The position numbers were made by a program, and so were the translations under genes. Below the pieces are notes generated by a model, which had not been told where the DNA came from, did not search any database, and saw nothing but the letters and a program-made list of their open reading frames with translations. A stretch of DNA of 52,390 nucleotides from a virus. Lineage: Duplodnaviria; Caudoviricetes. The stretch is taken from the IMG/VR virus record IMGVR_UViG_3300027970_000038, positions 1-52,390 of that record; one strand, given 5' to 3'. This document shows positions 1-52,390 of the stretch, piece by piece. Every line of letters begins with the position of its first letter. Positions within the stretch are counted from its first letter, which is position 1.

Positions 1-848
1 CCAACATCACTTCTGTGGGTACATTAACTGGATTAAATGTCAATGGTACTATTACTGCGGTCGCGATCACGGCGAATACAGGAGTATTCACAGGTAATGG
101 CAGTGGATTAAGTGCTATAACAGGAGCTAACGTCACCGGTACTGTTGCTAATGCGACATACTCAGTTTCTTCAGGAACTGCCAATACAGTGACGACAGCC
201 GCACAATCAAATATCACGAGTGTCGGTACACTAACCTCTCTAGGTGTAAATGGCAATATTACTGCGGCTAACATTACTGCCAATACCGGGGTGTTTACTG
301 GTAATGGTAGTGGATTGCGATCAATCGTGGGAGCGAACGTTACCGGAACAGTATCTAGTGCGAGTGCAGCGACAACGGCTGGATTTGCGACAACGGCCGG
401 AACGGCGACCACAGCAGGTACTGTAACTACAGCAGCACAACCAAACATCACAAGTGTTGGTACGTTGAGTTCTCTCGATGTTGCGGGTGCTATATATTCG
501 AACGCAAGCCAAGTAACGACATTTAATGATTTCCCAATCGTTCCGGGAAGCTTTTTTGGAGACAACGGATACACCACGTTACCGAACGGATTAATCATGC
601 AATGGGGTATGGTTACATTCGATGTATATCCTGATAATTTTGTAATAGTAAATTTCCCGATAGCATTTCCCAATAGATGTTTTAGTTTTACATTCTCGCC
701 GCAGATAACTACTACGTATTTCTTTAGAATGGACAGTTGGGGAGTGTTGGGTCCTACTAGCCCAACCACTACTAATGCTGTTATATATGTTGCTAGTGCA
801 GGAAACTACTATCCCTTGAAGTTTCAATGGTTCGCAATCGGTAACTAA
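1..848 (+). CDS. Tail fibre protein, C-terminal part (5' end outside window)
   Basis: Frame open from window start; repeated A(Q)PNITSVGTL / TGNGSGL units; C-terminal GYTTLPNGLIMQWG...FPIAFPN...WFAIG module typical of tail-fibre tip domains. Confidence 0.8.
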   Translation, partial: NITSVGTLTGLNVNGTITAVAITANTGVFTGNGSGLSAITGANVTGTVANATYSVSSGTANTVTTAAQSNITSVGTLTSLGVNGNITAANITANTGVFTGNGSGLRSIVGANVTGTVSSASAATTAGFATTAGTATTAGTVTTAAQPNITSVGTLSSLDVAGAIYSNASQVTTFNDFPIVPGSFFGDNGYTTLPNGLIMQWGMVTFDVYPDNFVIVNFPIAFPNRCFSFTFSPQITTTYFFRMDSWGVLGPTSPTTTNAVIYVASAGNYYPLKFQWFAIGN

Positions 849-895
849 TACAGCTATATAAATAAGATAAATAAAGACAACGGAGCAATTCTAAG

Positions 896-2119
896 ATGGC
901 ATATACAATTGTAAAGAGTAATGGTACAGTATTAACTACCATACCTGACGGTACGATTAATACAACTAGTACTTCTCTTGGGTTGCCTGGACGAAATTAT
1001 GCAGGGTATGGGCAATCAGTTGATACTAACTTCGTTCGTATTACTGAAAACTTTGCGAACGCAGGACCTCCCGCAAATCCTCTGAGGGGTCAAATCTGGT
1101 ACAACACGTCTGATGCTACATTGTATGTCTGCCCAACTGACGGGGAATCAAATGCCCTAGCTTGGTTAGCATTGACTTCAACTCAGTCAGGTGGGGCGAC
1201 CACATTCGGTACAGTTACAGTTACCGGCAATATTACTGCAAACAACAGTACTATCACTAATCAATCATCCGCTAATCTAGTTACAACCAATTTTCTCACT
1301 GTCACTGCCAACGCAACTATTGCGAACGCAGTAGTAACTAATGCTAACATCGGTACTCTTACCACGACTGCAATCACTGCTGGCTCGCAGTCTACTGCGG
1401 GAACACTTACTGGGGTCTGGACAGCGAACGGGTCCGGCACTGCAAACAGTGTTAACGGTACTAGCATGTGGGTTACTGGCGGTAACTTAGTAGTTACTGG
1501 CAGCGGCAACATAGGTATCAAGACTGATAATTACTATTATGCAAACGGATCTCCAATATCGTTTGCTGGTACATATAGCAACTCGAATGTTGCTTCGTAC
1601 ATGCCTACATATAATGGACAAATACTTGCGACACAAGTACAAGCAACTACACTTACTACTGGTGCAAACACTACTCCTGGTACAGTTACTGGTAACTGGA
1701 CACTATCGGCTGGTTCTAGACTTCAAGCTACATATGCTGACTTGGCTGAACGATTTGCCGCTGATGATGTGTATGATGCAGGTACTGTTGTGCAACTTGG
1801 TGGACCAAATGAAATCACCGCAGTTCAATATGAACTTTCAGAAGACGTATTCGGTGTCATCTCAAACACTGCTGCATATTTAATGAATTCCGGAGCAGGC
1901 TCGGACATATCTCACCCTCCTGTTGCAGTATCGGGACGTGTGCAAGTAAAAGTAGATGGTAAAATTTCTAAAGGTCAACGATTAGTATCTGCCGGCAACG
2001 GAACCGCGCGCGGCGCACAGCTAGGTGAAGCAACTGCATTTAATACTATCGGCAGGGCACTGGGAGATAAGAACACAGATGGTCTTGGATTCGTCGAAGC
2101 TATTGTTATGATTCGATAA
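896..2119 (+). CDS. Virion structural/tail fibre-like protein
   Basis: G/T/N-rich beta-repeat body; N-terminal LPGRNYAGYG..ENFA motif; C-terminal YADLAE...VAVSGRVQVKV domain seen in phage tail proteins; GGAG SD and TAAATA upstream. Confidence 0.7.
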   Translation: MAYTIVKSNGTVLTTIPDGTINTTSTSLGLPGRNYAGYGQSVDTNFVRITENFANAGPPANPLRGQIWYNTSDATLYVCPTDGESNALAWLALTSTQSGGATTFGTVTVTGNITANNSTITNQSSANLVTTNFLTVTANATIANAVVTNANIGTLTTTAITAGSQSTAGTLTGVWTANGSGTANSVNGTSMWVTGGNLVVTGSGNIGIKTDNYYYANGSPISFAGTYSNSNVASYMPTYNGQILATQVQATTLTTGANTTPGTVTGNWTLSAGSRLQATYADLAERFAADDVYDAGTVVQLGGPNEITAVQYELSEDVFGVISNTAAYLMNSGAGSDISHPPVAVSGRVQVKVDGKISKGQRLVSAGNGTARGAQLGEATAFNTIGRALGDKNTDGLGFVEAIVMIR

Positions 2120-2133
2120 GGTTAATAACTAAA

Positions 2134-3087
2134 ATGGCATATGCACAATTTGGATCAATACAGGCTTCTGACTTCAACACATTAGTTGGCGCAAACACCT
2201 CAACGACATCAGGTCAACTAAACGCGGTTTGGGCAGTCGGCGGCGGCTCCGGTGGATATGGACAGACTGCGATAGCTAACGTTGCTGCTGGACAAACAGT
2301 TGCTTCGACCACTCAATGGACTTCGCTCGTAGCTAACACTGCATCTGCGGCAACTCATCAAGGTTCTTCTATAACCTCTGTTACTGCTCCCAGTACCGGA
2401 GCTACAGTCACATATGTATCGGCTATTCCTACTAACTTGACCACGATCTACAACGGTAGATTAAATGCTGCTACTCAAGGAAGTACTTCTTCGAACACAG
2501 TAACATATGGTTCTACTTGGTCGCAATTGTTGACATTTACTCATACTGCGACCTTTGCAAATGGTGATGCAGCACGTTATTTCTTTAATTCGGGTGGACA
2601 GATCAAGATGACCGTCGCTCATCCAAATGGTACTGGCATCAATCTTCTTCTCAATAACCTGTGTTCTAACGTAGGTACAGTTGCGATGAGTGCGGTTACC
2701 TCAGGTACTCAGACGATCGGCGGTATATCATATAACGGCATCACTAAAATTGGCGGCGGCGGCAACTCTCCTACTATCGATTCAACTAAAGGATATTTCG
2801 GACAGACAGTTTCTAATGCTAACGTATTCACTCAGTTAGCATCCACTGGTCCTTCGGGCTATCTAAGTACCTTCATTCGTTTTATAACCAAATCAAACGG
2901 TACACAGGGTGGTAACGGCGATGCTGGATCAGTCATTACGATCTATACTGTATGGGACGAAGTACCAAATGGACTCACTGCTTCGATAGGGTCTGCTACT
3001 ACCATGACTCTTGTTCCGCCGGAATCAACTAACATTTCTAATACTTGGGGTACAGTAAATCTAACCGGAACTGCTTCGGGGCTATAA
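2134..3087 (+). CDS. Putative virion structural protein
   Basis: 317 aa T/S/G/N-rich with ARYFFNSGG motif, co-oriented with tail genes. Confidence 0.6.
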   Translation: MAYAQFGSIQASDFNTLVGANTSTTSGQLNAVWAVGGGSGGYGQTAIANVAAGQTVASTTQWTSLVANTASAATHQGSSITSVTAPSTGATVTYVSAIPTNLTTIYNGRLNAATQGSTSSNTVTYGSTWSQLLTFTHTATFANGDAARYFFNSGGQIKMTVAHPNGTGINLLLNNLCSNVGTVAMSAVTSGTQTIGGISYNGITKIGGGGNSPTIDSTKGYFGQTVSNANVFTQLASTGPSGYLSTFIRFITKSNGTQGGNGDAGSVITIYTVWDEVPNGLTASIGSATTMTLVPPESTNISNTWGTVNLTGTASGL

Positions 3088-3136
3088 CTTTTTTAATCGG
3101 TAACGGGTATCCATCTAAATACTTCGTAAAGAGGAT

Positions 3137-3445
3137 ATGATGGATACCAAAACCTTACTTGCTGAAGCAAAAGCTAGATTTAATCATAATTCGGCTAAAG
3201 ATTATCTTGCAGCAAAATATAACGCAAAACTTATCGTAGCAGAACAAGGCGGATTGTTCAAAGCAGATTCCCAAACTATTGCATTTTTGGCTTCGTTTTC
3301 GCATCATCATCTTGTCATAATTGACACTTTTAATAACCCCGTGAAAGTTGTTCGGGCTGAGTTATTGTGGAAATTACAAGAAGTCTACACCGAAGTGATG
3401 AAAGCTTGGCATAATGAATGGCAGGAGCTAGAAAGAAAGAGATGA
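3137..3445 (+). CDS. Hypothetical protein
   Basis: 102 aa ORF, GAGG SD, TAAATA upstream. Confidence 0.6.
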   Translation: MMDTKTLLAEAKARFNHNSAKDYLAAKYNAKLIVAEQGGLFKADSQTIAFLASFSHHHLVIIDTFNNPVKVVRAELLWKLQEVYTEVMKAWHNEWQELERKR

Positions 3446-4257
3446 CTAAAGGTGTACTATTATTTGCCTTCAACTCGCCCAAATATAATTACTATAAAAT
3501 GGCATTGTACACGGCCAGACGCGTCAATCATTTCTTGGGATTACCAGTAACGCTTGTTACCGATGAAGAATCATATCCAGATGATGAATCATATGCATGG
3601 GATAAGGTAGTAAAGGTAATACCCGACAAAGACAACTTTAGAGATTGGGGCCAATGGATCAACAAAGGTAGATACATGGCTTACGATCTCAGCCCCTATG
3701 ATGAGACTATTTTATTAGATGTAGATTATGTCGTCAATTCGGACAAACTGTTAAGTACATTTGATACCTATGAAGATTTTGCTTGTCATCATAAGACTAT
3801 GTTCTTGATGCACCCCGATGCAGCACAAGAAGTACTTAGTGCATACAGTTATGAAACACTATGGGCAACAGTTGTCACATTTAAGAAAACTACAAGGGCA
3901 GAACAGATTTTCCGTGCATTGGAAATGGTACAGAAGAACTATGATCATTATGCCAACATACATAGCTTTATTGGTGGAGTGTACAGAAACGATTACGCAC
4001 TAACTCTTGCATTGCGCATCGTTAACGGACACGGAGTCAACAATCATGATCGTATCTTGTGGGATCTAGTTCATATCGGTAAAAATACACAAGTATATGC
4101 AAATACTGATAGTGAGTTTAATACGGAATACACAGTAATGTTTGATAACTGGCAGCGAGGCAAAGTACGTAAAGAGTATATCACTATTAAAGATATGGAC
4201 TTCCATATTATGACCAAAGACTTTTTTATGGAGATTATCAATGACTCAATCTTATAG
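3442..4257 (+). CDS. Putative GT-A glycosyltransferase
   Basis: KGVLLFAF start, SPYDETILLDVD (DxD) motif; start set at MTKG overlapping upstream stop. Confidence 0.65.
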   Translation: MTKGVLLFAFNSPKYNYYKMALYTARRVNHFLGLPVTLVTDEESYPDDESYAWDKVVKVIPDKDNFRDWGQWINKGRYMAYDLSPYDETILLDVDYVVNSDKLLSTFDTYEDFACHHKTMFLMHPDAAQEVLSAYSYETLWATVVTFKKTTRAEQIFRALEMVQKNYDHYANIHSFIGGVYRNDYALTLALRIVNGHGVNNHDRILWDLVHIGKNTQVYANTDSEFNTEYTVMFDNWQRGKVRKEYITIKDMDFHIMTKDFFMEIINDSIL

Positions 4258-4456
4258 TATGTTAAATGGATTACCTTATATTTCTGGAAATTCTTATACA
4301 TTTCTATCTAGTCCGATCGAAATATTCAACTCAGAATTTCCAGAATTCGTAGATAAGTTTACTGTAATTGATAGTCATTCTACACCATTTGGAGGCCATA
4401 CGATAGAGTTTAACGATGAGGCTGACGAAACTTGGTTTAGGTTGAAGTATGGATAA
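4241..4456 (+). CDS. Hypothetical protein
   Basis: 71 aa, ends in F.DEAD.TWFRLKY-type motif common in small phage proteins. Confidence 0.5.
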   Translation: MTQSYSMLNGLPYISGNSYTFLSSPIEIFNSEFPEFVDKFTVIDSHSTPFGGHTIEFNDEADETWFRLKYG

Positions 4457-5204
4457 GGGTTTTGTAATCATGGCACAAGGAAATGACTATGTTAAGTGTG
4501 CCAAAGCACTCGAACATAGCATCAAGAATGTGATGCCAGACAGCAATGTAACGATCATTACTACAGAGATGCTACCTTACGGGGATCAATGTCCTGATAC
4601 TGATTGGAAATTACAGAATGATTGGCAGGTATACGAAAGCAGTCCGTATGAATACACGATCAAGTTAGAAGCTGACATGTATATCCCACAATCCATAGAT
4701 TTCTGGTGGGACGTATTGAAAGATCGGGATATCGCGGTGTCTACTACAGCGAGAAACTTCAAACAAGATATAACAGACATCAACATGTATCGTAGATTCA
4801 TCGTTGACAATAATCTACCAAATTGCTATAACGGCATCACCTACTTCCATAAGTCGGATCTAGCCAAACAGTTCTATGAGACAGTGCGAACTATCTTTGA
4901 GAACTGGGAAGAGTTTCGTAATACTCTCAAGTGTAATGTCGATGAACTAGCTACCACAGACTGGGTGTATGCACTCGCTTGTCATATCTTGGGAGTAGAG
5001 AATACGACGTTGCCTCATGCTACTTTTATGTCAATGATACACATGAAACAATTCATTAACGGTCTTCCAACTGAAAACTGGACAGATACACTAGTTTATG
5101 AGATTCTTCCACATACATTAAGAGTCAACACGATTCCGCAAATGTATCCTTTCCATTATCATGTCAAGTCGTTTGCTGATACAATATTGGAGAATACTAA
5201 ATGA
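4449..5204 (+). CDS. Putative GT-A glycosyltransferase (paralog of 3442-4257)
   Basis: KGFVIMAQG start, SPYEYTIKLEADM motif equivalent to the paralog's DxD region. Confidence 0.6.
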   Translation: MDKGFVIMAQGNDYVKCAKALEHSIKNVMPDSNVTIITTEMLPYGDQCPDTDWKLQNDWQVYESSPYEYTIKLEADMYIPQSIDFWWDVLKDRDIAVSTTARNFKQDITDINMYRRFIVDNNLPNCYNGITYFHKSDLAKQFYETVRTIFENWEEFRNTLKCNVDELATTDWVYALACHILGVENTTLPHATFMSMIHMKQFINGLPTENWTDTLVYEILPHTLRVNTIPQMYPFHYHVKSFADTILENTK

Positions 5205-5527
5205 GCGATGAAGAATACGTAATCTTCTGGGAAGCCCCAATAATCGTCAAACCTGAGTTTAGGTTGTACTATGATGATAAGGGCTATCTTATCTGCTATA
5301 CCTGCGAAAAACTCGAGGGTAACTATATTGTTATTGATGCAACGACTTTCGCTGAGAGTAGACCAGACATCAGAGTAGTAGACGGGAGAATTGTTAAAGC
5401 AAATAACAACGCAGTCATCTCTAGACTATATCCTTCAACTGAAGGTATACTATGCGAAATAGAAGATATCAGTATCATTGCTGAAACAAACGGACAACAC
5501 TGGAAACTAAAAACTCATGAGCTTTGA
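5201..5527 (+). CDS. Hypothetical protein
   Basis: 108 aa ORF translationally coupled within operon. Confidence 0.55.
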   Translation: MSDEEYVIFWEAPIIVKPEFRLYYDDKGYLICYTCEKLEGNYIVIDATTFAESRPDIRVVDGRIVKANNNAVISRLYPSTEGILCEIEDISIIAETNGQHWKLKTHEL

Positions 5528-6464
5528 AAATATAATAGACATTGCCGATCTGGACTTGATTTATCTATCATACGATGAGCCGGCTAAGGAAGAATTCTGG
5601 TTAAAGATCAAGAACATGTGCCCATGGGCTAAACGAGTTGATGGAGTAAAGGGCAGTGATGCTGCACATAAAGCAGCAGGAGAAATATCTACTACCGAAC
5701 GTTTCGTTGTCGTCGACGGTGATAACATGCCTGACGAGAACTTCTTTAATCTACAATTAGACTTCACAGACAAAGACCCTAATTACAAATTAGCGCAGTA
5801 CCGTTGGAGAGCGATCAATGCCATAAACGGTCTTCGATATGGCAATGGTGGAATATCATCTTGGACTAAGACCTATGTCGCGAACATGCACACACATGAA
5901 ACGAGCGATGGCAGCGATGCTACAGCAGTTGACTTCTGTATGGATTCTTCAGATAATCTGTACTGGGCAATGTGGGATTCCTACTCAACCACCTATCCAA
6001 ATTATACTCCCTTCCAAGCCTGGCGAGCTGGATTCCGTGAAGGTGTCAAGATGGTACTTGATCGGGGCGCGAAGCCCACTATTGAAGAATTTAAAGATAG
6101 AGTTGCATCACGCAATTTAAATAATCTCACGATATGGCAAAATGTTGGTATGGATGTAGAGAACGGATCTTGGGCTATTTATGGTGCTAGATTAGGCACA
6201 TATATGACTATGCTAACTGATTGGGACTACAGAGATGTCGCATGGTTCGACAACTTCCCTGAATTATGGGAGAAGCATAGAACGAATCCCATATATTATG
6301 CAGAAGAGATTGGTGAAGAATTGCAAGACAAGTTGGGTCTACCTATCTGCACACTTGATGCAACACAGTCAAAGTTTTTTAAGCGCCACTACAATGCAGA
6401 CAAATATAACATGGGTCCCCTCGTTAAAGAGATGGATGTCATACGTAAAATAGAAGGATGGTGA
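5517..6464 (+). CDS. Putative glycosyltransferase (GT-A-like)
   Basis: YLSYDEP, RVDGVKG..AAH, VVDGDN motif, AWRAGFRE; homologous to C-terminal domain of the 1318-aa protein. Confidence 0.6.
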   Translation: MSFENIIDIADLDLIYLSYDEPAKEEFWLKIKNMCPWAKRVDGVKGSDAAHKAAGEISTTERFVVVDGDNMPDENFFNLQLDFTDKDPNYKLAQYRWRAINAINGLRYGNGGISSWTKTYVANMHTHETSDGSDATAVDFCMDSSDNLYWAMWDSYSTTYPNYTPFQAWRAGFREGVKMVLDRGAKPTIEEFKDRVASRNLNNLTIWQNVGMDVENGSWAIYGARLGTYMTMLTDWDYRDVAWFDNFPELWEKHRTNPIYYAEEIGEELQDKLGLPICTLDATQSKFFKRHYNADKYNMGPLVKEMDVIRKIEGW

Positions 6465-8047
6465 TGGAAGTCGTGAAAAAGTCAGTAAACAAAGTTGTCT
6501 GGACTAGAAATGGCGGCGGCGATATAATCTCGAACAAAGAAAATGTAGATAAGGTAAAAAATCTATTAAATGAGACTGGGTGCGGGTTTTGCTTGGCTAA
6601 GTTCACCCAGGTAACCATGCATCTGGGAACAGGACTTGTTCACTCATGTCACCATCCTAAGGCACATGCTATTCCACTAACAGAACTAGAAAACAATCCA
6701 GCCGTGTTGTTTAATACAAGTAAGTTAAAAGAAGCAAGAAAGCAAATGCTTTCAGGCGAGAAACCAAGTGAATGCGATTACTGCTGGCGCGTAGAAGACA
6801 ACGATGGACCTAGCGATAGATATTTTAAAAGCCTTGAGAACTGGGCTTTACCAGAGCATGATATGGTACTCGAAAACGGACACGAGATCGATTATTACCC
6901 TACCTATCTAGAAGTTGACTTCAGTAATGTATGCAACTTTAATTGTATCTACTGTGGCCCTGAATATAGTAGCGTCTGGGTAGAAGACTTGAAAAGAAAC
7001 GGGCCAGTCAAGGTACTAGAAAATACTAAAAAGGTACAATGGATCCAGGGCTGGCAAGACCTAGATTCTATCGCATACAAGAACAGAGAACATAATCCAT
7101 ATCTAGATGCTTTCTGGAAATGGTTCCCTGAAGCATACAAGAGACTTAAGTTCTATCGTATCACGGGCGGGGAACCTCTACTGAGCAAGGAAACATTTAG
7201 AAGCATTGACTGGTTGATTCAGAACCCTAATATTGAATTAGATTTCAGCATCAATAGTAATATGGGTGTTCCCGACAAGCTGTGGTATTCATTCTTAGAT
7301 AAGATAAAAGTACTAGCGAACGGAAACTACGTCAAGAAGTTTACATTATTCACGAGCGTTGACGCCTGGGGAGAAAAGGCAGAATATCTAAGGCCGGGAC
7401 TAGACTTTGAGTTGTTTAAAAAACGATATGAAGAAGTATTGAACATCGGGGGTGTACGATGCGTGATCATGTGTACGTTCAACCTATTGAGCATCACGAG
7501 TATACAACAACTATTAGAATGGCAATCCGAATTACGCAGCAAGTATAACATTGATCGGGAACTGCTTCGTTTAGAAAAGCAATTCGACATCAACATCGGC
7601 GGAGAACTATCTCATGTAGAAAGAGAAAAGATGTCAGGAAATCATTTTTCTTTAGTGGGAATCGATATTCCGTATCTTAGACATCCGCAATGTTTGGACG
7701 CGCAGTTTTCGGATAAAAATTTGATCGAACAATACTTACTGCCTGCAATCAATTCAATGGCAAAAAATTCAGGAAATTCTATCTGGGGAGTCCATCAAGG
7801 ATTTGAACCATATGAGATTGAAAAGATGAAAAGAATCGTGTTTGATGTGATGCACTTCAATTCAACGCACGATGATAACAATTCAGTTGTAGTTGAAGGA
7901 AGAGCAAAGTTTTATGATTTTGTCAATGAGATGGATAAAAGACATAAAAAGAATTTCTTGGATGTTTTCCCCGAGTTTACCTCATTCTACGAGAAATGCA
8001 AGCAAGCTAAAGACATCATCTTAGAAGAAGAACGCACTACGGTATGA
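6458..8047 (+). CDS. Radical SAM protein with N-terminal Cys-rich (twitch-like) domain
   Basis: CNFNCIYC (CxxxCxxC), ITGGEPLL, N-terminal FC..SCHH..ECDYCW. Confidence 0.85.
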   Translation: MVMEVVKKSVNKVVWTRNGGGDIISNKENVDKVKNLLNETGCGFCLAKFTQVTMHLGTGLVHSCHHPKAHAIPLTELENNPAVLFNTSKLKEARKQMLSGEKPSECDYCWRVEDNDGPSDRYFKSLENWALPEHDMVLENGHEIDYYPTYLEVDFSNVCNFNCIYCGPEYSSVWVEDLKRNGPVKVLENTKKVQWIQGWQDLDSIAYKNREHNPYLDAFWKWFPEAYKRLKFYRITGGEPLLSKETFRSIDWLIQNPNIELDFSINSNMGVPDKLWYSFLDKIKVLANGNYVKKFTLFTSVDAWGEKAEYLRPGLDFELFKKRYEEVLNIGGVRCVIMCTFNLLSITSIQQLLEWQSELRSKYNIDRELLRLEKQFDINIGGELSHVEREKMSGNHFSLVGIDIPYLRHPQCLDAQFSDKNLIEQYLLPAINSMAKNSGNSIWGVHQGFEPYEIEKMKRIVFDVMHFNSTHDDNNSVVVEGRAKFYDFVNEMDKRHKKNFLDVFPEFTSFYEKCKQAKDIILEEERTTV

Positions 8048-9354
8048 AAAATATTATACTTGCATCATATGACAGTGAGATAGATCCTTGCACGGGGGTC
8101 ATATATCCAAACATGTGTGATAAGAATTATCAATCTGGTTTATACGGGCGGCCATCGCATTTTGACTCGCACATGTTTCGTGCTACCCAAAAAAATGGTA
8201 GTTACAGAAAACATATATTGCCTGAATACAAAAATGTATCTTACGTACGATTGGACAAGATACATGCTGAATTCTATTTTTTTATCGTCAACATACACAA
8301 TGTCAATTTTTTCTCCGAGATGAAGGACATAGGGTTAAGTCATGTGAACCCTAAAATTATAGAAGATGCGAATACAGGCAAGTGTAAAATCATCTTTATT
8401 CAAGACACTGAAGGTATGTCAGGACTGATAGGATTCCCGAGTGAGTTTGATTTCAAGATCATACAAGACTGGTGCGATATTTTCAACATAAATCCTGAAT
8501 CCGTGCATTACATATGCGGGAATTTGATTTCAGATAAACGAGCTATAGAACAAGGATGTAAGTGCCAAGTTCATCCGACATCTGTACAAGAAACTTGGAA
8601 CAATGTGATTACTTTTCCAAAATCAGTGACAGAATTTAATCCAACTACCCCGAACTATCTTTATTTGAATTACAACAGACAGTCTAGGTTTCATCGTGTT
8701 TATATGTTATCTAAATTATTAAAACATAATTTGTTTGGCAAAGGTATGAATAGCTTTAACGCTATGGGCAAGACAGCAAATGATGTAGTATGTCATCTTG
8801 ATCAAATAGAGCCGGGGCTAGACGAATGTGCGCGACAACTGTTTGATCTAGCTCCTATATTTGTAGATACTGATAATACAAACATTACCAGCAGTGCTGG
8901 AGATTTATCCAATTATACTGAAACTTTTATATCATTAATCACTGAAACATTGACCGAATCGGGAACATTATTTTGCAGTGAAAAGACATGGAGATCGATT
9001 ATAGTAGGTCATCCTTTTATGATATTAGGCAGCACTAATGCTCTCAGGTATTTAAAATCTCAAGGCTTCAAAACATTTGATACTTGGCTAGATGAGAGTT
9101 ATGACGACCATGATGATCTATCTAAAAAAATAAATATTATTGTGGCTAACCTTGAAAGGTTCAACGAAATGTCGGTAGACGAACTCAAAAGCATACGCCA
9201 TCAGATGGAACCAATATTGATTCATAATAAGAATCACATGATACGATATTCCCAAAACAAGTATTATTATGACGACACTATCTATTCACACAGAAAACCG
9301 GTAGAACTGATACTCGGAGAAATCTGGAAAGAACTGACCAAGGATAATTCATGA
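8044..9354 (+). CDS. Putative glycosyltransferase-like protein (SEKT family)
   Basis: FISLITET..FCSEKT..HPF..LKSQGFKTF..DESYD motif, reminiscent of GT10-like GT-B C-domains. Confidence 0.5.
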   Translation: MKNIILASYDSEIDPCTGVIYPNMCDKNYQSGLYGRPSHFDSHMFRATQKNGSYRKHILPEYKNVSYVRLDKIHAEFYFFIVNIHNVNFFSEMKDIGLSHVNPKIIEDANTGKCKIIFIQDTEGMSGLIGFPSEFDFKIIQDWCDIFNINPESVHYICGNLISDKRAIEQGCKCQVHPTSVQETWNNVITFPKSVTEFNPTTPNYLYLNYNRQSRFHRVYMLSKLLKHNLFGKGMNSFNAMGKTANDVVCHLDQIEPGLDECARQLFDLAPIFVDTDNTNITSSAGDLSNYTETFISLITETLTESGTLFCSEKTWRSIIVGHPFMILGSTNALRYLKSQGFKTFDTWLDESYDDHDDLSKKINIIVANLERFNEMSVDELKSIRHQMEPILIHNKNHMIRYSQNKYYYDDTIYSHRKPVELILGEIWKELTKDNS

Positions 9355-10313
9355 AAAAGGCTATAGTATGCGGCGCCGGCGGCTTTATAGGAACTCATTT
9401 GGTTACTGACTTAAAGCGTCGGGGATATTATGTTGTCGGTGTTGATTTAAAATATCCTGAATTTAGTCATACCGACGCAGACGAATTCTTCATTGCCGAC
9501 TTACGGGAATATTCAACTGTCGACCGAATCTTAGAAAGTGACATCGATGAAGTTTATCAATTAGCTGCTGATATGGGCGGCGCCGGCTATATCTTTACGG
9601 GCGAACATGATGCTGACATCATGCATAACAGTTGTCAAATCAATCTAAACGTGTTGGATGTTATGAAGAAGAAAGGTATTAAGAGAGTTTTTTATAGTTC
9701 CAGTGCATGTATGTATCCTAGTCATAATCAAGAAGACCCTAACAATCCCCTGATGACCGAAGCCAGTGCATATCCTGCAAATCCAGATAGTGAGTATGGA
9801 TGGGAAAAGTTATTCAGTGAGCGACTCTATATGACTTATGCTCGTAATTACGGAATTGAAGTACGGATCGCTCGCTTTCATAACATTTTTGGCCCATTAG
9901 GATCTTGGAATAACGGTAAAGAGAAAGCTCCTGCAGCACTGTGTCGCAAGGTAGCTCAGGTGGAGAACAACGGCGAGATTGAAATTTGGGGTCCGGGCAA
10001 TCAGACTAGATCGTTTCTATATATTGACGAATGCATCGAAGGCATTCACCGCATAATGGAATCCGATTGTCAAGTATCGCTTAATTTGGGTTCGACGAGA
10101 ATGATTAGTATTAATGACTTAGCCTTATTGATAGCGTCTCTCACTAACAAGAAAGTAACGGTTAAAAACGTAGACGGACCCGTCGGAGTAATGGGTCGCA
10201 ACTCTGACAACACATTAATTAAGGAGTTGATTGGCTGGGCTCCAGGCGAAGACTTAGAAGAAGGCTTAGCTAAGACCTACGCGTGGATTACGGAACAGAT
10301 AAATGCTAATTAA
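9351..10313 (+). CDS. GDP-mannose 3,5-epimerase-like NAD-dependent epimerase
   Basis: GAGGFIG, AADMGGAGYI, FYSSSACMYP, YGWEK (YxxxK), EKAPAA. Confidence 0.85.
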   Translation: MKKAIVCGAGGFIGTHLVTDLKRRGYYVVGVDLKYPEFSHTDADEFFIADLREYSTVDRILESDIDEVYQLAADMGGAGYIFTGEHDADIMHNSCQINLNVLDVMKKKGIKRVFYSSSACMYPSHNQEDPNNPLMTEASAYPANPDSEYGWEKLFSERLYMTYARNYGIEVRIARFHNIFGPLGSWNNGKEKAPAALCRKVAQVENNGEIEIWGPGNQTRSFLYIDECIEGIHRIMESDCQVSLNLGSTRMISINDLALLIASLTNKKVTVKNVDGPVGVMGRNSDNTLIKELIGWAPGEDLEEGLAKTYAWITEQINAN

Positions 10314-11373
10314 TGGGTGCAAATTTGGTTGTTCTTCTATTCAATTGATAGAGGATACACTGCCGCCTGAAAGTTCTTCGAAGACAATTTATCATTTGCC
10401 ATTGACGACCGGCTTAGTACGCGATTATAAAGAAGAGGTCAAGAATTTCATCGCCCGCTGCATAAAAGTAGATGGTATAATTGTAGACTGTACCGGTGAA
10501 GGTCCGGAACGAGAAAGAAGTCATATTCTCATTAGGATGTTAGAAGATGCTGGGTTTAGTAAAAAGCAAATATTATATATAGACAGCGGTCTTGATTATT
10601 TTGACCATTGTAATCACGCCATCGCTCCCAATTGGATAGCTTCTTATAAGGACCTAGCAGAGTTGCAAAGTTGCAATGAGCTATCGACTAGAGACACACT
10701 GTTCTTGGCTCTTGCCAGAATTCCCAAATACCAAAGAACTAAATTAATAATTAAGATGATTGAACATGGGTTAGGTCCTGTATCACTGATGTCATGTGGA
10801 AGTAATGCATTGGAAGACGGCATCGGTGATAATCAATTATTCGACCAACTAGTTCCAGAATCTATTAGACACTTATTCCCTATTATCATTGACGATGTTC
10901 GAGTAGATCGTTATACTGCATCAACTAGCATAGACCCTCGCTTTAAGCAATCCTTGATCAATATAGTATTAGAATCTAATTACGAAAACAATGTGTACGA
11001 TTCTGGTGGTCCACCTAGTCATTGCTGGGACAGGCTGTTCTACACAGAAAAAACTGATAAGTGCTTCATGATGGAGCAAATTCCCTTGTTCTTGGCTAAG
11101 CGGGGCTATGTTGATAAGATCAGGAAGTTAGGATTCGATGTATTTGATGATGTAATAGATCATACATATGACACTGTTGTAGATTATGACCTGCGAATAG
11201 AAGTTCTGGCAGATGAATGCAATAGATTAGCCAACATTGGATTGACCGAGTTACTCCAGATCGATCGGCTGAAAGAGAGATTAGAGAAGAATAAAATGCT
11301 ACCCAGCGTAGTAAAACAACAATACCTGATTGAGTTTAGACATACTATGACTCAGTGGGCAAATAATTTGTGA
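10303..11373 (+). CDS. Putative glycosyltransferase-like protein (paralog of 8044-9354)
   Basis: INIVLES..FYTEKT..GFDVFDDVIDHTYD motif. Confidence 0.5.
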   Translation: MLINGCKFGCSSIQLIEDTLPPESSSKTIYHLPLTTGLVRDYKEEVKNFIARCIKVDGIIVDCTGEGPERERSHILIRMLEDAGFSKKQILYIDSGLDYFDHCNHAIAPNWIASYKDLAELQSCNELSTRDTLFLALARIPKYQRTKLIIKMIEHGLGPVSLMSCGSNALEDGIGDNQLFDQLVPESIRHLFPIIIDDVRVDRYTASTSIDPRFKQSLINIVLESNYENNVYDSGGPPSHCWDRLFYTEKTDKCFMMEQIPLFLAKRGYVDKIRKLGFDVFDDVIDHTYDTVVDYDLRIEVLADECNRLANIGLTELLQIDRLKERLEKNKMLPSVVKQQYLIEFRHTMTQWANNL

Positions 11374-11382
11374 GGATATATT

Positions 11383-11985
11383 ATGGGAACACTCCCCTAC
11401 TTAATGTTAGAAGAAAGATTTCAAGACTTAACGCTGAATGATGACAGCATAGTATTGGAAATAGGAAGCGAAAGAGGCGAAGGAAGTAGTGTATTCTTAA
11501 GTAAATGGGCGACAAAGAATAACATACCTTTCTACTCAGTGGATGTATTGGAACATGCAAAGAACAGCTTTGAACTAGCCAACACTAGCTTTGAAGTTGC
11601 GAACAGCGGGCATGAATGGTGTAGAGACATCTTGCCTACATTGGGTAAGAAGATCAAAGTATTGTATCTAGACAATTTTGATTGGACTGATCCTAATAAC
11701 CTTGTTTACCTATGGCTTCATGAATTGATACAGGCATACTCGGATCGCGGAGTAACTATGAACAATGAAAACTCTCAAGAAGAACATCGGCTTCAATCAT
11801 TGTATTGTATTCCATATATGGATGAACAGAGTGTAGTACTATTTGACGATACCTGGGCAAGTCATGCAACGGAGTCCGGATATGATGGTAAATCTGGTAC
11901 TGCGATTCCGATATTCATCGACGCTGGATTTCAAGTTCACATTGATTCTACGTACGGGTTGTATGCTACTAGAGGGTTGGAATGA
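11383..11985 (+). CDS. Class I SAM-dependent methyltransferase
   Basis: VLEIGSERG motif I, LYLD, VLFDD. Confidence 0.65.
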   Translation: MGTLPYLMLEERFQDLTLNDDSIVLEIGSERGEGSSVFLSKWATKNNIPFYSVDVLEHAKNSFELANTSFEVANSGHEWCRDILPTLGKKIKVLYLDNFDWTDPNNLVYLWLHELIQAYSDRGVTMNNENSQEEHRLQSLYCIPYMDEQSVVLFDDTWASHATESGYDGKSGTAIPIFIDAGFQVHIDSTYGLYATRGLE

Positions 11986-12620
11986 GCGAACTAAACTTAA
12001 ATTGGCTACAAGAAAACTTCAAAGACAAAGAGATAGTGGTATTTGATATCGGCGCCGCTGATCTCTATGATACTACTAGGATAAGACAGGTTTTGCCTCA
12101 AGCCAGGCTCTATTCGTTCGAGTGTAATAAAGTATGGGAGTTGAAAAATTATGATACTGCGATCAGTGAGGGAATATATCACTTTCAATGTGCGGTTACT
12201 GACATCGATGGCGAAGATATCTTTTATCCTAGTCATACTTTAAAGAAAGAACCCTGGCATTATTCAGGCAGTATGTGTCCACCGATCGAAATTTCTGATT
12301 TTGAATGGGGAGAACCCCATGCCGTACGAACTACCCGACTAGATACCTTTTGTGAGAAGTTCAACGTAAGCCCTGACTTTATTCATATTGATGTTCAGGG
12401 TGCTGAATATAAAGTATTGTCTTGTTTGGGCAAACACCGGCCAATGGCAATTTGGGCAGAGATTTGCGAGTTTGAAAGTGTTTATAAGACAGGAACAACG
12501 TACAATAAGTTCACAGAATTGATGACGATGCTCGGTTATACTTCTATGGGTAGATATAACGGAGATGAATTATTCATACATACCACATCTACTCTCACTG
12601 ATTATACTAGCACGACATGA
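11982..12620 (+). CDS. FkbM-family methyltransferase
   Basis: VFDIGA, YSFE, TTRLD, IHIDVQGAE. Confidence 0.85.
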   Translation: MSELNLNWLQENFKDKEIVVFDIGAADLYDTTRIRQVLPQARLYSFECNKVWELKNYDTAISEGIYHFQCAVTDIDGEDIFYPSHTLKKEPWHYSGSMCPPIEISDFEWGEPHAVRTTRLDTFCEKFNVSPDFIHIDVQGAEYKVLSCLGKHRPMAIWAEICEFESVYKTGTTYNKFTELMTMLGYTSMGRYNGDELFIHTTSTLTDYTSTT

Positions 12621-12683
12621 AAGATAAAACTTTCAATGGAAATTTTCTGAGTTAAATAAATTTAAGAGACTTAGAGGAATAAT

Positions 12684-12962
12684 ATGTCAGAATTTATCAG
12701 CACTAACAATAACACTGCGCCTGGTGTAGACTATAACATGGGCAATCAAGTTAAGGACATCATAGAAAAGTACGTGGGCACTGAACTCACGGAAGAAACC
12801 TGTGATCAACTCATGGAAGACCTAAGGTTCGCGTTCGGTGAGAATATCGAAGCCCAAGTAACGATTGACACTGACATCAATGATATCGAAGTTATCGTCA
12901 GAGATTCAAACAATATCCTCATGAAATGTTCATCACTAACATTGTTCAAAGAAGAAGCATAA
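12684..12962 (+). CDS. Hypothetical acidic protein
   Basis: 92 aa ORF, GAGG SD, TAAATA upstream. Confidence 0.55.
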   Translation: MSEFISTNNNTAPGVDYNMGNQVKDIIEKYVGTELTEETCDQLMEDLRFAFGENIEAQVTIDTDINDIEVIVRDSNNILMKCSSLTLFKEEA

Positions 12963-12963
12963 T

Positions 12964-13140
12964 ATGACTGAAGAGGTCGAGGCATACAATAGATTGTTGA
13001 TTAGTAATGAACGTATACTTGCTACCCTAAAGAAAAGATTCAAGGGCAATACCGCAGAAGATGTAAAGAAGCTATTAGCTAGAGACATCGAAGAAATGGA
13101 AGCTAAGATCAAAAGAATAAAGGCAAAGATCGATGGATAA
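12964..13140 (+). CDS. Small hypothetical protein (58 aa)
   Basis: Below ORF-track cutoff; MTEEVEAY...KIDG, fills operon gap. Confidence 0.5.
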   Translation: MTEEVEAYNRLLISNERILATLKKRFKGNTAEDVKKLLARDIEEMEAKIKRIKAKIDG

Positions 13141-13294
13141 CATCTTAAACTATGACAATGGTATTATCGCAGCAGCACTGATGGTGTATGTGAACGAAGC
13201 AAAAGCCGATAATTCACCCCAAGACTTGATCGATAGAGCAAACGAACTCTATTTTATCTTTATGAACAAATCATCTACTGAAACATACGACTAG
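13133..13294 (+). CDS. Small hypothetical protein (53 aa)
   Basis: MDNILNYD...TETYD, overlaps previous stop. Confidence 0.45.
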   Translation: MDNILNYDNGIIAAALMVYVNEAKADNSPQDLIDRANELYFIFMNKSSTETYD

Positions 13295-13497
13295 CCCGCT
13301 ATCTCCTAAAAAACTGATTGGTTCATGAGAAAAAGCATGGGGTTTGATATCTGAATGATTAGGCTGTTACTTAAATATTTCAAGCGAGAACTACGATATC
13401 GGAAGTGGATGAAGAAAATAAAACTAAGAGACTATTGATTTATCACGAGTATGTACGTAAAATTTATATGGTATCATATGCTACACATAAGTAATAG

Positions 13498-16400
13498 ATG
13501 CTAAGGGATGTATTTTATCTTAATAATAAACCAAATGTTCATCCGCGCGAACGGTTCGCAGAATCAGTAGACGATGCTAGGCAGAAGTCTACTACAGAAC
13601 ATTTTTGGATAATTAACGAGTTTTGCGAGTATCATAACTTCGATTGGGATTTTGATTTTGAATTTCTTCCCGACGAAGATGTATGGGCAGAAAATCATAA
13701 TAATGTATGGCCTAGCCAGCATCAAAAAGATTCTGGAACTTGGTTATGTCCTAAAGAACATAGCGATTTGATCATCTACCGCAGTGATGTAGATCCCGTA
13801 ATACGTAAGAACGAAAAGACTGCTCGCTGGGTAGAGCTTGACAAAATAGATCATACTAAATTTGATTTTTCTTGGCATCCTGATATTACAGACCCTCCTT
13901 ATATCTATAAGTGGGGAAGCAAGTTTGCGCCTGTACAACTCAAATCCTGCTTAGAGTATCACGTTGAGAACGCTACAACTGTAAAATACATGAGTAACAT
14001 AGTTGAATTGTTGCCCGAAACCGACAGGTGGATCGAACATCAACTTATTGATGAATCAAAATTTGATATGTCATGGCGCCCTGATCCACTAGACCCTATT
14101 CTAAATTATGTCTGGGGTAACAAGTATATCGATGGCAGATTAAAACCCACTCTCGAATATCATGTATCCGACAGCGTTGACACAAAGTATATGCCTGATT
14201 TAATCTCAGTGTTTCCAGAATGGGATAAGTGGGTCGAACATCAACTAGTCGATAGAACTAAATTTGACTTTAGTTGGCGCCCCGACCCAAGAGAACCCGC
14301 ATATATCTATACCTGGGGTAACAAGTATATCGATGGGATACAACAGCCAACCGTCGAATATCATTGCCCTGGCGCAACAGAGCGCAAGTACATGACTAAT
14401 GATGTAGAGGTCTTGCCGGAATGGGATAGATGGGTCGAAGTACAGTCGGTGGACAAGAATAAATTTGATATGTCTTGGAGACCCGACCCAAGAGAACCCT
14501 CGTATATCTATACCTGGGGCAACAAGTATATCGATGCCGAGATCATTCCGACACTTGAGTATCATTGCCCCGGCGCGACAGAGCGCAAGTACATGACGAA
14601 TGATGTTGTTGTGCTTCCAGAATGGGATAAGTGGCAGATTCCTAGCAATATCGATAGAACTAAATTTGACTTTAGTTGGAGACCCGACCCAAGAGAACCC
14701 GCATATATCTATACCTGGGGCAACAAGTATATCGATGGGATACTACAGCCAACCGTCGAATATCATTGTGAAGGTGCTACCGAACGCAAGTACATGACGA
14801 ATGATGTTGTTGTGCTTCCAGAATGGGACAGATGGGTCGAAGTACAGGCCGTTGACAAGAATAAATTTGACTTTAGTTGGCGACCCGACCCAAGAGAACC
14901 CGCATATATCTATACCTGGGGCAACAAGTATATCGATGCCGAGATCATTCCTACACTAGAATATCATTGTGAAGGTGCTACCGAACGCAAGTACATGACG
15001 AATGATGTTGTTGTGCTTCCAGAATGGGATAAGTGGCAGATTCCTAGCAATATCGATAGAACTAAATTTGACTTTAGTTGGCGACCCGACCCAAGAGAAC
15101 CTGTTTTTATATATGCATTCGCTACAGTATGGAATAATAGGGGAGGCCCGACATATACTGCACCTAACGCAACTGAATACAAATATGTCGAAGACGTTAA
15201 GGCAAAGTTATTACCAAGCAAGGACAATTGGGAAATCAATGATATAGATGTATCTACCTTTGACTTCTCATGGGTTCCGCATCCTGAAGCTCCTCCGTAC
15301 ATCTATCAGTTTGGAACACTAGAAGACGCCACCAATGGTCCAAGATATGTTTCTCCAAACAACGACGGGATAGTGGTTAAACTCAATTGGATATCTAAAG
15401 AACACACAGAGCAAGAAGTAATTGTATCACGATACTATATCGAGACGACATTAGACGACCTAATTAAAAAACACCCCAACGAACTATTTTGGGCAATGCA
15501 TAAAAACATTGATTATTCAACGTTTGACTTTAGTTGGCGCCCTGAGATAGTAGAAACTGCATATCAATTAGATTATGTACACGTTTTTGGTAGTACTGAG
15601 TCTGAACTTACTCAGACTTATTTTGTAAGCGGTAAAAATTATCTGGCTGGTAAAACATCTTTTAACTTCATTGAAGGCAACACTAAACTTGATGAAAAGA
15701 CATTGTTTAAGATATTCAATAAGGCTGATATGTTTTATATTGACAGGGGTAACATAGAATCACAAGCAAGATTTGATGCACTCAAACTATTACACCCAAA
15801 GATTCAAAAGACACGGTATCTTAATTCGTGGGTCGATACTATAAAGCGGTGTGTCAACCGTGCAACGAGTGAATTGGTCTGGGTTCTTAACTCAGAACTT
15901 GACTATAGTGACTTCGACTTCGAATATTACCCTAACCCCTGGCAGATGAAAATGGTAAATGTATTCGGCACACAGTGGTCACATTGGGGTTCTACATTCT
16001 TAGTCAATAGAGAAACTTTTGCAGAAGATACAAAATATATTAATATCATCGAACATCTATCTAACCTGAACTTTGTTAAGACGATGCGGGCCAAAGCAAC
16101 AGAATGTGTATACGACACCATTGTCGTCGACCACGGCAATAAAGAACTTGACAATGTTATCCGGCAAATAACTGCTAAGACATCAGGTAAAAATGTAACG
16201 GTTGTCAAGTACAACGACAGTTATCTACAGACAATAAAGGATATCGTTACATCATTGCCTGAAAAGAAAGAACATTATCTGTGGCTTTGCAGCAGTGTAT
16301 GCGACTACTCATCCTTTGATTTCTCTTACATGTGTGATCCTTTTGCCAGAGATAACCTTCATGTATTTGCCAGTGGTAAACAGAAGTTTGGAGATACTTT

Positions 16401-17454
16401 CCTTGTTGACGTAAACAAGACTAAGGAGATCATATATGATATGTCGTTGTTAGAAGATTATCCAAAGGTCAACTATAACGGTGTGATGAAGGTAAATAGA
16501 TTACCAGAACCAATCATTGTTACAACCAACGATACATCGATTGAAGCAATAATGCATATAGAAGATTTTCCATATGCAACTATCACTACGTCTGACAATG
16601 AAAACATCGACGTGGCAGAAGTTGAACCTATGAATCTGTGGGCACCCGAGACTAAAAACATCTTAGTTACGAGTACCGGGGCAACTCGAATTACTGTTCC
16701 ATATGAAGCTAAAGAGTATGTCAAGAAAGAATTATACGATTATCCCTATATCAAGAGAGCAGCTAAATTAGCCGTGTCCTCGCCCATGGATATTGTATAC
16801 TTGAGCAACGGAGAAACAGGTGCCGAAGAAAACTGGGAACATCTACAAGAGATCACAAAGGATATCAAGAACCGTGTAGTGAGAGTTGATGGAGTCAATG
16901 GCCGTGTTCAAGCATATCATGCAGCACTAGAAGCAAGCGAGACACCCTGGGCTTTTACTGTGTTCGCCAAACTAAAGATCGACCCCAAATTTGACTGGTC
17001 CTGGCAGCCTGATAGAATGCAAATCGCAAAGCATTATATCTTCTATGCAAAGAATCCTGTCAATGGATTGATTTATGGTCACCAAGGCCTTATATGTTAC
17101 AATAAGAAACTCACTCTAGCCAACAGTGGTAAGGGATTAGACTTCACTCTAGACGATGAACACGAAGTAGTACCGTTGTTGTCTGGTATCGCTAACTATA
17201 ACACAGACGAGTTTTCTACTTGGCGTACTTCGTTTAGAGAGGTGTTGAAGTTAAAGGCAGAAGATAGTGATATTGCTCGCACTAGATTAGATGCTTGGCT
17301 AAACAATGCAGAAGGAAAGTTCAGTCAATACAGTATCAAAGGTGCAATTGACGCCACAGAATATTATGATAAAGTTGGCGGAGACTTCAACAAGTTGAAA
17401 CTTAGTTATGAATGGGCCTGGCTGAAAGAACGATTCGACAAGTCTAAGATTTAA
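13498..17454 (+). CDS. Giant repeat protein with C-terminal glycosyltransferase-like domain
   Basis: About ten FDFSWxP units, many within 67-aa repeats; C-terminal YLSNGE/RVDGVNG..AYH/STWRTSFRE domain paralogous to 5517-6464. Confidence 0.65.
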   Translation: MLRDVFYLNNKPNVHPRERFAESVDDARQKSTTEHFWIINEFCEYHNFDWDFDFEFLPDEDVWAENHNNVWPSQHQKDSGTWLCPKEHSDLIIYRSDVDPVIRKNEKTARWVELDKIDHTKFDFSWHPDITDPPYIYKWGSKFAPVQLKSCLEYHVENATTVKYMSNIVELLPETDRWIEHQLIDESKFDMSWRPDPLDPILNYVWGNKYIDGRLKPTLEYHVSDSVDTKYMPDLISVFPEWDKWVEHQLVDRTKFDFSWRPDPREPAYIYTWGNKYIDGIQQPTVEYHCPGATERKYMTNDVEVLPEWDRWVEVQSVDKNKFDMSWRPDPREPSYIYTWGNKYIDAEIIPTLEYHCPGATERKYMTNDVVVLPEWDKWQIPSNIDRTKFDFSWRPDPREPAYIYTWGNKYIDGILQPTVEYHCEGATERKYMTNDVVVLPEWDRWVEVQAVDKNKFDFSWRPDPREPAYIYTWGNKYIDAEIIPTLEYHCEGATERKYMTNDVVVLPEWDKWQIPSNIDRTKFDFSWRPDPREPVFIYAFATVWNNRGGPTYTAPNATEYKYVEDVKAKLLPSKDNWEINDIDVSTFDFSWVPHPEAPPYIYQFGTLEDATNGPRYVSPNNDGIVVKLNWISKEHTEQEVIVSRYYIETTLDDLIKKHPNELFWAMHKNIDYSTFDFSWRPEIVETAYQLDYVHVFGSTESELTQTYFVSGKNYLAGKTSFNFIEGNTKLDEKTLFKIFNKADMFYIDRGNIESQARFDALKLLHPKIQKTRYLNSWVDTIKRCVNRATSELVWVLNSELDYSDFDFEYYPNPWQMKMVNVFGTQWSHWGSTFLVNRETFAEDTKYINIIEHLSNLNFVKTMRAKATECVYDTIVVDHGNKELDNVIRQITAKTSGKNVTVVKYNDSYLQTIKDIVTSLPEKKEHYLWLCSSVCDYSSFDFSYMCDPFARDNLHVFASGKQKFGDTFLVDVNKTKEIIYDMSLLEDYPKVNYNGVMKVNRLPEPIIVTTNDTSIEAIMHIEDFPYATITTSDNENIDVAEVEPMNLWAPETKNILVTSTGATRITVPYEAKEYVKKELYDYPYIKRAAKLAVSSPMDIVYLSNGETGAEENWEHLQEITKDIKNRVVRVDGVNGRVQAYHAALEASETPWAFTVFAKLKIDPKFDWSWQPDRMQIAKHYIFYAKNPVNGLIYGHQGLICYNKKLTLANSGKGLDFTLDDEHEVVPLLSGIANYNTDEFSTWRTSFREVLKLKAEDSDIARTRLDAWLNNAEGKFSQYSIKGAIDATEYYDKVGGDFNKLKLSYEWAWLKERFDKSKI
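14215..15110 (+). repeat. 201-bp (67-codon) intragenic tandem repeat, about 4.5 near-identical copies
   Basis: CCRGAATGGGA unit starts at 14215, 14416, 14617, 14818, 15019; more diverged copies flank the array. Confidence 0.9.
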
Positions 17455-17467
17455 AAAGGCTTGACAA

Positions 17468-17542
17468 ATGATAAACAAATACAATACCGAAAATGAAGTC
17501 CCATTCGGCTGGGTTAAAGGAAGAAGATCAAATTTTGGGTAA
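17468..17542 (+). pseudogene. Possible homing-endonuclease C-terminal remnant
   Basis: 24-codon ORF ending VPFGWVKGR, a tail motif of phage free-standing endonucleases. Confidence 0.35.
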
Positions 17543-17550
17543 TATGTAAA

Positions 17551-17581
17551 TTGACACTATTATACATTTAATGTATAAATA
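17551..17581 (+). promoter_or_regulatory. Combined sigma70-like/late promoter of tmRNA
   Basis: TTGACA-17 nt-TATAAA, where the -10 is also a full TATAAATA late box. Confidence 0.65.
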
Positions 17582-17586
17582 TAAAT

Positions 17587-17930
17587 GTAATTGATGACCG
17601 AGTTAATAGTTGTACAAGACCCGAACTGCGATGTTCGGCGCCTCCACCACAAGCACATTATTCCAGCCCGCAAGGATGGAAACTCGCGAGCCCTTTACTA
17701 GGTAACAAGTAGGACAGATATGCGAGCCTACTTAATGTGTTTCTGATGGGGGCGAATTAGTATCGATTGGCGACGAAAAGACAAGCGAGATTTCCGGTAA
17801 GACACGACCGTCAATTAGTTCAAAAAACTAAATGCTAACGACAATGATAGCATCATGGACATGCGCTTAGCTGCATAACCCCATATGAGTTTTGCTAGTT
17901 GAACTTGGAAACAGAATCAACTAGCGCCCC
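17587..17930 (+). ncRNA. ssrA: Permuted (two-piece) tmRNA
   Basis: Acceptor piece ends ..CCGAAC TGCGAT GTTCGG CGCCTCC ACCA (17649); coding piece starts GGGGGCG (17748), giving a 7-bp stem with G3.U70; tag ORF ANDNDSIMDMRLAA* at 17834-17878; outer ends approximate. Confidence 0.92.
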
Positions 17931-18075
17931 TCTCATCATGACATGTGATAAATACTATGATACGAGCCTTAATCAACTGGTACCAAATGGTTATCATTAG
18001 CTAATTTTATTTTTCGAATGACTGTTTGCTTCATATTTATTATCCCTGATAAATAGAGTAACACGGGGACATGAT

Positions 18076-18852
18076 ATGACATTAAGCACATATAAAACAA
18101 TCTTTATCAGCGATGTTCATTTGGGCTCTAAAGATTGCAAGGCTGAATTACTTAACAATTTCCTAAAGCATAATACCTGCGAGACTTTATATCTCGTGGG
18201 TGATATTATCGATGCATGGAAGATTCAGCAGAATCGTATGAAGTGGAAGCAGTCTCACACTAACGTAGTTAGACGCATTCTTGGACATAGCAAACGTAAT
18301 ACTAGAGTTGTCTATGTTGCAGGAAACCACGACGAATTTTTAAGACCCATGATACCTTATGCCGCCAATTTCGGCAAAATTGAAATATGCAACACCACAA
18401 CTCATGTGGGAGTAGACGGCAAGAAGTACATGGTAGTGCATGGCGACTTGTTTGACGGCATTACTCGCGTCGCCCCGTGGCTTAACTTTTTGGGTGATCG
18501 AGCATATGATTTCGTGTTAGGACTTAACAGTAGATTCAACTGGATTAGACATAGGTTTGGGTTTGGCTATTGGTCTCTATCAAAGTTCCTAAAGCACAAA
18601 GTTAAAAAAGCGGTTGACTTTATGTTTAAGTTTGAACTTAACATAACATCGTATGCTAAACGAAAAGGATTTGATGGAGTAATTTGTGGACATATCCACA
18701 ATGCCGAAATTAAAACAATTAACGATATAATATATATGAATGACGGTGACTGGGTAGAGTCTTGCACCGCACTAGTTGAACATCACAACGGTAGTTGGGA
18801 AATTATAACATGGACGGAATCAAATGTCGGTATTAATACTAGCCAAACGTAA
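18076..18852 (+). CDS. plcP: PlcP/LpxH-like calcineurin-type metallophosphoesterase
   Basis: SDVHLG, GDIID, GNHD, HGD, CGHIH, GDWVESCTA; GNHD (not GNRD) and YWSLS segment match PlcP-type enzymes. Confidence 0.7.
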   Translation: MTLSTYKTIFISDVHLGSKDCKAELLNNFLKHNTCETLYLVGDIIDAWKIQQNRMKWKQSHTNVVRRILGHSKRNTRVVYVAGNHDEFLRPMIPYAANFGKIEICNTTTHVGVDGKKYMVVHGDLFDGITRVAPWLNFLGDRAYDFVLGLNSRFNWIRHRFGFGYWSLSKFLKHKVKKAVDFMFKFELNITSYAKRKGFDGVICGHIHNAEIKTINDIIYMNDGDWVESCTALVEHHNGSWEIITWTESNVGINTSQT

Positions 18853-19726
18853 CGAAGACGAATACGGAACTGCTAGACTTATAGAAAGTTTTAGCAAGCG
18901 CGGAATTAAAACCGAAATCGCCAATCCAGAAAATTTTGATATAGTTATCGGAACCGATATCGGAAATAGCCTAAAATATAACGGCAAGTGTATTGAACCA
19001 CCTAAACTTGTGCTACCACGAACCGGTTCGACGACCAATGGATTTATTACTGCCTTGATCCGACAATTCGAAGAATCAGGCGTAGACTGCATCAACAGTT
19101 CTAAAAGTATTGAAATTGCCAAAGATAAACTTAGAACAAACCAACTTTTGGTAAAAAATAATATTCCTATTCCAAATACAATGTTGGTAAGATTTCCAGT
19201 TGACATTGAAATTGTAAATGATAATATCGGCTGGCCCTGCGTAGTTAAAGTTATCACGGGCAGTCATGGTGATGGTGTCTACCTATGCGAGAAGAAACGT
19301 GATTTTAACAAACTAATGGAGTTTATCAATAGTCTCAACACCCGAAAAACTTTGATTGTGCAAGAATATGTCAATGAGCGTCCCGGTGAAGATTTAAGAG
19401 TCTTAGTCATTGGTGGCAAAGTGGTCGGAGCGATGAAAAGAATAGCGCCCGATGGTGACTTCCGTGCAAACATCAGTGCAGGTGGGCACGGAGAAATATT
19501 TAAAGTAACAGAAGAGATTGAAAATATTGCTAGAGAAACTGCTAGGGTATGCGGACTACATATTGCAGGAATAGACTTACTTTTTGACAAGAATGGTTTC
19601 AAAGTATGTGAGGCCAATTCAGCACCAGGATTTTTAGGATTTGAAAAATACTGCGAAGTTGATGTCGCAGATCAAATTGTAGACTACATCGAGTCTAAGT
19701 TGCAGGAAACCATGAGCGTGAAATAG
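18824..19726 (+). CDS. rimK: RimK-family ATP-grasp amino-acid ligase
   Basis: DKL..IP.P.T, GSHGDGV, QEYV, DLRVLVIGG, FRAN..GG, GID, EANSAPGF. Confidence 0.85.
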   Translation: MSVLILAKRNEDEYGTARLIESFSKRGIKTEIANPENFDIVIGTDIGNSLKYNGKCIEPPKLVLPRTGSTTNGFITALIRQFEESGVDCINSSKSIEIAKDKLRTNQLLVKNNIPIPNTMLVRFPVDIEIVNDNIGWPCVVKVITGSHGDGVYLCEKKRDFNKLMEFINSLNTRKTLIVQEYVNERPGEDLRVLVIGGKVVGAMKRIAPDGDFRANISAGGHGEIFKVTEEIENIARETARVCGLHIAGIDLLFDKNGFKVCEANSAPGFLGFEKYCEVDVADQIVDYIESKLQETMSVK

Positions 19727-19800
19727 AACTCTGCAAATTTATTATATGCTAAGATTCTGAAACATGAGAGAAATAGGTTCGCCGACTTTAATTTTTTCGG

Positions 19801-19829
19801 TTGACATCGGATACCCATTCTGCTATTAT
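19801..19829 (+). promoter_or_regulatory. sigma70-like promoter
   Basis: TTGACA-17 nt-TATTAT. Confidence 0.6.
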
Positions 19830-19860
19830 TATTTATAGTCAGCAAGAGATAAATATAATC

Positions 19861-20061
19861 ATGAAACTTAATGAAGTTACCCAGCCCAGCGAAAAGGCTC
19901 TCTTTGAGTCTCTTGATGCTCATAACGACACTGGGCTCCGTACTGAGGATGTCGTTTCCATCATTAAAGCTGTCGATGGGCCGTGGCACGGTCCGATGAC
20001 CGGTGATGAGTTCCATGAACATCTTCAAGAAATGGCTAAAAAATACGGTGGCATCCTCTAA
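19861..20061 (+). CDS. Small acidic protein, putative antitoxin
   Basis: 66 aa from ATG 19861 (TAAATA 5 nt upstream); overlaps the downstream RelE/YafQ-like gene. Confidence 0.5.
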   Translation: MKLNEVTQPSEKALFESLDAHNDTGLRTEDVVSIIKAVDGPWHGPMTGDEFHEHLQEMAKKYGGIL

Positions 20062-20470
20062 TCCTACAAATAATCAAATTGATTATGGTTCTACGTGGGA
20101 GCCATCGTTAGCCGTTGCCATCAAAGACACACCCAATATCCTGCAGAAGATTTCAGAATTTATAAACATAAAGTTAGCCAATCCAATGGCCCCGTTTGGT
20201 ACAAATGATAAACCTTTTCTAAATGATGGCATCTATAAAAAGTATCTACCTAAAGGCTTAAAGGCACATCTAAACCGTGATATCAGTATTGTCTACGAGT
20301 TGTCGGGCCGCAATCCTACGGTTATCAAACTTTACGGTGTGTTTACTCACGCTGCATTAGGTACCGGCAGCCCACCTAGTATTAAAACACAAAAGAATAT
20401 GGCAAAACATCTTAGCAGGTCATTCAACGAAGGCCTAGAAACTTTCTTACTTAAGCTATTGCAAGAGTGA
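20003..20470 (+). CDS. RelE/YafQ-like mRNA interferase (start may be GTG 20048)
   Basis: DKPF..KAHLNRDISIVYE..IKLYGVFTH pattern matches YafQ H..D..L.Y...L.L...G.H. Confidence 0.6.
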   Translation: MMSSMNIFKKWLKNTVASSNPTNNQIDYGSTWEPSLAVAIKDTPNILQKISEFINIKLANPMAPFGTNDKPFLNDGIYKKYLPKGLKAHLNRDISIVYELSGRNPTVIKLYGVFTHAALGTGSPPSIKTQKNMAKHLSRSFNEGLETFLLKLLQE

Positions 20471-20491
20471 TGTCACGCTGATAAATACAGC

Positions 20492-22906
20492 ATGGACATC
20501 AAAGAACTGAACTCATTTAACTTGTCGGATGCAATTAAGTTTCACACGGAACTTAATCCCAAATTGTGGCATAACTCTAAGTTAGATCCTGCGGTTAAAA
20601 AGCAACTATTAATAATCGCAGCAGACTTTATGGATGAATTGGGTATCTACGACATAGACGTAGAAGATATCACAGTATCCGGTTCCAACGCAGCGTTTAC
20701 TTACACGCCACACAGCGACTTAGACTTGCACATATTAGTAGATATGTCTAAGCTACCTAATGATGAAGTGTACCGGGAGCTTTTTCAGGCTAAGAAAACA
20801 CTCTACAACGACTCACATGATATCACTATTCACGGTGTTCCTGTCGAACTCTATGTACAGGATACAAATCAACCAGTCGTATCATTAGGTGAGTATAGCA
20901 TCCTGAATGATAGATGGATCAAGATTCCAAAAAAGCGTAAAGCAACACTTGATCAAGCTGCCACTAAAGCAAAATACGATACATTGTCTGATCTGATTAA
21001 GCTTGCGATGAAGACGCATGACAGTAATAGAGTCAGTAATGTTCTCAAGATGATCAAGCGATATCGTCAAGCCGGACTCAGTAAGGGCGGAGAATTCAGT
21101 CCAGAAAATCTCGCATTTAAGATCATAAGAACACAAGGCGCTATTGATGCGTTATATGCATTGAGAGATAAGTTACACAGCGAAGAACTTACCATCGAAG
21201 AAAAACAACTCGATTCAACACCAATACGACCTACCGTAGAATTAGACCATTTAGCTGAAAGATTATCAAAAGAGTTTGAAGACTATGACCTAACTGAATA
21301 CCGTTCACAAGAAATCATTCATGCTAATCCTAAAATCAATATATTAAAGTCATTGGCTCGTAATAACAAGTATGGCTCAGCTAGATTTACTATCGACAAA
21401 GACGGTTACCTCAAAGCAGGCGATAGTGTTGCATTTGTGCATCAGGATCTAGAACCAGCATATGGAAGAGTAATAATCAGGGGATATATAAATTTTCATG
21501 ATGGCAACTATAACTATAGAACAATGGGCCCATATGATAATCTTCCGAAAGATCATCCTATACTCAGAAAATTCGAGAAAGCAGGTATCGAAAACGGTAA
21601 TATAGATACTACCTTAAACGAAGCACTCGACCGTGACGGTGCTATTCAACAGATTCTCAAATTAAAGAATACCTCAGGTAGAACACAGGGTGAAATAGAA
21701 TCGGCTACTAATATCATCAACAAGCTGATGCAGAAATTTAATATTAGACCCGAAGAAATAAACAAGCCCAAAGTCACCAAACTAGATAAAAAGATTGCAG
21801 CAACACAATACGAGAAGCAAGCGGCGTCTGACGCACTGAAGGCTGAATGGGAACGTTTCAAGCGCGGACTCTTTAAAGAGGACGCAAAACTTGATGAAGC
21901 ATACACTACCAAGCAGGAGGTTATTGGTCACTTTGCTCGCGAGGCCCGAAAAAGAGGTAAAAATGTCAACCTAGCGATGAAACAAGGTGCGGAAGCTTGG
22001 GAGCGCGGCTGGAGAGGCCCAGAATCCAACAAACCGAAAGAACCCAAAAAACCGAAAGAGATCAAGCCCTACGACCCTGAACGCTACAAGAATGTTCGCC
22101 TGCCTTACCGTGACGACGATGACAAAGATGACGACGACACGAATGAAGATTACGACCCGGTAAACGAAACCGAAGATAGAAAAGCAGCAGTGCTTAAGAT
22201 TCAGAAACACTTGAATAAGAAGTATGGTGCTAACCTTGACCTTGATGGTATCTTGGGTCCTTTGACACGGAAGTCAATCAACAAGTTTATGCCTAGAGCA
22301 AAGGTTGGACTCGCTGATGAACCCGACAAGACCACAGCCGTACAGGGTAAGAAGCTTAAAGAAACTGAAAGTAAGCCTACCACGACAATCAATTTTAGAA
22401 CCTGGAAAAAAGGTGGCGTACCAAGACACTCGTTTGTAGTTGTGCGTGACGGGAAAGAGATTGCAGGCGGTGAGATATCAAAAGATAATGAATGGGACGA
22501 TGACCGGAGTGCATCAGTGCAAGATATTGTAGTTCACCCTGATTATCGCCGTAAAGGTTTCGCTACTAAAATCTATAACGAGATAGAGCGCAAATTCAAT
22601 TATAAACTACGCCCGTCTGATGATGTTAAGCCAGATGGCCAAGAGTTTTGGAAAGCTAGAAGCAATCTAGACGAAGCCTCAGATTACAGTCAATATGAAG
22701 GTGAAATAGAAGATTTCGTACAGTCATTGAGTCCTGACGAGGTTGGTGTAGAGGAGTTTGGGCCGTACCGCGTTCACTTCGAAGGGTTTACGGATGAGTG
22801 CCAGGAAGATGCAGAAAGACGCTGCAATCTACCATCCGATGATCCGCAATATTTAGCCGACTACGATGATGTATACGACGAGGTCATCGGAGACTTTGTG
22901 ATATGA
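20492..22906 (+). CDS. Multidomain polyprotein: pol-beta-like nucleotidyltransferase, DUF2786-like helix bundle, peptidoglycan-binding domain, GNAT
   Basis: VSGSNA..SDLDLH..VELY; IQQILKLK..GEIESA..KLMQKFNI; VLKIQKHL..DGILGPLTRKSI; VVHPDYRRKGFATKIY. Confidence 0.7.
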   Translation: MDIKELNSFNLSDAIKFHTELNPKLWHNSKLDPAVKKQLLIIAADFMDELGIYDIDVEDITVSGSNAAFTYTPHSDLDLHILVDMSKLPNDEVYRELFQAKKTLYNDSHDITIHGVPVELYVQDTNQPVVSLGEYSILNDRWIKIPKKRKATLDQAATKAKYDTLSDLIKLAMKTHDSNRVSNVLKMIKRYRQAGLSKGGEFSPENLAFKIIRTQGAIDALYALRDKLHSEELTIEEKQLDSTPIRPTVELDHLAERLSKEFEDYDLTEYRSQEIIHANPKINILKSLARNNKYGSARFTIDKDGYLKAGDSVAFVHQDLEPAYGRVIIRGYINFHDGNYNYRTMGPYDNLPKDHPILRKFEKAGIENGNIDTTLNEALDRDGAIQQILKLKNTSGRTQGEIESATNIINKLMQKFNIRPEEINKPKVTKLDKKIAATQYEKQAASDALKAEWERFKRGLFKEDAKLDEAYTTKQEVIGHFAREARKRGKNVNLAMKQGAEAWERGWRGPESNKPKEPKKPKEIKPYDPERYKNVRLPYRDDDDKDDDDTNEDYDPVNETEDRKAAVLKIQKHLNKKYGANLDLDGILGPLTRKSINKFMPRAKVGLADEPDKTTAVQGKKLKETESKPTTTINFRTWKKGGVPRHSFVVVRDGKEIAGGEISKDNEWDDDRSASVQDIVVHPDYRRKGFATKIYNEIERKFNYKLRPSDDVKPDGQEFWKARSNLDEASDYSQYEGEIEDFVQSLSPDEVGVEEFGPYRVHFEGFTDECQEDAERRCNLPSDDPQYLADYDDVYDEVIGDFVI

Positions 22907-23163
22907 GCGAACGTTTCAACACCGCAGAAGAAGCCCGCAGATACGTTGATGCCTTCCGTCATACTAAAATCAACAACAGGTTTAATCAGGATTCATTCCG
23001 CCTCTTGAATAATGTCATCAAGGTAGTCACTGAACTAAGCCAGCTTGAAGTCGAAGCCAGGCAGACACGTAGAACTCATAAGGTCGAAGAATGCAAAGTC
23101 CGTTTGGATAATATGATCGACCATTTAGAAAAGCTATTGATCATAGCCAAATTGATGAGCTAG
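22903..23163 (+). CDS. Hypothetical helical protein
   Basis: 86 aa ORF coupled by ATGA overlap. Confidence 0.55.
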   Translation: MSERFNTAEEARRYVDAFRHTKINNRFNQDSFRLLNNVIKVVTELSQLEVEARQTRRTHKVEECKVRLDNMIDHLEKLLIIAKLMS

Positions 23164-23190
23164 AAAAACGCTAGTTAGGCAAAATATATG

Positions 23191-23219
23191 TTGACTTATA
23201 CCTCATGGCGTCGTATAGT
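23191..23219 (+). promoter_or_regulatory. sigma70-like early promoter
   Basis: TTGACT-17 nt-TATAGT. Confidence 0.65.
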
Positions 23220-23274
23220 AAGAACATAAAGAGAGACGCACTAACGCATTCTCTAGATTTCAAGGAGCTACTAC

Positions 23275-24369
23275 ATGTCTCACGTTTCCGATCATCTCGC
23301 GATTACTTCTATTCAAGCCCGTAAGGCTATTCACAAGGCATTCAAGGCAAAGCGTCCGGTGTTTCTGTGGGGTCCTCCGGGCATCGGCAAGTCCGAAGTT
23401 GTGTCTGACATTGCGGATGAACTTAACGGTATCATGATTGATCTGCGTATGGCGCAGATGGAACCTACTGATATTCGCGGCATTCCCTTCTATAATAAAG
23501 ACATCGGCAAGATGGACTGGGCCGAACCCGTCGATCTTCCTACGGAGGAATTCGCTGCACAATATCCTATCGTTGTTCTTTTTCTCGACGAAATGAATTC
23601 GGCTCCGCCTTCTGTCCAAGCTGCTGGTTATCAGCTGGTTCTTAATCGCCGCGTCGGCAAGTATAAGCTGCCCGACAACGTTGTTATTATCGCTGCTGGC
23701 AACCGCGAAAGCGACAAGGGCGTCACGTATCGTATGCCCATGCCCCTTGCTAATCGTTTCGTTCACATCGAAATGAAGCCTGACTTCGCTGTTTGGCAAC
23801 AGTGGGCAGTCAATAAGGGTATTCACAAGGATGTCGTTGGTTACCTTTCGTTCGCTAAACAGGATCTGTATGATTTTGATGCGAAGTCGTCTTCGCGCGC
23901 GTTCGCTACTCCGCGCACGTGGACGTTCGTAAGCGATCTGCTCGACGACGAGGATTCTGACACTGATACGCTTCTCAATCTGGTTGCGGGCTCAGTCGGC
24001 GAAGGTCTCGGGGTAAAGTTCATGGCGCATCGTAAGGTCGCTAGCCGCATGCCCAATCCTGCTGATATTCTTAGCGGTAAGGTCAAGGACCTTCAGGTGA
24101 AGGAAATCTCTGCGATGTACTCGCTGACGATTTCCATGTGTTATGAACTGAAGGAAGCTCTCGATAACAAGAAAGTAGACACTGCACAGTTCCATCTGAT
24201 GGCTGATAATTTCTTCGAATATATCATGAAGAATTTCGAAACGGAGCTGGTCGTGATGGGTGCAAAGATCGCACTGAAGACTTACAAGCTGCCTATCGAG
24301 CCGCAGCGTCTGTCGAACTTCGACACCTTTCATAAAAAGTACGGCAAGTACATCGTTGAAGCAAGCTAG
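23275..24369 (+). CDS. MoxR-family AAA+ ATPase
   Basis: GPPGIGKS Walker A, LFLDE Walker B, AAGN, PLANRF, TPRTW; AAGGAG SD. Confidence 0.9.
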   Translation: MSHVSDHLAITSIQARKAIHKAFKAKRPVFLWGPPGIGKSEVVSDIADELNGIMIDLRMAQMEPTDIRGIPFYNKDIGKMDWAEPVDLPTEEFAAQYPIVVLFLDEMNSAPPSVQAAGYQLVLNRRVGKYKLPDNVVIIAAGNRESDKGVTYRMPMPLANRFVHIEMKPDFAVWQQWAVNKGIHKDVVGYLSFAKQDLYDFDAKSSSRAFATPRTWTFVSDLLDDEDSDTDTLLNLVAGSVGEGLGVKFMAHRKVASRMPNPADILSGKVKDLQVKEISAMYSLTISMCYELKEALDNKKVDTAQFHLMADNFFEYIMKNFETELVVMGAKIALKTYKLPIEPQRLSNFDTFHKKYGKYIVEAS

Positions 24370-24384
24370 TCAGAGTTGGCTTTC

Positions 24385-24419
24385 CGGGGAGAGGTTAGAG
24401 ACAACCTCTCCCCGATTTT
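24385..24419. terminator. Intrinsic terminator between convergent genes
   Basis: GGGGAGAGGTT-AGAGAC-AACCTCTCCCC hairpin followed by ATTTT. Confidence 0.75.
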
Positions 24420-25899
24420 ACGGATTTAGCATAAACTTATAGTTTCCGCAATCATGTATTTTGGTATAACCTAACTCTTGCATGATGGCAGATTCATTTT
24501 TGTTTGGATCATATCCTAATTTAATCAGTCTCGCTTTGGTGAAGTTAGACCGATGATATCTTATACCATTCTTAATATACCAATACCCGGTATTGACTTC
24601 ACTAGAAGTAATGTCAGTAAATCCTAATTTTTTATATAAGTTTCCATTACTCCAACATCTATCAGCATATGTTACGATACATTCGGGACTATGCTTCTTT
24701 ATAAAATGTTTTAATAATTTTCCGGCTCCACCAATTACTGTTCCGTCCGAACAGTAACGGATAAGCTCATGCCCGGCTTTGGTATATCTAGATTTTGAAA
24801 ATCCCATCACCGCTTTTATTTTACCGTCTAACGCTAACCCATATTTTATAGTAGAATGGGCATAACCTCGAATATGCGTTTTCTCAACGAAGTTTTTGTA
24901 TTCCTCAAATGTTAACTCTATTATATTACATTTTCTAGCAGCTACCCTATCGTCGTGCCCCAGAATGCTTCTCAATCTATTTTTCACTATTTCGGGTTTG
25001 GTTTGCCATTCGTCTTCAAATATGTGAATGAGTTGTATATTCTGTTTTTTACATTCTAGCATCTTGTTAACATGGTAATTTGGTGTCTTCTTGATTGAAG
25101 AATGCCAATATATTCCATTATACTCAATGGCAATATTTCTGTCAGGGATATAAATGTCTAATTCTTTTCCAGATAATATGGTTTTGTCATTTGTTATAAT
25201 ATTTTCACCGAGTGTTCTTACGAAGGTTGCTATTTCTGATTCGGCTCTTGATACAGTTTTAGGGTAGCAGATACTACATTTCGGAATTGTACCATAATCA
25301 ACATGCGATTCAAATTGATGTTGGCAACCGTTACATTTCCATAAATATTTGTTTTTCCTATTTGATCCGTGATATTCTTCACGCGAAAAACAGGGAGTGA
25401 CAGTTTCAGATACCCTTTGTATTACTTGGTTGAAACCTAAAGTTTCTTTTTCATGAGTCAACTGATCAAATATTGACGAGTAGTCCTTTTTTGACATTGT
25501 TTCTCGTCTTTTTGATTTCACACCTTCTGCTTTGCTGGCATTGTCTACTCCGTATTTTTTCAACCAGGTGTCTTTTCTTTTTTCAATAACAATTGACATA
25601 TCCCTTGGTTTGTAATTTTCTTTTGCGTGTTGTTGAAAACAAAGGCAATTCTTAATATTATCACAGAATCCATATTGCAACTTCTTAGGGTTGAACGTTT
25701 TTTTGTTCCCGTGGTTGCAAATAAAATTGGGCTTATTGTTTAATAAGTACCAGACTTTTTCTTTAATTGATGCATCAAGTAAGTTAATAGTCTCACGTTC
25801 CACCCAATCATATAATTCAATGTAATTGCTACTTTTCAGTACCTGACCTAAAACTCTGGGATTGGTTTTTTCTACCAATATTTTTAATCTTTCTAACAT
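24418..25899 (-). CDS. Free-standing endonuclease (Zn-ribbon plus Vsr/DUF559-like PD-(D/E)xK), probable homing endonuclease
   Basis: KKYGVDN, CxxC..CxxC, ELDIYIP..AIEYNGIYWH, IHIFEDEW; AT-rich and opposite strand, inserted between MoxR and vWA genes. Confidence 0.75.
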   Translation of the reverse strand: MLERLKILVEKTNPRVLGQVLKSSNYIELYDWVERETINLLDASIKEKVWYLLNNKPNFICNHGNKKTFNPKKLQYGFCDNIKNCLCFQQHAKENYKPRDMSIVIEKRKDTWLKKYGVDNASKAEGVKSKRRETMSKKDYSSIFDQLTHEKETLGFNQVIQRVSETVTPCFSREEYHGSNRKNKYLWKCNGCQHQFESHVDYGTIPKCSICYPKTVSRAESEIATFVRTLGENIITNDKTILSGKELDIYIPDRNIAIEYNGIYWHSSIKKTPNYHVNKMLECKKQNIQLIHIFEDEWQTKPEIVKNRLRSILGHDDRVAARKCNIIELTFEEYKNFVEKTHIRGYAHSTIKYGLALDGKIKAVMGFSKSRYTKAGHELIRYCSDGTVIGGAGKLLKHFIKKHSPECIVTYADRCWSNGNLYKKLGFTDITSSEVNTGYWYIKNGIRYHRSNFTKARLIKLGYDPNKNESAIMQELGYTKIHDCGNYKFMLNP

Positions 25900-25968
25900 A
25901 GTGTTTATACTCTACATGCTTAATAGTATTTATGCTAGGAATTATAAAAATATTTTTTGATTTTTTGG

Positions 25969-25997
25969 TTGACATTTCGTGTGCAATGTCATATAGT
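25969..25997 (+). promoter_or_regulatory. sigma70-like early promoter
   Basis: TTGACA-17 nt-TATAGT. Confidence 0.65.
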
Positions 25998-26024
25998 CAG
26001 TTTATGTTCAACAAGGAGATTTTT

Positions 26025-27356
26025 ATGAGTGAAGTAATTCCCGGTACTGCGACTAAGCCCAAGCAGGGTAAGCGCACTCGCAGCAAGAAGTTTGAAAATC
26101 TTATTGGTCCTACCGATCCTAAGATTGATCACGCAGCTAGGGAGCGTCTCATCACTGCACGCATCGGTCTCCTTCTTAACCATTCGTTTTTTGGTAATCT
26201 CGCTACTCGCCTTCAACTTATCAATGCCGACGAGTGGTGCTCTACGGCTGCAACGGATGGGCTGAAGTTCTATTACAATTCTCGCTTCATCATGATGCTT
26301 CGCACGAAGGAAGTTGAGTTTCTTGTTGGTCATGAAGTGTTGCATGTTGTCTACGATCATATGGATCGTCGCGATGGCCGCGACCCCGAAATCTGGAATA
26401 TCGCTGCTGACTATGCAGTGAACGCTGATTTGAAGAAACATAAGATCGGCGAGTTCATCACGACGGTTCCTTGCTTGTATGAAACCAAATATGCTAGCAC
26501 GGCGGCCGAACTCATCTATGATGATCTGATGAAGAATGTTCAGTATATCAACATCGAAGACCTGCTTGATAAAATGATCGATGATCATATGAGCAATGAA
26601 GGTGAAGGCGAGAGCGATGAAGAAGGCAACGGCGAAGGCGAGAGCGATGAAGAAGGCAACGGCGAAGGCCGCCCGCGCATGTCTGCTGAAGAACGTGAAA
26701 AGGTTCGCCAGGAAGTAAAGCAAGCGATTATCAACGCAGCACAGTCTGCCGAAGCAGGTTCGATTCCGCAAGGCGTTGAGCGTATGATCAAGCAGCTTAC
26801 TGATCCAGTTATGCCTTGGAACGAACTGATCCAGACTAGTCTGACTTCTGCTATCAAAACCGATTATACTTGGCTGCGCCCTTCTCGTCGTAGTTGGCAC
26901 ATGGATGCGGTTATGCCAGGTATGACTCCCGGCGAAGAGATCGATGTGACCGTGTTTATCGACATGTCAGGGTCTATCTCTAATAAGCAAGGTATGCAGT
27001 TCATCAGCGAAGTTGCAGGTATGATGGAATCGTTTGCTGGGTACCGTATCCGTATCGCGTGTTTCGATACCAAAGTCTATAACATGCAGGAGTTCACTTC
27101 TGAAAACATGGAAAATATCGAAGAATACAAACTGATGGGCGGCGGCGGCACGGACTTCACTTGCATCTTTGATTACCTCAAGAAAGAAGCAATTGTGCCT
27201 GAACGCTTGATCGTCTTCACTGACGGGTATCCTTGCGGCTCTTGGGGCGATCCTGATTACTGCGACACGGTTTGGATTATTCACGGCGATCCCAATCCGA
27301 ACCCCCCTTTCGGTGTTTGGGCTATTTACGATGATCATCGTAAGAATAGTGGTTAA
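26025..27356 (+). CDS. DUF2201-type metallopeptidase-like plus vWA protein (MoxR partner)
   Basis: TAATDG, HEVLH, WNIAADYAVN, DMSGS MIDAS, GGGGTDF, FTDG; AAGGAG SD before ATG 26025. Confidence 0.88.
   Translation: MSEVIPGTATKPKQGKRTRSKKFENLIGPTDPKIDHAARERLITARIGLLLNHSFFGNLATRLQLINADEWCSTAATDGLKFYYNSRFIMMLRTKEVEFLVGHEVLHVVYDHMDRRDGRDPEIWNIAADYAVNADLKKHKIGEFITTVPCLYETKYASTAAELIYDDLMKNVQYINIEDLLDKMIDDHMSNEGEGESDEEGNGEGESDEEGNGEGRPRMSAEEREKVRQEVKQAIINAAQSAEAGSIPQGVERMIKQLTDPVMPWNELIQTSLTSAIKTDYTWLRPSRRSWHMDAVMPGMTPGEEIDVTVFIDMSGSISNKQGMQFISEVAGMMESFAGYRIRIACFDTKVYNMQEFTSENMENIEEYKLMGGGGTDFTCIFDYLKKEAIVPERLIVFTDGYPCGSWGDPDYCDTVWIIHGDPNPNPPFGVWAIYDDHRKNSG
26604..26669 (+). repeat. 30-bp tandem duplication in acidic linker (EGESDEEGNG x2)
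   Basis: GAAGGCGAGAGCGATGAAGAAGGCAACGGC repeated twice. Confidence 0.8.
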
Positions 27357-27422
27357 TTTTCTAGGGTTTAGTAGTTCCTAGCTTAATGGTTTCGGTAGCA
27401 GTACTATATTGTGTGTGGTGAA

Positions 27423-27641
27423 ATGAAATTGACAATCGATGACATTAATATAAATCAATGGTACATGGACAGGGAACTAAAATATGTTCCTAAACATTTT
27501 GTCCTTACTACTGCGACACACACCAATGACTCTAGGAATTGGATCTTAGAAAAGCTGACTGGTAGATTTTGCACGAGTTGGAAGTATGTGGCGTTCGAAG
27601 ACCCCAAAGAGGCTCTTTTTTATCAATTGGTTTGGGGATAA
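27423..27641 (+). CDS. Hypothetical protein
   Basis: WILEKLTGRF..FEDPKEALFYQL.W phage-type small protein. Confidence 0.55.
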   Translation: MKLTIDDININQWYMDRELKYVPKHFVLTTATHTNDSRNWILEKLTGRFCTSWKYVAFEDPKEALFYQLVWG

Positions 27642-27700
27642 ATTTTTAACCGTTTGGTTTTCTAGTTAAATACTATTATTAATCTAAAGGAGACTTAATA

Positions 27701-28387
27701 ATGGCAAATTTTACACGGCATGTGGGTAAACACGGAGACCGTAAGGTTGCAGTAGTATTCCGCGAAGTGCCAGGCGAGCCTCATATGGCTTTAGTCGTCT
27801 ACACTGAATTGCTCAATCAGAATATCCATGACCCATTGATCAAGTGCATTGAGAGTGACATCGGACAACATAGTCAAGACCTCGCGGATGCGTTGAATCG
27901 TACACATACTAGAGACGGGCATATTATCCTTCAAAAACTACATGCTGAAGGACAATTGAAGAAGATTCAGACTGAACAAGTCATGATGACTCCGGCACCA
28001 AACACAAAAATTAGATTGAGCGACCTCAATAAGATCCTCAACGAGATGCAACTAGGCGAAGATGCAGTTAAAAGACTAGCTGAAATCGACGGCAGCCGCG
28101 GAATTCAAGACGCTGCTACAGTTGCTCGTAAGATGCGGGGAGAACGACCAACAGAGTCAGTCGGAGTTCAGTCAACAGGTGATGCTTTGGGTGATACTGC
28201 ACTTGCTACCAATCTACGTCAGCAAGCAGAACGAATGAGCAATGAAGCAAAGGGGCTATTGGCGGAAGCTGATAGATTACTGAATGAAGCACGTTCGCTG
28301 GACCCAACTGTTATAGCAACCCCTAAGGTTGCTAATACGTCCGATAAACCACGGGGCCGTCCGAAAAAGGTTGCTGCTATTGCATAA
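27701..28387 (+). CDS. Hypothetical protein with C-terminal AT-hook-like RGRPKK
   Basis: AAGGAG SD, TAAATA upstream, 228 aa. Confidence 0.6.
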   Translation: MANFTRHVGKHGDRKVAVVFREVPGEPHMALVVYTELLNQNIHDPLIKCIESDIGQHSQDLADALNRTHTRDGHIILQKLHAEGQLKKIQTEQVMMTPAPNTKIRLSDLNKILNEMQLGEDAVKRLAEIDGSRGIQDAATVARKMRGERPTESVGVQSTGDALGDTALATNLRQQAERMSNEAKGLLAEADRLLNEARSLDPTVIATPKVANTSDKPRGRPKKVAAIA

Positions 28388-28401
28388 GGCTAATGAGGTA
28401 A

Positions 28402-28698
28402 ATGTCCCCTGAATTTTTACAAAAATGGGAACGGTTGATCGAGGGCGTCGAAAAAGAAAAGATTCCAGTAGAATTTGTTAGAAAGCTAGTGCTAAAACTG
28501 GTTGGAAAAAAGCAAAGAACAATCAACGTTGAACAAATGTTGTCTCAGGGCGTTGATCCAGAACAAATTGAAGAAATAATAAGCAGAAGATTGATCGAAT
28601 TGGAAGATAACGTACTCGGCATTGAATTTGTACTTAATGTACAGAGCATAGCTGATCATGTGCAACCTGAAACAGATCGGTTGTTGAATAGACTATGA
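28402..28698 (+). CDS. Hypothetical protein
   Basis: 98 aa ORF, GAGG SD. Confidence 0.55.
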   Translation: MSPEFLQKWERLIEGVEKEKIPVEFVRKLVLKLVGKKQRTINVEQMLSQGVDPEQIEEIISRRLIELEDNVLGIEFVLNVQSIADHVQPETDRLLNRL

Positions 28699-29147
28699 AA
28701 TTGATATTGGCATGTGACCCTAATGGGGGAATAGGCTATCAAAACAAGTTACCCTGGACTAACATCCAGGGTGATTTGCCAAGATTCAAGCGACTAACTG
28801 AAGGGCAACCTATCATTATGGGCCGCAATACTTGGGATAGTCTTCCAAAAAAACCATTACCTAACCGCATGAATATCGTAGTCACGTCAAGACCTTTCGA
28901 ATGCGAAGGTGTGACCTGTGTTTCGGAGATAACCAACCACTCAGATTGGTATTGGCTGATCGGCGGGGCTAAGTTGATTGACAGTTGCTGGGGACAGATC
29001 AACACCGTGCATCTTACAAAAACGCACGATCATTATACTTGTGATGTTTTTATCGACCTACCTAAATTAGAAAATCAATATAGAGTAACTTATAGTGAGA
29101 TATTTCCCGATCACGAATATCAAATTTGGGAACGGAAGTGTGTCTAG
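28695..29147 (+). CDS. frd: Dihydrofolate reductase
   Basis: GIGYQNKLPW, DLPRFK, IMGRNTWDSLP..PLPNR, IGG. Confidence 0.93.
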   Translation: MKLILACDPNGGIGYQNKLPWTNIQGDLPRFKRLTEGQPIIMGRNTWDSLPKKPLPNRMNIVVTSRPFECEGVTCVSEITNHSDWYWLIGGAKLIDSCWGQINTVHLTKTHDHYTCDVFIDLPKLENQYRVTYSEIFPDHEYQIWERKCV

Positions 29148-29203
29148 GTATAAAAGGTAACAGAAAGTCTTGCGTAGCATAGAGAATAATGAGATAATAC
29201 AAT

Positions 29204-30037
29204 ATGGAACAATATCATAATTTACTTAAGGACATTCTACGAAATGGTGAAGAGAAGACAGATCGTACTTCCGTCGGGACCATCAGCGTTTTTGGTAGGC
29301 AACTACGGTTTGATCTAGGAGAGGGTTTTCCTGCTATCACGACTAAGAAGTTAGCTTGGAAAGCAGTTGTAAGTGAACTTCTTTGGTTTTTAGAAGGAAG
29401 CGGTGATGAAAGACGTTTAGCTGAAATCTTGCATGGAACAAAGGATCCAGTTAATAGCACGATCTGGTCAGGAAATGCTACAGCTCCTTATTGGGAACCT
29501 AATGCTAAGTATCCAGGTGATCTAGGTAGGGTGTATGGGGTGCAATGGCGTAACTGGGGCGGAGTAGATCAGATCAAGAACTTGATTGATGGGATCAGAC
29601 AAGACCCTTATAGTCGTAGACACATACTCACTGCTTGGAATGTGGACGAACTTGATCAGATGGCATTGCCCCCGTGCCATGTCATGAGTCAGTACAGTGT
29701 GAGCAACAATGGCCGTTTAAGCTGCCACATGTATCAGAGAAGTTGTGATACTTATTTAGGAATTCCCTTTAATATCGCAAGTTATGCACTATTAACACAT
29801 ATGATTGCACAGGTATGCGGCTTGCATGTAGGCGAGTTGATTATCTCAACAGGTGATACTCATATATATTCTAACCACTTGCCTCAGGTAAAGGAACTAC
29901 TTTCTCGGACCCTATTCCCATCACCTACGCTTTGGTTGAACCCAAATGTTACTGAGATTGATGGGTTTAACATGGATGATATAAAACTACTAGATTACCA
30001 ATCTCATCCAGCACTGCCGGCTATTATGGCAGTATGA
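29204..30037 (+). CDS. thyA: Thymidylate synthase ThyA
   Basis: DRTSVGT, ELLWFL, YGVQWR, MALPPCH, YQRSCD, PFNIASY. Confidence 0.96.
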   Translation: MEQYHNLLKDILRNGEEKTDRTSVGTISVFGRQLRFDLGEGFPAITTKKLAWKAVVSELLWFLEGSGDERRLAEILHGTKDPVNSTIWSGNATAPYWEPNAKYPGDLGRVYGVQWRNWGGVDQIKNLIDGIRQDPYSRRHILTAWNVDELDQMALPPCHVMSQYSVSNNGRLSCHMYQRSCDTYLGIPFNIASYALLTHMIAQVCGLHVGELIISTGDTHIYSNHLPQVKELLSRTLFPSPTLWLNPNVTEIDGFNMDDIKLLDYQSHPALPAIMAV

Positions 30038-30270
30038 AGCAAGTTAATGTGCTTAACTTCAGGATCGACCTGTTTCGCGACGATGCCGAAATAGCAGCCG
30101 GTCTAACAGTAGGCCAATGGGAAAAGGGTGAGATGGGTAGCTGGTTGAAAGATAACAATGTAGAAATTTCATGGCATAAGGAAATTGATCATGCTTGTTT
30201 TGAATACCATTGTTGTGTTATCGCAAAGTTTACCCCTGAACTATACACTTTTTGGAGATTGAAGTTCTGA
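30034..30270 (+). CDS. Hypothetical protein
   Basis: 78 aa, ends TFWRLKF. Confidence 0.5.
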   Translation: MKQVNVLNFRIDLFRDDAEIAAGLTVGQWEKGEMGSWLKDNNVEISWHKEIDHACFEYHCCVIAKFTPELYTFWRLKF

Positions 30271-30467
30271 TGACACTTACCAGAGAACAAATTATCAATA
30301 ATATGTGTCTCACATATAGGCACGATTATGGACTCACTATCAGCGAAGACGACAGAATGTATACTCTTAACTCCGGCATGACCGAAAGAGAACGTGAGTC
30401 ATTATATCGTGATATGTCGAAAATATTTGATCATGATATTGCTCCATATATGGATTTCAAGCAGTGA
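30270..30467 (+). CDS. Hypothetical protein
   Basis: TREQIINNMCLTYRHDYGL; start set at ATG overlapping upstream TGA. Confidence 0.5.
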   Translation: MTLTREQIINNMCLTYRHDYGLTISEDDRMYTLNSGMTERERESLYRDMSKIFDHDIAPYMDFKQ

Positions 30468-31414
30468 GAATTCTAGTAACAGGTGGTATGGGGTTCATTG
30501 GGCACAATGTCGTGGCACAGTTAGAGCGTCTAGGACATGATGTCTTGACAATTGATAATTATACCAATTATGGTATCGTATCAAGCATCGAACTCACTGC
30601 ATTGGTGAAAGAACGAGCCAAAAAAGTAGATGCAATGTGTCATCCATATGATATTGTAGATCAAATCTCAGTAGATAGAACCTTCAGCGGATTCAAGCCA
30701 GATATAGTAATCCATCTAGCTAGTTTTCCTAGACAGAAAGCAGTCGGGCTTGATCCCAGTGCAGCTTCTCGCACAATGTCTGAAGGGTTGCTTACCCTAT
30801 GCGAAGTATCAGCTAAACATAAGGTTAAGCGTTTTGTCTACATCAGCAGCAGTATGGTATATGGTAATTTTGCCGATGGCACCAACGAACGCACACCATG
30901 CAATCCAATTGGTCAATATGGTATAATGAAGCTAGCAGGCGAAATGCTAGTCAAAGATTATGCTAACCGTGGCTGTTTTGACTACACGATCCTTCGGCCA
31001 AGCGCAGTGTATGGGCCATTAGATGTCAACGATAGAGTTATAGCCAAATTTATCATAGCTGCAATGCAAGATAAACTATTAGAAGTTAATGGACCAAACG
31101 AACGCCTGGACTTTACCTACGTAGAAGACACCGCCGCAGGCATCGTAGGAGCGTCACTGAGCGACACTGCGATGAATTATACATATAATATAACGCGCGG
31201 TGACGGAGTCTCGCTGCAAGAAGCAGCCTCAATCGTAACTACGATAGTAGGCAAAGGTAAATTAAAACTAGCAGACCGAGACAACACTTTTCCTAGCAGA
31301 GGTGCGTTAGACATCAGTGCTGCTCGCAGAGATTTCGGGTATAATCCTACAATGAATATTTCGGAAGGAATTCAGAGGTATTATGAATATCTCAATACCG
31401 CATTTTGGTCTTAA
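30464..31414 (+). CDS. NAD-dependent nucleotide-sugar epimerase/dehydratase
   Basis: TGGMGFIG, SSSMVYG, YGIMK, DFTYVED. Confidence 0.88.
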   Translation: MRILVTGGMGFIGHNVVAQLERLGHDVLTIDNYTNYGIVSSIELTALVKERAKKVDAMCHPYDIVDQISVDRTFSGFKPDIVIHLASFPRQKAVGLDPSAASRTMSEGLLTLCEVSAKHKVKRFVYISSSMVYGNFADGTNERTPCNPIGQYGIMKLAGEMLVKDYANRGCFDYTILRPSAVYGPLDVNDRVIAKFIIAAMQDKLLEVNGPNERLDFTYVEDTAAGIVGASLSDTAMNYTYNITRGDGVSLQEAASIVTTIVGKGKLKLADRDNTFPSRGALDISAARRDFGYNPTMNISEGIQRYYEYLNTAFWS

Positions 31415-32465
31415 GCGACAATATGTAAATCTTAAGGATGAGTTGCTTGAAGCAACTGATAATGTACTTCGTGAGGGTATACTAGTTGACGGCGAATACA
31501 CTCGTAAGTTTGAAACCTGGCTGGCTAGAAAAAACAAGTGCAATTACGCGATAGTAACACACAGTGGTACACAGGCATTAGAATTCATTGCTCAGTATGT
31601 TCGTTTTCGGGATTTATCTGATAACTCGACGAAACCCAAGATCATTCTTCCTAATCTATCATATCCTGCAACATTGAATGCATTTCTAAGCAATGGTTGG
31701 GAAGTAGAACTTAGCGATACTAACAAATACGGGTGTTTACCCGTTGACACTCTGGAAGACTTCTCTACCCTTCCGGGGGTGCATAATTATGTCTATCATT
31801 GTTATGTAGGACTATATGGGACAGAATCCCCACTTTACTTTAATAAGCGTACGATAGTAGACGGAGCACAACACTGGCTTTCAGCGTTCGGTAATATAGG
31901 TATGGGTATGGCAATTAGTTTTGATCCTACAAAAAATCTGAATGCATCTGGAAACGGCGGGGCAGTAGTTACACACGATAAAGGACTATTTGAGTTTGTA
32001 AACAAAGCAAAAGACAACGGAAAATCTGAATACGACTATCCCGGCACAAACTCCAAGATGAGCGAGATCGATTGCGCTCATCTTTTGGTCCGAACGCAAT
32101 ATATCGATGAATGGCAAGCAAGGCGCAAACAGATAGCAGAGATGTATCTGTCGGGGTTCGCTGGCCTTCCTATTAGATGTCTCTCAGAAGGGGCATATCA
32201 CCATTCATATCAAAAGTTTGTAATCTATACCAATGATCGAAACAACCTACATTCATACCTGAATGAACATGGGATTGTTACTAAGGTTCACTATCCATAT
32301 ACATTAAGTGAGCTTCCCGTTGCAGCTGGATTGGTAAAACCAGACATGATGAGTACCAGCGTGATGCTTAGTCGCGGCGTGCTTAGTCTTCCTATATATC
32401 CTGAACTTACTGACATTGAAGTGACTTATATAATTGATAAAATAAAGAAGTTTTATGATAGATAA
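31383..32465 (+). CDS. DegT/DnrJ/EryC1/StrS PLP-dependent sugar aminotransferase
   Basis: SGTQAL, VDGAQ, SFDPTKNL..GNGGA, LSLPIYP. Confidence 0.88.
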   Translation: MNISIPHFGLKRQYVNLKDELLEATDNVLREGILVDGEYTRKFETWLARKNKCNYAIVTHSGTQALEFIAQYVRFRDLSDNSTKPKIILPNLSYPATLNAFLSNGWEVELSDTNKYGCLPVDTLEDFSTLPGVHNYVYHCYVGLYGTESPLYFNKRTIVDGAQHWLSAFGNIGMGMAISFDPTKNLNASGNGGAVVTHDKGLFEFVNKAKDNGKSEYDYPGTNSKMSEIDCAHLLVRTQYIDEWQARRKQIAEMYLSGFAGLPIRCLSEGAYHHSYQKFVIYTNDRNNLHSYLNEHGIVTKVHYPYTLSELPVAAGLVKPDMMSTSVMLSRGVLSLPIYPELTDIEVTYIIDKIKKFYDR

Positions 32466-32506
32466 CGAAATTATAGAATTCGTACAGAGGTATAAATAAT
32501 AGTATC

Positions 32507-32956
32507 ATGTGGTTATTAACAATACTTCCCGTTCTATTCATTCATCTGATATTTTTGTCAGGTGTGATTCTTGTTGCAGCATCCTTTTTATTAAGGATGA
32601 TTCCGTTTATATATTCATATACAACTCTAATTAGGATAATAGGATTTCTCCTATTAGGAACCGGTTTATATCTCCAAGGAGGCCTTGCTTCTAAAGAAGC
32701 ACAGGCAATTCGAGTTGCTAAATTAGAAGTGCAATTAGCAGACGCGAGAACTAAAGCAGCAAAGGCAAACGTCGAAGTAGTCACTAGGTATGTCACTGAC
32801 ACTCAGGTCGTTACTAAAAAGGGAGACACCGTAATCAAGTATATACGTGATAACGCTCCTGCTATCGATGGTGAATGCACTATCTCGCCTGACGTAGTAC
32901 ATGCACACAATCTAGCTGCTGAGTTAAGCGGTGATTCGGAGCCTGATAAACCATGA
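32507..32956 (+). CDS. Rz-like inner-membrane spanin
   Basis: N-terminal TM helices, coiled coil, C-terminal C.I....V..HN; followed by lipoprotein. Confidence 0.65.
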   Translation: MWLLTILPVLFIHLIFLSGVILVAASFLLRMIPFIYSYTTLIRIIGFLLLGTGLYLQGGLASKEAQAIRVAKLEVQLADARTKAAKANVEVVTRYVTDTQVVTKKGDTVIKYIRDNAPAIDGECTISPDVVHAHNLAAELSGDSEPDKP

Positions 32957-33252
32957 AAAAAATAATTGTCATTGCTTGCTTTTTACTCGCTTCTTGTGCC
33001 CACACCGCAGTTCCAGTAACTACTACCTTTCCAGAAGCGCCAGAATTATTACGGCAAGATTGCGAAACCCTAACTCGCCTAGCTGAAAATGCCAAGCTCA
33101 GCGATGTAATGATTGCCATCACCGAAAACTATGTGAAGTACGCGAAGTGTAAGAAACAGAATCAAGCATGGAACGATTGGTACAACGAACAACAGAAGAT
33201 TTTCGACACCGCTACTAAGCCAAAACCATTTTGGTCATTCGGTAAGAAGTAA
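32953..33252 (+). CDS. Rz1-like outer-membrane lipoprotein spanin
   Basis: Signal peptide with LASC lipobox, Pro-rich FPEAP..C, NY..Y..C..W..W. Confidence 0.7.
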   Translation: MKKIIVIACFLLASCAHTAVPVTTTFPEAPELLRQDCETLTRLAENAKLSDVMIAITENYVKYAKCKKQNQAWNDWYNEQQKIFDTATKPKPFWSFGKK

Positions 33253-33300
33253 TAAACGGTAATCCGTTTGATAAATACTTCATAACGACGGAAGACCGAT

Positions 33301-33831
33301 ATGGCCATACAAGAAATTATCAATATAGGCACACTCCCGAACGATGGTGAGGGAGATCCGTTACGCGTTGCCTTTGCTAAAATCAACAATAACTTTGCAA
33401 ATCTATTCTATACTTACACAAATACAAGTAGTGCATATACTACAGGCAACACATCAGGTCAAGTGATATTCGAAACTGCGGCGAATACTTTCACTATGGG
33501 TGAGTTTTATATATATTCTGCTGATGTCGGACAGAGCCAGACTATTCAACTGTTTGCCCAGCTGAATACAGCAGGTAACGCTGTAAAGTTTACTGGACAT
33601 GGTTCTACTTTTTTCGGTAATGCGTTAGCAAGATACGACATGGATGTAGTAAACGGAAACGTCAGAGTCCTGTGTGATCCGTTGACGCCAAACATACTAT
33701 TTCATTTTATTGCTTCACAAAATATGTGGGCGGGTAACCCGATCGATGGGCTAGATATAGGATTAGACGGGTATGTAAGTGCAGTAATGACAACTGAAAC
33801 GAACATCGTTATAACGATAGAACAACCATAA
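33301..33831 (+). CDS. Virion protein with T4 gp9/gp10-like N-terminus
   Basis: INIGTLPNDGEGDPLRVAFAKINNNF motif. Confidence 0.7.
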   Translation: MAIQEIINIGTLPNDGEGDPLRVAFAKINNNFANLFYTYTNTSSAYTTGNTSGQVIFETAANTFTMGEFYIYSADVGQSQTIQLFAQLNTAGNAVKFTGHGSTFFGNALARYDMDVVNGNVRVLCDPLTPNILFHFIASQNMWAGNPIDGLDIGLDGYVSAVMTTETNIVITIEQP

Positions 33832-34238
33832 TGAGAGCCTGGGAATTTATTACAGAAGGCAAAAACCCCATTGACAGCGAAGATGGGTTAACTAGAGTAG
33901 CGATGTCACTCCCTAATACTTTTATTATTCCAAGTCTTAAGAATCAAGACTTCTACGAATTATATAGATTTGGGCTAGCGATTGCAGCAAGTCGCGCTGA
34001 AAACGGCCAGGATGACGGCGTCCAAAACAAGTTTAAGCACGAGTTTGAAGCAGAAAGTCTTTGGGGAGAGCATCAAGTTGTATCTTCGTTTGATCCAAAC
34101 ATCGGTGATCTTATCGACCAAGCACTAAAAAAAGTGAACAAGAGTGGTAAGAAAATGGTTAGCACCCCATCTAGCGACGAGTTGATGGATACCGGAAAAG
34201 AGTCAGTCTTGAAGCCTTTTAAAGGATATAAAAGATGA
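33831..34238 (+). CDS. Putative internal head protein
   Basis: N-terminal MRAWEFITE resembles T4 capsid-targeting sequence; ends KPFKGYKR. Confidence 0.5.
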   Translation: MRAWEFITEGKNPIDSEDGLTRVAMSLPNTFIIPSLKNQDFYELYRFGLAIAASRAENGQDDGVQNKFKHEFEAESLWGEHQVVSSFDPNIGDLIDQALKKVNKSGKKMVSTPSSDELMDTGKESVLKPFKGYKR

Positions 34239-34600
34239 GAGCGCATGAGTTCATTACTGAGACTAAAGGAAAACTATCTAAACGACAACAGCAATCTACC
34301 GTTGGGTTAAATACGTTCGCAGCAAGTCAATATGACCGAACATACGACTTAAACCGGGTAATGATGGCAGTAGCAGCAACTGATGGAAAAATTATCCCTA
34401 AACTAAACAGCGAGAGTTGGGCAGGAAAAAATAATACCGCACACCCCTATACTGAATTAGAACAAGATATGTTAAAAATAGCATATAAAACTGCCGGTAT
34501 ACCGTTCAAAGATTTGAATGATGGTGATTTGACTAGCAAAGAATTAAGTAGTACACAAAACCAAAGTCCTATCAAGCCCTTTAAGGGATATAAAAAATGA
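34235..34600 (+). CDS. Putative internal head protein (paralog of previous)
   Basis: MRAHEFITE start, Y.L.R...A.AA core, ends KPFKGYKK. Confidence 0.5.
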   Translation: MRAHEFITETKGKLSKRQQQSTVGLNTFAASQYDRTYDLNRVMMAVAATDGKIIPKLNSESWAGKNNTAHPYTELEQDMLKIAYKTAGIPFKDLNDGDLTSKELSSTQNQSPIKPFKGYKK

Positions 34601-34769
34601 AGAAGTTGGTTCGGGCCCGCAGCAGTTCGTACAACTATAAAAAAATAATACTTCATTTTAGCTAGTATAAGTAATTTTACGAAAACAATAATATGAACAT
34701 CGGCGACTGAGGCAATCACATTATGATGGCACTTTGACACCCAATTATATCTCCAAGAAAGAAAAATGC

Positions 34770-35459
34770 ATGATAGATATCAACCAAACACTAGACCTGG
34801 TAAAGCTCAAGTTTTATAACGAGTACATATATACTGCCCACATATATGCTGAAGGCGACAGTCAATTTCATCAAAGTCTCACCAAACAAGTAGTAGAAAC
34901 GTACATTGATCCACTGAATTTACCTAAGGATGCACACATTCTTGATTTGGGATGTGGACCGGGTTATTTTCTTGACGAGATGAAAAGCAGAGAATACACT
35001 AATCTAACTGGGGTAACATTAAGTCCTGAAGATGTCAACATCTGTGAGAGTAAAGGTCACACGATCAAAAAATATGATCTATCTTTCTTGCCACAAAAAG
35101 ACGGGTACTATGACGAATCAGTTGATTTCATCTTCCTTCGTCACGCTCTTGAACATTCACCCTATCCTGTCTTCTCATTGATGGAATATAATCGTATTCT
35201 TAAGCAAGGTTCGAAGATTTACATCGAAGTTCCTGCTCCCGACTGTGAACGACAGCATGAGGAAAACCTAAATCACTATTCTATTCTCGGTTCAAACCAA
35301 TTAGCAGCATTGCTACGCCGAACTGGATTCAATATCGATTTGTTCAACAACCTAGAGTTTGACCTTCATATCCCGACCGAAGATGGCGAAACTAAAAAGG
35401 TCACTGAAAAGTACTACTGTATAGTTGCTACTAAAGCAAGACCCCTAGATATTAAATAA
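34770..35459 (+). CDS. Class I SAM-dependent methyltransferase
   Basis: ILDLGCGPG, FLRHALEH, IYIEVP. Confidence 0.85.
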   Translation: MIDINQTLDLVKLKFYNEYIYTAHIYAEGDSQFHQSLTKQVVETYIDPLNLPKDAHILDLGCGPGYFLDEMKSREYTNLTGVTLSPEDVNICESKGHTIKKYDLSFLPQKDGYYDESVDFIFLRHALEHSPYPVFSLMEYNRILKQGSKIYIEVPAPDCERQHEENLNHYSILGSNQLAALLRRTGFNIDLFNNLEFDLHIPTEDGETKKVTEKYYCIVATKARPLDIK

Positions 35460-35499
35460 TAAGATAAATACTCTCATAGAAATATGAGAGTATTTTTTT

Positions 35500-35885
35500 A
35501 TGGCCGAGCCCGAACCATCGAATGTAGCGCCCTGGTATCTACGTAATATCAACCAAGCGTTAGAACTTAACGAAGATACCGGTCAGGTATTTGTTCGCAC
35601 TGGGTTTACGGGTAACATCATCATTACTGGTAACGTTAACATACCCGGCAACGTAGACGCACATATTTCAGAGATTGGCACATCCGGAAACTTAACGGTA
35701 CTGTGGTTTATGCAGGGTTAACTAGTAGTCGTGATGAAGTAGAAATTGGTGAAGATATAAAGAAAAGACTACAACTGTGGCGTTATGCTAACGGCACACC
35801 AAGCACTCTAACCCTTGCAGTTTCGTACACTGCGGGTAACGCAGATTTATTATATAAGTTTGGTTGGGAAGAACTTACAAACTAA
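35500..35885 (+). pseudogene. Two overlapping fragments, probably N- and C-termini of one internally deleted structural gene
   Basis: 73-aa and 60-aa ORFs in different frames; second ends TLTLAV..FGWEELTN like a protein C-terminus. Confidence 0.4.
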
Positions 35886-35893
35886 ATACTAGT

Positions 35894-36562
35894 ATGGCAA
35901 CAGTATCCACCTTAATCAAGGACCCCTACAAGAAAACGGTGTTCAAAAATCAACAGCAACTCGATGAGTTCCTCAAGTGCTGTGACCTAGACTCTGGTTA
36001 TCTGTATTTCATGGATAACTTCTTCTACATTCAGCATCCTACTAAAGGATCAATGATGTACCATCCTTGGGAATACCAAGAACGATTGATTGAAACCTAT
36101 CACAACTATCGTTTTAGTATTAGTCTCATGCCGAGACAAACCGGTAAAAGTACCAGTGCAGCCGGCTATCTACTATGGTATGCTATGTTCATTCCAGATT
36201 CAACTATTCTTATAGCTGCACACAAATATGCCGGTGCACAAGAAATCATGCAGCGTGTTCGCTATGCATATGAAAATTGCCCCGATCACATCAAAGCAGG
36301 AGTGACTACTTATAATAAAGGTTCAATAGACTTCGAGAATGGATCAAGAATCTTGAGTGCAACCACCACTGAAAATACCGGACGTGGTATGAGTATTTCA
36401 TTACTTTATTGTTTAGACGGTGATACAACTACAGTAAGAATTAGAAACAAGAATACATTATTAGAAGAAGATATCACGCTAAAAAACCTATATACAAGAA
36501 TGTATAATCCTGAAAATGTCCTCAATGACGAGTTTGGGTTTGTAGATAAAAAAGATAAATAA
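35894..36562 (+). CDS. terL: Terminase large subunit N-part fused to split intein N-fragment
   Basis: EYQ Q-motif, PRQTGKST Walker A, RGMSISLLY then CLDGDT intein start at 36410 (50-aa IntN). Confidence 0.92.
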   Translation: MATVSTLIKDPYKKTVFKNQQQLDEFLKCCDLDSGYLYFMDNFFYIQHPTKGSMMYHPWEYQERLIETYHNYRFSISLMPRQTGKSTSAAGYLLWYAMFIPDSTILIAAHKYAGAQEIMQRVRYAYENCPDHIKAGVTTYNKGSIDFENGSRILSATTTENTGRGMSISLLYCLDGDTTTVRIRNKNTLLEEDITLKNLYTRMYNPENVLNDEFGFVDKKDK

Positions 36563-36566
36563 ATCT

Positions 36567-37499
36567 ATGAATACTAAAATAGAAGAATTTATCCGAAGGT
36601 CGAAATACCGAAACGCGCATTTATATGATGATACCTTAGGAGAAGGCTATGATTATGTAATTTGCCCTGTTTCCAACGCCCGCATGAGTATGATTAAATC
36701 CTCATATATTGAGCGTATATTGGGAATGACAGTAGAAGAGTATGATGCGAAGTACCCCGGAGTTAAAAAGATAGCGCAAAAAAGAAAAGCTAATATAAGT
36801 GCAGGTCTTAAACAATTAGACCCGGATACCGGAAAAACAAAATACGAATTATCACAAGACAAAGCAAGAGCTAAGTTGGAATCTATTGGCCCAGACGGAC
36901 TTACTGGATACGAGCGCAAAGGTTTACAAACACGCGCAACTCATATGGCTAACATTGATGAATCAGGGCGCAACGGGTACCAGCGTCAAGCCTATAATAG
37001 AGTTACTACTGTTTTAGAAAATGGATTAACCGTAGAACAGAATGCTCATATAAAACTTAGACAAACCCTTTTAAAGCAGGGAATAACCAGAGTAGTAGGC
37101 GCAAGCAGAATATCAAAGAAAATATTGAAACCAATATTATATTACCTAGACGAACACCAAATTAAGTATTATTTTGATAAAACTGAATATGCTATCAACG
37201 ACGGTGAAGGCAACTATTACTATTACGATCTTACTATTCCGAATTTTAATATGGTAATAGAATACCAGTCTAATGCATGGCATGCCGATCCGTGCATTAC
37301 TGAAGATGCATGGAATAAATGGAAAACTCCGAAAGGACCGGTAAGAAATGCGGATCAGGTTTTAGCACGAGATTATAAAAAAGCTAAAGCCATATATGAA
37401 CAGCGGGGGTTCCGTACGTATTTTGTATGGGAAAACACTCAACAACAGGATATAGAAACTTTATTATGTTTGCTGAAAACACTGAATACGAAATATTAA
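36567..37499 (+). mobile_element. Free-standing Vsr/DUF559-like endonuclease between the terL halves
   Basis: YYYDLTI..VIEYQSNAWH..RD..K..GFRTYFVWE nuclease motif; own TAAATA promoter. Confidence 0.75.
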
Positions 37500-38827
37500 C
37501 ACCCTCAGGGTGGAAAGACTTTAAAGGAATAACCTTTTCAGGAAAAAAGACCACGTATAAAATTACTCTAACGAATGGTAAAACAGTTGATGCTACTGAG
37601 GCACATTTCTTTTTTAATGGTAAAAATAAAATACCGGTAAAAGAGTTAAATGTTTCGGACTATATTGATACTGTGGATGGACTTGAACAAATTATCGGCA
37701 TAAACGAACAAGAACAAACTGAAGTATATGATATCATAGAAGTAGAAGATGAACTACATAGATTTTTAGTAAATGACGGTATTATAACAAAAAATTGCGA
37801 TGAATTTGCGTTCGTCCGCCCTTCAATCGCTAAAGAATTTTGGACTTCTATCACACCCACGCTAGCAACTGGTGGTAAGGCGATCATCACATCAACCCCG
37901 AACTCAGACGAAGATCAGTTTGCTCTAATCTGGAAGATGGCTAACAAGACTGAAGATGAGTTTGGCAACACGACAGAAGTAGGGGTCAACGGCTTTAGAG
38001 CATATAGAGCATATTGGCACGAACATCCTGAACGTGATGAGAAGTGGGCAGAACAAATGCGTGCCCAGCTCGGTGATGATCGTTTCAACCGAGAGATAAA
38101 TTGCGAATTTATTATTGCGGACGAGACTCTGATAAATCCAAACACACTGATCATGCTTGAGGGTGTTGAGCCTATCAACCGAATGGGTCAGGTCCGCTGG
38201 TATAAAAAGCCCGAGAAGGGTAGGTTATACGTAGTTGCGCTGGATCCTTCCTTAGGTACCGGAGGCGATCCTGCTGCTATTCAAATATTTGAAGCAAGTA
38301 CTACTACGCAGATAGGTGAGTGGAAGCACAACAAGACTGATATCCCCAGTCAGATTAAGTTACTTGCTGAGATTTGTAAGTACATCGCAGAACAGACTTT
38401 GGAACCAAATAATATATATTACTCAATTGAAAATAATGGTATCGGTCAAGCTGCGATTGTTTCATTGAACGAGTATGGTGAATCAAATATATCCGGTATC
38501 TTTATTAGTGAGCCAGGTAAAGGTAGAAGAGGATTCACTACCACTAACAAACCTAAACTTGCCGCGTGTGCTAAATTCAAAACACTGCTAGAATCAAAGA
38601 AGATGTCTATTCATAGCCGATCACTCATCAGTGAACTTAAAGCGTTTGTAGCTTCTGGTGGAAGCTATGCGGCTAAAGTAGGAGACCATGACGATTTGAT
38701 AATGGCTTCACTATTAGCAGTTAGAATTATGACACAACTAGCGGATTATCACGGTGACTTAGAGAGCCAAATTCGTGACCATGATGACATTATCCTGCCT
38801 TTACCTTTCTTTGCAGTCATTTCTTAA
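37466..38827 (+). CDS. terL: Split intein C-fragment fused to terminase large subunit C-part
   Basis: MFAENT.ILTPSGW, TEAH block B, VYDI, ends ITKN/C (37795/37796) then DEFAF, ITSTPN, LDPS.G.GGD, HDDL. Confidence 0.92.
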   Translation: MFAENTEYEILTPSGWKDFKGITFSGKKTTYKITLTNGKTVDATEAHFFFNGKNKIPVKELNVSDYIDTVDGLEQIIGINEQEQTEVYDIIEVEDELHRFLVNDGIITKNCDEFAFVRPSIAKEFWTSITPTLATGGKAIITSTPNSDEDQFALIWKMANKTEDEFGNTTEVGVNGFRAYRAYWHEHPERDEKWAEQMRAQLGDDRFNREINCEFIIADETLINPNTLIMLEGVEPINRMGQVRWYKKPEKGRLYVVALDPSLGTGGDPAAIQIFEASTTTQIGEWKHNKTDIPSQIKLLAEICKYIAEQTLEPNNIYYSIENNGIGQAAIVSLNEYGESNISGIFISEPGKGRRGFTTTNKPKLAACAKFKTLLESKKMSIHSRSLISELKAFVASGGSYAAKVGDHDDLIMASLLAVRIMTQLADYHGDLESQIRDHDDIILPLPFFAVIS

Positions 38828-38987
38828 ACTTACACTTATCACCGTGGTATTTCTTGTAGTTACTGATACCCATTGTTTGTTCGCAATGTGGACAGGTCGT
38901 CATAATTTGCGTTGGTCGGGTACGGTTAGCTAATCGTTTCATGGGATTGTGGTTTACATCTTTCTTCCCAAAAGTTGTGCTTGTCAT
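38817..38987 (-). pseudogene. Homing-endonuclease remnant (CPHC zinc-finger tail)
   Basis: 56-aa ORF with TCPHC..NYKKYHGDKCK; preceded by 25-aa MTIYS fragment and a minus-strand TAAATA near 39131. Confidence 0.6.
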
Positions 38988-39154
38988 TATTTACCAGCAG
39001 CTGGCTTTCTTCTGATCTTCAAACAGTAGATTATACTGCGGTTATTAATTGAATAAATAGTCATAGCTAATACTTTTTCAAAGCACTAGCCGAATTGTTG
39101 AGTGTCGATCTGGTGCTCGCAACATTATTTATCACGGGAAGACTAAATAGTATT

Positions 39155-40690
39155 ATGGCACGCGATACCGAAAGCTTCAACAATGAACTTTATAACCTCT
39201 TAAAAGTTAGAGGTTATACTCCTGTTCCGCTTAATAGTCAGAATAAACGGGTTCGAGTTTCACAGGAAGCCGATGTTATAGAATTTACTTTTAAGAAAGA
39301 TGGCACAGACTATGGTAAAGTTTGGGTCAGCCTTGATGATTCTAGTAAAGTTATCGTATATTATGACGATGAGCAAGCTGACAGTCCTGACAACATTACT
39401 CCGGGAGTAGAATATGATGATACTTGGGAGGGATTTTTAAAACATTTGAAGAACTGGGCGCAACGCAGACAACTTGACTTCGAACTATCTAACAAAGATC
39501 AATTGGGGGATCGCATGAGACAACGGGAGCATCTCAAGGTGAAAGAGCGAGTAGCAGAAGGATATCATTCAATGGGTAGGGCTAGAAGTTACAACGACGC
39601 CGTACCGAATGTAAAGATCGTTCTTCAACACAATCGTAACATCGAAGAAGGCGAACAGCGTTATCGTAACGTAGCGAAAATATACCTTGAAAATATACAC
39701 GGAGAACGCTTTTTAGCTCCCACTACTAAGCCAGGGGTGGCACAAGTCTATGCTCGTCATGTTGCTGAGGGCGGAGTTCCTAACGATGATCGATGGAACC
39801 ATATCAAAAAGTTGTGCGAAGAATATAATAAGATGGCTGGATTTGTTCGCGCAACACGCAACGGCGAGTTTACTGAATCAACGCAGAAACTAGTTCTAGA
39901 AGGTATCAATCACTATAATAAACTACGTGAATCGTTAGGCAAGATGCGTGGACATCGCGGCTATAATGCTTATTTCGAATCATGGTCGCCTCCTCTCATG
40001 GAAGATGAGAATGACGACACTATCAATGAATTATTCGTGCAGGAAACCATGGATCCTCGGATAGAATCGGTTATGCCAATCCTCTCTCGCCTTCGGAAGA
40101 ACATAGCAGAAATGAATGAAGTTAATATGCTCGAAAACTGGGCTGATAATGTTATCAGCGAGAAGTTAGAGCTTGATGAAGCTCTCGAGCCTTGGATGGG
40201 TAAGGATATTGACAAGCCTGCACACCTTCGCAAGAAAGAACATGAAGACAACAAGAGAGACGCTAATCCTCCTAAGGCTCTGCGTAGAGTCAAAAACGAA
40301 CCGCACAAAGATGAGATAGAGGAAAGCAATCTAGCATTATTATTCACAAAAGAATCAGATTCTTCGATAATTAGCCAACTGCGCAAGATCGCTGACGAAG
40401 GAACAACTGGTTCGATTGAGTTAGAAGACGGCACACACAAGTTTAGTAAATCTATGGCTGAAAAAATATTGAAATTATATGATAAAACGCCTGATTATGA
40501 TAAAGAAAAAATTACAAAATTACTTAAGACTACGAATGGTGTGAAAAAAATCATTGATTTTGTGTCGGACAAGACTGACGATGATGACACGTCTACTGAT
40601 GATACCCCGATAGGCCGGGCAAAGCATACTACAAAGAAAAAAATAAAGACTTCACGTTTGGCTAAGTTACTTGGAGTGGATGAATCTTAA
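39155..40690 (+). CDS. Large hypothetical late protein
   Basis: ATG 5 nt after TAAATA; 511 aa; several LxE/IxE sites in C-terminal third. Confidence 0.6.
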   Translation: MARDTESFNNELYNLLKVRGYTPVPLNSQNKRVRVSQEADVIEFTFKKDGTDYGKVWVSLDDSSKVIVYYDDEQADSPDNITPGVEYDDTWEGFLKHLKNWAQRRQLDFELSNKDQLGDRMRQREHLKVKERVAEGYHSMGRARSYNDAVPNVKIVLQHNRNIEEGEQRYRNVAKIYLENIHGERFLAPTTKPGVAQVYARHVAEGGVPNDDRWNHIKKLCEEYNKMAGFVRATRNGEFTESTQKLVLEGINHYNKLRESLGKMRGHRGYNAYFESWSPPLMEDENDDTINELFVQETMDPRIESVMPILSRLRKNIAEMNEVNMLENWADNVISEKLELDEALEPWMGKDIDKPAHLRKKEHEDNKRDANPPKALRRVKNEPHKDEIEESNLALLFTKESDSSIISQLRKIADEGTTGSIELEDGTHKFSKSMAEKILKLYDKTPDYDKEKITKLLKTTNGVKKIIDFVSDKTDDDDTSTDDTPIGRAKHTTKKKIKTSRLAKLLGVDES

Positions 40691-40727
40691 ACTATTTTAT
40701 TAATTACCCATTACTGGCATAAATATA

Positions 40728-40756
40728 TTGACACAGGGTTTGATATCTAGTATATT
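40728..40756 (+). promoter_or_regulatory. sigma70-like promoter with adjacent TAAATA box
   Basis: TTGACA-17 nt-TATATT; TAAATA at 40720. Confidence 0.6.
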
Positions 40757-40843
40757 AAACACTGTGGTAGTTGTCTCCGACAGCAAACATAAATCACATA
40801 CTAAAGCTCAACATATAGCACATTTTAATAGGAGAAAAACAAA

Positions 40844-41842
40844 ATGGCAAGTCTAGCAGAAATCCGCGCGCATATTACAGCAGCAGAAAACAAGAACCAA
40901 AATAAAGGTTCAAACACACAATCAGATAACGCAATTTATCCTCATTGGAACATCGATGAAGGTACTACTGCTACAGTCCGATTCCTTCCAGATGCTGATC
41001 CAAACAACACGTTCTTTTGGATCGAACGTCAGGTCATCAAGCTTCCATTTAATGGTGTCAAGGGTGACAATACCATGAAGAACGTCACGGTTCAAGTGCC
41101 GTGTGTAGAAATGTACGGCGATAACTGTCCTATTCTAGCAGAAGTTCGTCCGTGGTACAAGGATGAGTCTCTCAAGGAACTGGCTAATAAGTATTGGAAG
41201 AAGCGTTCTTACATTTATCAGGGTTTTGTTAGGCAAAACCCAATCGGCGATGACGTGACCCCAACTAACCCTATTCGTCGATTTGTCGTTACTTCGCAGA
41301 TTCAAACGATCATTAAGGCATCGTTGATGGATCCTGAGATGGAAGAGTTGCCAACTGATTACATCAGGGGACTTGATTTCAATGTCCGTAAGACCCCCGG
41401 TAAGGGAGGGTTTGCAGAGTATACCACGTCAAGTTGGGCCCGCAAAGAAACTCCGTTGACCGAAGCTGAAATGGCTGCGATTGATGCGCATAGGCTGTAT
41501 AGCCTTGCTGACTTCCTACCAAAGAAGCCGAGTGAAGCAGAACTTCGCATCATCAAAGAAATGTTCGAAGCATCTGTCGACGGTAGACCGTACGACACTG
41601 AAAAGTGGGGCGCATATTATCGTCCATATGGTGTCGAGGCCCCTTCGGGTGCTGGTGCGACAAAACAATCGGTGACTACTGGAACTAGCACCCCCGCAAC
41701 AGTATCTTCCCCGAAGTTCAACGACGTAGATGATGCTCCCCCGTTTGAAGTAAATGATTCGGCATCTAGTCCTCAGAAGTCTCAATCGTCAAGTGATAAG
41801 GCACAGGACATCTTGAAGATGATCCGCGCTCGCCAGATGTAA
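40844..41842 (+). CDS. T4 gp32-like single-stranded DNA-binding protein
   Basis: VRFLPD, C..CP, YWKKRSY, GLDF..K, Y..S.W; located before uvsX/uvsY. Confidence 0.85.
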   Translation: MASLAEIRAHITAAENKNQNKGSNTQSDNAIYPHWNIDEGTTATVRFLPDADPNNTFFWIERQVIKLPFNGVKGDNTMKNVTVQVPCVEMYGDNCPILAEVRPWYKDESLKELANKYWKKRSYIYQGFVRQNPIGDDVTPTNPIRRFVVTSQIQTIIKASLMDPEMEELPTDYIRGLDFNVRKTPGKGGFAEYTTSSWARKETPLTEAEMAAIDAHRLYSLADFLPKKPSEAELRIIKEMFEASVDGRPYDTEKWGAYYRPYGVEAPSGAGATKQSVTTGTSTPATVSSPKFNDVDDAPPFEVNDSASSPQKSQSSSDKAQDILKMIRARQM

Positions 41843-41851
41843 GGTGACTAT

Positions 41852-41879
41852 TTAGGCGGAGGCATTGCCTCCCCCTAAA
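41852..41879 (+). terminator. Hairpin/putative terminator after gp32
   Basis: TTAGGCGGAGGC-ATT-GCCTCCCCCTAA. Confidence 0.5.
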
Positions 41880-41896
41880 TGATAAAGGAAACATCA

Positions 41897-42124
41897 ATGA
41901 CAAAAGCAGATGAAAGATACCGGGCGTTAAAGCAAGGTAAAAAACTATTGGAAGAACTATGTGACCCTGGAAAAACTCCCAGAGTTCCTAGTATCATTCG
42001 AGACAGAGCGAGGGGCATTCTACGCCATTATCCCGGCGACCACAACATCGACCGATTGGCAGAGAATAGTCCCGAATTACTTGAAAAATTATCATTCAAT
42101 GATAAAGTTGCAAAGATCAGATAG
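41897..42124 (+). CDS. Small conserved-type phage protein
   Basis: MT..DERYRA..TPRVP..IR.RA..LRHYP motif; AAGGA SD. Confidence 0.6.
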   Translation: MTKADERYRALKQGKKLLEELCDPGKTPRVPSIIRDRARGILRHYPGDHNIDRLAENSPELLEKLSFNDKVAKIR

Positions 42125-42135
42125 GAGAATACAAC

Positions 42136-43206
42136 TTGTCAAAGCCCTTTGACGTAAGCCGTTTCCGTAAGGACATCACTAAGGCTATTGACGGTCTTAG
42201 TATCGGGTTCAACGACCCAACAGATTGGATTAGTACAGGCAATCATGCACTTAATTATCTCATTAGCGGTGATTTTAACAAAGGCGTACCTCTTGGTAAA
42301 GTTACTGTCTTTGCCGGAGAGTCGGGCGCAGGAAAATCATTCATTTGTTCAGGAAATCTAGTACGACATGCCCAAGAGCAGGGCATCTATGTCGTACTCA
42401 TTGATAGTGAAAATGCACTAGACGAAGCCTGGCTACATGCTCTCGGCGTTGACACTAGTGAAGAAAAGTTACTCAAGCTGAATATGGCAATGATTGATGA
42501 CGTTGCTAGGACTATTCATGAATTCATGAAGGGCTATAAGACTATTCCTGACGGCCCCGAGAAGCCTAAAGTTTTGTTTATCATCGACTCGCTTGGTATG
42601 TTGCTCACTCCTACTGATGTTAATCAGTTCGAAGCAGGCGACATGAAGGGTGACATGGGCCGTAAGCCTAAGGCACTGACTGCACTTGTTCGTAACTGCG
42701 TAAACATGTTCGGTAATCATAATGTTGGATTGGTTGCTACTAATCACACTTATGCATCACAAGACATGTTTGATCCTGATGACAAAATTTCAGGTGGTCA
42801 AGGCTTCGTCTACGCATCGTCAATCGTAGTTGCGATGAAGAAATTGAAACTCAAGGAAGACGAAGACGGCAACAAGATTTCTGAAGTCAGGGGAATTCGT
42901 GCTGCATGTAAGATCATGAAAACTCGTTATGCGAAGCCTTTCGAATCTGTGCAAGTTAAGATTCCATATGAGACGGGCATGAGTCCTTATTCAGGTCTAG
43001 TTGATTTGATCGAAAAGGCTGGAATGCTTGCTAAGGAAGGCAACTCTCTTGTTTATACTCGCCTTGACGGGACCGTCATCAAGAAGTTTCGTAAGGGATG
43101 GGAACGCAATGATGACAATTGCTTAGATACTGTTATGACAGAATTTGAACAAAAGTCAGCGAAGATCATTCCTACCGTAGTCGAAGAAGAGGATGCAGCA
43201 GAATGA
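42136..43206 (+). CDS. uvsX: UvsX/RecA-like recombinase
   Basis: GESGAGKS, IDSE, IIDSLG, TNH.Y, SGG; TTG start with AGGAG SD. Confidence 0.92.
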   Translation: MSKPFDVSRFRKDITKAIDGLSIGFNDPTDWISTGNHALNYLISGDFNKGVPLGKVTVFAGESGAGKSFICSGNLVRHAQEQGIYVVLIDSENALDEAWLHALGVDTSEEKLLKLNMAMIDDVARTIHEFMKGYKTIPDGPEKPKVLFIIDSLGMLLTPTDVNQFEAGDMKGDMGRKPKALTALVRNCVNMFGNHNVGLVATNHTYASQDMFDPDDKISGGQGFVYASSIVVAMKKLKLKEDEDGNKISEVRGIRAACKIMKTRYAKPFESVQVKIPYETGMSPYSGLVDLIEKAGMLAKEGNSLVYTRLDGTVIKKFRKGWERNDDNCLDTVMTEFEQKSAKIIPTVVEEEDAAE

Positions 43207-43472
43207 GCCTAGTGCTAGTTAATGAAATCTGGAAACTTCTCAGAGGTAGCATTGACTCGGGAGATATTGACAGTGCTGCTGAAATGCTGGTTAATTACTT
43301 AGTCGAGGAAGACTATTCTCCAACCGAGATTAAACAGGCATTTCGTGGGGACATTGATATCAAGCAAGCGTTAGATTATTATCTAGAGACGCCAGAAGAC
43401 GGTCTGGTCGAGGCTCGACGGGACGAAGATGACGTATATTTTGACGAAGATTACGACGATCCTTACTTATGA
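43203..43472 (+). CDS. Hypothetical acidic protein
   Basis: 89 aa coupled between uvsX and uvsY. Confidence 0.55.
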   Translation: MSLVLVNEIWKLLRGSIDSGDIDSAAEMLVNYLVEEDYSPTEIKQAFRGDIDIKQALDYYLETPEDGLVEARRDEDDVYFDEDYDDPYL

Positions 43473-43927
43473 CCTGGTACAGCAGAGTCTCACGAGATTT
43501 AAGCGCACTTCCCGATTTTATCTCGTACTATGAGCGCGAGATACAGTCGGCAAAGTCTGATGTCAAGGTATACGGTAATATCGAAAAGAATATTGCTGCA
43601 CTTCCTGGTATAGCTGAGTATCGCTTCAATCAATTACAAGAGATCGAAGCGGTACTCAACTACTTAAATATCCAATTACGAAAGATTCGCAGAACACATT
43701 TTCAAAAATACCTAGAAAAATATAACAGGGCATTGTCTAGCCGTGACGCTGAAAAGTATGTCGACGGTGAAGATGAGGTAATCGATTTCGAGGTACTGAT
43801 CAACGAGGTCGCTCTAGTGCGAAACAAGTTTCTAGGTATAATGAAGGGTCTGGATAGCAAGAACTTTATGTTAGGTCATGTCGTGAGATTGAGGGTAGCC
43901 GGAATGGAAGATATCACAATTGGGTAA
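43469..43927 (+). CDS. uvsY: UvsY-like recombination mediator
   Basis: Helical 152 aa, EKYVDGE..K.F.L..VRLR.AG C-terminus; position after uvsX. Confidence 0.75.
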   Translation: MTWYSRVSRDLSALPDFISYYEREIQSAKSDVKVYGNIEKNIAALPGIAEYRFNQLQEIEAVLNYLNIQLRKIRRTHFQKYLEKYNRALSSRDAEKYVDGEDEVIDFEVLINEVALVRNKFLGIMKGLDSKNFMLGHVVRLRVAGMEDITIG

Positions 43928-44150
43928 GCTGCGGCTTGCTTTTCCCCTCAAAAATCTATAATGTCAAATCATAGGATGAATTGAACGCATCCGGCGTTAT
44001 ATAGAGGGTTACAATGACTTAAAATCGTATACAACGATTGTTCTTATAGCTTTGTCAAACTTAACCAAGTTGGATAGGGACCCTATCCAACTCATAAGCA
44101 ATATTGCTTTATTTTTAGAATTCGTCTATATTGAATTATAGGAGATATGT

Positions 44151-44882
44151 ATGACTCGATTTAATCCGGTTATTGTTGACACTCATGATTGGGACAGTAA
44201 ATTTGATATCCCGGAGCCAACAACCTTAACTCATGAGGATCCGTTGCTGCTTAGTTGTGTTCTTTATCGACTAACTAACCAAGATCCTGATGTAGAAAAC
44301 GGCACCATTGGACACGATTTCATGTCCAACTTCATTAAAGAACAGATTACCGAAGAAGATCGTGTCTTTGCAGGAATCGTTCGCAGACATTATAATGATA
44401 AGATTGTTTTGACTACACTTCGCGGTGATCGCTTCACTCCGTTTCGGCAAGATTTGGCTCGCTTCCTAAGCGGCGAATTTAAGACAGCTGGTCAGAACTA
44501 TCAATTCCCCACGAAGTTTTTGGGTATGCTATACAAGCTGCCTTATTTCTATCAATACGATAAGGAACTTGATTTGGTGTTCGATGGCCAGTATCATCCT
44601 CTTAGAGGGGATGTACTTAACTACGAAACTGAACAGCAGGAACTAACCCTTATCAAGAAAGTTAGGGCTTATCGCAAGGGCCATAGCCTGCACGAGTATT
44701 GGTTCCGTGATCACAAAGATGATCGCATCATGTTGAGTGTGGATGCTCGCTGTCCAACGACTAACTTGTTTGACCACTATCTATCTACCAATAAAACCGT
44801 TGCAGTTAAAGGTCTCTTTAGGGCTGCGCGGAAAGATACCTTGGAATATTATCGGGCTCAAACCTGGTCGTTGAAGGTCTAA
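44151..44882 (+). CDS. Hypothetical protein
   Basis: 243 aa, AGGAG SD, TTGCTT..TATATT promoter-like sequence upstream. Confidence 0.6.
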   Translation: MTRFNPVIVDTHDWDSKFDIPEPTTLTHEDPLLLSCVLYRLTNQDPDVENGTIGHDFMSNFIKEQITEEDRVFAGIVRRHYNDKIVLTTLRGDRFTPFRQDLARFLSGEFKTAGQNYQFPTKFLGMLYKLPYFYQYDKELDLVFDGQYHPLRGDVLNYETEQQELTLIKKVRAYRKGHSLHEYWFRDHKDDRIMLSVDARCPTTNLFDHYLSTNKTVAVKGLFRAARKDTLEYYRAQTWSLKV

Positions 44883-44955
44883 TATTTTTATCACGCTCTT
44901 TGGATTACCCTAGATGTTGAATTGTGAACAGCGACAAACAAACGGCGGTACAAAA

Positions 44956-45612
44956 ATGCTTGACCATCAAGCCGAGATGTGGGCGGTTCTCTGTGAACCG
45001 CCCGAGCAGTTCAATGGCCTGTTGCATTATTTCGATACGGTAGAATTCAAGAAAAAGTTCAACAGAACTTCGTTTACTTGGAATACTATCGATATAGATA
45101 TAGTGATGCGCAAGTTTCGTATCGCATGTGTCGAATATGCCTTAGCTACGGCGAGAAAAGTACAACCAGCTATTCTATCTGATTACTGGCAACCGGTAGA
45201 AGATGCCTGTCAACAGGTCATCGATGCCTTGAATGGTAATGGTGATTTGGCTGATGCTTGTGCTGCTGCTGCTAGTGCTGCTGCTGCTGCTAGTGCTGCT
45301 GATGCTGCTCGTGCTGTTGCTGATGCTGCTTGTGCTGCTGCTGCTAGTGCTGCTGCTGCTTATGCTGCTGATGCTGCTGATGCTGCTTATGCTGCGGCTG
45401 ATGCTGCTCGTGCTGCTGCTTATGCTGCTAATGCTGCTCGTGCTGCTGCTCGTGCTGCTGCTGCTAGTGCTGCTTATGCTGCTGCTGCTGATGCTGCTGC
45501 TCGTGCTGCTGCTAATGCTGCTGCTGCTGATGCTGCTCGGGCTTCTGCTGACGCAGACCTATCTGAAATCTTTATCAACATTATTTTGTCCGAATACAAA
45601 AATAAGTGTTGA
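44956..45612 (+). CDS. Ala-rich repeat protein
   Basis: Globular N-terminus then about 95 aa of A-rich AAY/AAD/AAR repeats. Confidence 0.6.
   Translation: MLDHQAEMWAVLCEPPEQFNGLLHYFDTVEFKKKFNRTSFTWNTIDIDIVMRKFRIACVEYALATARKVQPAILSDYWQPVEDACQQVIDALNGNGDLADACAAAASAAAAASAADAARAVADAACAAAASAAAAYAADAADAAYAAADAARAAAYAANAARAAARAAAASAAYAAAADAAARAAANAAAADAARASADADLSEIFINIILSEYKNKC
45250..45552 (+). repeat. Degenerate (GCT)n trinucleotide array
   Basis: Runs of GCT punctuated by GAT/TAT/CGT/AGT/TGT/AAT. Confidence 0.9.
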
Positions 45613-45637
45613 CATCAATTACCCGTTTTGCTATATT
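45609..45637 (+). promoter_or_regulatory. sigma70-like early promoter
   Basis: TTGACA-17 nt-TATATT preceded by TGC. Confidence 0.7.
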
Positions 45638-45672
45638 GAAATTGAATCATAGAGACAGTAAGAGAAAACGTA

Positions 45673-45954
45673 ATGTGGACAATCGCTAAAGTTCGTAACG
45701 GCTTTCATGATCTTCCCAATGATCGTTTCCACACCTTCGCTATCTTGAAGGATGGCGAGATTGTCGGTGAACTCAAGTTTGACCGCGGTCGTTGGAAATC
45801 AGCGGGCGGCCCCGCTTGGAAGGGAACTCTGTTCAAGACTTCGCTTCATGGACGCACTGATTCATCCGGCTGCATGGGTGTTGTCTATTACAACAAAGAT
45901 CGCAATAACGTATTGAAATGGTTCAAGGTCGGTGAGTGTTCTATTCGAGGTTAA
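45673..45954 (+). CDS. Hypothetical early protein
   Basis: 93 aa directly downstream of promoter. Confidence 0.55.
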   Translation: MWTIAKVRNGFHDLPNDRFHTFAILKDGEIVGELKFDRGRWKSAGGPAWKGTLFKTSLHGRTDSSGCMGVVYYNKDRNNVLKWFKVGECSIRG

Positions 45955-46076
45955 TATTCATCACTAATTTTATGCCTTACGTGTCTTACACAGTAATATG
46001 ATTCTGTCCGACAAGCATGACGTAAAAATTATTCGCAATCGATTTGCGTTTAGTAAATACATACAGGAGAATTACG

Positions 46077-46367
46077 ATGAACAAATTTATCACAGTACAT
46101 TCTGAAAACGGAAAGAATAGATCGATGGTAAACATCGACTTCATCGTTTCTGTTGTCGAATATGAAGGTAAAAACTACCTAACAGTCAAGGGCATTGAAA
46201 ATCCCGCAATTATTGATGAGAACATTTCTCAGGTGCAACAGTTGATGTATGCACAAGCAGGTACACCCATGCCAGCAACTAATAATAGTCAACTGCCTAA
46301 TATATATGCACCGATCATGGCCCCCATGCCTCCTGTAGTAGATGAATCTATCACGGGTCCAAGTTGA
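46077..46367 (+). CDS. Hypothetical protein
   Basis: AGGAG SD before ATG 46077, TAAATA upstream; Pro-rich tail. Confidence 0.55.
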   Translation: MNKFITVHSENGKNRSMVNIDFIVSVVEYEGKNYLTVKGIENPAIIDENISQVQQLMYAQAGTPMPATNNSQLPNIYAPIMAPMPPVVDESITGPS

Positions 46368-46637
46368 GTCGAAAAAGATATACATATGCTATATTTCGCT
46401 GCTTGCCTAATCTTTTTGGCCTTCAATACTGCTCTCGTCTATTATGACATCAAGCACAATCGAAGTAATACGTTGACATTAATTAATGCGTTTGCAGCTG
46501 GAATACTAACAACCTTAGTTGTGCTACAGCTAGGTTAACAGGATGAGCAAAGAAAGATAAAGAAAGACAACTCGACACGTCATCAATAATGAAGGACCCA
46601 ATTTAATCTCTAGAATTATCATAGTATAAATAGATGT

Positions 46638-46799
46638 ATGGTCCCGTTCTTGCAGTTTATTGTTGAAATGATTTTCACTATTACCCTGACTATGTTTGCA
46701 TTACTGATACTATTAGCTATCATCCTGTTTTATCCTGTTGCTATGTTTAGTTCTGCTGTTCACAACCAATTAAACAACATGCGAAAGAACCTTCGATGA
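46638..46799 (+). CDS. Small membrane protein (53 aa)
   Basis: TATAAATA 5 nt before ATG; long hydrophobic segment. Confidence 0.45.
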   Translation: MVPFLQFIVEMIFTITLTMFALLILLAIILFYPVAMFSSAVHNQLNNMRKNLR

Positions 46800-47182
46800 A
46801 CGACATAGAACTAGAAAACGATTTGGATCCAGAAAATGACGAGTCTTGGAAAAAATCCAGCATGGAATATGATCTCCTTACCAATGATTGGATTCTAGAT
46901 AAAGTCCGTGAATCAGATATCTATGCACAGAATTTGTATGCAGCAATATGCAACAATGATTTTAGAAAAAATGAAGTATTTCCTATCCTCAGGGAAGAAC
47001 GCTGGTCAGCATCATGGCGGGCTGCAGGTGCAATAATTGCAAATATGCAGCAGAGGGGCGATTACCTAGACTGGTATTGCGCCGACATTAGTGTTGATGG
47101 TCATCTTTCCGAAGGTGAAGTGGCTCCTATTATCCGAGAAGATTTGCTCAAATTGGGTTGGGTAGTGCTAGATCATAAATAG
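46796..47182 (+). CDS. Hypothetical protein
   Basis: YAQNLYAAICNN..WSASWR..GDYLDWYC..EG.V..DL.KLGW. Confidence 0.6.
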   Translation: MNDIELENDLDPENDESWKKSSMEYDLLTNDWILDKVRESDIYAQNLYAAICNNDFRKNEVFPILREERWSASWRAAGAIIANMQQRGDYLDWYCADISVDGHLSEGEVAPIIREDLLKLGWVVLDHK

Positions 47183-47368
47183 TACTAGAGGAAAAATCAT
47201 GAATCTGAATAGGTTTGGTTCTGGAGTAAAATTTTTGCAACAAGTTGCATCCGCTACTAACAATGTTAGACGGTGGTCATCGCAGCAGAGAACAGCTTCA
47301 TTAAAAGCGAACAAGAATCCGCACACTTCGACTTCAAGAGAATCTAATAAGCGAACAAGGAACATTCC

Positions 47369-47635
47369 ATGAATCATGGCAAGTTCAAGAAGTCAAGTCG
47401 AATTGCTAATACAAATACGGCGATTGCTCGTCAACTAAAGATCGCCAAGCATAGTTTATGGAACCATGCAAATATCGATCAACCTCATCGATGGGCCAAG
47501 AGACATGCAATGGATTGCGGACGACCAAGATGTATGGTTTGTGGTAATCCTCGTAAAATTTGGAACCAAAAGACTTTTCAGGAAGAAAAGTTCCTTCAGG
47601 GATATAACATCGATAAAAATACTCCCGACACATAA
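47369..47635 (+). CDS. Small basic Cys-motif protein
   Basis: HAMDCGRPRCMVCGNPRK; AAGGA SD. Confidence 0.6.
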   Translation: MNHGKFKKSSRIANTNTAIARQLKIAKHSLWNHANIDQPHRWAKRHAMDCGRPRCMVCGNPRKIWNQKTFQEEKFLQGYNIDKNTPDT

Positions 47636-47641
47636 AAAAGG

Positions 47642-47670
47642 TTGACATTCATCTCTCGGTTTGCTATATT
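47642..47670 (+). promoter_or_regulatory. sigma70-like early promoter
   Basis: TTGACA-17 nt-TATATT preceded by TGC. Confidence 0.7.
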
Positions 47671-47880
47671 ACATTATTAATTGCAAACAAAGGAACTTGA
47701 AATGGTTAACGGCATCGTCGCTTTTGTCTTTGGTCTCGTTGTCATGGACTTCGCGTGGGCTTGGAAGATGGGTATGCCGCAGCGTATCTGGCGCCGCTGT
47801 GTTTCTCGTTTGCGGCCCGATGTCGAGCGTATGCTGAAGCAATTTCGCTCTCGTTAGCAACAAATTTAAAGGAGAAATAA

Positions 47881-48417
47881 ATGACTGAATTACTACCATC
47901 TGTTGTTCCGGCAGTAGTCTTTAAGACTCGTGTCCGTGACGACTCGATTGAAGGTACTAACCCATATCGTTGGGAAGACACCACAACTTATGATTATTTT
48001 GGCGGAAAGCGAGTTGTCCTTTTCTCTCTTCCGGGGGCATTCACGCCAACGTGTTCTACCTATCAACTACCAGGATTCGAAGAAAAGTATGATGAGTTCA
48101 AGGCACAAGGCATCGACGAAATCTATTGTATTTCAGTTAATGATGCGTTCGTGATGAACAAGTGGATAGAATCTCAAGGGGTTAAGAACGTCAAGGTTAT
48201 TCCGGATGGATCCGGAATATTCACTAGTAAGATGAATATGCTGGTGCAAAAGGATAATCTTGGATTCGGTGTCCGTTCTTGGCGTTATGCAGTCGTCGTT
48301 AACAACGGCAAAATCGAGCAGTGGTTTGTCGAACCCGGTATCGAACACAATTGTATGACTGATCCATACGGTGAATCGTCTCCCGAAAACGTATTAGCTT
48401 GGCTGCAAGGTAACTAA
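47881..48417 (+). CDS. Peroxiredoxin (Prx5/Redoxin type)
   Basis: SLPGAFTPTCS, CISVNDAFVM, DGSG.F, RSWRY; AAGGAG SD. Confidence 0.93.
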   Translation: MTELLPSVVPAVVFKTRVRDDSIEGTNPYRWEDTTTYDYFGGKRVVLFSLPGAFTPTCSTYQLPGFEEKYDEFKAQGIDEIYCISVNDAFVMNKWIESQGVKNVKVIPDGSGIFTSKMNMLVQKDNLGFGVRSWRYAVVVNNGKIEQWFVEPGIEHNCMTDPYGESSPENVLAWLQGN

Positions 48418-48425
48418 ATACTAAC

Positions 48426-48644
48426 ATGAGTATGTACGCATCTGAACCTGCTGATTTTGAATCAAAACCCAAATCGGTTGATAATGCCGTAGACAAACGT
48501 ATTGTGGCATTAGAATCAAAGGTGTCGAATCTAATTAATAGAGTCGACGGGATGCAGTCTGCACTTGATGATGCAAATCGTAATAACCGTAAATTAAAAA
48601 ACGACCTAAATGCGGTAACTGTGGTCCTGCGTAGCAGAAAATAA
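48426..48644 (+). CDS. Small coiled-coil protein
   Basis: Heptad pattern; TAAATA-N5-ATG. Confidence 0.5.
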   Translation: MSMYASEPADFESKPKSVDNAVDKRIVALESKVSNLINRVDGMQSALDDANRNNRKLKNDLNAVTVVLRSRK

Positions 48645-48704
48645 AAGGTCTGGCACTAATAATACATCTTGTGTGAAGTTCGGGCAAATAATACACTTTA
48701 AAGT

Positions 48705-48743
48705 TATAACAGGGGTTGACATTATTGTTAACCCCTGTTATTA
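48705..48743. terminator. Strong hairpin (possible bidirectional terminator)
   Basis: ATAACAGGGGTTGACA-TTAT-TGTTAACCCCTGTTAT. Confidence 0.55.
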
Positions 48744-48812
48744 TTAATAAAATGTGACATTTACTTCTTTTGCATTGAAGTCAGGTCCCAAAATATTCAA
48801 GGATAATAAAAC

Positions 48813-49331
48813 ATGAATTGGTTAACACTAGTGAAGGGTAGCATTCCTTCACACTCACTAGACATCGCAGAAAATCTCGAAAAGGCAATGACTGACTTGC
48901 AAGGACTAGACGAGATCGATGCACATGGTTGTGCGTTGGCGGCTGCAATTGCTTCGGGCAACGGAGGCCTAGCAGAAGAAATCGCAATGAATAGTCCGTT
49001 GTTCGGGACGCAGGAACGTGAAGCAGCAAAAACAGCAGCGTCACTCACTGCGATAGATGATGTGTATAGTATCTATCTATGGTATGCGGATAAGGAGCAA
49101 TTGGATCTGACTCTATCTAATTTTTCGTATGATGGACACGAAACAAATGGAGGAATCACTCCAAAACAGTATGGAATGTATGTGTTTGCATCAACGTTGG
49201 TTTATAAGAATTCAGTCAATATCGGAAGGATGATCAATACATTGAGGGCTGAAGGGGTAACTGACAGTCAGATTCAAGCAATCGCAAAGATCGCAGCAGT
49301 TATGTACGCAATCAATAGAATCATTCTTTAG
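48813..49331 (+). CDS. AhpD/CMD-like protein lacking CxxC
   Basis: IP..DI..NL, GCALAAAIA, EAAKTAASL, LRAEGVT..QIQ..KIAAV match AhpD; catalytic CxxC absent. Confidence 0.7.
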   Translation: MNWLTLVKGSIPSHSLDIAENLEKAMTDLQGLDEIDAHGCALAAAIASGNGGLAEEIAMNSPLFGTQEREAAKTAASLTAIDDVYSIYLWYADKEQLDLTLSNFSYDGHETNGGITPKQYGMYVFASTLVYKNSVNIGRMINTLRAEGVTDSQIQAIAKIAAVMYAINRIIL

Positions 49332-49881
49332 TTCCGATTATCATAAATCTCTTATATCCCCAATCACCGTAGTTTATCTCTTTTGTTTCCGAGAAATAAG
49401 ATGGTGCAAGGGGATATTTTTTTGTCAGTTCTTCTAACGATTGATTAGGGTTGACGCATTTCCAGATACTGTCATCTTTGATGGTTACATCACTTGATTG
49501 GATGCAAACAAGTGTTCCTATAGCTAAATTATCGAACCAATCATTAGATTTCATGTGTTCCGGAGAACAATTTATCACCACCTGATAACTGGATAAATCA
49601 TAGGTACCTGCATCTGCTACGACATTAATTACCTTTGCATCGGTTCCGATTCTCCAAGCATCAGTTATGTGATCTGATACCATGACCGCATCTTCATCAA
49701 TATCTATTCCTAAAATCTCTTGATATTGGTCACTATTTCGAGCGAGAAGCATGAAAGCCAGTACGTTATACCAGCTTCCTAAGATAGCTACCCTAGCGTT
49801 AGCAGGAAGGTGTGGTTCGAGTTCTTTGCAGAGCCAAACCTTAGACTGAATCTGTCCGTGGGAGAATGCGGTGAAGTCCAT
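49321..49881 (-). CDS. Class I SAM-methyltransferase-like protein
   Basis: HGQIQSKVWL, ILGSWY, GIDID, INCSPEHM; start at ATG 5 nt after TAAATA. Confidence 0.65.
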   Translation of the reverse strand: MDFTAFSHGQIQSKVWLCKELEPHLPANARVAILGSWYNVLAFMLLARNSDQYQEILGIDIDEDAVMVSDHITDAWRIGTDAKVINVVADAGTYDLSSYQVVINCSPEHMKSNDWFDNLAIGTLVCIQSSDVTIKDDSIWKCVNPNQSLEELTKKYPLAPSYFSETKEINYGDWGYKRFMIIGTKE

Positions 49882-49907
49882 AAAGTTATTTATAAGTGAT
49901 TTAAGGC

Positions 49908-49936
49908 TTGACATATAAATAACCCGGTGCTATATT
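49908..49936 (+). promoter_or_regulatory. sigma70-like early promoter
   Basis: TTGACA-17 nt-TATATT preceded by TGC. Confidence 0.7.
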
Positions 49937-49967
49937 GAATTATAGATTGAAACGAAGAAAGAAACAA

Positions 49968-50081
49968 ATGCCTAATCCAGTTGCTAAACATGCTTACAAG
50001 TTTAACATTGCGAAGGCTTATATCCCTAAAAAGGGCAAGGGCTCTTACAACCGCAAGCAAGAAAAAAATCAGACTCACTAA
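49968..50081 (+). CDS. ArfA-like basic peptide (37 aa)
   Basis: MPNPVAKHAYKFNIAKAYIPKKGKGSYNRKQEKNQTH; KKGKGSYxRK is the ArfA signature; below ORF-track cutoff. Confidence 0.6.
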   Translation: MPNPVAKHAYKFNIAKAYIPKKGKGSYNRKQEKNQTH

Positions 50082-50130
50082 AAAAAACAAGCTTAAATAA
50101 AGCTTTGGAGATTTAGGGATAAATAAAAGT

Positions 50131-50271
50131 ATGAACACTAACACTTGTAAAATATCGCTGCAACAGCACATGCTCTGGGGAAGAAAAACCTCAACGGAAT
50201 CGGTTGCGGACGTATATCCAACAAGCATTCGCGGCGCCTTTAATCTATTAAAGGATCCAGGAAACAGGTAA
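50131..50271 (+). CDS. 46-aa leader-like peptide upstream of tRNA operon
   Basis: TAAATA-N5-ATG; followed by intrinsic terminator. Confidence 0.45.
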   Translation: MNTNTCKISLQQHMLWGRKTSTESVADVYPTSIRGAFNLLKDPGNR

Positions 50272-50295
50272 ACATAGATACATTTGTTTATTTTG

Positions 50296-50331
50296 ACCCT
50301 GGGATTCGCAAGATTCTCAGGGTTTTTTGTT
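50296..50331 (+). terminator. Intrinsic terminator/attenuator
   Basis: ACCCTGGGA..GCAA..TCTCAGGGT plus TTTTTGTT. Confidence 0.75.
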
Positions 50332-50621
50332 ACAAAAGTGCAAGTCGGAACGAGGCTGCAAAGCACTATAAAAAAAGAACGGGCGGTGATAGGGATGAAA
50401 TCTGCGGAGAGAACGCAGAGAGTAAAAACTTTCAGTGAGGAACATTGTGATTCCTCGCAAGCGGGCAAGTCCGAAATGCCGGACAACATAGTCTCGCTTG
50501 TCAACAAAAGGCTAACCTATATCAAACTTTAAACATAGTGTATATCGCCAGAAGGTCGGCTTTTATCTGACCACCGGGTGCTAGAAAGACACACATTTTG
50601 ATATGAATGGGAGGATTGTGC

Positions 50622-50695
50622 TGGGGGATAGCACAATTTGGTAGTGCGTCGGTTTTTGGTACCGAAGGTTCTAGGTTCGAGCCCTAGTCCCCCAG
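50622..50695 (+). tRNA. tRNA-Gln(TTG), no encoded CCA
   Basis: TGGGGGA/TCCCCCA acceptor, TCGGT-TTTTGGT-ACCGA anticodon arm, GGTTCGAGCC T-loop. Confidence 0.85.
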
Positions 50696-50720
50696 CACAA
50701 TCCTCTCGGTACCATAAAAG

Positions 50721-50796
50721 GCCGCCTTAACTCAGTTGGTAGAGTATCTGTCTAGTAATCAGAATGTCGGCGGTTCGATTCCGTCAGGCGGCACCA
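50721..50796 (+). tRNA. tRNA-Thr(AGT)
   Basis: GCCGCCT/AGGCGGC ACCA, anticodon loop CT-AGT-AA, canonical D and T arms. Confidence 0.85.
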
Positions 50797-50810
50797 TTAC
50801 TCATTATAAT

Positions 50811-50889
50811 GCATCTGTATGCCGCCTGTCTTCGAAACAGGAGAAAGCTAATTGGATACATGTAGGTTCGAGTCCTACCAGATGCGCCA
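50811..50889 (+). tRNA. Atypical D-arm-less tRNA-Arg(TCG)-like RNA
   Basis: GCATCTG/CAGATGC GCCA, CCTGT-CTTCGAA-ACAGG, GTAGG-TTCGAGT-CCTAC; only 7 nt where the D arm should be, 20 nt in the variable region. Confidence 0.75.
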
Positions 50890-50907
50890 ATCTTTATTAT
50901 TCTTTAT

Positions 50908-50992
50908 GGGCACGAGGCTCTACGGTGGAGCAACTGACTTTTAATCAGTCGAGATTTATCTCAAGTGGGTTCGACTCCCACCGTGCCCTCCA
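50908..50992 (+). tRNA. Atypical tRNA-Lys(TTT) with long variable arm
   Basis: GGGCACG/CGTGCCC TCCA, ACTGA-CTTTTAA-TCAGT, variable hairpin GAGA-TTTA-TCTC. Confidence 0.8.
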
Positions 50993-51004
50993 CCTATTTT
51001 GAAT

Positions 51005-51054
51005 TCCTTTTAACAAATTGTTAAAAGGAGGTTCAAATCCTTCTATCTGCACCA
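51005..51054 (+). pseudogene. tRNA 3'-half remnant fused to a hairpin
   Basis: GGAGG-TTCAAAT-CCTTC TATCTGC ACCA without a matching 5' half; upstream TCCTTTTAACAA/TTGTTAAAAGGA palindrome. Confidence 0.6.
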
Positions 51055-51059
51055 ACAAC

Positions 51060-51134
51060 GGGTCTATAGTTCATTGGTAGAACGCTGTCCTGACTCGACA
51101 GAGGTGGAAGGTTCAATTCCTTCTAGACCCACCA
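51060..51134 (+). tRNA. tRNA-Val(GAC)
   Basis: GGGTCTA/TAGACCC ACCA, CTGTC-CTGACTC-GACAG. Confidence 0.85.
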
Positions 51135-51251
51135 AAGTTTATGGGGCCGTCTTGTATGTCTATATTCCAAAAATAGAAGTAACCAAGAGAAAAATACGGT
51201 CCCGCTAATTAAACGATGTCAAAAATAATTCTCAAGCAGGCAACTTTTTGG

Positions 51252-51280
51252 TTGACATTATTCCTGTTATGTCGTACATT
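51252..51280 (+). promoter_or_regulatory. sigma70-like promoter inside tRNA region
   Basis: TTGACA-17 nt-TACATT. Confidence 0.6.
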
Positions 51281-51313
51281 GAGAATATAGAGAGTGACAA
51301 AAGAAGTTCTCTC

Positions 51314-51324
51314 GTTCTTTGACA
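51314..51324 (+). promoter_or_regulatory. boxA-like antitermination site
   Basis: GTTCTTTGACA resembles rrn boxA (TGCTCTTTAACA), about 30 nt after the promoter and right after a GAGAG/CTCTC hairpin. Confidence 0.5.
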
Positions 51325-51350
51325 TCGTTAGAAAATAATAAGTCTCTTGC

Positions 51351-51576
51351 GAGACTTATTAGATGAATGCTACGTTGAGCCACCCAAAGGCTCATAACCG
51401 TACAAAGGTTTTTGTGGGTTCAATTCCCACGTGCGGGGTTTGGGAACGTAGTATTCTTCTAATAAGTATCGTGTGAGACTTATTAGATGAACATTCTGAG
51501 CCGCAAGTTTTGATGCTTGAGGAATGCAGACAGTAGAGATGAGCGATCTACCGGAATGTTCTTCTAATAAGTATCG
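51351..51576 (+). repeat. Two tandem cassettes with identical complementary flanking arms
   Basis: GAGACTTATTAGATGAA (51351, 51475) ... TTCTTCTAATAAGTATCG (51454, 51559) around different inserts. Confidence 0.85.
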
Positions 51577-51767
51577 TATGGTCTGGTGTTCTTAGAAAGG
51601 GAGTTCCTGCTAAGTGGCGAACTCTTTTGCTCTGACCAGCAACGGAGAGGATAGGTCAGTATCCTAGGGAAGTGCAATTCTTCCAAGCATTAACAATAAG
51701 GGTCGCAATCAGCCGAACCAATGATTGTGTGATTGAAGGTAATATGGTTCCTTCTTCCGAATGTTAC

Positions 51768-51843
51768 GCCGAAATAGCTGATGTGGTCTTAGCGCCTGAT
51801 TGAAGCTCAGGAGATGCTCGTTCGATCCGGGCTTTCGGCACCA
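51768..51843 (+). tRNA. tRNA-Phe(GAA)
   Basis: GCCGAAA/TTTCGGC ACCA, CCTGA-TTGAAGC-TCAGG. Confidence 0.9.
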
Positions 51844-51878
51844 AGAATAACCCTTACTGTTACAGTAAGGTAAAGAAT

Positions 51879-51961
51879 GCGAGTATGGCGAAATTGGTAG
51901 ACGCACTAGTTTTAGGTACTAGCGGGCAACCGTGGGGGTTCGAGTCCCTCTACTCGCACCA
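51879..51961 (+). tRNA. tRNA-Leu(TAG)
   Basis: GCGAGTA/TACTCGC ACCA, CTAGT-TTTAGGT-ACTAG, variable arm. Confidence 0.92.
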
Positions 51962-52049
51962 ACCATAAGCAGTACCGTCTGCTGAACCAATATCGGATTG
52001 AGATTAAGTTCTCTTGGTGGGTATTGAAAACAAAACGGTTCAATTTATT

Positions 52050-52134
52050 GCCCCGATGGTGGAATCGGTAGACGCGGAAGATTCAAAATCTTTTGCCGCA
52101 AGGCGTGGGGGTTCAAGTCCCTCTCGGGGCACCA
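52050..52134 (+). tRNA. tRNA-Leu(CAA)
   Basis: GCCCCGA/TCGGGGC ACCA, GAAGA-TTCAAAA-TCTTT, variable arm. Confidence 0.92.
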
Positions 52135-52137
52135 AGT

Positions 52138-52325
52138 TTGTAGTGGGTGTTGGAAGTATTAGTCACAGAGCCTAGGCTGGCCAGTTGAATCTCTGTAAAG
52201 GATGACGGTTCAAGTACGTATCATAGCAACCATCTGACGATGACTTCAACAACTAACCCTACCGACCGGCGCTTCTAATTGGTCGATAATGCTGCTGATG
52301 TTGTGGTACAGCAGGCCCACTATAA
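52138..52325 (+). ncRNA. Candidate multibranched structured RNA
   Basis: TTGTAGTGGG/CCCACTATAA closing stem with several internal hairpins; no ORF. Confidence 0.45.
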
Positions 52326-52390
52326 AGCATAAATATTCATGGGAGGGTTCCTATGAAGAAACTAGCAATATTGTTTTTGTTCTTAGTGCT

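What the first reader, a model, noticed from the sequence alone, without database searches (positions are those of the whole stretch)
49908..50081. Unannotated 37-aa ArfA-like peptide: a second ribosome-rescue route
Seen: strong TTGACA-17-TATATT promoter drives MPNPVAKH...KKGKGSYNRK. Established: KKGKGSYxRK is the ArfA segment that enters the empty mRNA channel and helps recruit RF2; bacterial arfA is normally kept low by tmRNA tagging of a non-stop transcript. Here the ORF has its own stop right after the motif. Inference: a constitutively active early rescue factor, or an mRNA-channel blocker, that complements the phage tmRNA.
Basis: partly seen in the sequence, partly recalled or inferred. 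Interest (0 to 1): 0.7.

Follow-up and report, generated by a model that had tools for sequence, protein, structure and literature searches.

The report
Phage mini-ArfA ribosome-rescue homologue
A 37-residue gene in a lake-water jumbo phage is a real, conserved, stripped-down relative of the bacterial ribosome-rescue factor ArfA; it belongs to a large group of similar phage genes that databases already label ArfA but that nobody has tested.

Summary
A TTGACA-17-TATATT promoter (49908-49936) precedes a 37-codon ORF (49968-50081) encoding MPNPVAKHAYKFNIAKAYIPKKGKGSYNRKQEKNQTH. The stop lies 7 codons after the motif, not directly after it.

The gene is under purifying selection (dN/dS 0.04-0.17). 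It belongs to a family of 32-58-aa phage proteins, each with its own stop codon (43 IMG/VR loci).

Pfam ArfA scores 23.2 bits, below the 25.5 cut-off, and covers the motif only. Profile comparison gives 96.7% to gammaproteobacterial ArfA (residues 14-36) and 97.7%, nearly full length, to chromosomal short ArfA of SAR11, which passes the cut-off. The N-terminal half also resembles DUF7230, so the family bridges the two.

It differs from E. coli-type ArfA: no first ~11 residues, no KH motif, no hydrophobic tail, no non-stop hairpin.

This is not new as a kind. IMG names the closest relative ArfA, a GenBank note does so for an Ochrobactrum jumbo phage, and a 2025 paper does so for pelagiphage HTVC027P gp30.

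Most likely it is an unregulated ArfA-type factor that binds the empty mRNA channel. RF2 recruitment is inferred, not shown. The same phage carries a permuted tmRNA (17531-17925).

The parts
49908..49936 (+). Sigma-70-type promoter: TTGACA, 17 nt, TATATT, with TGn extended -10
   Evidence: 11 of 12 consensus positions. One of 4 such sites where 0.17 are expected. Conserved in L004 and L005.
49968..50081 (+). CDS of the 37-aa ArfA-like protein, stop TAA included
   Evidence: Translation. dN/dS 0.04-0.17. Family of 43 viral loci. Pfam ArfA E 4.8e-5, PHROG 1359 E 3e-5.
49974..49988 (+). Codons for N3-K7 (NPVAK), the conserved N-terminal motif
   Evidence: N3, P4 and A6 are invariant in A1. The motif aligns to N-x-[FLI]-A-K of SAR11 ArfA. 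Through that alignment it maps to N14-A18 of enterobacterial ArfA. It is shared with DUF7230.
50028..50057 (+). Codons for K21-K30 (KKGKGSYNRK), the ArfA mRNA-channel motif
   Evidence: K22 is invariant and G23 K24 G25 S26 Y27 R29 are at least 90% conserved in A1. The same columns are invariant or nearly invariant in bacterial ArfA. Aligned.
50131..50271 (+). 46-aa ORF between the ArfA-like gene and the terminator; unknown whether real
   Evidence: Listed. No Pfam family. The sequence here is not conserved in L004 or L005.
50295..50329 (+). Intrinsic-terminator-like hairpin plus U-run; probable 3' end of the transcription unit
   Evidence: dG -19.7 kcal/mol, z -4.57, 0 of 200 shuffles fold as well. 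The simple terminator scan did not call it.
17531..17925 (+). Context: phage-encoded permuted (two-piece, alpha-type) tmRNA
   Evidence: Rfam RF04321 101.9 bits, RF01849 96.6 bits. A weaker copy lies in the 92%-complete relative G273 (44.8 bits).
50622..52134 (+). Context: tRNA gene cluster starting about 540 nt downstream
   Evidence: 7 tRNAs by ARAGORN, 8 by Rfam. The gene sits in the same position upstream of a tRNA cluster in L004 and L005.

Best explanation
The ORF encodes a minimal phage homologue of the alternative ribosome-rescue factor ArfA. It corresponds to about residues 12-49 of the enterobacterial protein.

Shown:
- It is a conserved, selected protein-coding gene behind a consensus-like promoter.
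- It ends with an ordinary stop.
- It carries the ArfA KKGKGSYxRK segment.
- It is collinear over nearly its whole length with chromosomal short ArfA proteins of SAR11.

Inferred:
- The basic C-terminal half binds the vacant mRNA entry channel of ribosomes stalled at the 3' end of truncated mRNAs.
- The N-terminal half (NPVAK...F, then a short strand before KKG) recruits host RF2 to hydrolyse the peptidyl-tRNA.
- The mRNA has a stop codon, no hairpin and no hydrophobic tail, so the protein would escape the trans-translation feedback that keeps E. coli ArfA low.
- It would be made whenever the host-type promoter fires.
- Its likely use is to free ribosomes trapped on degraded host or phage mRNAs during infection, beside the phage's own tmRNA.
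- Host RF2 and SmpB would be needed; none is encoded in the relatives searched.
For: - The motif columns conserved in the phage family are the ArfA invariants.
- Pfam ArfA is the best family, E 4.8e-5. 31 of 33 family members hit it at E<=0.01.
- The six best PDB hits of the family profile are ArfA chains, E 0.003-0.006.
- hhalign gives 96.7%, E 4.7e-10 to 26 gammaproteobacterial ArfAs over window residues 14-36.
- hhalign gives 97.7%, E 1.6e-12 over 38 columns to SAR11 ArfA.
- SAR11 ArfA passes the Pfam cut-off at 27.8-31.8 bits and aligns 98.0% to gammaproteobacterial ArfA.
- 0 of 19,998 shuffles reach the observed score.
- ESM Atlas: the nearest clusters are 39-43-aa 'ArfA domain-containing' proteins, score 0.91, 25 of 30 hits.
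- By the alignment, the C-terminus reaches ArfA position 49. The review PMC8012679 says 46-48 residues are ordered on the ribosome (passages).
- Selection and promoter conservation.
- Precedents: HTVC027P gp30 (NPVAK...KKGRGSFKR) is called ArfA and is highly expressed early and late (PMC12753301, passages). phiOC_p093 carries a GenBank note naming ArfA.
- A tmRNA lies in the same genome.
Against: - The Pfam score of 23.2 is below the 25.5 cut-off and covers only profile positions 28-43. NCBIfam finds nothing.
- Direct comparison with gammaproteobacterial ArfA does not align residues 1-13. The N-terminal link rests on SAR11 intermediates and on short, lysine-rich profiles.
- The column of A18, whose A18T change blocks RF2 activation, holds Lys. 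The column of F25 holds Asn, with Phe one place earlier.
- The nearly invariant G9 region and the KH motif (review; K44 H45 in the enterobacterial sequence) are absent.
- The N-terminal half fits DUF7230, a family of unknown function, as well as or better than ArfA.
- A constitutive ArfA would compete with the phage's own tmRNA-SmpB for the same channel.
- The host is unknown, so RF2 compatibility cannot be judged.
- No expression or binding data exist for this gene.
Confidence: 0.55

Rival explanations
1. An ArfA-derived ribosome binder that does not activate RF2. It occupies the empty mRNA channel and acts as a blocker or competitor, for example against host SmpB-tmRNA, ArfA or ArfB, or it parks ribosomes.
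For: - Only the channel-binding half aligns directly with gammaproteobacterial ArfA.
- The A18 and F25 columns, the G9 region and the KH motif are not kept.
- ArfA(A18T) still binds and recruits RF2 but does not activate it (PMC8012679), so binding and activation are separable.
- Some relatives drop the GKGS loop altogether: HMO-2011 ORF, CRP-1, DUF7230.
Against: - SAR11 chromosomal ArfA, which passes the Pfam cut-off, also has Lys at the A18 column, so that residue is not universal.
- A blocker would also hinder the phage's own tmRNA.
- The NPVAK motif is conserved across phage and SAR11 proteins, which argues that the N-terminal half has a partner.
Confidence: 0.2
2. A small basic nucleic-acid-binding or otherwise unrelated phage peptide of the DUF7230 / PHROG 1359 kind. 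Its KKGKGSY stretch would be convergent or a captured fragment, and its function would have nothing to do with ribosome rescue.
For: - PHROG 1359 (unknown function) matches residues 1-31, E 3e-5.
- hhalign to a DUF7230-type set gives 97.7% over 37 columns, while that set against bacterial ArfA gives only 1.8%.
- The sequences are short and lysine-rich, which inflates profile scores.
- XacN1 and Xoo-sp13 homologues lack the motif.
Against: - The ten-residue motif matches every column that is conserved in ArfA, and it is at least 90% conserved across a divergent phage family.
- Shuffles never reach the score.
- There is a graded series from SAR11 ArfA through HTVC027P gp30 to the window protein.
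- Some DUF7230 members in bacteria keep a Y-x-R-x-x-KH stretch and a hydrophobic tail like ArfA.
Confidence: 0.1
3. Not a gene: a chance ORF in the leader of a promoter that really serves downstream RNAs (the tRNA cluster).
For: - A weak Shine-Dalgarno sequence in the window (GAAAGAAAC).
- tRNA genes follow in three related contigs.
- RNA-labelled contigs were found only downstream of the terminator.
Against: - dN/dS 0.04-0.17 with saturated synonymous sites.
- 43 viral loci keep the frame and the motif in unrelated contexts without tRNAs.
- Relatives have clearer SD sequences (GGGAG in L004).
- A strong terminator hairpin separates the ORF from the tRNAs.
Confidence: 0.03

Closest known systems
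Enterobacterial / gammaproteobacterial ArfA (Pfam PF03889; PDB 5U4I, 5MDV, 5MGP, 5H5U)
   Same: The KKGKGSYxRK segment and the preceding short strand region. hhalign 96.7% over window residues 14-36 against ArfA 26-48. The window protein covers the part that is ordered on the ribosome.
   Different: - 37 aa against 50-91 aa.
- Lacks the first ~11 residues with the conserved G9, the KH motif and the hydrophobic tail.
- Has an ordinary stop and no hairpin, so no non-stop/tmRNA control.
- The A18 and F25 columns are not kept.
- Below the Pfam cut-off.
Chromosomal short ArfA of Pelagibacteraceae (SAR11), e.g. the 42-aa protein of L113
   Same: - Short, own stop codon, N-x-x-A-K ... KPKKGKGSYNRKK.
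- hhalign 97.7% over 38 columns.
- The tail after the motif is about as short as the window's.
   Different: - A cellular housekeeping locus, flanked by DapB, Nth, PfkB, YkuD.
- Passes the Pfam ArfA cut-off.
- One residue longer between N and KKG, and Tyr at the F25 column.
- The window protein has the DUF7230-like AKHAYKFN stretch instead.
Phage proteins already called ArfA: pelagiphage HTVC027P gp30 (58 aa), Ochrobactrum jumbo phage vB_OspM_OC phiOC_p093 (65 aa), IMG product name of P0012 (36 aa)
   Same: - Same NPVAK ... KKG[KR]GS[YF] architecture.
- BLASTP E 4e-6 and 2e-5 for the pair comparisons.
- P0012 belongs to the 90%-identity cluster whose representative (P0005) is 81% identical to the window protein.
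   Different: - gp30 has a 25-residue N-terminal extension.
- phiOC_p093 keeps an LLFRRKR stretch and a hydrophobic C-terminal tail like bacterial ArfA.
- None has been tested biochemically, as far as my searches show.
DUF7230 (PF23876): XacN1 ORF023, Xoo-sp13_17, and small proteins in 6 of 300 sampled genomes of the class that holds Shewanella
   Same: N-terminal M-x-NPVAK-x-A-x-KFN-x-A, similar length, conserved Y-x-R. hhalign 97.7% over 37 columns.
   Different: - DUF7230 has RDRK-x-DYKR in place of KKGKGSYNRK.
- The window protein scores only 16.1 bits against a cut-off of 27.
- Function unknown, and no paper mentions the family.
BrfA (Bacillus) and ArfT (Francisella)
   Same: Small basic proteins that bind the empty mRNA channel and recruit release factors. 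They are analogues in mechanism (PMC8012679).
   Different: No sequence relation was tested or claimed here. The review considers them independently evolved.

Membership tests
ArfA (PF03889) | Score at or above Pfam's gathering cut-off (25.5 bits) over the 44-position profile | tested here: not met
   23.2 bits, E 4.8e-5, profile positions 28-43 only. Bona fide gammaproteobacterial ArfAs score 52-91 bits over positions 1-44. Relatives L017, phiOC_p093 and SAR11 proteins pass at 26.9-31.8 bits.
ArfA (PF03889) | Invariant K-G-K-G-[SA]-[YF]-x-R motif that lies in the mRNA entry channel | tested here: met
   K22 G23 K24 G25 S26 Y27 N28 R29. The same columns are invariant or nearly invariant in 26 bacterial ArfAs and at least 90% conserved in the phage family.
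ArfA (PF03889) | N-terminal RF2-contact region collinear with ArfA residues 14-30 (helix 15-24, A18, F25, strand Q27-E30) | tested here: inconclusive
   Direct hhalign reaches back only to ArfA residue 26. Via SAR11 ArfA the alignment is full length, with N3 at N14, K7 at A18, and N13 at F25 with F12 adjacent. The roles of these residues come from PMC8012679.
ArfA (PF03889) | KH motif after the KGKGSY segment | tested here: not met
   The window has E32 K33 where the enterobacterial ArfA of L059 has K44 H45. The motif's role is described in PMC8012679.
ArfA (E. coli-type regulation) | Made from a non-stop mRNA (hairpin / RNase III site inside the ORF, hydrophobic C-terminal tail) and repressed by trans-translation | tested here: not met
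   In-frame TAA at 50079-50081. No significant structure in 49943-50135, z -1.29. No hydrophobic tail. The terminator hairpin lies about 215 nt past the stop.
ArfA (function) | Binds non-stop 70S complexes and triggers RF2-dependent peptidyl-tRNA hydrolysis | not testable with these tools
   Needs biochemistry, genetics or cryo-EM.
DUF7230 (PF23876) | Score at or above the gathering cut-off (27 bits) | tested here: not met
   16.1 bits, E 0.013, residues 3-31. XacN1 and Xoo-sp13 homologues score 49.7-52.2 bits. The close subfamily member L012 scores 32 bits.
PHROG 1359 (unknown function) | Profile match over most of the 39-position model (no curated cut-off) | tested here: met
   E 3e-5, 25.3 bits, residues 1-31 against profile positions 1-30 of 39.

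The most novel reading that the evidence does not exclude
The window protein and its relatives form a continuous series. It links canonical ArfA, the short stop-bearing ArfA of SAR11, the phage mini-ArfAs, and DUF7230. If so, DUF7230 (in XacN1-type jumbo phages and some Gammaproteobacteria) would be a cryptic branch of ArfA-like ribosome-channel factors that has lost the GKGS loop. Unregulated mini-ArfAs would then be a widespread phage tool for handling non-stop ribosomes during takeover, including in hosts such as Alphaproteobacteria, where a published survey found no arfA.
Probability: 0.3. Interest if true: 0.65.

Novelty: new member of a known kind. Interest (0 to 1): 0.45.

Why it matters
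In the textbook picture, ArfA is a back-up factor that trans-translation keeps low. Here a phage carries both a tmRNA and an ArfA-like gene that lacks that control. The same stripped-down form recurs in dozens of phage contigs and in SAR11 chromosomes.

If the peptide is active, it would be one of the smallest release-factor recruiters known. It would also be a handy minimal model for how ArfA senses an empty mRNA channel. And it would show that phages manage stalled ribosomes by two routes.

If it binds without activating RF2, it would be a natural inhibitor of ribosome rescue.

Either outcome is directly testable with a synthetic 37-mer. The link to DUF7230 would give a first functional lead for that family.

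Tried and rejected
- Complex prediction of RF2_ECOLI with the family alignment returned 'no answer' (score 0.00). This is no evidence either way.
- phmmer of the single peptide against PDB found nothing. NCBIfam found nothing.
- megablast of 49300-50600 against phages found no match.
The 48-aa TTG reading found no candidate.
I used the 48-aa reading and a 55-aa member instead.
- tblastn of a SAR11 ArfA against phages found no match.

**Expression**
- RNA-labelled runs X20 and X19 hold contigs only at 50332-50514 and at a tRNA, with no cover of the ORF. This is not evidence for or against expression.

**Host**
- The nearest terminase relatives infect Salicola, Sinorhizobium, Agrobacterium and Pseudomonas.
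- A peroxiredoxin's nearest pattern hits are Alkanindiges and a Lysobacterales MAG.
- The tmRNA is alpha-type.
- These do not agree, so the host is left open.

**Other rejected ideas**
- No phage-encoded RF-1-domain protein or SmpB was found in G000, G273 (92% complete) or G274.
- The A1 profile was found in 1 of 5 jumbo phages searched, only vB_OspM_OC.
- Co-transcription with the tRNA cluster is made unlikely by the terminator.
- ArfT as a relative was considered. The paper read (PMC6514570, passages) places ArfT in a different repeat family. I did not test this.

**Rows left out**
- A1 holds 25 of the 30 distinct proteins from the 43 loci. I omitted L014, L022, L038, L039 and L045. Four had GTG starts as my script picked them (L014, L022, L038, L045 resemble rows that I kept); L039 differs from the kept L043 only in the residues before KKINP.
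- A2 holds 26 of 33 extracted bacterial ArfAs. The 7 near-duplicates omitted are L067, L069, L070, L074, L082, L085 and L087.
- A4 lacks L097 and L098, because my motif filter did not pick them.

**Ascertainment**
- The viral scan used the pattern KGKGSYNR among others, so relatives without the motif are under-sampled.

Full report
**1. What is in the sequence**

The window is an IMG/VR virus record of 52,390 bases. CheckV estimates it at 14% complete, so it is a fragment of a jumbo phage. Its G+C content is 39-43%. It encodes:
- a T4-type large terminase whose nearest isolates are jumbo phages of Salicola, Sinorhizobium, Agrobacterium and Pseudomonas;
- a permuted tmRNA at 17531-17925;
- a tRNA cluster from 50622.

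Public runs that hold the stretch are lake-water and other freshwater metagenomes.

At the finding's coordinates the elements are as follows.
- **Promoter.** TTGACA, 17 nt, TATATT, with TG before the -10 box (49908-49936), matching 11 of 12 consensus positions. It is one of four such sites on the + strand, where shuffles give a mean of 0.17.
- **ORF.** A 37-codon ORF runs from ATG 49968 to TAA 50081 and encodes MPNPVAKHAYKFNIAKAYIPKKGKGSYNRKQEKNQTH.
- **Stop.** It lies seven codons after KKGKGSYNRK, not directly after it.
- **Downstream.** A 46-aa ORF of unknown standing lies at 50131-50271. A strong terminator-like hairpin with a U-run follows at 50295-50329 (z -4.57).

The unit therefore looks like a short, self-contained transcript rather than the leader of the tRNA cluster.

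**2. It is a real gene**

- The promoter and ORF are conserved in two related phage contigs, L004 and L005; L005 lies on a 333-kb, 92%-complete record. Sequence diverges immediately after the stop.
- Over the first 31 codons dN/dS is 0.08 against L004 and 0.17 against L005.
- In more distant pairs synonymous sites are saturated while the protein is kept.
- A scan of IMG/VR gave 43 loci encoding relatives. All are 32-58 aa and end in their own stop.
- An exhaustive phmmer over 1.84 billion representatives found 7 proteins at E<=0.001.
- In the alignment of 33 family members, N3, P4, A6 and K22 are invariant. G23 K24 G25 S26 Y27 R29 are at least 90% conserved.

**3. Relation to ArfA**

*Direct tests*
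- Pfam ArfA is the best family, at E 4.8e-5. The score of 23.2 bits is under the 25.5 cut-off, and only profile positions 28-43 of 44 align.
- 31 of 33 family members hit ArfA at E<=0.01.
- The family profile's six best PDB hits are all ArfA chains (E 0.003-0.006). Chance-level chromodomain hits follow.
- I collected ArfA from genomes of the order that holds Shewanella. 34 of 121 genomes had a match above the cut-off, at 52-91 bits.
- I aligned 26 of these. hhalign of the phage family against this set gives 96.7%, E 4.7e-10, over window residues 14-36 and ArfA residues 26-48.
- No composition-preserving shuffle of the peptide (0 of 19,998 scored) reaches its score against that profile.
- An independent language-model search puts it next to clusters of 39-43-aa 'ArfA domain-containing' proteins.

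*The N-terminal half*

This half does not align directly with gammaproteobacterial ArfA, but a bridge exists.
- Five Pelagibacteraceae genomes carry a syntenic chromosomal gene among DapB, Nth, PfkB, YkuD and YggS.
- It encodes a short ArfA with its own stop. This protein passes the Pfam cut-off at 27.8-31.8 bits.
- It aligns 98.0% with gammaproteobacterial ArfA over 35 ungapped columns.
- It aligns 97.7% with the phage family over 38 columns, nearly the whole window protein.

Through this chain:
- window N3 corresponds to ArfA N14;
- K7 corresponds to A18;
- N13 corresponds to F25, with F12 adjacent;
- the C-terminus corresponds to about residue 49.

The review PMC8012679 (passages read) states the following:
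- 46-48 residues of ArfA are ordered on the ribosome;
- ArfA(1-40) is inactive;
- Q27-E30 add a strand to RF2;
- F25 makes hydrophobic contacts;
- A18T blocks activation;
- a KH motif sits in a pocket of the channel.

The window protein therefore spans the ordered core. It lacks the first ~11 residues, which include the nearly invariant G9. It also lacks the KH motif and the hydrophobic, regulatory tail.

**4. Relation to DUF7230**

- The N-terminal half (NPVAKxAxKFN) is that of Pfam DUF7230.
- XacN1 ORF023 and Xoo-sp13_17, the only tblastn hits among isolated phages, score about 50 bits for DUF7230. They have RDRKNDYKR where the window has KKGKGSYNRK.
- hhalign of a DUF7230-type set against the phage family gives 97.7% over 37 columns. 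Against gammaproteobacterial ArfA it gives only 1.8%.
- One caveat: two of the eight rows in that set (L030 and the HMO-2011 ORF) were found through ArfA-like queries.
- The subfamily member L012 passes the DUF7230 cut-off (32 bits) and nearly passes ArfA (24.9 bits).
- Some bacterial DUF7230 proteins keep a KH motif and a hydrophobic tail.
- The family thus sits between the two Pfam families. No paper mentions DUF7230.

**5. What is already known**

- JGI/IMG names the closest relative, and the marine subfamily, 'stalled ribosome alternative rescue factor ArfA'.
- GenBank carries a note 'putative ... ArfA' on phiOC_p093 of the Ochrobactrum jumbo phage. The accompanying paper does not mention it (0 occurrences).
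- PMC12753301 (passages) annotates pelagiphage HTVC027P gp30 as ArfA and reports high expression early and late. I fetched gp30, and it has the same NPVAK...KKGRGSFKR architecture.
- Searches for phage ArfA literature found no functional study.
- The survey in PMC11633108 (Table 1) lists arfA in 0 of 2,376 Alphaproteobacteria. It used nucleotide profiles. The SAR11 genes found here show that short ArfA homologues exist in that class.

**6. Mechanism**

The best-supported reading is an unregulated, minimal ArfA-type factor.
- *Shown:* gene, promoter, stop codon, motif, collinearity.
- *Inferred:* binding of the empty mRNA channel, recruitment of host RF2, and escape from tmRNA control.

The 92%-complete relative encodes no RF-1-domain protein and no SmpB, so host factors would be needed.

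The main rival is an ArfA-derived channel binder that does not activate RF2. It is favoured by the changed A18 and F25 columns, but it sits awkwardly beside the phage's own tmRNA.

A structure-based test of RF2 binding gave no answer. RNA-labelled contigs do not cover the ORF.

**7. Verdict**

Homology to ArfA's ribosome-binding core is solid. Formal Pfam membership is not met. Function is untested.
- The gene is a new, divergent member of an already labelled but uncharacterised group of phage mini-ArfAs.

Noticed in passing
window 50332-50514: Contigs from two RNA-labelled runs (one metatranscriptome; one only guessed to be RNA) cover this stretch with 0-1 mismatches. The stretch starts right after the terminator and lies before the tRNA cluster. 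It folds moderately (z -2.06), has no Rfam family, and overlaps a 45-aa ORF (50395-50532) with no Pfam hit. It may be a small RNA or a small gene.
   Followed up: partly
window 40728, 45609, 47642, 49908 (+ strand): Four TTGACA-N17-TATATT sites, three of them with TGCTATATT. This looks like a repeated host-type (probably early) promoter of this phage; 0.17 are expected by chance.
   Followed up: partly
L112, L113, L115, L116, L117 (Pelagibacteraceae genomes), about 2956-3129: A syntenic chromosomal gene for a short (about 37-48 aa) ArfA with its own stop codon, above the Pfam cut-off. A published survey lists arfA in 0 of 2,376 Alphaproteobacteria.
   Followed up: partly
L100 1201-1335 (Puniceispirillum phage HMO-2011, record 1290-1424): An unannotated ORF with the family's N-terminal half but DKTKYNRKK in place of KKGKGSYNRKK. 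It scores 25.5 bits for DUF7230, under the cut-off of 27. Roseobacter phage CRP-1 has a similar stretch in another frame than, and partly overlapping, the annotated gp04.
   Followed up: partly
L094, L095 (two genomes of the class sample): DUF7230 proteins of 53-55 aa with a KH motif and a hydrophobic C-terminal tail. They are reminiscent of the regulated tail of E. coli-type ArfA.
   Followed up: no
window 50071-50130: In a groundwater metagenome (run X14) a related contig replaces these 58 bases, just past the ORF's end, with 323 other bases. L004 and L005 also diverge right after the stop, so the region downstream of the gene is a variable spot.
   Followed up: no
window 49321-49914 (- strand): A divergent 197-aa gene whose ATG (49912-49914) overlaps the -35 hexamer. 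Its only relative among isolated phages is a hypothetical protein of Ralstonia jumbo phage RsoM2USA (30% identity). No Pfam family.
   Followed up: partly
window 37427-38827: The large terminase shows a weak intein-splicing hit (22.6 bits, under the cut-off of 35.8). It matches Salicola phage SCTP-2 in two pieces, and other relatives align only from residue ~124. The N-terminal part may be interrupted or divergent.
   Followed up: no
window 50811-50886: An eighth tRNA-like element, called by Rfam only (40.7 bits) and not by ARAGORN.
   Followed up: no
L089 and L090 (Xanthomonas phage XacN1, records 7569-7673 and 326364-326468): The DUF7230 gene occurs twice in XacN1 with identical sequence, presumably in a long repeat of the genome.
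   Followed up: no

Follow-up and report, generated by a model that had tools for sequence, protein, structure and literature searches.

The DNA analyzed here (the window, 52,390 nt, the whole of the record) comes from an uncultivated jumbo phage of lake water and carries a tRNA operon. Its features around the element of interest are collected in Table 1. A promoter-like site, the only one found on the + strand in 50500–52390, is followed by a boxA-like leader, a small hairpin, two consecutive units in which the same pair of arms clamps two different small RNAs (the cargos), a third spacer, and a tRNA gene. At the place equivalent to the promoter-like site the relatives have TTGACT-N17-TATAGT (alignment A1). 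A coding reading of the region was rejected, since all the ORFs that overlap it are 43 aa or shorter. The terminase is of the T4 type, and the phage is large and of the lytic type rather than lambdoid. Its nearest cultured terminase relative with an alphaproteobacterial host is Sinorhizobium phage Phosso, in which the tRNAs are scattered among the genes and a comparable array is absent. By blastn against 50,697 GenBank phage records, the segment 51290–51580 gave only 10 chance-level matches of 31 nt in coding genes, and the segment 50500–52390 gave matches to tRNAs only. A description of such a clamp cassette was not found in the literature, the supplementary listings of the YrlA and GOLLD papers lying outside the scope of that search.

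Table 1: Features of the clamp cassette and its surroundings in the window.
Feature	Position	Strand	Description
Sigma-70-type promoter-like site	51252–51280	+	TTGACA, 17 nt, TACATT; scores 10/12
boxA-like antitermination leader (predicted)	51314–51331	+	18-mer GTTCTTTGACATCGTTAG
Strain-variable cassette	51335–51664		Replaced as a block in close relatives
Small hairpin, boxA to clamp	51337–51360	+	AATAAGTCTC, loop TTGC, GAGACTTATT; 3′ strand formed by the outer half of left arm 1
Left arm, unit 1	51351–51367	+	Exact GAGACTTATTAGATGAA; 5′ strand of clamp helix
Cargo 1, 86 nt	51368–51453	+	Cloverleaf-like in the predicted fold
Right arm, unit 1	51454–51471	+	Exact TTCTTCTAATAAGTATCG; 3′ strand of clamp helix
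Left arm, unit 2	51475–51491	+	Exact GAGACTTATTAGATGAA
Cargo 2, 67 nt	51492–51558	+	Two small hairpins
Right arm, unit 2	51559–51576	+	Exact TTCTTCTAATAAGTATCG
Third structured spacer, without arms	51577–51664	+	Last part of the strain-variable cassette; weak fold, z −0.82
tRNA-Phe(GAA)	51768–51843	+	Next tRNA of the same transcription unit; ARAGORN and Rfam

The original prediction described two consecutive units with the same arms, and this was borne out: both arm pairs are exact repeats and their folds are far better than those of shuffled sequences. Each arm pattern had four matches at ≤3 mismatches, namely the two exact copies and the two partner arms on the other strand; the shuffle means were 0.25 (left) and 0.09 (right), and four matches were reached in 0 of 100 shuffles. 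The fold of unit 1 had −52.1 kcal/mol (z −6.34), that of unit 2 −37.7 kcal/mol (z −6.79), and that of the whole segment 51330–51580 −96.3 kcal/mol (z −8.46), and a fold as good was obtained in 0 of 200 shuffles in each case. The unit-specific pairs that had been said to extend the stem (TGCTACGTT/AACGTAGTA and CATTC/GAATG) are present in the sequence and are paired in the predicted folds. Inside the 17-nt arms of the window there are two mismatches, G.A at stem position 3 and U.U at position 14.

Cargo 1 is made up of a 9-bp stem extension, two hairpins, a T-arm-like hairpin of 5 bp (GTGGG-TTCAATT-CCCAC, 51414–51430), and a 14-nt insert ahead of the 3′ strand of the stem. It had been predicted to hold tRNA-Met-like parts with no acceptor end. 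The parts themselves were found, both GGCTCATAACC and the T-arm-like hairpin being present, yet in the predicted fold GGCTC is paired with GAGCC instead. Neither ARAGORN nor the Rfam tRNA model (gathering and E-value thresholds) recognized cargo 1 as a tRNA, and only the T-arm-like hairpin scored. Judging by its modeled fold, cargo 1 would be a tRNA-derived or tRNA-mimicking RNA. Cargo 2 is unrelated to it, as had been stated and as the clustering of the cargos corroborated. Exact seeds of cargo 1 (a 23-mer) and cargo 2 (a 25-mer) were found at 0 loci each in IMG/VR. No Rfam family matched the element (51334–51576) at the gathering threshold; at E up to 10 there were only a partial tmRNA match at the T-arm-like hairpin and a minus-strand match to Fusobacteriales-1 (E 4.9). 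The retron, CRISPR, and toxin-antitoxin RNA readings were dropped on anatomy only, a repeat-spacer array of the regular kind being absent.

It had also been proposed that more arm pairs should be sought in the genome and in its relatives. No further arms occur in the 52,390-nt record, and 31 distinct instances were found in contigs of related uncultivated phages. An exact-arm search of IMG/VR gave 13 and 7 loci for the two arms, with a paired partner arm in 1 of the 20 (L006); the others look like chance matches in coding DNA. The idea of a modular cassette, with the same clamping arms and differing cargos, held across this family: the cargos of the 31 instances fall into 24 mutually unrelated clusters, with lengths of 42–131 nt and an rRNA match in none. 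Neither the arm hairpins of the window and of 9 related loci matched any Rfam family, nor did the cargos of these 9 loci match one at E up to 0.05. A T-arm-like hairpin was present in 8 of the 31 cargos, the shuffle mean being 0.007, and this enrichment in sequence speaks in favour of some tRNA-mimic role. Two further variants of the locus, L185 and L052, each carry a tRNA-like RNA, which in L052 sits in a different clamp and not in the arms; in L185, a stretch homologous to the third spacer of the window follows a single arm unit. The exchangeable cargo slot, then, often holds tRNA-derived or tRNA-mimicking RNAs, cargo 1 among them.

The helix formed by the arms has 24 bp and is 93.5% paired (30 distinct instances, 24 positions). 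When the partner strand was slid by 1–3 nt, pairing fell to 37–45%. Double-sided, compensatory changes were seen at 17 of the 24 pairs, and 0 of 500 shuffles attained any of the four covariation measures. On the antisense strand the pairing was lower, 85.7%, because position 3 is a G.U pair in 20 of 28 instances, and G.U pairs fit only the strand of the tRNAs. The U.U at stem position 14 was found in 23 of 28 instances and was retained in L185 by a double compensatory change. Positions 4–6, 9, 10, and 13 are identical in all 28, and conservation is highest in the outer 11 bp of the arms (AGACTTATTA/TAATAAGTCT). This pattern of sequence change indicates that the helix is under selection as RNA, on the tRNA strand.

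The instances are placed close to tRNAs. In 21 of 27 sense-strand instances the end of the stem lies ≤7 nt from the 5′ end of a tRNA, with a gap of 0–2 nt in 18 of these, and the tRNAs abutted by stems are Thr-UGU, Ala-UGC, and Phe-GAA. Units 1 and 2 of the window abut no tRNA, being 296 and 191 nt from tRNA-Phe. In L052, the arm hairpin is located between tRNA-Ile and tRNA-Leu in such a way that the terminal 3′ CA of the first tRNA provides the first two bases of the arm (a 2-nt overlap) and the end of the arm is 1 nt from tRNA-Leu. Five large records, two of them complete genomes, were searched for arm pairs; each record has 1–3, every one in or beside a tRNA array or a GOLLD RNA.

Upstream of the arms, GTTCTTTGACA at 51314 is the sole place in either strand of the window that fits GYTCTTTRANA. 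It begins 34 nt past the −10 element of the promoter-like site and agrees with GYTCTTTAANA at 10 of 11 positions, this consensus being the gamma-proteobacterial one in the available part of PMC5725501. Across 9 aligned loci, GTTCTTT and most of the next 11 columns are invariant, with variants at boxA positions 8–10 in three of them (L006, L039, and L045). A boxA-like 11-mer was found 23–150 nt upstream in 13 of the 31 arm instances, and none within 150 nt in the other 18. Regarding the copy of AATAAGTCTC at 51337–51346, which had been predicted to sequester the first left arm, it could pair with left arm 1 over the first 10 nt of that arm. In the relatives, too, boxA and the first arm are separated by a hairpin, which is of this type or else GC-rich with a UUCG loop, and since the GC-rich type stays clear of the arm, sequestration is not the conserved property. 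By comparison of these sequences, the conserved feature is the small hairpin itself.

The 18-mer GTTCTTTGACATCGTTAG relates the cassette to the rRNA operons of a bacterial order. It had 79 matches in 78 bacterial genome loci, 29 of which lie 192–240 nt upstream of the 16S 27F site, all of them in Sphingomonadales, and 19 more are cut by the end of a contig. In Sphingomonadales the motif is followed, within 4–7 nt, by the 5′ strand of a 25-bp leader-trailer helix of 16S rRNA, whose 3′ strand lies past the 3′ end of 16S and which likewise contains one U.U mismatch. The leader strand of Novosphingobium (e.g., L122) starts with TTAGATGAA, a 9-mer of the core of the phage arm; other Sphingomonadales leaders have only GATGAA in common with this core. 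Beyond boxA, the similarity between the arms and the host stem consists of the 9-mer and ATGT..TTCATC with an indel, was not aligned by MAFFT on the leader side, and does not extend to the outer 11 bp, which have no counterpart in the host 16S stem. On the basis of one exact 18-mer and an alpha-type tmRNA, the host likely belongs to Sphingomonadales. The boxA variant of Phaeobacter phage MD18 was also searched in genomes and had at least 80 matches, mostly in Planctomycetota among the matches listed, with a 27F site within 1 kb in 6 of the 80 matches listed; being so widespread, and with few 16S-linked cases among the matches listed, that variant is uninformative on host matching.

In the rRNA operons described in the available part of PMC10250234, the leader strand of a leader-trailer helix comes directly after boxA; this helix must be longer than 17 bp and contains an RNase III site, and the leader is proposed to be retained by the antitermination complex until the trailer has emerged. 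The same source attributes to the E. coli leader-trailer helix an essential role that is independent of RNase III, so that a clamp need not be a site of cleavage. All 5 candidate host genomes encode RNase III, whereas its gene was found in 0 of 5 phage records (2 complete); the enzyme would therefore be that of the host. The RNase III-type processing of the original prediction is supported indirectly, by the host-type boxA ahead of the arms, by their sharing the length and layout of the host stem, and by the RNase III genes of the candidate hosts. It is also general knowledge that double-stranded RNA of at least two helical turns is a substrate for bacterial RNase III.

We propose, with moderate confidence, that the cassette is built like an rRNA operon, with a boxA antitermination leader followed by clamps of the leader-trailer type in which small RNAs would fold and from which the RNase III of the host would probably release them by cutting. 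Transcription would be driven by the sigma-70-type promoter, and the transcript would first expose the host-type boxA. If rrn operons and lambda nut sites are a guide, NusB/NusE and other Nus factors may be recruited by boxA, and RNA polymerase would then resist Rho on the untranslated transcript. After the small hairpin, the two tandem clamp helices would emerge, each of ~24–26 bp with the conserved U.U, and each would close round a small structured RNA as the 16S stem does round 16S rRNA. The clamp would isolate the folding of the cargo, and a cut by RNase III would free the cargo as a stem-capped small RNA, perhaps a stable one. In most relatives, those with a stem abutting a tRNA, the cut would also free the 5′ leader of this tRNA for RNase P.

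A different role, which we judge rather unlikely, is that of a structural leader or insulator that is never cleaved. In that case the hairpin would only stop the misfolding of the tRNAs or GOLLD, and the cargos would be evolutionary filler; it might also shield ends from exonucleases once RNase P and 3′ processing had set it free, or slow down RNase P at the neighbouring tRNA. The stems of most relatives, flush with tRNA position +1, would fit such a role, and because the stem ends there, RNase P alone would leave a blunt-ended hairpin. The tight bracketing of the L052 hairpin by its two tRNAs would also fit, as would the RNase III-independent action of the E. coli leader-trailer helix (PMC10250234) and the weak folds of the window cargos when taken alone (z −2.3 and −1.2 against shuffles). 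Filler, however, is difficult to reconcile with cargo families that are kept across divergent phages, in one of which (L038/L045) paired changes can be seen by eye, or with the strong enrichment of T-arm-like modules in the cargos. Besides, helices of two turns or more are a general substrate of bacterial RNase III.

It is quite improbable, in our judgment, that the element is instead a protein-binding scaffold resembling Y RNAs, in which the stem and its U.U would dock a specific phage or host protein, the cargo would be an effector or tether, and the products would be stable RNPs and not processing intermediates. In favour of this, the outer 17 bp are conserved in sequence past the needs of pairing, with six positions invariant in 28 of 28 instances, the U.U is retained through compensatory change, and 8 of 31 cargos have a T-arm-like hairpin; bacterial Y RNAs join a conserved stem to a tRNA-like domain, and several can stand side by side (PMC4201824, available part). 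The expected partner did not appear, however: a Ro60/TROVE gene was found neither in 10 phage records (2 complete) nor in any of the 5 candidate host genomes, 101 genomes of the host order gave 2 weak partial matches, and no other candidate partner protein was found. Nor did the RNA itself agree, since the Rfam YrlA model had no match at 51334–51576 with E up to 10, the stem is without the GNCGAAN0-1G motif given in the available part of PMC4201824, and the order of the tRNA-like arms differs from the permuted order of YrlA.

The cassette is exchanged between strains. L052 is 96% identical to the window on both flanks of the cassette and has 350 other bases within; among the sequencing-run contigs, which are DNA contigs only, the span between 51334 and 51665 is filled by 731 different letters in one of run X13, those of run X15 break at these same two positions, and in one of run X11 position 51370 is joined to 51559, so that left arm 1 runs into right arm 2. 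One instance in G005 has a small ORF in place of its right arm. These exchanges are what could be expected if the arms were a DNA-level element (terminal inverted repeats of a small mobile element, or recombination or homing sites by which cassettes pass between phages) with the RNA fold as a by-product, a reading that we consider very unlikely. The breakpoints at 51334 and 51665 are outside the arms, each genome has only 1–3 copies, all in or beside tRNA arrays or GOLLD, the pairing covaries at 17 of 24 positions and is better on the tRNA strand (93.5% vs 85.7%), as DNA repeats the two arms are not equal, owing to the G.U pairs, and an unsystematic look at the sequence beside the element showed neither a transposase nor an integrase. 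A miniature inverted-repeat mobile element was rejected on the same low number of arm pairs per record, their confinement to tRNA arrays, and the inequality of the arms as DNA. A transcription terminator or attenuator gating the downstream tRNAs is hardly credible: several right arms do finish in a T run (AAGTTTTT) and the upstream AATAAGTCTC gives left arm 1 an alternative pairing, but this pairing is not conserved, at its base the stem is rich in AU, with G.U pairs, and not in GC, the element stands directly behind an antitermination signal and directly before tRNAs that need expression, and a scan of the + strand of 50500–52390 found no terminator-like site, for which an intrinsic terminator was rejected.

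If the rRNA operon-like reading is true, large phages model their tRNA and noncoding RNA operons on the host rRNA operon, sharing its antitermination signal and its type of clamp helix, and it would be explained how long untranslated phage transcripts, including those that bear GOLLD, could escape Rho. The identity of boxA gives a prediction of the host (Sphingomonadales) from sequence for an uncultivated clade of jumbo phages. The conserved "socket" takes at least 24 different small RNAs and constitutes a natural collection of phage small RNA candidates, one in four of which is tRNA-like; it is also a possible design for the expression of structured RNAs in bacteria. We put forward only tentatively, as a doubtful extension, that the clamp is a scaffold for display and release, in which a copy of the rrn leader hijacks antitermination and RNase III in order to mass-produce hypervariable small RNAs for the conflict between phage and host. 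These RNAs, tRNA-elbow mimics included, would then be decoys or inhibitors of defences that target or sense tRNAs, or alternatively partners of the neighbouring GOLLD nanocage RNA, and an arms race would have left its trace in the exchange of the cassette, as a block, among near-identical strains.

Among known systems, the lambda nut site resembles the locus in having a phage boxA shortly past a promoter and then a small hairpin (boxB in lambda), and Nus factors act there according to the available part of PMC10250234. Here, in contrast, an N-like protein was not found, the sequence of the hairpin varies between relatives, and the operon encodes tRNAs and small RNAs, not mRNAs. YrlA and YrlB also have 5′ and 3′ ends that make a long conserved stem, a second module that can mimic tRNA by its D and T arms, and several copies that may lie side by side, and they occur in phages near tRNA genes (PMC4201824, available part). 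The phage element differs from them by the absence of the Ro60/TROVE partner, of a match to the YrlA model, and of the GNCGAA motif, and most of its cargos are not tRNA-like. Species 1 and 2 of the T4 tRNA cluster (rnaC/rnaD) are small structured RNAs without a known role that are transcribed and processed together with the phage tRNAs, and species 1 is a substrate of RNase III in vitro; to our knowledge they have no shared clamp sequence, boxA leader, or exchangeable cargo, which sets them apart. GOLLD and manA (RF02032, RF01745) occur in the same tRNA arrays of related phages, although the window holds neither (Rfam) and the arm hairpins are outside their Rfam models. In relatives, the arm hairpin begins ~6–9 nt past the 3′ end of the GOLLD model and reaches tRNA-Ala, and in G005 it lies ahead of GOLLD.

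The rrn operon is the system with which the order of the parts is shared: a promoter, boxA, the 5′ strand of a helix of >17 bp whose 3′ strand lies past the enclosed RNA, and tRNAs that come after the helix. With the Sphingomonadales operons in particular, the 18-nt boxA region is identical, and a host helix of 25 bp corresponds to phage helices of 24–26 bp with a single U.U in each. The phage clamps differ in that they enclose mutually unrelated RNAs of 42–131 nt and not 16S rRNA, that there are two of them in tandem, with a hairpin between boxA and the helix, and that many clamps of the relatives are far from any boxA. By this analogy, the arm element would work like a leader-trailer helix but is not an rRNA processing stem.

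The two arm pairs described as identical in the original prediction were exact and in place (four matches versus 0.25 and 0.09 expected by chance), and no further copy of the arms occurred elsewhere in the 52,390-nt record. Both units folded into the long stems expected, at -52.1 kcal/mol for unit 1 (z -6.34) and -37.7 kcal/mol for unit 2 (z -6.79), with 0/200 shuffles as good in each case. The cargos, that is, the RNAs enclosed by the arm pairs, were much less exceptional when folded alone (z -2.29 for cargo 1 and z -1.16 for cargo 2), so the fold signal sits in the arms. It was also possible to find the upstream copy noted there, AATAAGTCTC, able to pair with left arm 1 over the arm's first 10 nt, and the T-arm-like part of cargo 1, a 5-bp hairpin; neither ARAGORN nor Rfam recognised cargo 1 as a tRNA. 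Only ORFs of at most 43 aa overlapped the region.

Features of the window, by position
Feature	Position	Strand	Remarks
Two-piece (permuted) tmRNA, alpha type	17531-17925		RF04321 101.9 bits, RF01849 96.6 bits
Large terminase	37427-38827		aligns to cultured relatives only from residue ~125 onward
tRNA array	50622 to contig end	+	
tRNA	50811-50886		Rfam only (40.7 bits), ARAGORN negative
tRNA-like remnant	~51000-51052		between tRNA-Lys and tRNA-Val; T arm and encoded CACCA
Promoter-like site	51252-51280	+	ahead of the boxA-like leader
boxA-like leader GTTCTTTGACATCGTTAG	51314-51331	+	downstream of the promoter-like site
Upstream copy AATAAGTCTC	51337-51346		
Unit 1, left and right arms	51351-51367, 51454-51471		
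Unit 2, left and right arms	51475-51491, 51559-51576		
Motif AGCAGTACCGTCTGCTGAACC	51966-51986		small hairpin and GAACC, immediately 3' of tRNA-Leu

The record, whose completeness was estimated at 14%, encodes a T4-type large terminase, and the nearest cultured relatives (43-50% identity) are the jumbo phages Sinorhizobium phage Phosso, Agrobacterium phage Atu_ph07 and Salicola phage SCTP-2. Residues 39-80 of the terminase gave a sub-threshold intein-splicing match (22.6 bits versus a cut-off of 35.8). The window sequence was present in DNA runs from lake-water and freshwater metagenomes, and none of the runs with it is listed as RNA. The motif AGCAGTACCGTCTGCTGAACC, exact in 33 IMG/VR contigs, is the start of a conserved structured spacer that TGAACC/GGTTCA closes.

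The exact left arm with a paired right arm was found in one other IMG/VR contig, L006 (1 of 20 exact-arm loci). Further instances were collected through an inter-tRNA motif of the window, which led to 33 related loci, through two paired-arm patterns, which led to more, and through a metagenome scan, which added one. The search of relatives for more arm pairs, proposed with the original prediction, thus reached 31 distinct instances with different cargos, all on the tRNA strand; considering that the seeds came from the element or its neighbourhood, this set over-represents conserved arms. The arm helix comprises 24 bp, and 93.5% of its cells were standard pairs, a value that dropped to 37-45% when the partner strand was slid by 1-3 nt (30 instances). 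Double-sided changes were present in 17 of the 24 pairs, and 0/500 column shuffles reached the observed values. Positions 4-6, 9, 10 and 13 were invariant in 28/28 instances and the inner positions 18-24 covaried freely. Position 14 was a U.U mismatch in 23/28, retained in the related locus L185 while its flanking pairs were swapped. Position 3 was G.U in 20/28 instances, and pairing on the opposite strand is therefore poorer (85.7%), which indicates selection on the helix as RNA, in the tRNA sense.

The cargos of the 31 instances, 42-131 nt long, fall into 24 unrelated clusters, and no Rfam family was matched by any cargo of the window or of related loci. A T-arm-like hairpin was present in 8/31 cargos, cargo 1 included (shuffled mean 0.007; antisense strand 0). 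In two related loci (L060 and L070) the T arm adjoins the 3' strand of the stem, a layout that resembles a tRNA with its acceptor stem prolonged by the arms.

The stem ends at most 7 nt from a tRNA 5' end in 21/27 instances, with a gap of 0-2 nt in 18 of these, and the tRNAs are Thr-UGU, Ala-UGC and Phe-GAA; the units of the window, 296 and 191 nt from tRNA-Phe, are among the 5 exceptions. In the closest relative, L052, a third arm hairpin (6015-6148), corresponding to the region past the window's end, lies between tRNA-Ile(UAU), with a 2-nt overlap, and tRNA-Leu(GAG), with a 1-nt gap. GOLLD RNA (184-205 bits) and manA RNA (62-70 bits) lie within the same tRNA arrays of related phages (L036, L038, L046, L043, L061, L091 and others; L006, L037, L039, L045), and neither was found in the window's 52 kb. 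An arm hairpin adjoins GOLLD in eight examined loci (L027, L034, L036, L038, L043, L046, L061 and L091), usually starting about 6-9 nt past the 3' end of the GOLLD model and once, in the large phage record G005, on its 5' side. Five large records were searched, including two complete genomes, one of 360,683 nt with terminal repeats and one of 171,566 nt. Each holds 1-3 arm pairs, and every pair is located within or next to a tRNA array or GOLLD RNA, which counts against a proliferating mobile element. At L076 (G005, ~234,815-235,180) a small ORF (~80 aa) takes the place of the right arm behind a left arm and its tRNA-like cargo, as if an insertion or deletion had disrupted one clamp.

L052 shares 91-96% identity with the window across >5 kb, yet 51335-51664 is replaced by 350 other bases. 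At L052 4676-4830 the replacement carries a different 15-bp clamp, CACACTTTACGTCAA/TTGACGTAAAGTGTG, around a tRNA-like RNA that has acceptor, D and T arms and lacks an anticodon arm (42.5 bits with Rfam tRNA). Among matching metagenome contigs, one from run X13 carries 731 other letters between these breakpoints, those from X15 break at the same two places, and in one from X11 left arm 1 is joined to right arm 2. In L185 there is a single arm unit; its cargo shows D and T arms like those of tRNA-Glu, and a homologue of the third hairpin of the window comes next. From these replacements, the slot behind boxA is seen as hypervariable, repeatedly holding tRNA-like RNAs.

The boxA-like leader is the only such match in the window and is nearly invariant across 9 aligned loci; it fits the gamma-proteobacterial boxA consensus GYTCTTTAANA, as given in PMC5725501, at 10/11 positions. 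A boxA-like 11-mer lies 23-150 nt upstream in 13/31 instances, always with a small hairpin between boxA and arm: either the AATAAGTCT type, which overlaps the arm, or a UUCG hairpin that is GC-rich and does not overlap it. Scanning 185,579 species genomes with the 18-mer gave 79 matches at 78 loci. Of these matches, 29 are situated 192-240 nt ahead of the 16S 27F site, every one in Sphingomonadales, and for 19 others the contig ends shortly past the motif. The tmRNA type fits an alphaproteobacterial host, and the host assignment rests on this type and one 18-mer. In Sphingomonadales GATGAAGGGACATGTGGGCGACGGC begins 4-7 nt after the motif and pairs with GCCGTCGTCCTCATGTCCCTTCATC, just past the 16S 3' end; the resulting leader-trailer helix has 25 bp and a single U.U mismatch. 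The leader strand of Novosphingobium (e.g. L122) opens with TTAGATGAA, a 9-mer identical to the phage left-arm core; other Sphingomonadales leader strands have GATGAA in common with the left arm, and host trailer and right arm have ATGT..TTCATC in common. These likenesses are suggestive of homology between phage arms and host 16S leader-trailer strands. The 16S-23S spacer of Sphingomonadales (L105-L175) carries the boxA core in reverse complement, CAAAGAAC, immediately 5' of the 16S-stem trailer strand. A boxA-like motif was also seen between tRNA-Trp and tRNA-Ile in the arrays of two metagenome contigs (L184, L188), and 118 nt ahead of the array's first tRNA in the cultured roseophage Phaeobacter phage MD18 (L190 2449), which also has a GOLLD-like stretch. 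A literature search returned no description of such clamps, nor of boxA-led tRNA arrays in phages.

The reading with the best support is an rRNA-operon-like cassette, in which boxA-dependent antitermination would cover an untranslated operon, leader-trailer-type clamps downstream would fold small RNAs, and host RNase III would probably release them. An RNase III gene was present in 5/5 candidate host genomes, and none was found in 5 phage records, two of them complete. The main rival is a Y-RNA-like protein scaffold; the tests for a Y RNA were negative, because no TROVE protein was found in the phage records and candidate hosts searched, no YrlA model matched at the element and the GNCGAA motif was absent. 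It is possible that the clamps are uncleaved insulators, since the E. coli leader-trailer helix acts independently of RNase III (PMC10250234). A DNA-level element and a transcription terminator both fit poorly.

The rRNA-operon-like cassette may be compared with E. coli rrn as described in that same paper. There, boxA lies directly ahead of the leader strand of the leader-trailer helix, the RNase III site is within this helix, which must exceed 17 bp, and the antitermination complex is proposed to retain the leader until the trailer has emerged; the Sphingomonadales motif likewise directly precedes the leader strand.
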